Assembly (NCBI GenBank): GCA_026025075.1
Contig: JAPEUI010000153.1
Coordinates: 1-34,780, forward strand
Direction of reading: 5' to 3'
Length of the DNA: 34,780 bases
From: Vezdaea acicularis
Taxonomy: Eukaryota
The notes under the pieces are model-generated. The model made no database searches and was not told where the DNA came from. It saw nothing but the letters and a program-made list of their open reading frames with translations. A program made the translations under genes and the position numbers. Below are positions 1 through 34,780 of the stretch, piece by piece. Positions within the stretch are counted from its first letter, which is position 1; each line of letters begins with the position of its first letter.

Positions 1-10
1 GATCAGGGAG

Positions 11-2408
11 ATGGCCAGCTTAAAGGCTCAGATTGTCTGGCATGACGACTCTGGAACCGAGAAGGTATTCAACCTGACTAGTGGAAGCCAATCGACTTCA
101 TACACGATCTCTAGATTAAAGGGGTCCTTGAAGGTCGTGAAAGGATACCCCAAGAAAAGTAGCGCAAGGATAAACCTTGCATTACTGAGTAAGTTACCTA
201 AGATTCTCTATCAACGATAAGATTAAGCATCTGATCTAGACAGATGTCAGGCCAAACTGCGTGACTCTCGAAGCATTGGGAGCTCAAACCATTGAGTTGC
301 CATTCTTTGCTTCACCATGGCTCGGTGAAAACAGCTCGGATGACCATGTAGAACCTGTGACCATTAAATGTGATGATGGAGGGCATGGCTGTAGGGTACA
401 CTTGATACCCGGCAATACCTTTAGAATTGGGTCTGCCGAGTTTACTATTCAGGCTCGAGGAGAAGGAGAGATCCAGGTACAGTCATCACCCGCTGTGATA
501 GAGGCACAGGAGATCGAAGAAGTCATGGCACTCGAACACGTCTCTAAGGAAACGGAGTTTCAAGCGACCCGCCAAGGGGCACTCAACAGCTCAGTCGGGA
601 CCCAGAGCTCAATGCTCTTCACGCCCAACCCACAATCTACCGTTGAATGCGTCGAGGAAACGCCAGCAATCAGTACCCGGTTCACCAACGCCAATGATCT
701 GTCAGATGCTGCCCGGAGACGGGTATTTACCCATAAGCATTCTCGCGCAAGAGTTGAGGAAAAAGCTAGCTCAAATGAAGAGGTTCAAGTGGGGAATTTA
801 GAGCTAGGTGAAACTATGGAAGAAGAACCACATGCTGCCCTGTTGTCATTTACCGCTGTTGATGCAATCTCGGACCCTAAGAACCGGCTTGATTCAAAGA
901 TTGCTGGGAACGAGGCACCGTTCGAGCCAGACTTTTTGCCTTATGGGTTTGAGGATGAGCTTCCGGCCAGAAAGAAGATCAAAAAGGAGGACGCAACTGC
1001 TTATCTCTCACTTCTGAGATCTGAAGATCGACCTTTACAGTCTATTGAGGACGCCGAGGGAAAATCTCCCGAAGCACGCGAGATGACCGCTTCTCTGTTT
1101 CCGGCACTGGATCCAAATGAGTCGCAGCCGTATACGCTTAGTCCGTCGGAAGTGACCGTAATACTGAATCATGAAACCGTGGATGATACTATGAATAAGA
1201 TCCCTGACCCCATGGACGGGGTGCTTGGAGACGCTTGGATTAGAGATCCTGGTGAAGTTGGCTTGAAAGAGTACGAAACACAGGACAGTGATGCTATCCC
1301 GGACTCTGAAGATGAAGAAGGAAGTACTATATCTGTCATATCTGGAAACCGCCCAAAAATCCCATCAGAAAGACCACGAGTCACAGATGGCCATTCTAGC
1401 AATGCTAAGCCATCAGAGTCAGAGCTCGTTGCTATTTCGGACCACGCTACAACCCAGCCGAATAAGAAGCGTGGAAGAAGGACAAAAGCATTAGAGACTA
1501 GCGAAAAGACTTCATCTGTAAAAAAACGCCGACGTCAGCCCCTATCTCAGCAGAGCGTCAACAGCTTTGTCAACCCCATCAATAACAAAAAGCGTATTCT
1601 GAGTACACCAGAATGTAGCCAAACATCGAGGCACGCATCCCTTACTCCTGAGGAACCGGCTGCATCTACCGGACTTGAAAGCCTTCTACCCTTAGCAGGC
1701 AGTGGGGGTAATGCATATAAGGGGGATCCCCCCAAAGTTTGCTTCACAAGTGGCAGCATGGTCTCAGAAAATCCTATGTCCGCATTTGTGAAGTTCTTGC
1801 AGGCTCAACAGGGGCGAAAGGTGGAAACAATTACTGAGGACACGAACGTTCTTTGTATTGGCACCAATGAACTGAAGAAAACGGCAAAGTTTATTAAAAG
1901 CGTGGCTCTTGGCATTGATATCGTCACTGATAAGTGGTTGAACGAAAGCTCTGCTGCGAGATATCTTTTGGATGTTGCACCGTTTTTGCCACAAGATCCA
2001 GCGAACGAGGCGCTTTGGGGCTTCACTCTTCGAGATGCTATTGCACGGGGTAAAGCAGGAGTCAGAGCATTTCAAGGAGTTTCCGTCATCTTTTCAACCT
2101 CTCTATGGAAAGAACTCAAAGGCGCTGCGAGAGAAATGGAGTCCATAGCTCGCGCTGCAGGTGCAATTAAAGTTCTGACGAGAACACCTAAAGAAGGTCC
2201 AATTGCCGACGACCCTACAACCGTTGTACTTGCGACCGAAAACGACAAAGATGCGGAGGCGATGCGAACACTTGGCTGGACACTTTACGGGAAAGACTTC
2301 TTGTCCCTGAGTGTCCTTCGGGGTCGGATTGACCTAGAAAGCGACGAATTCCAGCTAGGAATAGAGGCGAAGAAAACAACTATGAACCAGAGGAGGCGAG
2401 CGAGATAA
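11..2408 (+). CDS. BRCT-domain DNA-damage checkpoint mediator-like protein (MDC1/Mdb1-like)
   Basis: Model join(11..188,244..2408). Intron 189-243 (GTAAGT...CTGAT...CAG) joins the 11..220 ORF in frame to the 261..2408 ORF. The protein has a long acidic/Ser-rich disordered middle, a basic NLS-like stretch (KKRGRR, KKRRR) and C-terminal tandem BRCT-like repeats (LKKTAKFIKSVALGIDIVTDKWL; LYGKDFLSLSVLRG). The family assignment is from motif recall. Confidence 0.75.
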
Positions 2409-2842
2409 AGGTGACTAAACATTGCTGTACGCATATGAATCACGACTGTACGATAGTAATGCGTGCAAAATTTGCATTAAACATCCTGCATGGGAGGGAA
2501 ATGGAGTCTTGCCTTGGGTAGCTTGAGATTTCGCGACCCTACTGAATGGATGGCCTTGTAGAACGCTGTATTTTATTCTAAAGGAGGTCTGAGATCACAA
2601 TAGACAGATTATTCTTAAAGGACGAGCTGATTAATTGCTTGTCAGATAATCACCTATCATTTGGCAGCGTACACTCTCATCAATAACAGAATACATGAAC
2701 TGTGAACTGATGTTGTCGCAAAAGTGAAAGGGGTATTTATTTAAGCTATTAAATGCATCAAGATTCAGTCTATCTGATGTATGATCAACTGTATTAAGCC
2801 TTTATAAGAAACCAGGACATAGACACGGGTAACGGCAAACGT

Positions 2843-3596
2843 CTAAGCGTCAGCCTGCTTCTGCAAATCTACCTCCGCACCACGCTGCCGTGTCTTTCCA
2901 GTATCATGTTGCGCTTGGTAAGCGGCCTGGCTCTCTCTGTCCCCAGTGATGGAACTTCCTATGGAACCCAGCGTTCCCGAAACACGGTCCGCTACAAAGC
3001 TAATTAGCAATTGATCGACATACAGTTCGAAAGAGCATATGCGTGAACTTACCAACGCCACCGCCCAGATCGTTCAGTTGGCCCTTAGCCTCCTTGCCCT
3101 GACCCTGCAGGTTCTGTTCGCGCCCTTGTTGCTTCAAGTTCTCATTGCCGATCAAATTACCAATAGTCTCCTTGCCGGAGCCGATGGTCTGATCCCAAGA
3201 GCCTTCGCTGCGATTAGGATCGTCTTTGGTGATGGCGCCTGCGGTGGACCCGGTGAAGGGGCCGACTTTGGCGGTCGCGTGCGAGGCATCGTATTCAGCG
3301 TTTGCTTTGTCTTGACGGGCATCGCCGCGGGTCTGAAAGAGTGGGCATTAGCATAGAACCTTGACCGAATTGAAGCTTCATATGAAGTGGGGTGAGGTGG
3401 GGAAGACTTGGCGCGGGGCAGGAGGGGCTGCTAAAGAATTCCAAGAACAGATCTCCTTTCGCCCCAAGCCGTACGCTTAAAAGTGAGAGGTGCTTACCTT
3501 GTCTACGTTATTGCCAGTGACCGAACCTAGGGCAGACTGAGCGAGGCCGGAAGCAGAGTCGACGTAAGAGCCGAGAGTGGAGGTGTTATCAGTCAT
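2843..3596 (-). CDS. CsbD/LEA-like hydrophilic stress protein, 175 aa
   Basis: Model complement(join(2843..2991,3053..3332,3498..3596)), with GTAAG donors, GCTAAT branch sites and CAG/TAG acceptors. Translation: MTDNTSTLGSYVDSASGLAQSALGSVTGNNVDK-TRGDARQDKANAEYDASHATAKVGPF...EGSWDQTIGSGKETIGNLIGNENLKQQGREQNLQGQGKEAKGQLNDLGGGV-ADRVSGTLG...DLQKQADA. It contains the CsbD-like G-S-x-K-E-x-x-G-N-L-x-G pattern. The ORF track does not show it as one ORF. Confidence 0.85.
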
Positions 3597-3734
3597 GTTG
3601 AGAGATGGTTTGTTCTATTTGGAATTGGATAGGTTTGATATGATTATTATGGGGGAAGAATCCTGATTTTGAACTTCGATCTAAGGAGATGTGGAATGAT
3701 TGTCAAATTAATATAACTTCTAAACGCAGCTATC

Positions 3735-3743
3735 TTTTATATA
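3735..3743 (-). promoter_or_regulatory. TATA box of the CsbD-like gene
   Basis: TATATAAAA on the minus strand about 140 bp upstream of the ATG at 3596. ATF/CRE-like words lie just upstream (TTGCGTCAT 3772-3780, TGACATCA 3831-3838). Confidence 0.5.
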
Positions 3744-4144
3744 CCAAGCTTTCTGCTCTAGGTTGGCAGCTTTGCGTCATATCAACAGGGGCTTGCGCGC
3801 TCTTTCTCCGAAGGGCTAAGCGAACGCCTATGACATCACAAACCACCAAGGGGATACCACAACCACATCGCGACATTCATCGAGCTCCCCATGTGATCCT
3901 CAACAGAAAGTTCCAGAAGGCTTGATTTGATTTGTTGTCGTACTGTGCATCAAGAGTAACTAGTACATGTGAATGTAGTACACCTATTTACAAGCGCTGC
4001 GTCTTTCTCTAAAACACAAATCTATGTTCATATCCCATCACATGGGCAGAATAATCAGATCTCGCAACGTCTTGGTGCAAGATTATTGAAGACATCCCAA
4101 AATCGAATTATGTTGAATGCTGCCGAATGTACACTCGGGACTCG

Positions 4145-5715
4145 TCACCAGTGACAGAGCCCACCTTCGCTGTCGTCCATGGCCCAGGTTCCAGCCAGGC
4201 CGACAATTTGCACGTCTCCGTTAGCGTGTTCATCCACCGTACCAAGTGTTGCAAAAGCCCTCTTGTCTCCAGCTGGGCCATTGCTCAGGAGCCTTCGAGC
4301 CCATGCGTCGATTGCCGGCTCGCCTGTCTCGTCTCTCGCCTGCTTCAAAAAGGGTATTAAGGCAGTACCACCCGTTCCTCTAAGCTTCCTTTTGCCAGTG
4401 GCAGCGTCTGTATTCGATGCCATTGAAGCGATGTTAACTGGTTGCGGAGCAGTCCGTGGACTGATGGAACGGGAATGTGAGCGAGACTCGCGAGACTTGA
4501 CAACGATGTAGCGGGAGACCATTTGTATGTGCTTATCTCGGAATGCTCGAAGCATAGCCAAACAAGCATCATATGCTACGCAGAGCGCACGATTTGAGCG
4601 GTGGCTTTCTACATAGTCGCGGATGTTGGCAACGTTAGACACGTGGGTTAGAAAGCGTCGGTGAGGCCCTGGCATGTACGTGCGCATATTCTATGGACTT
4701 GTCAGTTGGAGGTATAGTGAGGTATGTGTGAGACTCATACCTGGATGAAATTATGCCTAGGAGGCGAGGGAATGCCTTCGTCACTTTCTAGGCTCTCCGC
4801 TTTCTTCTCTCCCGTAGGACGGTGTTCTATTCCCAGGATTATGTCAAAAAATTGAATCAACGAACTCTGTGCGTTGCTGCCCCCACTATACTGTCTATAA
4901 ACATCAACCCCAGTACCGTCTTCGTATATTACACCTCGAGGTAAGCCCGCATCCTCCATGTTCTTACTTCCAGCCAAGAAGGGCCTGATGCGATGATAGA
5001 ACACATGCGGATCGCAATTCTCGTACATCCTCTGGAGCATGGATCCTAGCTCATCCAATCTCTCTGCAAATGTATGCAGGGAGGCAATGACAATGTTACT
5101 GTCATTGGCTCTTGCCGCAGCAACAGCATTAAGCATGAGGGGTATTATGGGACCACCGCGAGCTTCGATTGCGACCGAGACCAAGTAGAACCATGACTCA
5201 TCCAGCGAACCAGTGAAGGTCGTCAAAGTCGACAGATTACCAAGACTATCTATATCTTCGTCGAGAAATAACGGCTTGAAGTTCCAGAGGCAAAGCGCAG
5301 CGTAGGTTGCAACTGGGGGCACCTCAAGATGGTCTGATACCTTGAGCAGAGGTATTGCAAGGCATTCTGGGATTCTCTACAATACTTGTTAGCGGCATTC
5401 AAAAGTATACATAGATGCACTTACGTCTGATGGTTTGTCTCCACCCCAGATGTAGGCATGAGCCATGAAAGCTAAAAGAGAATAAGCTCTTCTCCACTCG
5501 GATTCATGTTGTAGATTGTGAGTGGAAAGGATAGGTGTCCCATCAATCACTCCTCTTAGGCGTTTGCTAAGTATAAGACCTTGGAGGTTCGTCACGATGG
5601 CCTCCCATTTGCTATAATACGGGTCCGGAAGCACTCCCAAAGGGAGCTCCGCGGGTAAGAAGCCATTGACTGGGGAAATACCATAATCTTCGAGGGTTGG
5701 AATCGCTGGAATCAT
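4145..5715 (-). CDS. BNA2: Indoleamine 2,3-dioxygenase (kynurenine / de novo NAD pathway), 490 aa
   Basis: Model complement(join(4145..4690,4741..5376,5425..5715)). IDO motifs: YGISPVNGFLP, PPVATYAALCLWN, TFTGSLDESWFYLVSVAIE, FYHRIRPFLAG, YSGGSNAQSSLIQFFD, MRTYMPGPHRRFL, FRDKHIQMVSRYI (proximal His) and GTGGTALIPFLKQARDET. Confidence 0.95.
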
Positions 5716-6412
5716 GGCAGCTTGATGCCACTGAAATTAAGGAAAGTTGGAAGAAAGATGGAAGAATGCTAGGCAATATTTCTTTCATGAGAAATATAAA
5801 CTGCTAGATTTGTAATATGAGTAAGTGTTCCAAAGCTTTGATCACGGCAGTCGCCGGCTGTTCCTAAACCCTATGAGCAACTCATGGCCAAGAATGTAAC
5901 GCGCAGACGTCGGCTTCAAGGGCGGACAACCAGCAACATAATGAAAAGATCATGACAAGGCCCTAAATCCGAAGGAGGGCGGGCGGAGGAAGTCGGAGAG
6001 ATGGGCACACGACCGAAAAATTGAAGCGGAGCCGAGAGAATTCGCGCTAAATTCCTTCTCGATTATTCCTTGCAGATTGACGCAATCCATGTCTCCGAAA
6101 TCGGCATAGCCCCATGTGTCAACCAGAGTGGAACCAGTTGGTGGTATCCGAAAAGAATTATTTTGGAATTTATTGTCTCTCGTTCTCAACGAAGGCAAGA
6201 TTGCCAGCTGGAAAATGGTTTGCGGGAGAGGTGTTGCTTTTATGATGACATAATGCAAGCATAACGCGCACAATCATGGATCATTGCTACATAGCGAAAA
6301 TCTACCATTGAAAAATGACTGGCTCTATCGGTGTCGATGCTATTCATCGGAATGGTATTGGAGGGACTTGGCTATGACCACTTACCCTTGTCGTTCCACG
6401 CACGATCTCCTA

Positions 6413-7423
6413 ATGGCCTCCCAAGATGGCTCCGAAGATCTGCTCACAGGCGAACTCGATATTTTTCAGGAACCTGAGGACTTTTTCCCCAAAGCACATG
6501 CTCCCACTGTGGCGTCGCATCAGATGCTTTCAGGAGATGTACTGAACGTTAATCTTGTGGGGCACAATCCTCTCTGGGTATGACCTGTCCAAGATAAGCG
6601 TAGGCATGGGTGTGTTTGGTTTGACTGAATAGGGACATCTTCTTTGGAATGCTGGCAGAGTTATATCGCTTTATCTTGAAGAGAACAGTGCAAGCTTGGT
6701 GAAAGGCAAGGACGTCCTTGAGCTAGGAGCAGGCGCGGGACTACCTAGCCTGGTGTGTTCGATCATGGGAGCTTCAACTGTAGGGTTGAGAATTTTCTGA
6801 CCTGACTCGAATTACCCTGTCGCTGATGCCGATGAATGCAGGTTGTTGTGACGGACTATCCAGACACCGACCTCGTAGAAAATATGTGGTCCAACATTGA
6901 AAGCTGCGGGCTTCGAAAGGCCGGAAATATGCATGCAGAGGTTTGTCCGTGCGTGCATGTGCTCTGAATTGGCTAACAGACTAGGGGTATTTGTGGGGCT
7001 CTTCACCTGAGAAGATTCTATCACATCTCCATGAAGCTAGAACCGGCTTTGACATTCTCATTCTTGCCGATATCCTGTTCAATCATTCCGAGCACGCGAA
7101 ACTGTTGTCCACGGTCTGTGAGACAATGAAGAACGACTCTCGATCCCAAGCCTTGGTATTCTTCACGCCGTATAGACCATGGCTGCTTCAGAAAGATCTT
7201 GCGTTCTTTGATTTAGCACGTGATGCTGGGCTTGTCGTGGAGAAGGTCTTGGAGAAGGTGATGGATAAGCTGATGTTTGTGGACGACCCAGGGGTACGTA
7301 AGCCCCTTACTGCCCCTTCTGTGTTGTACACTGGGCTAAAGCCAGCAACCAAATCCTTAGGATGAGCTACAAAGGCGGACTGTGTACGGTTATACTATGC
7401 ACTGGAAAAATCCCACGAAATAA
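6413..7423 (+). CDS. EFM7: Protein N-terminal/lysine methyltransferase EFM7 (formerly NNT1, 'nicotinamide N-methyltransferase'), 260 aa
   Basis: Model join(6413..6577,6633..6779,6842..6940,6985..7293,7361..7423), all introns GT-AG and phase 0. Motifs: LVGHNPLW-GHLLWNAG, VLELGAGAGLPSLV (SAM motif I), VVVTDYPD, GYLWG, FDILILADILFNHSEH, VFFTPYRPWL and DPG-DELQRRTVYGY. Confidence 0.92.
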
Positions 7424-8173
7424 ATGAGTAGCTGCAGGCGTCCTCTGCCGATGATCGGCGCGCTAGATCTGCTGTACCAAGGTGCGCATATCCACCTCTT
7501 GTAGCTGGCTTCAAAGACCAAATGCAATGCTGCCAACGATTTAGCTCAAACTGGATTGTAGTACTTCTTAGAAACCTTAGACATCGACTTCTCCGGACTT
7601 CCTCCTTCACAAAAGGGCCTATGGTTTCTCCAAGTATATCTGAAGACTGACCGTATGGACTCTCCGGTGCAATGGTAGAAGGTTGATGCGGATCGATACC
7701 CGGTCTGAGAGATTATTACAAAGTATTGACGCGCCCATGCACACGCAGCAAGCCAGACGGGAGGGATATGATGACTAGAGATGGGCTTCACATTTTACAA
7801 GTAAATGTGCCCCGGGAACTGCTGAGTCCGTGATATCGGAAATGCTACTATCCGTGACACAATATCGATTGTAGCTGTAAACGTCAGCAGAAAGTGAAGT
7901 TATGATATTTGCAACTTTGGCACTTCACTCCTTAGAAGTAATTCGCGAGCGATGAAGTTTAGAGGCCTCAAACGCTGTGCAGAATTCCTGTCGATATGTC
8001 ATCCGATTGATCAATCGAAGCTGGTGACGCAGAAATTTGGGCACGAGGGCTATGTCATCATAGGCCATTTAATTGAATCCTTACTCATGCCATGGATAAT
8101 GTCATGAGGGCGAACAAGATGTGTGAAAAGCTAAAGTTCGCCCAAAGGAAAGTGAACTCGTTAACACAATGGT

Positions 8174-8495
8174 ATGAAAGCTTTAAGGGAAAAATTAGCT
8201 CTAGAGGAGGTTGAGAGGTCTATCGATGATGAGCCTAAAGATCATATCAAAGGAGATGAAAGAGGAAATGAGGGAAGGTATCAGAAAGGCGATTAACAGG
8301 GAAACAAAGGGAAATTTGAAAAGAAGAGATAGAGGAGGAGGTGACGAAGGAAATGAGAGCGATTAATAAGACTAATGAGGAGGAGGAATGAGGGACGAAG
8401 GGGACGGTGAGGACAGTGAAGAGAGCAAGGTGGAGAGCGAAGAGGAGAGCGAAGCGGAAATCGATAATCGATTGGGCATATGGCAGAACCGCTAG
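8174..8495 (+). pseudogene. Possible decayed acidic coiled-coil gene fragment (purine-rich)
   Basis: Strongly A/G-rich tract. Protein-like E/K/R-rich segments appear in successive frames, separated by frameshifts or stops: MKALREKLALEEVERSI / MMSLKIISKEMKEEMREGIRKAINRETK / EEIEEEVTKEMRAINKTNEEEE / MRDEGDGEDSEESKVESEEESEAEIDNRLGIWQNR*. Confidence 0.3.
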
Positions 8496-8813
8496 GAGTA
8501 GATTGGTAACATAAGCAAAGGAGAGCGCCAATCCAGAATTGCTTGGCAGAACTACCCAATGGCAATGAATCAGACACAAGTGCGCTCTTTCACTACTCTT
8601 CTGAGTAAGGTAATCTGATTATGTGCATTGAAATGGTGATGCTTCAGGCGCCCAAGAGAGTCTATGTGTGTTAAAAAAATGCCTTGTAGGACACCACTTG
8701 ACCCTTTTGCCGCGACCCATGTCCTCATATGCCTCTTTCACCTCTTTCCTTGAGTATGCTTATTCCCATTGATGTGCCTTTCCAATGTTGCTTATATTCC
8801 TATGATTCGATGG

Positions 8814-9740
8814 TCACATTACCACACAACAACCTTCAAGTTTCCGGATTATCTTTGGTAGGAATTTCATTGCCAGCTTCTCAAGCTCCTCATTGTCATT
8901 TTGGTTCTGTTGTCCTCCATGGCCTTGTTGTGGGCCACCAGGATATCCGCCTTGCTGCTGACCACCATGGTGCTGGCCACCGCCGTGGTGAGGCTGACCA
9001 CCGTAGCCGCCTCCGCCGTGTTGCGTTGGAGGCGCATGTGCGGGGCCCCCTTGAAGGTTGATATACATCCGTCCGGCGTTCTCCTCGGTACTATAGTTCA
9101 AACCGAGTTCTTGGCATACCTGTTCGACCCGGGGTTTGATTTTTTGGACATGATTGACAGAATGGATCCCTTTTCCGACAATCCTAGACACCCAATGAGC
9201 GAAATGTGCATTCGTAGGAGCATTCCTCAAACGGCACAGGGAAACCTACACATGCAAATGCGTCTGGCCTTGCGACTGCGCATACCTGATACGTTGCTCT
9301 ACGATGTCTTCTGCTTCGTTCGCGAACTGCCCATGTAGATCAATCGTATCCGCTGCAACTCTCCCTGGCGCGTTGTTCTCCCTGAAGATGTAGTCTGAAG
9401 CTTGCTTATTATAATTATCCGCCGTCTGGCCATGCCTCTTTGCCTCTTCTGAGAATTGATGTGCTGCTCCCCCATCGCCATGCTCATACGCTTGGTGCGC
9501 CTAAAGCCGAATCAGCGATTGCGTCGAGATGGCAGTACAATGGCTCGAGCGCACTTGTTCCGATAGTCGGGCGCGTTTATCATGTTCTTGACGCGCCAAA
9601 CCCCGCAGCCTATCGTATTCTGCCTCTGCATTGCTACTTTGATTATGGTTGAAGGCTTAATTTTAGGTAATCAGTTTCATCCTCAGGAGGGATAACAGCA
9701 ACTAACCACTACCGCCCATTTGGGTCAGGGGATACGACAT
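8814..9740 (-). CDS. Smr-domain protein (DUF1771 + Smr) with Gly/Gln-rich tail and C-terminal CaaX, 251 aa
   Basis: Model complement(join(8814..9183,9250..9500,9555..9655,9707..9740)). Translation: MSYPLTQMGGS-AFNHNQSSNAEAEYDRLRGLARQEHDKRARLSEQ-AHQAYEHGDGGAAHQFSEEAKRH...IFRENNAPGRVAADTIDLHGQF...HLHV-IVGKGIHS...EENAGRMYINL...GCCVVM. IDLHG, IVGKGxHS and NxG are Smr hallmarks. The first intron uses an AAG acceptor. Confidence 0.9.
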
Positions 9741-10746
9741 GATGAGCTACAGGAAATGGATAGACGCTGATTCCGTGGTATTTGTTCCTAAGGACAGTTC
9801 TTCTCAAATCCAGAACGCGCGGCGCGCAAAGAAGTAAATAGGCAATGGCTGTGTCTTCGGGAGGGCTAGCACTAAAGAGGGCGATCGGGTAAGACAGTGG
9901 ATTCTGAGATACCATGGGTTAGGTTGCAGTAGATTGATACACGCAATTCTGATACAACACGGACAACGTTGTCACACTCATAGGTATTATGCATGATCTC
10001 AGAATAAGACGCGAAACTATCAGTGAGGTTAATCGTCGCAGGATGCACCCCAAGCCTCCAAGTTGCCCCCTTGACTGCAATACAGCTTTGTAATCAAAAG
10101 TCTGAGGCCGAGGGTAAGACCTTAAGATTTAGGCTACATAGAGGAGAACTACGGTGGAAATCTTAATGTATTCATTGGATTACAGAACGAGGAAAGACTT
10201 CTCATCATCTGCTGCGCTTCATCATTTCAAGATGATAGAATGCAGATCTGACAGGTGTGTGTCAAGGTCGATGCCTCACACAACCCTGATGCGGCAGCGT
10301 CTCAGCCGTCTTGGGGAATATGCGAGATTCGCTTGCCCCCTGACAAGTGATTAGCCAAGTAGCGAAAGGTGCTTTTTGCATCGAAGCCACGAGCCACCTT
10401 CATCATCTTCATCCGACCCCAATTCATCACGACGACATCAATCCTCGTACCCCTCATCAGCTTCGAGGAAAACTCAAGGTATTCTCGCTCGGAGTTGGTT
10501 GATTGAGTGCTCTCTGTATTCGACGGCACGCGTTGACACGAAGTCTCACCCTTGGCTTCCCTTTGTTTCGCGACCATCAACCATCGAAGTTTGTAAAAGT
10601 CGGCTTTTCGTCAACGGTTGAGCTGGAAAGCCACAACCATTGGCTCTAGTTCTTCCAAAGCAACCCCATTAGCCAGGCTTCAAATTTCCGCGAATTCTCA
10701 CGTATACGACCGTCGATGGTGACTAGATACACAAGCAACAACCTAG

Positions 10747-10939
10747 GTCAGTGAAAGAGCCCGTTCTAGCTACATCCACAGTCCTCCAGTCGCATAGAAA
10801 TCCGCCATAAAGCTTTGACATTGCGAAAGCGACTGCCTGGTACTTCATGTCAAAAGCGCTCAAATCGTCTTGAGTAATCTTTTAGAAGCGCACTGACATA
10901 TATGGAACACCAGGCTAACCGCACTCGGCAAATCCGTAG
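10747..10939 (+). other. Probable 5'-UTR intron of the G-alpha gene
   Basis: AG|GTCAGT donor at 10747, GCTAAC branch site at 10914-10919 and TAG acceptor at 10937-10939, 125 nt upstream of the ATG. Confidence 0.5.
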
Positions 10940-11064
10940 GATTCGTAGAAACGAGCTGCCCCCCCCGCAAGAATCTTGATTCAGGCGTTCGCTACGAACA
11001 ATCAGACTCCTGATTTAGCATCGTTCCCTTCTCGTTCTCCGACGGTTGATCGAACGCCATCAAA

Positions 11065-12453
11065 ATGGGTTGTGGAATGAGCACCGAGGAGAAGGAGGGG
11101 AAGGCCCGGAACGAGGAGATTGAGAACCAGCTCAAGAGAGATAAAATGATGCAAAGGAACGAGATTAAGATGCTTCTTCTAGGTAAGTTTACAAGCGCAA
11201 GGAGTGTTCTCGTAGACATACTTGCTAATGCCCTCGTAGGAGCTGGTGAATCGGGCAAGTCAACAATCTTGAAACAGATGAAGCTCATCCACGAAGGTGG
11301 CTATTCCCGCGATGAAAGGGAGTCATTCAAGGAAATCATCTTCAGCAATACGGTCCAATCGATGCGAGTCATCCTAGAGGCGATGGAATCGTTAGAGCTG
11401 CCATTAGATGACCAGAGGGCCGAATATCACGTGCAGACGATTTTCATGCAGCCAGCTCAGATCGAGGGGGAAAGCCTACCACCTGAAGTTGGAAACGCTA
11501 TTGACTCGTTGTGGAAAGACGCTGGTGTTCAAGAATGCTTCAAGAGATCAAGAGAGTACCAATTAAATGATTCAGCACGATAGTGAGTGTCGCAAATCGT
11601 TTCGTATCGTAGAAGCAAATTGGCAGACTTGGAGCTGCCTTCCCCTACGAAAGGTACTAACAATCTTTTTTATCTAGCTACTTCGATTCGATCGGCCGGA
11701 TTGCTCAACCCGACTACCTCCCCAGCGATCAAGATGTTCTTCGCTCTCGCGTGAAAACAACCGGTATCACAGAGACCACATTCATCATTGGTGACCTTAC
11801 CTATCGGATGTTCGACGTCGGCGGACAAAGAAGTGAGCGGAAAAAGTGGATTCACTGCTTCGAGAACGTCACAACCATTCTATTCCTAGTTGCGATCTCC
11901 GAATATGACCAACTTCTTTTTGAAGACGAGACCGTCAACCGCATGCAAGAAGCCCTTACACTTTTTGATTCCATCTGCAACTCGCGGTGGTTCATTAGAA
12001 CTTCAATCATCTTGTTTTTGAACAAGATCGATCGTTTCAAGGAAAAGCTTCCAGTCTCACCAATGAAGAACTACTTTCCCGACTATGAAGGTGGAGCCGA
12101 CTATGGTGCAGCGTGCGATTACATTCTCAACCGCTTCGTTTCTCTGAATCAGCATGAGACGAAACAGATCTACACCCACTTCACCTGTGCAACAGACACT
12201 ACCCAGATCCGCTTTGTCATGGCGGCAGTGAACGGTACGTATCATTTTGTCTTTTCCCTTTTTAGTAAAGACCCGGGCAATATTTTCCTTGTTTTGTTTG
12301 CTGTGGTTGACTCTAGTCTCGCACCGCAGACATAATCATCCAACGCAATCTGCAAGAAGTGGGACTGCTGGCGTTGTGATCTAGCTGCTTACTTGCTGTC
12401 AATATGTAGACATAATCATTCAGGAAAACCTGCGATTGTGCGGTCTGATCTAG
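11065..12453 (+). CDS. fadA: Heterotrimeric G protein alpha subunit, fungal group I (FadA/GNA-1/MagB type), 353 aa canonical isoform
   Basis: Model join(11065..11182,11240..11582,11678..12234,12410..12453) = 1062 nt. It has the MGCGMS myristoylation/palmitoylation N-terminus, [10 protein letters not shown]-loop, [23 protein letters not shown] and the canonical C-terminus [14 protein letters not shown]. Confidence 0.98.
12330..12379 (+). CDS. Alternative terminal exon A of the G-alpha gene (C-terminus [16 protein letters not shown])
   Basis: GTTGAC branch-like motif at 12306-12311 and CAG acceptor at 12327-12329. The exon starts AC ATA ATC like the canonical exon, is in phase with the donor at 12235, and ends at TGA 12377-12379. 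Confidence 0.75.
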
Positions 12454-12480
12454 TCGCTGATCTGATCTTCCAACCTACAG

Positions 12481-12524
12481 ACATAACAATTCAGAAAAAC
12501 ATGGTTCAATCTGGTCTCATATGA
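12481..12524 (+). CDS. Alternative terminal exon C of the G-alpha gene (C-terminus DITIQKNMVQSGLI*)
   Basis: GCTGAT/TCTGAT branch motifs at 12456-12466 and CAG acceptor at 12478-12480. The exon starts AC ATA, has the same phase and the same 44-nt coding length as the canonical exon, and ends at TGA 12522-12524. Confidence 0.75.
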
Positions 12525-13128
12525 CCATGAACCCGGAATTATGATCATTCGAACAACGCTTTTCCTATACTCTCTATCCGATGAGCTCCTATCGAAATCG
12601 CGGCAAAAGGCTTAAAGGTGTTAAAGACATAGTTTTGACGAGCTGGAGCTGCTATAATACCAACCAGTAGCCGACGTCTTATGCAATGGTATCTTACATC
12701 TATTTCCGCCCACCTTTTCCTTTCCAACACATCCTCTTCTTCCTTCCCCGAATGTATTCATGTACAAGCAGTGATGCTTCCTTCATTGGCGTTGGGCAGT
12801 CGGTTTCCCTTCTCGCGCCTGGATCTTGCTGTGCCGAGCGTGGAAGCGAGTAAGGGATGGATGTGGCTGTTGGGCAAGCGGAAGCTGGCACGGATGGGAA
12901 GCTTGCTATAGTAGTTTGGCTCACTGCATCAAAATTCTCAAGTCTATGTATTTGGGCCGCATACTAGTTTTAAAGCAGCAATCCTTAACTACAAGTTCCT
13001 CCTTCTAGAAGGATTTGGACAGCTATCTTGTATACTCCTTGTACAAATCTGTTATCCTTAAACACCGCCCGATGCTTTGATAATAGTATACTGAGCCACT
13101 GCAGCCAAACCGTTTTGTTGATGTTATT

Positions 13129-14162
13129 TCAGAATCTCAACTTAGGCAGAACTCCCACTATCAGTATCGCTATCACCATTAATCCCGCTATCCACGCATA
13201 CATCATCATTCTCCCCCACCAACCCTTTCCCTCTGTCATACGCCTCAACGAGCCTATCCGCCTCTCGGCCGCCTCCATCCCCAGGCTGTTCTTCTCCAAG
13301 TTCGCCCCAGTATTTGACAGCACATCTTTCTCCGATTCTAGACTACTGGCAAACGCCTTCGACGAGTTCTTCAACGCCGCCGCCATCTCGAGTAAGGAAT
13401 CAGTCAGTGTTTCTTGCTCTGTGCGTTGGTGGGAGAGAAGCGTTTCGCTGGTGGCTAGCGAGGCATTTGGGACGGGCTCCGAGGAAGTAGTTGCGGATGA
13501 TGCGGTAAAGAGCTCCGCGCCGCCATGGCGGGAACGGAGTTGGGATGTCTCTGGAAGAGTGGAGGGGCGTCGACGGTCGAGAGGTGAGGGCTCTTGTATA
13601 GTGGGCGTCGGTTGCGTCGCGGCGTGGGGAAGGTATTCCTTCAACAGGTCTTCAGCTTCGGAGCTGGCGAGGTCATCATCGTAATCATCGCCAAGCTGTG
13701 TTCTCAGATGATACAGGTTAGCCATCAAACCATTTTCGTTCTGCTTCGGCAGTCGCAACAAACTGAGCATCAAAGCCTCACCTGGCTGAGCTCATACAAG
13801 CGCTCATTCAACCTCTTGATCAGTTGTTTCTTCGCCCTCAGGTCTGCCTGCACATTCCGCTCCCGGCTGGCGCCTGCAGCTTTGCTGCCCGAATTCTCCT
13901 GCTCCAGGCGGAGTAATAATGTTCGGGCATACTCGAGGTTCTGCATATCACAGGTTTGTCAGCAGACATTTCCAACTGGCAAGTCTTTCCGTAGAGCCGC
14001 ACTCACTTTCCCAATCCGCGTCCGATCGTAGTCTGTGATCCGGGTTGGTGAGCTCGACGCTTCCGGAGATAGTAGAGTCGTTTCAAGGCGTGAGAGAAGC
14101 CGGGAGAGGTTGATGGCCGTTGTATTCGCAGACGGCGCAGGTGTGGAGTTTGTGTGCACCAT
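13129..14162 (-). CDS. USE1: Use1-like ER SNARE (tail-anchored), 293 aa
   Basis: Model complement(join(13129..13695,13782..13940,14007..14162)), with GTGAG donors and CAG acceptors. Features: N-terminal INLSRLLSRLE...NLEYARTLLLRLEQE, SNARE coiled coil HQRTEQETLTDSLLEMAAALKNSSKAF...LEKNSLGMEAAERRI, and a C-terminal TM segment WWGRMMMYAWIAGLMVIAILIVGVLPKLRF. Confidence 0.85.
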
Positions 14163-16957
14163 GCTTAATGCAGACAATGCTCTTGCATTGCGTACGCCCG
14201 GTTTTTATGGCATTTTACGTTTGTGGGGTTAGTTTCATCAGTTGGGATACTTGGAGCTTGCGTCTTGGGCAGCTATGCCTTGCGAGCTTCTTCGGTTGCG
14301 AGCTATCTTCCGCCAATCAAGCATTTCGCCCACGCACCTTTCCCACACATGTCAAAAACCAGCTCCAGCATTTCTTCAATATCGGTTTCTGTGAAGCTCT
14401 CGAACAGGGCCTATTCTACTGTGAACAAGGCAACCAGTTCATCCACCCATTGTTACACGGACGCGGCTCTCTTCTTGTCCAGTCGACCACAGAGAGGTCT
14501 TCATGGCTTGCGCTTATCCTTTTATAGACTGGTCTCGGTACCTTAAGGACTACGACACTGGCACAATACTGCGACAAAGCCCAAGAAGGCTGGTCCTTGA
14601 GCTTTCCGAGTTGGACCTCGGATGAGAGGAAAAACAGCAGATTCTCCGGATTGCCCTGATCTACGAAGCCGATGTCCCTCTCGGGTAGTGAAGGTATGGC
14701 ACATGACTGTTTCAAGCCACCTTTGTGGGACTCGAGCAGGTATGCGTGTTGAAGTCGACGTCAGGAATCAGGGGATCAACTGCTGATCGCTGTTCATTTC
14801 CAGTTTGAATAGATCTCTTACCGACTAGACTTGGTGGTCATCGAAGAGTATTGCGGGACAACGTCGGACCTTTCTCCGTGGCCCCAATGGAAGCTCACGA
14901 TCCCCTACCGGAATGGGGTTGTAATCATAACCAAGGTTAGGGGAGTCCTACGCTCATTTCGGTTACTTGGTAAGTTCTTCGAAGTCAAGCTAGCTCCCGA
15001 GGGCTTAATTCTTGTTCCTGAACATCTACCTTGACCAAAACGGCACCATCATGATGATCATCACACTTTAAGCATAGTTCACCTGAGGCCTTTGGGTCAC
15101 TGAACGAAGCAATTGTATCCATCTTTCGCTCCTATCTGACTACTGGATTGTCTCTCTCGGCTCTTTCGGGCAATCTCACAAGCAGTCTTCTCATTTGCTC
15201 AGTTTGCTGACACTTGCATGACACTCTCTAGTCTTACTGGCTATCTGGATGACCACACCGTCCGGCGGCCGTCAGCGCTCGTATTCACGCGTCTGAACCC
15301 CTTCCCCAGCCTTCCGCCAATATGCCATGGCCTGAGCGGTAGGGAAACCACGATTGGAAGTCGGTAGGCTAGTCCGCGATGCACATGGCCGCACGGAGCA
15401 ACAAACGTGGCAGCTTGATCCGACAGATGGTCAATCCGTACCCAAGCTGTCTTGCCTGTGTCCCGGGGCACAATTCGCGCTTCTGGGCGAGAATAATCCG
15501 GGATACTCGCATCTGTGATTGGTGGGGAGAGCGTGACTTATGAGCCTAATTCGCAATTCGAGACAATCCCCACGATACCTGCACTCCGAGCCGGGCTGAT
15601 CGAGCGCTCGCTCTCGATGTAAACTGAGGGAATTCACCAAGATCTATCCCGCCCAGTGATCTGGAAGCTTGGCATCCATCTAGTTACAGAAAGGTCAACG
15701 ATCTAACCGAGTCACATCGTATCGGTTTCATGAGAGAGATGATCCGACAGATTGGCAGATGTATCAAATTGTGGCATGGCCGGTGGGCGAAGTGGTCTTG
15801 CTAACTCTCGTCCTGCTGGGGGCACTGGATCGGACTACAGCAGCGGCACATCGCATCTCCACGCGCACTAGCCTTGTCCTTGACGTCAATGGGGAAACGG
15901 GGATGATTTGGCGGCCGCAAGCCGTAGACACCACCAGCTTTCAATATCGCGAAAGACGAAAGGCTAAAGGCGAAAGCCGCGCAGTCGCAGGACGACGAGG
16001 TTGCTTGGCAGCTGTCGTGATGGGTTTCATGTTTGTGAGAGCTTTTGCGACGACATTTCCTATCCACGCAGCAAAAGGCGAACGCTCGGGTTGCTCTGAA
16101 GAGGCAGCGTCAAGGCTTATGAAGGGGGGAGACTCTCCAGACGCGATGTTTGATCGCATGGAGCCGCTCGAGCAGCCGATCGCTGAAGGGTCTCGGTCTG
16201 CGCTCCGGACGGGAGATCGCACGGAAAGCGTGACCGGATCGGACGCGTGACGATGGCACGGACGATTGTGGTAGGCGGGCAGGGCTGGGGGGCCGTCTCA
16301 GATCGGAAGGACCCTGCCCGCCGACGTGCAAATCTTTTCCCATCTGCGACGTGGAGGCAGCGCCGCGTCTGATTCCAGTCGTTGCGGTGCGAGACGGGCG
16401 AGAGGAGCTCGAGTCGAGCGCGGCATGGAACGAGGTGGACCCCTTCTTTCATTTGCGCACCTCGTCCCTTTCCTCTTAGTCCTGGAGATTGCCACTACGC
16501 ATTTAATATCGTGCTATCGGTAGGATCTGGGTGGGCGGCTGAGAACATGTCTTGGCGAGCATTTGTGCGATGACGAGGTGGGGACGGTGGACGGTCGAAT
16601 GGCCGTGGGGGGCAGCGACGAAGGGCCGGCCGCGGCTCACCTGGGAAAGTGCCGCTGACGCTGACGCTCACACTCGCTCTCGCTCTGCCCGCGGCTGCCA
16701 AAAGCCAACGCGAGCCGAAGCGACGGAAAGACCGGTCCTTGCCGGCCCTCCCATTAGTGCGCGCCAGTCCGGAGCAGAGGGAGGGGAGGGCAGGGGGGCG
16801 GAGAGGAGCAGAGCAGGGAAAGGGCATCGTCACTGCCCAACTGGCGGCCCACGAAAGCCTTCGCCGTGGGGAAAATTGTCGAGCGTACGCCCTGCAATCT
16901 GCGGACATGATGCGCTCGAATGTCGCAACTTCACGGTGCCGCGATAGAGAGGGAGAG

Positions 16958-16992
16958 GAGAGAAGAGAGAAGAGAGAAGAGAGAAGAGAGAA
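16958..16992 (+). repeat. Heptanucleotide tandem repeat (GAGAGAA)x5
   Basis: Five perfect copies within a longer purine tract. An 11-nt G run lies nearby at 17074-17084. Confidence 0.9.
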
Positions 16993-17994
16993 GAGGGGGA
17001 CGAGAGCTGGAGGAGAGTCTCGCGCGATGGGGAAGGTAGGCTGGTCGGCGAGAGTCGGCCACGAACGCAGCGCGGGGGGGGGGGAAGGTGGGATCAACCC
17101 GAGAGCCCGCGGTCTTGCCAATGGCGCTCGACCCTTGTGCAGCCCCGACACCCCACATGGATGGACATGGACCCCCCCGAGCAAAATGGCCCACAGACCA
17201 TCGACCACACGTCGTCGCTGCACGCTCTTGCGTCTCCGCCATCCCTCTCGTCCGTGGCGTCCGCTCCGCGCCATCCACCGTCTTGGCCGAGCGAGTATAA
17301 TTCTGGCCTCCCTCTCGCTCCAGCGTCCACGATCCAATCCCATCCAGTCCGATATGCAGTCGCTCTTGTGCGGCCATCCACTCTCCGCCGTCACCGTACA
17401 CCATTCCCGCGCCTACTGGCTCAGCCTCTGTTCTTGCATGACAGCAGGACGACCGTCTTGACCCCCTGCACCCACTGCCGTCACCGCTCGTCAGACGGCC
17501 GCCCACAAACAACACCACTTCCTCTGCTCGCTCTCTAAACCGGGCACCCCTCCTCCCTTCCTCCCCGCTCGCTTTCCTCTCCAACCCTTTCACATTTCTG
17601 CCCGACTGATACCACTGCTCCCGTTGAGGATGCTCACCGTTCAGGATGCCCACGTCGGGACTCTGGTTTGCTAGGTGCTCCCGGACGGCTATATACTCGT
17701 ACGACGCCATCACCGCTCTTCCACGCATGACATCTGGCACGGTGATCTTGCCGTACAAGTGCTACTGCTCCCCTCCCGAGTCCGGATGATAGACTCGATC
17801 CTCTTTACTCCACTGCAACCCTTTGTGATACCATCACGAGAAGCCCGGATTCCCCATACCCGTGAGGATTGACGTTGGTGCGTGTTCGCATATATCTACC
17901 GTTCCTGGACCCTCGGGAGCAACCTGGATAATCGGGCCTGGAGAGGACTATCTTCGTTCCTTGGCTTCAAAGCTGGACGATCTACAGACAGGTG

Positions 17995-19903
17995 ATGACG
18001 CTTGTCTACAATCCAAGGCCCAAGGACATGGAGCGTAAACACCGTCGTGTAGGCATGGACAATACTGTCGCTGACATCCCTCGGACCATGGTTGACACGG
18101 GCTCTCTGCTTGACATATCTCAAGCGCAGAGCGGCGAATCTGTGGAATTCCACTCCCCTTCCCCTCAGGACTTCTTGGACGCTCAGTGGGCTGTCCCCCT
18201 TTTACCAGGGGCCGCAATGGACCAGCGGAATTTGATTAGCAGTGCGGACTGGGGCACCCCAACGTCCACGCAAAGCTTCGAGACCGTGAGCTCCTTCCCG
18301 TTGGGGGAGCATACCGTGGCTGGCCAGGCCCTCTTAACTCCTGTTTCTAATTCCTTTTCTTACACTGGGCCTATGCAAACTGGTGGCCAAGGTCTCTCAA
18401 TTTATGATACTCCGCAGAATTGGAATGCCCAGGCCCAGGCCCAGGCCCAGGCTGACGCCCAGGCTGACGCCCAGGCTGAGGTTGAGGCTGAGGTCCAGGC
18501 CCAAGCCCAGATTGCCCTTAGCCTATCTCCTTCTCGGAATCAGCAGGCCGCTCTCTATGACCAGACTCATTGGTACTCGGCGCATTTTGGCGTGCTGGAT
18601 CATGAGTTGGATTCCAGGCGTCCACCCAGTAGCATTGTGACAGATGGCTACAACGCGTTTTCCGGGCGTCCAGTACAAACCCGAAATGATTCTTCCAGGA
18701 CAGTATCAGCCATGTCGATCGCTACAAATGGGTCGTCAATTCAGTCCTCCTCCATGGATTCCCGGAGGCCTTCCACTTCTTTCACTAGTGATGTCTGGGC
18801 GCAGCAAACGTTCGAACCTGCGCCTGTGCTTGCGCTTCTAGCCAGTCCCCAAACAGGCGATCGACCACCTTCCCCGAGACTTGCGGTCAACATGAATGTG
18901 CCTAGGTGAGTTAAAACATGGTCATCGCAGATGGATTGGTTTGGGTTCTCATCAATTACCTTGGCTAGCAGCCCGCGACAGCGACCTCAGATGAATTTGG
19001 TGATCGAAGACTTTTCTCCCATAGACGATCCAGGCCGTTTCTCACCAGATACCGAGGCCGCAAAAGCGCGTGTAGATCCGTTATACCAAGCCCAAGCAGG
19101 AGAAGACGGCCAATATCACTGTCCTTGGAATCAGCCAAACTTTCGTGGAGAGGTCATCCCATGCCCGCACCTACCGACAAATCTCAAATGCAATTACGAG
19201 TAAGGTGATTGAATTCAGGCGATGTGCAACGACGCTGACAAGACGTAGCAAACAAATCGATTCCCATCTGAAGCCTTACCGATGCACGCGAGTAAAGGAT
19301 GAGTGTGCAGATAAGACTTTCTCTTCGATGGCGTGCCGACTCCGACATGAACGGGAAGCACACGGTATGCATGGCCATGGGGAACGTCCTCACACGTGCC
19401 CTGTTGCAGGGTGCGAACGGGCCACAAATGGATTCCCGCGTCGCTGGAATCTCCAGGACCATATGAAACGGGTTCACCACCATGTAGACCTACCGGACCG
19501 AAGAAGCGTCTCCCCTGGATCTGCTACGAGCCCGGGCAACAAGAAGAAGAGAGCCCTTCCTAACGATTCTCTTCAGACCCAGAGGAAGAAGTCTAAGACT
19601 TCGGCGTCTCCACTTGTCACTCAGGACACTGGGGAACTCTCATGGCCGGCAGGTCGTAATCAGACCAACAAGGAAGAGAGCCTTCACGCCCTGAAACATG
19701 AGATGATGACACACTCTCAGCTCGTGAGGGAGTACCTCAATCTTCTGAAAGTGGAAGCTCCAAAGCTGGACAACGCCGAACTCCAGGAGCACGTAGCTGG
19801 CATCAGACAACAAAGTCTTGGCCTCCGACTATTGCGAGACCGCCTCCCACAACCAAGTGACGTTGATTCGAAGGATCATAAGACTTTCAATGGCCCTGGC
19901 TGA
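17995..19903 (+). CDS. C2H2 zinc-finger transcription factor, about 598 aa
   Basis: Model join(17995..18905,18969..19199,19249..19903). The start codon is uncertain (other ATGs at 18028 and 18055). Fingers: YHCPW...CPHLPTNLKCNYD-KQIDSH, KPYRC...C...FSSMACRLRHEREAH and RPHTCPVAGC...GFPRRWNLQDHMKRVH. These are followed by an NLS-like KKKR...RKKSK and a C-terminal coiled coil. Confidence 0.9.
18427..18510 (+). repeat. Coding hexamer repeat (GCCCAG/GCTGAC/GCTGAG) encoding AQAQAQAQADAQADAQAEVEAEVQAQAQ
   Basis: 14 degenerate 6-nt units in frame within exon 1 of the transcription factor. Confidence 0.9.
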
Positions 19904-21155
19904 CGTGCGTTCATTTTTCTTGGTAAAGACCCTTAGGTTGCAGCACCAATCTAACTTGGGACAGGCAATCCATCATCAGAGTATGATTCAAATTACAGTC
20001 ATGGGGACCAGACCCTCACCATAGGCCATTTTCTGCTTGTTCCCCATGGATCCTGGAAGCGGTCCTCGGAGCCTCCCGATGTCTCGGCCAGAATGGATTG
20101 AAAGGAAATCTGCAGTGGGATCTGCGCCTGGATCGTCCCAAGGCCTACCGGGGCAAGAAACAGACTTGCGGGACCCAGGCTCAACAGTACAGAGGCATCT
20201 ATGGGACATGCTAAAGACATGTCACTCTCGGACTGTTTTTTTGGGCACAAGGATCTTCTCTGGCATTAAGGTCCAGACGCCCCAACGCTCTTGTTCTGAT
20301 CAAGCACGACAGAAAATTTGCTACAGTTTAGCTGCCCCTCTGTCCCAGGCCCTTGGAAATACTGGCATTTATCCTCCTGCGCGAGCTCATCCCTGTTGGC
20401 CGTCTCAAGGATGTAAGCATACCGCTTACGCTGGCTTCTTCACACATGTTATGCTCTCCCCTTTAGGCTCTGATACTAGCAGGACCATCCGGAATCCTGG
20501 TTAAGGCCGCTATCTAGTTGTAGCATCAAGACAGGGTCCCCTCCTTGGTGCCAGAGACAGGAATCTAGTCGTGTTGACAGTCTTTCCTATTTGTCGCAAT
20601 GCCTGTGTATTCGCGTATACCATGTAGCTTTGGGTCACACTGTCATCCTCTATAAGGGACGCGTCTTGTCATCATCTCCTTTTATGTAACCACTGCATAG
20701 ATGGGGGAACATGAAGCAGGGGAAGCATTGGAAAAAGATTCTACGTCCGTCACTGGCTGGAAATCGTAACGGCATCTACGCCGTCGGGATTGGATATTAG
20801 ACGTCACGAGCGTCTCGTCTTGGAATATTCCTCTTTCTCTTGCCATATCACACCACCTTGTCTTTTCTTTGGTTAGTGGTTTGTGTACTTGGCGACAAAG
20901 GAACGGATTGCTGTCGTCGAAGGTGGATAGATTAGAGCGCATGAAAATACTTTCACACACTTTGCGATCAGTCTTCATCGCCGCTGAGTGACTGCCTCGC
21001 ATGCAAAGCCCTTTGCAGCACCGACTCCATCTCGACTCCACCAAGCGACTACCTCGCATCCAATGCACATTCCCACGCCGAACCCATCCCAATAACGCCA
21101 ATCCAATAAGCCTTCCCAAACCCCAACCTCATCTCCATCGTTTCCCCCTTCGCGC

Positions 21156-22309
21156 CTACTCCTCCCTTTCCGCCCACACGCCATTCAAAAACGCCACGAA
21201 ACCCTCCACCCACCTCTCCCCCCCCTCTCCCATCGGTCTAAGCACCACTCCCGCCCCCGGTCCTCCCTGTCGCTGCATCCCCTCAAACTGCCTCCTCAAT
21301 CTCTGCAGCTGTCCCACCGAGGGTTTCGTGGGTGGAAGCTCCAACCTAGCCGCACAAGCCGGTATCGCGAGAGTCGCGGATGAAGAGCCAGGGTTATCGG
21401 CGTAGTGCTGGGATATCGTCGCGATGACACTTGTTGTGGCTGTTGTGAGGGCGGTTAGTGAGGAGGACGAGGAGGAGGGAGTGGGAGGGGGGAGGAGGGT
21501 GGCTTTGTTGCGTTTGATGGGCAGGCCGGTGTTTAGGGGGCCGATCAGGGCGAGCCAGATTAGGTTGTAGGGCGGGTGGGGGTCGGTGGTGGGGAGGGTG
21601 AAGAGGGGGCGGTCCCAGCGGGTTAGGCCGGTGGGTTCTTCGTAGCGGTAGAGGAGGTTGAGGAGGAGGGGGGGGTCGTAGGGGGGTGGGGTGGAGGAGG
21701 GGGAGAAGGGGTTGGTGGGTGGGGTGGGGTTGTTTTCTATGTCTGCTTCTTCCTTGGCTTCGCCCTCGCGCTCTCGCTCCGGTTCCTGTTCCTGCTCACG
21801 CCGTTGCAGCCTAGCTTCATTCCTCTTAATACACTCCTCTTCCGACGCAGCGACATGCACGACGCAACTGGGTGTGCCGACCGCCTTCGCCTCGCAATAT
21901 AGCTGGTACCTATAGCCCTTGATATAGTTCAAGCCATCAGCGATGACGAGCGCGTTGTGCGAGAGGGCGCGCTTGACGGCGCTATACTCGGCTGCGCGCG
22001 CGGCCTTTTCGAGGGACGCGCTGGCGTAGACGGTGGGTGGTAAGGAGAGGGAGTGTGGAGATATTGGTGGGGGGACTGTGAGGTTTAGGATATATGGTGT
22101 TGGGTTTGTTGGAGAGGGCGAAGAGGTGGTTGGTGAGGTGGGGGAGGTGGAGGACGAATTTTGGAGGGAGGATAGTTCGTTGCTGAACCATTCGTGCAGT
22201 TGGGCGGCGCGGTAGGTCTTTCCGCTGCATGGGTAGCCCGTTATAATGATTAGCTATGGGGAGAGGGTTAGCGCGAGCGAAGAGAGGGCGATTGAGAGCT
22301 TACTGGCAT
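21156..22309 (-). CDS. KTI12: Elongator-associated ATPase KTI12, 367 aa
   Basis: Model complement(join(21156..22253,22304..22309)): a 6-nt first coding exon (ATG CCA|GTAAGC...GCTAAC...TAG). Motifs: MP-LIIITGYPCSGKT (P-loop), EKAARAAEYSAVKRALS, VIADGLNYIKGYRYQLYCEAK, RYEEPTGLTRWDRPLF and LQRLRRQF. Confidence 0.93.
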
Positions 22310-22554
22310 GGTGGTGGTGGCGGTGATGGTGGGTAAGAAATGCTTATGGTGGGGCTTTTCTGATGGAATTTTTACGGTCGTCGAGATGGGGGGCTGATGG
22401 AGGACTACGGCCGGCGGGAGACGCCAAGTTACGCACTTGTTGATCTGTTGCATGATTCGAGATTTTGACGAAGTAATTTTGAGTCCAGTCCTATTCTACA
22501 ACACGATAACCAGCCTTGCTGCCGCTGACGGATGACTTGCTTTAGGGCTTTCAT

Positions 22555-22897
22555 CTACTCTTCGGCCTCCCTTCCTTCAACCGAGGCTAGGATTCGGCCC
22601 TTATCTTCGAGCACAGTTTCCACTACGCTGTTGAAGCCGTTATTGGCATGCTCTCCGATGAGCTTCTCCATCACAGGCGACCCCTCATACTCGTTACCGA
22701 TGAAAGCTTTTGTGTAGGCTTCTACGATGCCAGAACTTACCGTAGCCACAAGGGGCGTAGAAGTGCTGTATCGGCAATAATTCCGTGGAATCTACCGACT
22801 TGACCGGCTATCATGCCTTACGCACTCACGAACCTCGCATACATTTTGATTCATCTTCGCTATCATTATGCCCGGGCTTTCCTGTCACTGGCGTATA
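22555..22897 (-). other. Possible small orphan gene or relic (two in-frame exons, no clear start)
   Basis: Splicing 22830..22897 to 22555..22765 (GTGAGT...CAG) gives an open frame: YTPVTGKPGHNDSEDESKCMRGSTSTPLVATVSSGIVEAYTKAFIGNEYEGSPVMEKLIGEHANNGFNSVVETVLEDKGRILASVEGREAEE*. The branch point is weak and I could not resolve an upstream exon. Confidence 0.2.
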
Positions 22898-24798
22898 CTA
22901 TCTAAAGCTTTCATTTCGTCAGTCTTTATGAATGCTTGCCATTCATATTTATTTTCGCCCTGGGGTCAACTTTATATTCAAAATTGATTTCTTGGACGGC
23001 ACCAAGATCTATATATTTCACTACTAGCGCTCTATATCTGTCGTAATAACCAACACTATTACGAACTTCTCGGGCTTCAGATGAAATACAAGATAGGGAG
23101 AGATGGCATAATGCTCGAGGAGGCCTCAGTCTGAGCGCAAGCTGTGCGTGTGCTCTCACGATAGGCTCAGGACCTACTACACACATACACCCAGTTTGCC
23201 ATAGCAACGCAAGCGCCTCGATGGATGAAAATATCCCCTACTCGCTGATAGCTGGCTCGCTGGCCACTCCGCGTAGGAAGGCTTCGGCGCACAGATGTTA
23301 GGCCACGTGCAGGAACAGAAATTGCGTAAGGACAAGGGCTTCTCTAGGAACAAAGGCCCCAAATGCCAAGAGTGTTGTGTATATAAGACCTCAGTCAGTG
23401 CGGATCGCATTTCCTTCTGAAATTGTAGGAGCAAGCCGAGAAGGAGGAGCCTTATGGGCACTGACCTCAATCAAATCTGTGCGTTATAACTGGTTCCTCA
23501 AGTTTGATTAGTTGTCCGAGCTAAGAATTAGGCGATGATCCTGTCTCGAGAGACTTCACCTTCTCTTAGCAAGAGAAGTCCTGGTCGAGAAGATGACAGT
23601 CAGATAATTTCTTCAGTCAGATCCTCTACGAGCATAACATAAAGCCAGAGCGTTTCGCCAAGCTTATTTGCGCTTAGACCAGTGACACTTCGCCCCCTAA
23701 AGCTAAACAAGAACATGTCAGACTACAGAGGAATAGGTAATAGAGTAGTTTCGTGTTAAAGCTGGTCGTAGCTAAAGTAAAAGAATATTCGAGAGTTATC
23801 GCCCGTGACCTATGACCATGGAATGGGCGGTGAAGTTTAGGAGGGCCTTTTCCAAAGATGGGTGTTTACCGACAAGCTAATCTGGATTTAACCTGTACAT
23901 CTCATAATGTGGATAAGGATAGGATGATATCGTCAATCGGCAACTTATCGATGAGCTTGCCAGGGTGTCCGACGATCAATGGTGAGGGTCAGAAACCCTG
24001 GCGATGCGTGGACTTGGTCTACGGCACGTCTGCGTTCAGTACCAAGGAACTCGGGATATTCCCTCTCCTACGAGCCCACCCTCAGGGACCCTTAAAAGGC
24101 GGGGAACGGTAGGTAAGCGACGCTTAGAAAGCCTGAAACGGGCTTCGTGCCTACTCAATGCGCCTAATGTCATCGCGCGGTTTCCGTTCTTGGCAGGGCT
24201 AGGGTCCACACGAACCGTTGACCTCGTTCTCAAGATGCGTTCTTCAGGATCGAAGATTGAATTAGATGGCTTTTGCGCAACTCTAACTTTGCAATCCCTT
24301 TGCTAGTTGAGATGTGCCCACTGTTCACTTTCACGCTTTTTAACGGGTCTCAAGGAATGGGTTGGCACTCCGAAGGGATTTTTCTGCACGGATCACAAAT
24401 TTCGCATACGAGTTTCGAGACAGGACGCACAGGCAGATAATGCCCAAAGATGGGAAAGTGATACCGTCGGGAAGCTTGAAGCCTCATTGTAGTATTCACA
24501 TCGGAGATGGCTCTAACACGCGCATCGTGCCCGTGTCCGAAGCCCTTCCGTTCGCAAGTGTTGTTAAAGACTGCGCTCTTCCCTTCCCACCCAAAACCTT
24601 GGTGGAAATACATGTCTGCAATTTCGTTCAACTTCGCGCTCTTTAATTTCTTTTCTCCTCATCAAGCTTGACTACCCGTCAACACATTCGTTCAGCTCGA
24701 TAATCTCAAAGATAACTGACAGTCGTTCTTCTCTTGCCATCACTGTGTGACGGCGTTCTCTCTTTTTTTCGGAATCATCACTATTACCTTCACTCGCG

Positions 24799-25888
24799 AT
24801 GAAGTCACTCATTTCAATTGCCCTGGTGGTGTCCAGCACTGCCTCTCTTGTCGCTGCTCAGGTGACCGAGTAAGTACAAGGACTTTACATAGACGGCGAG
24901 ATCGCTAATAATGGCATTCCAACAGAATTAACGGCACGTACTACTGCCCAACCAACCATCCTGACGGGAAGTTTTGCGATGGCAATTCTACGTCAACCTA
25001 TGTCATCTTCCGCTGCCAAAATACTATAGCTACGCCTGGTGATTGCAGAAGCGAGTAAGTTAAATGAGCACCATATGCAACAGAACAGTAGCTCATTTGA
25101 TCTTCCTCATTAGCCTTAGCTACGTGCAGCCAGAAGGGACCAAGCAGTACGCTCTCTGTTATCAAGATTCCAATGACGATGGTTCCGCTGCTTGTTCCAA
25201 CAATGGCATAGTTTATCCGGATAATGGTGGATCTACTTTCTCTATTACTGGATCTCCGGGTACTCTTACTTATCCTAACGGCGTCCTTGAGACTGGGTTT
25301 CCTACCCCGATCTTTCCGAACTTGATGACCTCGACCGTCTACTCGACCCAGGAAATCACCGTCACGAGCTGCGCTCCAACCGTCACTAACTGTCCGGAAG
25401 AATCAATCATTGTGACCACTTCAGTCATCGCAGTTTCCACCACCATCTGTCCTGTCACAGAGACAGAGACTTCCACGACGTCAACTACGACAGAATGTCC
25501 GACTTCTACGCCAACTCCGGTAGTCGTTCAGCCCTCGGCTCCAATAGTTGTTCAGCCAACGAGTCCAGAAGTTTCATCAACCACTGTCTATACCACGTAC
25601 ACTTACACCTCCTCAAATGTATACACGATGACGACAAGTTGCACCACTGCGTCTGAATCACCAATCACAACCACATCGTTCAGTACCTACACCGTTGTCG
25701 TGCAACCAAGTTATTCCACAAGTAGCAGCAGCCCCATAGCCCCCTATCCCGCGGGTAATCACTCGACTCCTGTAGCCACCACCGGTGCTCCAGCCCCCAG
25801 CCCGTACACCTTCACAGGGTCGGCAAGTGCTATCAAACTCAGTAGTGCATTAGCAGCCGCAGGCATCCTCGTAGCAGTCTTGCTTTAG
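24799..25888 (+). CDS. Secreted GPI-anchored Ser/Thr-rich cell-wall protein with Cys-rich N-terminal domain, about 324 aa
   Basis: Model join(24799..24869,24926..25054,25114..25888). It has a signal peptide [20 protein letters not shown], a six-Cys N-terminal domain, the typical fungal wall repeat [23 protein letters not shown]...[12 protein letters not shown], an S/T/P stalk and a GPI signal [25 protein letters not shown]. Confidence 0.9.
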
Positions 25889-26901
25889 GTTAGACTCGAA
25901 TACACCTCAAATGCTTAGGCATGGCCGAGAATAAGGTGCAGAAGGTTATGATTGTGCACGAGCGGCGTCATTTGAATCTTCGAGGACTGGTGTCATTGAG
26001 TCATTCTCTTCGCTGCAGATGAATCTCGGATGGGTTTCTTTGGCTTTGACAGTAATGAGAAGCGTGGCTGCCTCTATCAGCAGGGGACTACGAGACGACG
26101 GACATCACTATTTCCCTGTAAAACCTGCCAGTACATAGAATTGACACTTGAATGCATATGTTTCTCTCCTGTCTCCAACCCTGTCGTCATAATGAGTATC
26201 CTCCCCTTGCGCTCTTTCTCAGATCGTCGAGCGAGTTTCAGTCTTGTTAGATCCCTATCGTGTAATGTAACTTGCTCTGCCGCCAGCACAAACGCAATGA
26301 TCACGGACTTTCAAGGGTCGTTGTGCGCTAATTGTTGCAAGAGATCGTATGAGCACTACCTGCTGTTTTATGATAGAATGTAAGGAGTACCATGGGCACC
26401 CGTGCACTTCCGCGTCGTGATTATTTGAGGTGCACTCTGCATAACGGAAATAACCACAGTTCGTGTGCATGCTTCCGCCAATATACAGTAGACCTCGGCC
26501 CATTTTACCGCCGAATGCGATGGTAGCGAACGTCCCGTGGGGGATTCGCGTTCGGCTGGCGAATGGGAGGCCATTCCGGCCAGCAGAACGCCCAGCCTTG
26601 ACAGTACTAGCTCATCCATCGGCTTCTCCACACGTAGTGACGACCGAGGCCTCTAGCTTGCCCCCAACTTTTTGTATTTTGAGACAGGCAGTCATCTTGC
26701 CAGTCTGGCACACGCCCTAAATTCATGAGTTAGAGATATCATTGTCTAGCACCTACACAGAATAGATCATTCCCAAGGCACTTGTTCATATCGCCTCTCA
26801 GCTAATCTACACCATTAGACTGAGGAAGCTCCGGCTCATCCAAACTCTCTCCTCTTCCTCCTTAGTTTGCGTCAAAAAGCCTCCACCCATAGCTCTTGAT
26901 T

Positions 26902-27378
26902 ATGAACATTCCCCTCAAACAGTCCTCTCGTTCAAGACCTTCAACATCATCATCCAGAGCCTTTGCATCGTCTTCACAGAGCTCGTCATACATTCCGTCA
27001 TCCCAGTTCTCTTCACCAGGCTCGTATCAGAGCCAGGCCACGGCTCCTTCGTCCTTCTCGTCCACGGCCACTTTTATGTCAACATATTCGCATGCCATGC
27101 CTGCTCCACTCTCATCACCCTCTTCGGGTCAACCAAACTCCCAGTTCTTCCCGACCGTTGCTCCAGCAGCTACATCACAGCAGAACAACCAACAAGAAAG
27201 CCAAGGGAACTTAAACAATAGCCAAGTATCGCACCCAAACTACTCTCAGCACGGCGAAGCTCGGAATAACCCGGCAGCTACAGCTCCATATCTAAGAGAT
27301 TTCAACTTAGTCGCTGAAGCCGCCAAAAGAGCTCAAATCAAAATCACTATGCGCGACCTAGAAGCGTTAGCATTATGA
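26902..27378 (+). CDS. Small Ser/Gln-rich protein with a conserved-looking C-terminal helix, 158 aa
   Basis: Single-exon ORF from the ATG at 26902. A low-complexity body is followed by PYLRDFNLVAEAAKRAQIKITMRDLEALAL, which resembles the C-terminus of an uncharacterised Pezizomycotina protein family as I recall it. Confidence 0.75.
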   Translation: MNIPLKQSSRSRPSTSSSRAFASSSQSSSYIPSSQFSSPGSYQSQATAPSSFSSTATFMSTYSHAMPAPLSSPSSGQPNSQFFPTVAPAATSQQNNQQESQGNLNNSQVSHPNYSQHGEARNNPAATAPYLRDFNLVAEAAKRAQIKITMRDLEALAL

Positions 27379-29812
27379 TGCTACGTTCTAGGATTTTACC
27401 AATGAGACAAGCGATGAGGTTGGGTTCTGTTTATGCGAGACTTTCAAAGCCTTTGAAAGTAGGAGTCGTGCGGTCGATCCCGCTAGCTAGAGTTATTTCA
27501 CGCGATTGGAGGACTACTATCATTCAAGTGCTGAAGCTTAGGATACAAGCGTTCCTTTAGGAGTTTCGTTCACAGCAAAGCGTCTGCTTTCACTCTTGTC
27601 TTTGCATGACTGTTTTCATAATTGTATTCCCAGCGCCTCTGAATTTTTTGACTTATTAAATTCTTCACGGATCTTAAATCCTGAATCATAGAGTAGATTG
27701 CAGGTTTGCGCACACAGTTCTCAGAATATTCTTAGTTATCTCATGTTGAACGTTCCGAGGGTAAAGTGTTCTCTTCATCTCGCGTCTTTCATTTGGTCTT
27801 TGTATGTTATTGAAGCTAAAATTATCATCAACTACACTGAGGGCAGAGCCCTGTGCAGACAGAAGCTGCGATGATCTCTCTTCTTTCCAACTTATCCATC
27901 GTGCTCTTCTAGCTTATACTGCTTGTATGATCGCACCTTAATCGGGCGTCAAAATGACATTATAGACAGGCAATTCTAGGCGGTGGCTGACAGTGGAGTG
28001 GTCCACACTTCCCCAACCTACTTGCTAATTGTCTCAAATGGGTGGAGTCAGTTGGGTGGACTTTGATTGAACAGCTGCATTTCTTGCTATGTTGGCCAAC
28101 ATTCCCTCGAGATGGCAGTACGACTATCCTAAAACGTTTGGAGACGTGTCACCTCAAGGACACATCTCCATGAATGACCGTTTTTGTAATAAATTGCGTC
28201 AGTAAAAGCTTCGAGCACTGGCTGGTTTGCCTCAGATTGCCAAATGAGGCGACCAATCCACATCCGATCTTGACAGATGATAAGGTGTTTGAAGATATAT
28301 TTAGCCTTGTTACATACTATGCTCGTGATTCAGATCGTTGCATAAGAGGCCATTGAACGCGATTATTTGCTCATCTAGAATTGGCATGTCGCGTGTATAA
28401 ATATGACTCGCACTTACTCTTGAGCTTTCGTGGGGCTTTCAGTTCCAACCGCGACGTGGGTATAACCAGCACCCTCTTTCTCTTCTCCTCAACCCTAAAT
28501 AGGGCGAGCAAGTTTCAAATAGCCAGTACGTCACACACGCGACAAAGGACGCGAAGAGAGTGACAAAAACACGTCTACCCAATATGTCTTTTAGCTTTAA
28601 CACGTATTGTCGTTAGCTTATATGCGCACCACGTTGGATTCAAACCTCTTCCGGGGCATCTATTGAGGTTTGCATACTTAGGCCATGTAGTTTTATCCAT
28701 AGTGGAAGTTCTAGGCCTTTCAAGACTTTATTGATTTGTCTGCTATGCAAACCAATTGGGAAACCAACATGCGTTAATTGTAGAATCAAAAGACTTCATT
28801 CGCAAGGAAGTGCGGCAGACATACCCGCCGATGTACAACGAGCAAGGGCACGCGCGGGGTCTTTGCTGCTTGGATTTTAAGGCGCCCGATGTAGGAGGAC
28901 GTACTGGGTTGTGTAAATTCATTGGTCAAGGTCTGAGTGTAGAGGGCTTTAATCGGGCGTACGCTCTTAGCCTTGCAGTCTCCCACTTGGGCTCCCATTC
29001 TCAGCCTCGTCAGTATGGATCGAGACCACGGGGTCAACAGTATGCTGGAGCTTTGGAAGGGTCACAAGCTTCACTTCTACTTAGAGTAACACCGTTCTGC
29101 TCTCATGATCGCCGAAAATGAGTTCGTTCGTATCCAGTGGAACCTGAAGGCGTGCTGTCAGGTTAGTACCCGCCAAGATCTTTTTGGCGGCTCTGCGCTA
29201 GTTCGAGAACACCAATCCTTGTACAACTGTGAGGCTCTGCGCCCTCTTGATCGCGCTTTAGCTTTTCCACTAGTGTGAGTCCCCACCTCCTGTTTTCTTG
29301 ACACCGGGGTTTTTGCACCATACACCAATGACGGCAAGCGTTGCTCCTAGCACTCTAGGGTACCTTCTTAGCCATATCGCTCTCGGACTCTAGTTCCAGA
29401 GAAATGGCCACGGATCGACAGCCCCCCCTATGCGGCTCAAATGCGACGCTTAAAAAGTAACAGCGTGTCCGCTCAAAAGTCCTTTCCGTCCGCATCTTTG
29501 TCAACTTATTATGGTGTCTTACTCTGTCTCCATTCTGTTCAGCCTCTCCTCGTCTCCTTTGTATTGCTTGAATCTTTCATTGCTTCCTCTTAGTTGGATC
29601 ACGTAGCAAAGCCCACTGGGTTTTATTTCGTGCTCTCTCCGAATGGTGCTCATTTCAGATATCTACTTTACTTCTGCTTATAATCATTGTAACTGCTCTC
29701 TGAGTTTGGGTGGCGGTAGTCTTTTAGGACGGCGCATCGGCGTTTCAAGGGACCGTCAGTATTCATTCTTGTTTTCCGTAACTTGATCGACGCTTTTTCT
29801 ATCGTCGATATA

Positions 29813-32088
29813 ATGAATTTCTTTGAGTCTCTTCCCTACGATGTGCTATTCAACATTACGAATAATCTAAGCTTTGAGGACATCGTCAATCTGTCTCGAG
29901 CTTCTCCTCTAACGTGGTCTCTACTGTCTGAGGAGACGGTTTGCAGGCGCACTGTTGAAGTTAGTCAGCCAAAGATATAAGCTTACGTGGCTTCTCATGG
30001 AACGCAACGTTGACAAAATCTTAGAAACATATGCCCAATACGCGAGAGGCGCAGCTTGCTAGGATGTACACGAAGGAGGCGCAGCTCGCGCACATAGAAA
30101 ATCGTCATAAGCGGCATAAAGTCGACAGACCCTATAGGGCTGCGCTTCAAAAAATCCATACTCGTCATCAAGCTTACGCAACTGCGAGTCCGGTCTCTGC
30201 TGCTATTCTGAGCTACAGCTCGGCCTCCTTTCTTTATTCCGATGGCGTTCTCTGCTATCAATCTGAGGGACATGTTCGCGTTCTAGATATTCATGCCTCT
30301 GCGTCTAAAGAGTGTGTTATCAATATTAGCAGTCTTATCATCTCAACTATCAGTCCCCCACCTAAAAACCCCAGGACTGGGAGATTTACCCTTCTCAATT
30401 ATAGTCATGGCATAATAGCTTGCTTGTATCAAAGCAAAGGACTAAATGCGCCTGCGTACCTGCTCGCTATAGATGTTGGGATCGGTGGCACGAAACCGGG
30501 GAGGTGCATTCTTGCATTTCCGATTGAAGGTACCACCAATAAGATGATCGCGAGGCACAATGACAAGTATCTTTATTTCGGTACCCATAACCTTGATGAA
30601 GAAGGCCATAGAGAATGGTGTTTCACAGGTATTAACCTTGTTGATGGTTCTCGCATGGACGCCCAGGTCAAGCCTAACAAGTTCATCGGTTCTGACATCA
30701 ATTCAAATGTCACCTTCACAATACATGGCTCATATTTTTACGCTCTATCATCACAGAGATGCTTTGAAGAGGTGGATTATACATCTTGCTACCATTGTGT
30801 CCGATTTCTTCTCTCAGACCCCCTAGAAGTTGAAATTCGAGACAAGATTTGGCGTCGCCAACATACAGAAGGTCCAATCAACGATCTGTGGACGGATTTA
30901 CGATTGTTACCAGACGAACGTACAGGCGAGCTATTGATCGTTGAGGCTCGTCGAGAGTGGAGAAAGGGGGCACCACAAACCCAGCGAACGTACTACATGC
31001 AGCCATTGCCCCCTGCATTTGCTCCTGGTACTGACAACACGGGCACGCCGCTTGGATCGTCCCCACAGCAATCCCCTGTGGATCTCAGTGGCTCATCGGA
31101 TAGCTCGTTGACTAATAATGTAGACGCTGAGATGCTAGATCCTCCAGCTGAGGAAGGTGAGACCGCAAACTTAGCAACGCAACATACATCCGCCTCGCAT
31201 ACGGCATCTCCTCGCCGTCTTCACGACCTTCCAGAAGAAGATCGCCAGATAGAACCGCTTCTCAGGAAAACCGACGCTCCTCATTACCAAAAGGAAAGGC
31301 CTCGTCTTCCACGCTATGTGCACGAAGGAGACAACGCATTAACAAAGCGAACCTTCATTCTTGCCAGAACCAAGTTGAGGGCGTACAACCCAGCCGCAAA
31401 CGCCTTTCTCGACTTGGTCGATGATCCCGTAACAGATCCAATTACGCATGCTACTCGCTCACGGTTACGAATCCGTGTCGGCGCACGGAAATTGAAACCG
31501 CCGGCTCGAAAGGAGGGGTTTCTCAAAGGGCCCGGAATTGACGAGAGAACCGGAGAAGCCTTCGAAGAGGGCATGCAAGAAGAATACGAACCTCTCAATC
31601 CAGACGGCCCAATCTTATGGCCCCCCTCGCCGCCCTCATCTCCTCGGATGGGACCTACCCAAGTTCCGAGCATAGATGAAGCAGAGCTAACTCTGTTGAC
31701 CAACATACTCAATCCCACGGGACCACCATCTAGCGGGCAGGCTGGCCCAATGGCGGTATCTCCCGCTGCCGATGTCCACGCCTTATCTGATGCGCATTGC
31801 GTGGTCTACTCCACGCCTTATCCCACACCTCCCGGTCAGAAGCAAAAGCGAGCTCTTGTCTTAATCAACTTCGACGCTGCGGTGGGGATTCCCCGACCTG
31901 CTGACAACGCCGCAGAACTCACCGAGGTGCAAAAACCCCCAGCTGCCGAAAAGGAAAACTTTTTGCTCCAAGAAACAGTCGGTGTGAGTGGTCAACAAGA
32001 GCCGATGGAGATTGAAAGGCCTAGGTGGTGGAGGGAGGAGCCTGCGAGATGGGTATCCGTTGGGCTGGGCTGGCGCGCACATAGATAA
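29813..32088 (+). CDS. F-box domain protein, 736 aa
   Basis: Model join(29813..29959,30025..32088), intron GTTAGT...TTGAC...TAG in phase 0. The N-terminal F-box-like motif is FESLPYDVLFNITNNLSFEDIVNLSRAS. The large beta-rich body contains WRRQHTEGPINDLWTDLRL. Confidence 0.85.
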
Positions 32089-32529
32089 TCGATTAGAGAT
32101 TGAATGTTCCTTTTTCCCCACTTCTGTGCTTTTCCAATGCAATACTTGAAGGAAGAGGGGCGAACTCCGGTTGGCCATGCAAGTAACAAAAAGCAAGCAA
32201 AGTGATACTAGGCGAAAAGCGTGGAAAATCCGTGACTAATCATACGTCGAATGCCCCTGGAATGAGGCTCTTTGCCACATTCGGAAGGCAGATCCGGTGA
32301 CATTTCTGGGCAGCAGTAACCCCTGCCAAATTTATGACTTGATGGCAAGGCAGCCTTCGCTAACCCCAGGCGAGTGGCAACTCTAATCTCTCCGTCAAGG
32401 TTACGTATTATGAGTTCATTCTCCATGCTTCGTATTGAATGCGACTATGCTCATAGAGACCCATGTGACCCCAAACTCAAACGCCAAGAGAGCCTCAGCC
32501 TCATGCAAACCAACACCAACGGCGCCCCT

Positions 32530-34270
32530 CTAGTTCAATTTGACATAGTTCCCTAAGTGAGCAGTCAGAACCTTGTGATAAGAGCGGGGTAGAAGGCCTG
32601 GAACAGCCACGAATCTTCAGATCCGACGTACCAGGAAACGATCCTTCTTTTCCATGTATTTTCCCTGTCCACCATTCATTCTCCGTCGCCCCCCTCTGCA
32701 CAACCTCGATTACGTCCCCTGTACTGAAGCTCAGATCGCCCGTCGCCTGGGCCTCGTAATCGTAAAGGGCTGTTGCCGTCTCGATGGGCGCAGTTGGCGC
32801 ACCACTCAGCCTCGCTGGCTTTGGCTTAGGGGGTGGAGGGGCCGCACCTTTTGACTTGGCTGCAGCGCCCCATGCACTTCCTGTTGAGTTCGCTCGGCCT
32901 AGAGACGTGGTATCGGCCGCGCCGAGACCCGAACTGTAGGGTGGAGGGGGGTTGTTCACGAAGTCATGGGTTGCTCTACGGTTCGGAGGGTCTGCTTTGC
33001 CGTTTTCGATGGCGAGGGGACGGGTGGAGCCGGCTCGGCCGTTCTCGATGGCAAGGCGGCCAGCTGCGCCATATTTTGCAGGCCGCCGACCGCCAGTTGT
33101 CTTGTATTTGACTATTGAGAGGGCTTCGGCTTTTTCTTTTATATCCCCGCGCTTGGCGTTGTAGGCTTCTTCTATGTCGAGGGTGAGGTCGAAGTAACCA
33201 ATGTCGATATTTTGCATCTTCTCGTGTAAGGTGTAGAAGACATTTAGTTGCATATAGTAAAAGGACTGGAAAAGGGGCCGTATGAATTCTCGTTCGAGAG
33301 CGAAGAGTTTGGGTAGCTCTTCTTTTAGGAGATCGTTGAAGTAGTTAAAATCTTGCGTTGATTGCTCGACATCATTTTCTGCTTTGTACATTGCTTTCTC
33401 ATCCTTTAGGGTCTTATCTTTTTTGTCTTGAAGCTTCTTCAGTGATGCTCGATGCCTATCATAATCGAGTTGTTTGTGTTGTCGTTTGGTAAGGGATTTC
33501 TGTACTACTTTTATTACTTCTAAAAGTTCTTCCGCTGGCTTGATGACGCGGCTCTCTATCATCTCAAGCTCGGGTTGTAATGTCTCTAGTAGCTCTCGTA
33601 CGATACTCTCATATTCCTCACATGCTCTTATGCCTTCAGGATTGCCCTCTGGTATTATGGAATCAGGGTCGGAGACCCGGCCAGATATCGGTCGGTATAT
33701 TTCTGCGATAGCTTTGGAGAATTCGATTTGGTGATTTAGCATTGCTATGATCCGCCTCAACGCATGCTTTACATATCTCGAACTGCCATTGAAGCTAACC
33801 TTTTATTGCGTCAAAATATCTACGATAGATTAGTGATTAATTCCAAGATGTTCAGCAAAGACTATCTAAGCTCACTTTTTTGACTCGACATGTAAGCGTT
33901 TAGTTTCCTTGATAGCGCAACCTACCGTTAGTCTTCATATCCGAGGCCGTGAGAAGGCGGGCAACATTACGGTCTCGAGCTCTTGAAACCTTCTTTCGGC
34001 ATCAATGTAGACTGCATCTTTGGTGTTGTCGCCCTAATTATCACATAGCGGCTATCAGCGCATTTGCACTGCTTGCGATTGGAGCAGCGAGGAGGAGCTG
34101 CATTTCAGGTGAGATATTTCTCATTTCGTACCACATTGAATCTGGACTTGACTGTTTGAGGTGTCTATATATATTGTCAGCATTGAAGACGCCCCATTCG
34201 CATAAACAAAAGTAGGCCGAGACGGATTACTGACACGAGCAACGCTTTTCGTGAAGCCTTTCCAACTCAT
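32530..34270 (-). CDS. RVS167: Amphiphysin-like BAR-SH3 protein Rvs167, 439 aa
   Basis: Model complement(join(32530..32552,32632..33744,33800..33819,33876..33907,33971..34033,34132..34164,34235..34270)) = 1320 nt. It starts [74 protein letters not shown] (N-BAR), has a PPPPY motif, and ends in the SH3 domain ALYDYEAQATGDLSF...EWWTG...GSFP-GNYVKLN. Confidence 0.95.
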
Positions 34271-34720
34271 TGCTTCCGACTAATGGCCTTGGGAATTTAT
34301 TGCCCGTGCACAAAGCGGAAATATTGAGCTTAACAATTAGTTGCAGTTGTCGCTGACCGGTTGGCTTCGGGAGCGCAATAGGGCTCGTTTGTTCAACGGC
34401 GGGCGGTTGGACGCTCTTTAGACGACGATGACGACTGCAGGATGTGGCGGTGCCTACTGCCGGAACTGAGTAAAACCCCCGATCTGCGGGCAGATGTGTT
34501 TCAGAAACCGAGGTTCCGAGTTTTGAGCAACCGGGCAAACCGATACCAGTGGGTCAGATAAGAACCTTTCAAATCAACAGGCATCACCGGGTACAAAGTA
34601 AAGCTGGCCATTCATAAGGCTCTCCACATCGGATCTTAGAAACACCGAGGTACTGTCACGAACCTACCTTCCCGTGACTTAGCCTGCGACTCGACTGCGC
34701 TTAGCAAGCGCTAGGTATAC

Positions 34721-34730
34721 GTCACGTGAC
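34721..34730. promoter_or_regulatory. Palindromic E-box GTCACGTGAC (bHLH, Cbf1-type site)
   Basis: Perfect 10-bp palindrome about 450 bp upstream of the RVS167 ATG. Confidence 0.4.
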
Positions 34731-34780
34731 CACCGTCATATAGGAAAGCGGGGAAGCACTGTAGAATAGCTCCTTAGTAT

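Follow-up and report, generated by a model that had tools for sequence, protein, structure and literature searches.

In the vertebrate GNAO (GNAO1) gene, the final exons are duplicated as the pairs 7.1-8.1 and 7.2-8.2, which are used alternatively, according to PMC5896119. The same article describes preGNAS of amphioxus, in which the C-terminal exon that encodes helix alpha5 is duplicated, and its authors propose that this diversified the interaction with receptors. C-terminal transplants of yeast Gpa1, in turn, are a standard laboratory tool to re-route receptor coupling (PMC6476273, citing Brown et al. 2000). The initial annotation of the DNA analyzed here had invoked both precedents, the alternative C-terminal exons of animal GNAO1 and the re-routing of coupling by tail swaps in yeast Gpa1 chimeras, and both are described in these sources.

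For fungi, the initial annotation knew of no description of alternative tails in group I G-alpha genes, and this agrees with our full-text literature search, which found no fungal report of alternative G-alpha tails among the articles searched. In a 2025 review on fungal G proteins (PMC13267034), no word begins with "splic," "isoform," or "intron." We describe here a G-alpha gene of Vezdaea acicularis, located in four parts on the + strand of contig JAPEUI010000153.1. The window, by which we mean the whole stretch of DNA that was analyzed, is 34,780 nucleotides long. Filamentous fungi typically have about three G-alpha subunits, against dozens of predicted receptors, and the way in which few alpha subunits sort many inputs is the question on which this gene bears.

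The G-alpha gene and its surroundings

The gene, as judged from its sequence, encodes a fungal group I (Gi-like) G-protein alpha subunit. Exons 2 and 3 both match the Pfam domain PF00503 (Table 1), exon 2 being 95% identical to annotated G-alpha proteins and exon 3 being 97% identical to fungal group I G-alpha proteins, and the group I identity given in the initial annotation stands on these matches. The open reading frame from position 11065 begins with MGCGMS. This is a myristoylation-type N terminus of the form MGxxxS, which we take to be a defining motif of group I G-alpha proteins. A CxxX end with a pertussis-toxin-type cysteine at position -4 is present in one of the three tails described below, tail B (CGLI). 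The cysteine is absent from tail A, in which V is the aligned residue and two further residues follow, and from tail C, which has S. A pertussis-toxin-type cysteine site is mentioned for GNA-1 in PMC13267034. The closest annotated proteins, at 95 to 97% identity, carry group I-type tails, and group II/III-type tails (TILQNALKDSGIL, ILLQLHLRECGLL) were encountered only in loci of 57 to 76% identity.

The genes that neighbor the G-alpha gene, encoding a Use1-like SNARE, KTI12, an F-box protein, and a BAR-SH3 protein, are ordinary housekeeping genes. A short intron interrupts the indoleamine 2,3-dioxygenase gene of the same window; its donor is GTATGA, its branch-like motif is CTGAC, and its acceptor is TAG. 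Between positions 16000 and 18000 the window is GC-rich (61%, versus about 48% elsewhere) and contains long overlapping open frames on both strands (16495 to 17761); the one frame scanned in this stretch gave no Pfam match. Conservation of the G-alpha exons is too strong for them to indicate where the organism belongs. The best database match of the F-box protein is only 42% identical, and its named matches are scattered over lichen-forming and other Pezizomycotina, so the source belongs to a poorly sampled ascomycete lineage.

Three tandem tail modules

Beyond exon 3 lie three modules, A, B, and C, each comprising a short tail exon preceded by a YAG acceptor and a branch-like motif (Table 1). 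The sequence ACATAA comes directly after each of the three acceptors, and the Asp codon is completed in all of them. The tail exons start 80 and 71 nt apart, and the distances from the common donor to the acceptors correspond to introns of 95, 175, and 246 nt for A, B, and C, respectively. All three exons are in phase 1, have AG|AC junctions, contain no internal stops, and run to a stop codon of their own, features that were read from the DNA sequence only. The peptide of tail C, including the leading Asp, is DITIQKNMVQSGLI.

Table 1. Features of the G-alpha gene, its three tail modules, and neighboring genes in the window
Feature	Positions	Strand	Description
Indoleamine 2,3-dioxygenase gene	4145-5376	-	PF01231, E 8.7e-84 and 2.3e-42
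G-alpha exon 1	11065-11182	+	Starts MGCGMS; phase-1 end at G|GTAAGT; open reading frame
G-alpha exon 2	11240-11582	+	P-loop GAGESGKST and helical domain; PF00503, E 2.6e-33
G-alpha exon 3	11678-12234	+	Ends ...FVMAAVN plus first base (G) of Asp codon; PF00503, E 4.9e-87
Shared phase-1 5' splice site GTACGT	12235-12240	+	AAC G|GTACGT; same intron position in 33 related loci
Module A splice signals	12307-12329	+	Branch-like TTGAC (putative branch) 12307-12311; acceptor CAG 12327-12329; 19 nt apart
Tail exon A	12330-12379	+	50 nt; D plus 15 residues; stop TGA 12377-12379
Module B splice signals	12388-12409	+	Branch-like CTTAC (putative branch) 12388-12392; acceptor TAG 12407-12409; 18 nt apart
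Tail exon B	12410-12453	+	44 nt; D plus 13 residues; stop TAG 12451-12453; canonical group I tail
Module C splice signals	12457-12480	+	CTGAT twice (putative branch) 12457-12466; acceptor CAG 12478-12480; 15 and 20 nt apart
Tail exon C	12481-12524	+	44 nt; (D)ITIQKNMVQSGLI; stop TGA 12522-12524
Use1-like SNARE gene	13129-13791	-	Convergent with the G-alpha gene
KTI12 gene	21156-22253	-	
F-box protein gene	30025-32088	+	Best database match discussed in the text
BAR-SH3 protein gene	32501-33802	-	

The three units align over 98 columns, 31 of which are invariant, and their homology spans the spacer upstream of each acceptor and continues through the stop codon. A 13-residue BLOSUM scan against the canonical tail, comprising 550,458 windows in six frames of the 80 related loci introduced below and of 4 kb of the window, gave scores of 64 for B, 36 for A, and 29 for C. 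Tails A and C are 54 to 62% identical to B (7 to 8 of 13 residues). At the nucleotide level, the copies differ from one another at 14 to 20 of the 39 coding bases, and they also differ in their spacers. Tandem Repeats Finder called no repeat over the tail units because the copies are too diverged. The likeness of the three units exceeds what chance would give, and the tandem triplication is real and diverged. The initial annotation had described three homologous units, in phase and with splice signals, and the 98-column alignment, the YAG acceptors, and the open frames bear this out; a base-level re-reading found all of its coordinates and translations to be correct.

A fourth, decayed copy was sought in the 95-nt stretch before A and downstream of C, and the local alignments there were no better than those with shuffled sequences, the best scores being reached by 455 of 2,000 and 337 of 1,000 shuffles. 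Gene conversion from group II/III paralogues was considered as a source of A and C and was rejected, since it is group I tails that they resemble, rather than those of the ILLQLHLRECGLL or TILQNALKDSGIL type.

A yTnAy branch-like motif is found 15 to 20 nt upstream of every acceptor: TTGAC in A, CTTAC in B, and CTGAT, twice, in C. In introns of the same organism that were placed by homology, the motifs are CTAAT and CTAAC in introns 1 and 2 of the G-alpha gene and CTGAC in the indoleamine dioxygenase gene. The branch consensus is CTRAY, and of the three modules only C has motifs that fit it. Branch-like motifs are short and often expected by chance, so their presence shows only that nothing excludes the use of the acceptors. 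The proximal acceptor is that of A, and the branch-like motif 19 nt before it is intact. An extra AG at 12315 to 12316 lies only 5 to 6 nt past the putative branch of A, and an AG so near the branch is normally skipped. A search for a stable RNA structure that might steer the choice of acceptor gave nothing significant (z of -1.67; 8 of 100 shuffled sequences gave a fold as stable or more so).

Occurrence in related loci

A scan of metagenome contigs yielded 568 relatives of the gene, of which the best 80 were kept for comparison. Close relatives are not among these 80, in which nucleotide identity to the gene reaches 75% at best. Exactly one coding-strand tail segment scoring at least 28 was found in 67 of the 80 loci, and a second tail at that threshold was found in none of the best 80 of the 568. 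A second tail-like match in one locus (L058) was dismissed as a chance match, lying in G/T-rich sequence that has no acceptor. The initial annotation had proposed to look for repeated tail units in related genes, and none was seen: 0 of 80 loci carry a second tail, with the limit that none is a close relative. The triplication thus appears to be lineage-specific and not general to the Pezizomycotina.

The intron that precedes the tail has a wider distribution. In 33 of the 80 loci, the tail is split from ...AVN by an intron at the exact same phase-1 position, with a length of 34 to 78 nt (median, 52). The tail is contiguous in 17 further loci, which are intronless or cDNA-like contigs, and each of the remaining 30 either is of another G-alpha group or did not permit evaluation. 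The occurrence at the same position in 33 related loci indicates that the intron isolating the last 14 codons is old and widespread, the triplication being seen only here. Whichever acceptor is considered, the last intron of the V. acicularis gene (95, 175, or 246 nt) is longer than that of any of the 33 loci.

Homologous proteins were also compared. A recognizable tail was present in 103 of them, representing 38 distinct tails, and none of the 38 closely resembles A or C. Tail B is identical to the commonest of these fungal tails (32 of the 103 proteins), in keeping with its designation as canonical in the initial annotation.

Selection on the tails

Tails A and B differ at 16 of 39 bases, yet 8 of their 13 residues are identical. 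Among the eight codons whose residue is unchanged, four carry a purely synonymous difference (ATC/ATT, CAA/CAG, AAT/AAC, and GGA/GGT), and the changes are concentrated in five codons. In a neutral test, B was randomly substituted at the same number of sites, and we recorded how often the resulting peptide was as tail-like as the one observed. When peptides were scored on a profile of 25 external group I tails, 16 substitutions in B reached the score of A in 0 of 200,000 trials, and the same 25-tail profile test gave a P value of 0.023 for C. With only 12 substitutions, the P value for A was 6e-5 to 2e-4. Assuming a transition bias or fewer substitutions gave 6e-5 to 2.7e-3 for A; under these assumptions, the value for C was 0.04, rising to 0.5. 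The 3' half was tested alone, which excludes a gene-conversion tract over the conserved 5' part, and gave P values of 2e-5 for A and 0.029 for C. A plain BLOSUM62 comparison with B alone, free of outside information, gave 0.0016 for A and 0.059 for C.

Protein-level constraint on tail A is upheld across the tests (P from <1e-5 to 2.7e-3). This pattern indicates that tail A is maintained as an alpha5 tail at the protein level, far beyond what neutral drift would leave. Constraint on tail C is marginal, and its signal vanishes if fewer substitutions are assumed. Tail B is clearly constrained, as it is identical to the commonest, consensus tail. If A and B are both constrained, both should be translated, and this would require an alternative choice of acceptor. 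With regard to the conservation of the duplicate exons, selection is supported for A and marginal for C, in an arrangement found in 0 of 80 loci, none of them close relatives.

Residues of the tails and receptor docking

The scaffold common to the tails is I-I/T-I-Q-x-N-L/M-x-x-x-G-L-L/I. Tails A, B, and C differ at positions -9, -6, -5, and -4, which are also variable positions among the 38 distinct natural tails. At -4, both V and S are found in natural group I tails (REVGLL and RESGLI).

Tail A runs two residues past the usual C terminus. Among the 103 homologous tails, a C-terminal extension of one residue was seen in three and one of two residues in none. A few annotated or predicted group I G-alpha subunits (P0048, P0055, and P0239) end one residue later (...CGLIY or ...CGILF), so small C-terminal extensions do exist in the databases.

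Position -6 is Q in A and V in C, and it is R or K in 38 of the 38 distinct tails sampled. A distant G-alpha (locus L066, positions 1079 to 1120; 60% identity to exon 3) ends in IILQRNLQSSGFL. Its tail and tail A both have QRNLQ and both are without a basic residue at -6, so Gln at -6 occurs in some natural G-alpha tails outside group I. Because of the extension of A and the missing R/K at -6, tails A or C could uncouple the G-alpha subunit from receptors instead of re-routing it; the A and C isoforms could be activated by other receptors, be coupled less strongly, or be uncoupled altogether.

Proposed function and alternatives

The reading that we prefer, at somewhat better than even confidence, is that alternative 3' splice-site choice produces isoforms A and B at a minimum and perhaps C as well. 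The last coding exon encodes no more than the 14 residues that end helix alpha5 and that insert into the activated receptor, and this exon has been tandemly triplicated together with its putative branch site and acceptor, at a period of approximately 71 to 80 nt. All three copies share the single phase-1 donor at 12235, and the choice among the three branch-site/acceptor modules would put tail A, B, or C on an identical G-alpha core. The tail exon that is spliced in would supply the stop codon, and any copies further downstream would end up as 3' UTR. Splicing to B would give the canonical protein. Splicing to A, and less certainly to C, would give isoforms that keep the conserved alpha5 scaffold but are changed at -9, -6, -5, and -4, with two additional residues in A, and such isoforms would be expected to alter which receptors activate the G-alpha subunit, or how well they do so. 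The sequence comparisons establish how the locus is laid out, that its copies are homologous, that the arrangement is rare, and that A is constrained as a protein; the use of the acceptors, the production of isoforms, and a difference in receptor coupling are inferred.

Alternative use is favored by the position of A, in that an unused decoy so proximal to the donor would divert splicing from the canonical tail, and by the phase-1 intron that makes the tail a module, found in 33 related loci. Counting against alternative use are the extra tails seen in 0 of 80 loci, the marginal status of C, the extension of A, the lack of R/K at -6, the likelihood that branch-like motifs arise by chance, and the negative result of the search for a steering RNA fold.

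Several of these points would suit a locus in which only tail B is spliced in and in which A, lying inside a long last intron of 175 nt, and C, lying in the 3' UTR, are functionless leftovers of duplication that are slowly decaying. The restriction of extra tails to this locus (0 of 80) points to a young or lineage-restricted arrangement, C is not clearly constrained (P of 0.02 to 0.06), the end of A is extended, and neither A nor C has the R/K at -6 that is present in all 38 distinct tails. However, drift is a very unlikely account of tail A, the scaffold of which has been retained despite 16 changes in 39 bases, four of them synonymous ones in unchanged residues (P from <1e-5 to 2.7e-3). The AG, the phase, the open frame, and a branch-like motif have been kept in all three copies, moreover, and an intact proximal acceptor that gives a useless protein should be selected against. 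We therefore regard the exclusive use of B as unlikely.

We attach a similarly low probability to the idea that A, and possibly C, is used but is receptor-blind, such that the choice of acceptor would set the dose of competent G-alpha or supply a form that binds G-beta-gamma. Had coupling simply been lost, there would be no need for the alpha5 scaffold of A and its G-L-L to be so well preserved, and natural tails that presumably function include some with V or S at -4. What speaks for receptor-blind isoforms is the two-residue extension of A and the absence of the basic -6 residue from A and C. C-terminal additions to G-alpha subunits generally impair coupling. In the S49 "unc" mutant of mammalian Gs, an Arg-to-Pro change six residues from the end reportedly uncouples the protein from receptors.

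By far the least credible account is an artefact of sequencing or assembly, whether from reads that were collapsed or expanded or from a contig that is chimeric. The triplication was read from a single assembly. Errors of assembly yield identical or near-identical repeats and not diverged in-frame ones, and the 14 to 20 differences in 39 coding bases, the differing spacers, and the absence of a Tandem Repeats Finder call make an artefact very unlikely.

If alternative acceptor choice does operate, fitting one core with any of three receptor-docking tails would be a compact means of widening or gating coupling. The gene would then also be an instance, rare among fungi, of alternative splicing that diversifies a protein and that stems from exons duplicated in tandem; so far, this design has been described in animal G-alpha genes (PMC5896119). 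Going further, it can be proposed that a filamentous ascomycete multiplexes a single Gi-type alpha subunit over sets of receptors by regulated choice among three alpha5 tails, a GNAO-style solution that would have arisen independently of animals; we advance this tentatively, and on balance we lean against it. Should only B be used, the locus would still be a clear illustration that a functional peptide can become a duplicable module by virtue of a conserved intron position.

Comparison with known G-alpha systems

FadA, GNA-1, and MagB are the names that we take to represent the canonical class of single-tail fungal group I G-alpha proteins. The V. acicularis gene is like the canonical genes in belonging to the same family, in having the phase-1 intron before the Asp codon that 33 loci share, and in carrying, as B, the same tail. 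It differs from the canonical relatives sampled in the number of tail exons and in the introns that lead to them: one tail exon after an intron of 34 to 78 nt in the relatives and three in this gene, after 95, 175, and 246 nt.

The likeness to GNAO is in the local duplication of receptor-coupling C-terminal exons in a gene of the Gi/o class, with the same core provided with different receptor-facing ends; alternative use, described for GNAO in PMC5896119, would be a further likeness. GNAO has two alternatives, whereas this gene has three tails. According to that article, GNAO swaps a pair of full-sized exons; here, only a terminal mini-exon of 44 to 50 nt is concerned, encoding the last 14 to 16 residues, and the exchange would take place by acceptor choice within what is effectively one terminal exon. 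The GNAO alternatives are described there as conserved across all major vertebrate clades, whereas the fungal arrangement has been seen in one genome only.

With amphioxus preGNAS, the gene shares a lineage-specific tandem duplication of an alpha5-encoding exon. The amphioxus gene, as presented in the same source, is an animal gene of the Gs class with two copies that are 80 to 81% identical in protein sequence. Here, unlike in preGNAS, there are three copies, and A and C are 54 to 62% identical to B. As in the Gpa1 transplants outlined in PMC6476273, only the extreme C-terminal residues would be exchanged on a constant G-alpha core. Those transplants are laboratory constructs, whereas this locus would be a natural, genome-encoded version in which tails A and C may couple to receptors. 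The closest known cases are animal GNAO and amphioxus preGNAS.

Follow-up and report, generated by a model that had tools for sequence, protein, structure and literature searches.

Three tandem tail exons in a fungal group I G-alpha gene may exchange the receptor-coupling C-terminus through competing 3' splice sites

Within the window (the whole 34,780-nucleotide stretch of DNA analyzed here), we identified a Vezdaea acicularis group I (GNA-1/FadA-type) G-alpha gene, which lies on the + strand with its ATG at 11065 and whose body is made up of the following parts.

11065 to 11182, + strand: exon 1, opening with MGCGMS, a myristoylation-type start
Between exons 1 and 2, + strand: intron 1, 57 nt, branch point GCTAAT
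11240 to 11582, + strand: exon 2, with the P-loop and the helical domain
Between exons 2 and 3, + strand: intron 2, 95 nt, branch point ACTAAC
11678 to 12234, + strand: exon 3, terminating in FVMAAVN and the first base of an Asp codon

One donor, GTACGT at 12235, splits this Asp codon after FVMAAVN (phase 1). Downstream of it lie three YAG acceptors, at 12329, 12409, and 12480, giving introns of 95, 175, and 246 nt, and behind each acceptor is a short last exon, referred to below as tail exons A, B, and C.

12235 to 12329, + strand: donor and intron to acceptor A, 95 nt, with pyrimidine tracts
12330 to 12379, + strand: tail exon A, CAG acceptor, 16-residue tail, TGA stop, 355-aa protein
12371 to 12384, + strand: duplicated end of exon A, in which its final 11 coding bases recur, followed by the ancestral TAG
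12385 to 12409, + strand: spacer and acceptor B, 25 nt, TAG acceptor, intron 175 nt
12410 to 12453, + strand: tail exon B, canonical 14-residue tail, TAG stop, 353-aa protein
12454 to 12480, + strand: spacer and acceptor C, 27 nt, CAG acceptor, intron 246 nt
12481 to 12524, + strand: tail exon C, DITIQKNMVQSGLI, TGA stop at the canonical position, 353-aa protein

In spliced models, each copy completes the phase-1 Asp codon and yields an intact protein of 355 (A), 353 (B), or 353 (C) residues. The three are homologous tandem copies that share the phase and carry each its own acceptor and its own stop, and alignment to solved structures places the tail exon at G-alpha-i1 D341–F354, i.e. H5.13–H5.26 of helix alpha5. 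A genome-wide search for the exon pattern gave three matches, all at this group I locus, and a search with the open frame running through B and C returned two chance hits among 1.84 billion representatives. An assembly artefact was ruled out: the copies are identical at only 21–27 of 41 nt, and an independent contig contains the same intron.

The gene matches PF00503 with an E value of 1.7e-86, and over the 339 residues of its body it shares up to 95.6% identity with named group I subunits of fungi. The hallmarks described for fungal group I subunits are an N-terminal MGXXXS and a Cys four residues from the C-terminus (PMC13267034); the MGCGMS start is present here, and the CGLI end is found in isoform B only, the position being Val in A and Ser in C. 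As a separate observation, the group I tails of Candelina end in LVGLI, with Val at H5.23 and without the hallmark Cys. Three G-alpha genes are present in the 18.9-Mb genome, one each of group I, group II (ending DMIIQRNLHQLIL), and group III (ending ETILQNALRDSGIL), and filamentous ascomycetes are described as typically having three such subunits (PMC13267034). Homologues of Ste2 and Ste3 are encoded in the same genome. For the group II gene, the proteins nearest to its last exon come from Vezdaea aestivalis (92%), followed by Sarcosagium, Piccolia, Geoglossum, and Thelocarpon, a set of affinities that points to the Lichinomycetes in the wide sense.

Several further features of the gene and its surroundings were recorded. 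A convergent neighbour with a C-terminal membrane anchor, which may resemble a USE1-type SNARE, occupies 13129 to 13791 on the - strand and leaves ∼600 nt for both 3' UTRs. The region from 16000 to 18000 is GC-rich (61–62%), its skew reverses strongly, and it contains long low-complexity frames that overlap. In many lichen fungi, among them Usnea, Xanthoria, Heterodermia, and Umbilicaria, group I G-alpha models carry an insert of ∼20 residues after PDYEG, the end of which is alike across genera, whereas the models of others have an annotated length of 353 aa; the insert may be a conserved in-frame retained intron, that is, another splicing variant of the group I gene.

Comparison of the three tail exons upheld in part what a preliminary description of this DNA had reported from its letters. 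All six silent-site comparisons that it quoted (Ile, Gln, Asn, Gly, Leu, and the final Ile) are correct, and so are the two clusters of amino acid change, R/E/K at tail position 6 and QEV/RLC/VQS at positions 9–11. The spacers were likewise said to be dissimilar, and they are (shuffle p 0.46–0.98). The extent of silent divergence was overstated, since B equals C at 4/6 of the quoted sites. The statement that the copies contain no indels did not hold: exon A has an 11-nt frameshifting duplication of its own end. The segment at 12371–12384 matches the last 14 nt of B at 12/14 positions, a level reached in 2/2000 shuffles, and the starts of exons A and B are 80 nt apart and their ends 69 nt apart. 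The last 11 coding bases of B, if doubled, would read CGLI-AV-stop, and A reads VGLL-AL-stop; thus, the two extra residues of A (Ala-Leu and a stop in the shifted frame), which make it longer by two than nearly all natural tails, are accounted for by the micro-duplication. The 3' copy of the duplicated segment stands closer to B (9/11) than the coding copy (6/11), and this does not fit a simple old-duplicate history.

At codons for the same residue, silent differences number 2/7 between B and C, 4/8 between A and B, and 5/6 between A and C. The A–B distance (other species' mean 4.8) is comparable to that between fungal classes, so that the description of the copies as old holds for A. It holds less well for C, because the B–C distance of 2/7 compares with a mean of 4.0 in other species, only 1/38 of which is as close. 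All three copies use the rare codon ATA at Ile2, which occurs in only 1/72 other unique tails and is thus consistent with duplication inside this lineage. Within the first 14 positions, the tail versions have 6 to 9 residues in common. The best natural match of A is a group I tail (12/14), and its EVGLL ending is also found in group I tails of Funneliformis, Acaulospora, Diversispora, and Savitreella proteins. C alters two columns that natural tails keep, I3T (Ile in 39/41) and L8M (Leu in 41/41).

To place the arrangement among other fungi, metagenomes were searched with a donor-site pattern, which gave at least 112 loci; five were cut short and one was without AG, and 106 could be scored. 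Among the matches listed, one tail exon was found 31–84 nt behind the donor in 106/106 scorable loci, and a second tail copy was found in 0/100 loci with at least 300 nt downstream, the best second score being 20. A scores 49 and C scores 35 (BLOSUM), compared with a background of second-best scores of at most 20 (mean 1.5, S.D. 6.9; 100 other loci among the matches listed), so that copies A and C are far beyond chance. The nearest locus among the matches listed shares only 85% identity with the gene across the final 135 nt of exon 3, which means that sister species lie outside the sample. At locus L054, also among the matches listed, the tail exon is preceded by TG instead of AG, either a sequencing error or a non-canonical acceptor.

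Protein collections gave a similar picture. Of 273 stored spliced tails, a set in which 90% clustering would hide isoforms, 0 combined a tail of type A or C with a body of Pezizomycotina origin, and the canonical B tail was the commonest (120/273). The sole Q-K-N tail hit among stored proteins sits on a body that is 81% identical. Similarly, a tail-weighted profile search returned no such combination among the best 120 of 810 candidates, the prokaryote and viral collections contained 0 matches, and the group I protein of V. aestivalis was absent from the protein clusters looked up. Overall, the three-tail arrangement is rare in the sequences searched and probably lineage-restricted.

We next asked of the copies whether their codon pattern indicates protein-level selection, as the preliminary description had proposed. 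In a within-genome neutral simulation, a copy of B drifted while B itself drifted silently, and runs were kept at the observed nucleotide difference count; the core consisted of 10 near-invariant columns defined from 41 natural tails alone. Core columns hand-picked after viewing the data overstated C, and the unbiased column set weakened it. Despite 16/41 nt differences from B, A keeps 9/10 of the near-invariant columns (p ≤ 0.0005; p ≤ 0.004 with codons 10 and 14, where B's state is possibly derived, left out). C keeps 7/10, with p values of 0.06–0.12, or 0.004–0.04 with acceptor and stop intact. With codon 10, or codons 10 and 14, left out, the values for C are 0.16–0.24 (0.05–0.15 with the acceptor added), and across column sets with an intact acceptor required they are 0.02–0.15. 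The proposal thus stands for A, for which this simulation rejects drift at p ≤ 0.004, and is weak for C (p 0.05–0.24). NG86 counts (pS 0.65–0.89, pN 0.23–0.39) were not relied on, since pS is inflated by codons hit more than once.

These results bear on whether A and C could be junk left by a neutral tandem duplication and resemble the canonical tail by chance. C alone does fit drift (p up to 0.24), and the arrangement is absent in 100/100 other loci among the matches listed. However, A is incompatible with drift, which largely refutes neutrality for this copy; changes accumulate three per codon at variable columns and are only silent in core codons; and similarity is lost in the spacers and retained in the exons. 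We therefore regard neutrality as highly improbable.

The splice signals of the three acceptors are unequal. Acceptor A has only a weak candidate branch point, TTGAC at 12307–12311, and acceptor B is without CTRAY, its candidates being GTGAT at 12376–12380 and CTTAC. Acceptor C, in turn, has CTGAT matches at 12457–12461 and 12462–12466. For comparison, CTRAY is present in 6/6 constitutive introns (50–95 nt) read in the genome and in 71/78 unique last introns of other loci among the matches listed. The 95-nt intron before A is longer than its counterparts in 106 other loci among the matches listed (31–84 nt). Within it, at 12271–12316, lies a possible eroded fourth copy of 46 nt, which starts AG-AC and ends in TGACTCTAG, resembling the end of B (shuffle p 0.05–0.07); if real, it would account for the long intron. 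A motif TGA(C)TCTAG, a branch-point-like site with an AG close behind, precedes each acceptor (12308–12316, 12377–12384, and 12446–12453, i.e. 13, 25, and 27 nt upstream) and could either have a role in splicing or be left over from the duplication. Beyond C, AAG-ACATAG opens a 14-codon frame at 12627–12670 with a stop at canonical length (DIVLTSWSCYNTNQ) and without tail similarity, which is probably due to chance. RNA folding of 12200–12560 was unremarkable (z −1.29), and inverted pairs linking the parts reached 9 nt at most; we therefore claim no docking-site mechanism.

Further sequence for the region before A is available from a second, slightly diverged genome, represented by a gene-caller read-through (P0001), in which the intron from the donor to acceptor A is the same at the protein level. 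Compared with the window, P0001 differs at 5/27 codons and by a frameshift in intron 2 and at 0/33 codons in the last intron. The contrast (Fisher test p 0.015; 0.007 with the indel counted), which comes from a single genome pair with differences clustered in 12 codons and silent changes invisible, suggests that the intron before A may be under constraint.

If B alone were used today, A and C would be copies that were once functional or briefly constrained and are now decaying. Such a history is suggested by the frameshifting 11-nt duplication and the weak branch point of A, by the loss of two near-invariant residues and the selection signal that is not robust in C, and by the possible eroded fourth copy, which would mean that copies come and go. 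On the other hand, the acceptors and frames of A and C are intact, as is the stop position of C, the frameshift of A falls beyond the Gly-Leu hook, and the intron before A is the same in the second genome. On balance, we consider decay unlikely.

Our preferred and moderately probable reading of the sequence is that the tail which couples to receptors is exchanged through competition between 3' splice sites, with B as the canonical version, A very probably a variant, and C possibly one. The last exon with its acceptor would have been duplicated twice in tandem within the lineage, in units of ∼69 and 71 nt, and a single donor would now face three competing 3' splice sites, the choice of acceptor setting the last 14–16 residues. 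Unused downstream copies would end up as 3' UTR. Because each exon has its own stop, no extra poly(A) site would be required, a separate poly(A) site for each alternative terminal exon being described for many animal cases (PMC3228551), and spacers of 25–30 nt leave little room, which points to a shared 3' end. Since canonical exon B lies behind A, the normal protein can be made only if acceptor A is passed over, and the intron length of A is closer than that of B to the 50–95 nt of the six constitutive introns. Competing acceptors would be expected to show this pattern, in which the branch points of the near sites are weak and that of the most distant site is good. Alternative 3' sites are reported to make up 23% of fungal alternative splicing events and skipped exons 3%, and fungi are thought to use intron definition, not exon definition (PMC3925392).

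The isoforms would share 339 residues, which serve nucleotide, G-beta-gamma, and effectors, and differ only at the receptor-docking tip. Helix alpha5 is reported to provide >70% of the receptor interface, the extreme C-terminus of G-alpha inserting into the receptor core and H5.23, fourth from the end, being able to decide coupling (PMC11096383). The canonical protein would come from B, and variants with altered receptor preference would come very probably from A and possibly from C; in these, H5.23 Cys is replaced by Val (A) or Ser (C), H5.18 Glu by Arg (A) or Lys (C), and A gains two residues. The suggestion that the copies have diversified at receptor-facing positions was half right: position 11 is the H5.23 selectivity site, but invariant tail residues also contact receptors. 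Against our preferred reading, the extension of A arose by a frameshifting micro-duplication, an event that might not be tolerated if the tail were strictly functional, and C changes two near-invariant residues and has a weak selection signal. The sequence shows the anatomy, the intact frames, the selection on A, and the rarity of the arrangement; splicing to A and C, a regulated choice, and a change in coupling are what we infer. In its full form, with all three acceptors used under regulation and isoforms that couple to different receptors, this is a tentative proposition about which we remain doubtful.

The extra length of A allows another function to be considered, namely that A is spliced in as a receptor-insensitive G-alpha whose two-residue extension blocks receptor insertion; it would hold G-beta-gamma or answer non-receptor activators such as RIC8, and splicing would set gain, not specificity. 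A C-terminal extension of G-alpha may block receptor insertion, although our literature search found no paper on the effect of such extensions, and the retained scaffold residues, which also pack on the Ras domain, would be kept in such a protein too. With its two additional residues, A exceeds nearly all natural tails in length, and it is the C-terminus that inserts into the receptor core. However, A keeps Gly-Leu and the EVGLL ending, as in functional group I tails, and the alternative tail of amphioxus preGNAS is reported to be extended by one residue (PMC5896119). A receptor-insensitive A is in our view quite unlikely, and we return to a tail that alters receptor preference.

The preliminary description had also quoted the tails of groups II and III, correctly for this genome, and had hinted at mimicry of these paralogues. 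Under this proposal, A would be a mimic of the group II tail, and C of the group III tail, routing the receptors of those subunits into group I outputs. IIQRNL of A does recur unchanged in this genome's group II tail, and A codons 3–10 match group II at 20/24 nt (B at 14/24). Moreover, Arg6 occurs in 20/35 and Gln9 in 7/35 group II tails and both in 0/41 group I tails; residue 6, acidic in B, is basic in both A and C, a change toward the group II state; and 4/6 changed positions at columns 6, 9, and 10 are group II-common residues (∼1.2 expected). Comparison of whole tails with the genome's own group II and III did not bear the proposal out: A matches group II at 8/13 positions (B at 7/13), and C matches group III at 3/14 (B at 5/14), its sole convergence with group III being Ser11. 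Furthermore, the last five residues of A, the most important ones, remain group I-type (GLLAL, compared with HQLIL in group II). The group II tail is without the Gly-Leu hook and has 13 residues, compared with 16 in A and 14 in B. Polar residues are expected anyway at exposed columns, and the additional silent matches fall on the most frequent codons. The 20/24 nt can be explained without ectopic copying from the group II gene. From these comparisons, we reject mimicry by C and see in A a weak hint of it; as an account of both tails, mimicry is very unlikely.

The group I tail barely varies. Fungal receptors are reportedly many and mostly orphan. The Neurospora group I subunit is described as serving PRE-1, GPR-1, and GPR-4 (PMC13267034). 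Three natural tails on one body, two of which alter H5.23 and reverse the charge at H5.18, make the question of which residues pair a fungal receptor with its G-alpha directly testable in yeast. If our preferred reading is correct, the cassette would swap exactly the receptor-inserted half of alpha5 with outputs fixed, and five G-alpha proteins would come from three genes in a small-genome fungus. It would then also be the first G-alpha diversification by exon duplication in a fungus and a ready probe of receptor-pairing residues, and tail swapping would have had a separate origin in a fungus, reached in the simplest way, with acceptors of a single intron in competition. Our literature search found no fungal G-alpha with alternative tail exons, although gene models in, or supplements to, genome papers on the lineage could contain these isoforms, and "splic" has 0 occurrences in the available text of the fungal G-protein and receptor reviews PMC13308352 and PMC13267034.

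The closest known parallels are in animals. Vertebrate GNAO1 (G-alpha-o1/o2) has tandem duplicated last coding exons that provide alternative receptor-contacting C-termini, according to the available text of PMC5896119. There, two copies of the mutually exclusive exon pair 7–8 span far more than alpha5, and the duplication is ancient, vertebrate-wide, and seen in transcripts (PMC5896119), whereas the fungal tails are known from genome sequence. The fungal locus has, in contrast, three copies of a single 44-nt exon, 69–71 nt apart, that cover H5.13–H5.26 only and are lineage-restricted. Amphioxus preGNAS is similar in that its exons 12–13 reflect a local duplication of alpha5-coding exons with one version extending the C-terminus; it is of the Gs class, with two versions that are 80–81% identical (PMC5896119), whereas the fungal gene is of the Gi-like group I and has three. 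The last intron has the same position here as in fungal group I G-alpha genes of the GNA-1, FadA, and MagB type. More generally, C-terminal swaps are the most enriched class among human tandem duplicated exon substitutions (77/236 events; PMC9741552), although those data are from an animal and the word "fungi" is absent from the main text of that source. In engineered yeast Gpa1 chimeras, a swap of the last five residues is reported to change receptor coupling (PMC13308352); those are laboratory constructs, whereas the V. acicularis tails would be natural and splicing-based. In conclusion, the principle of tail swapping is known, and this locus stands apart by its kingdom, its three copies, and a cassette confined to the receptor-inserted half-helix.
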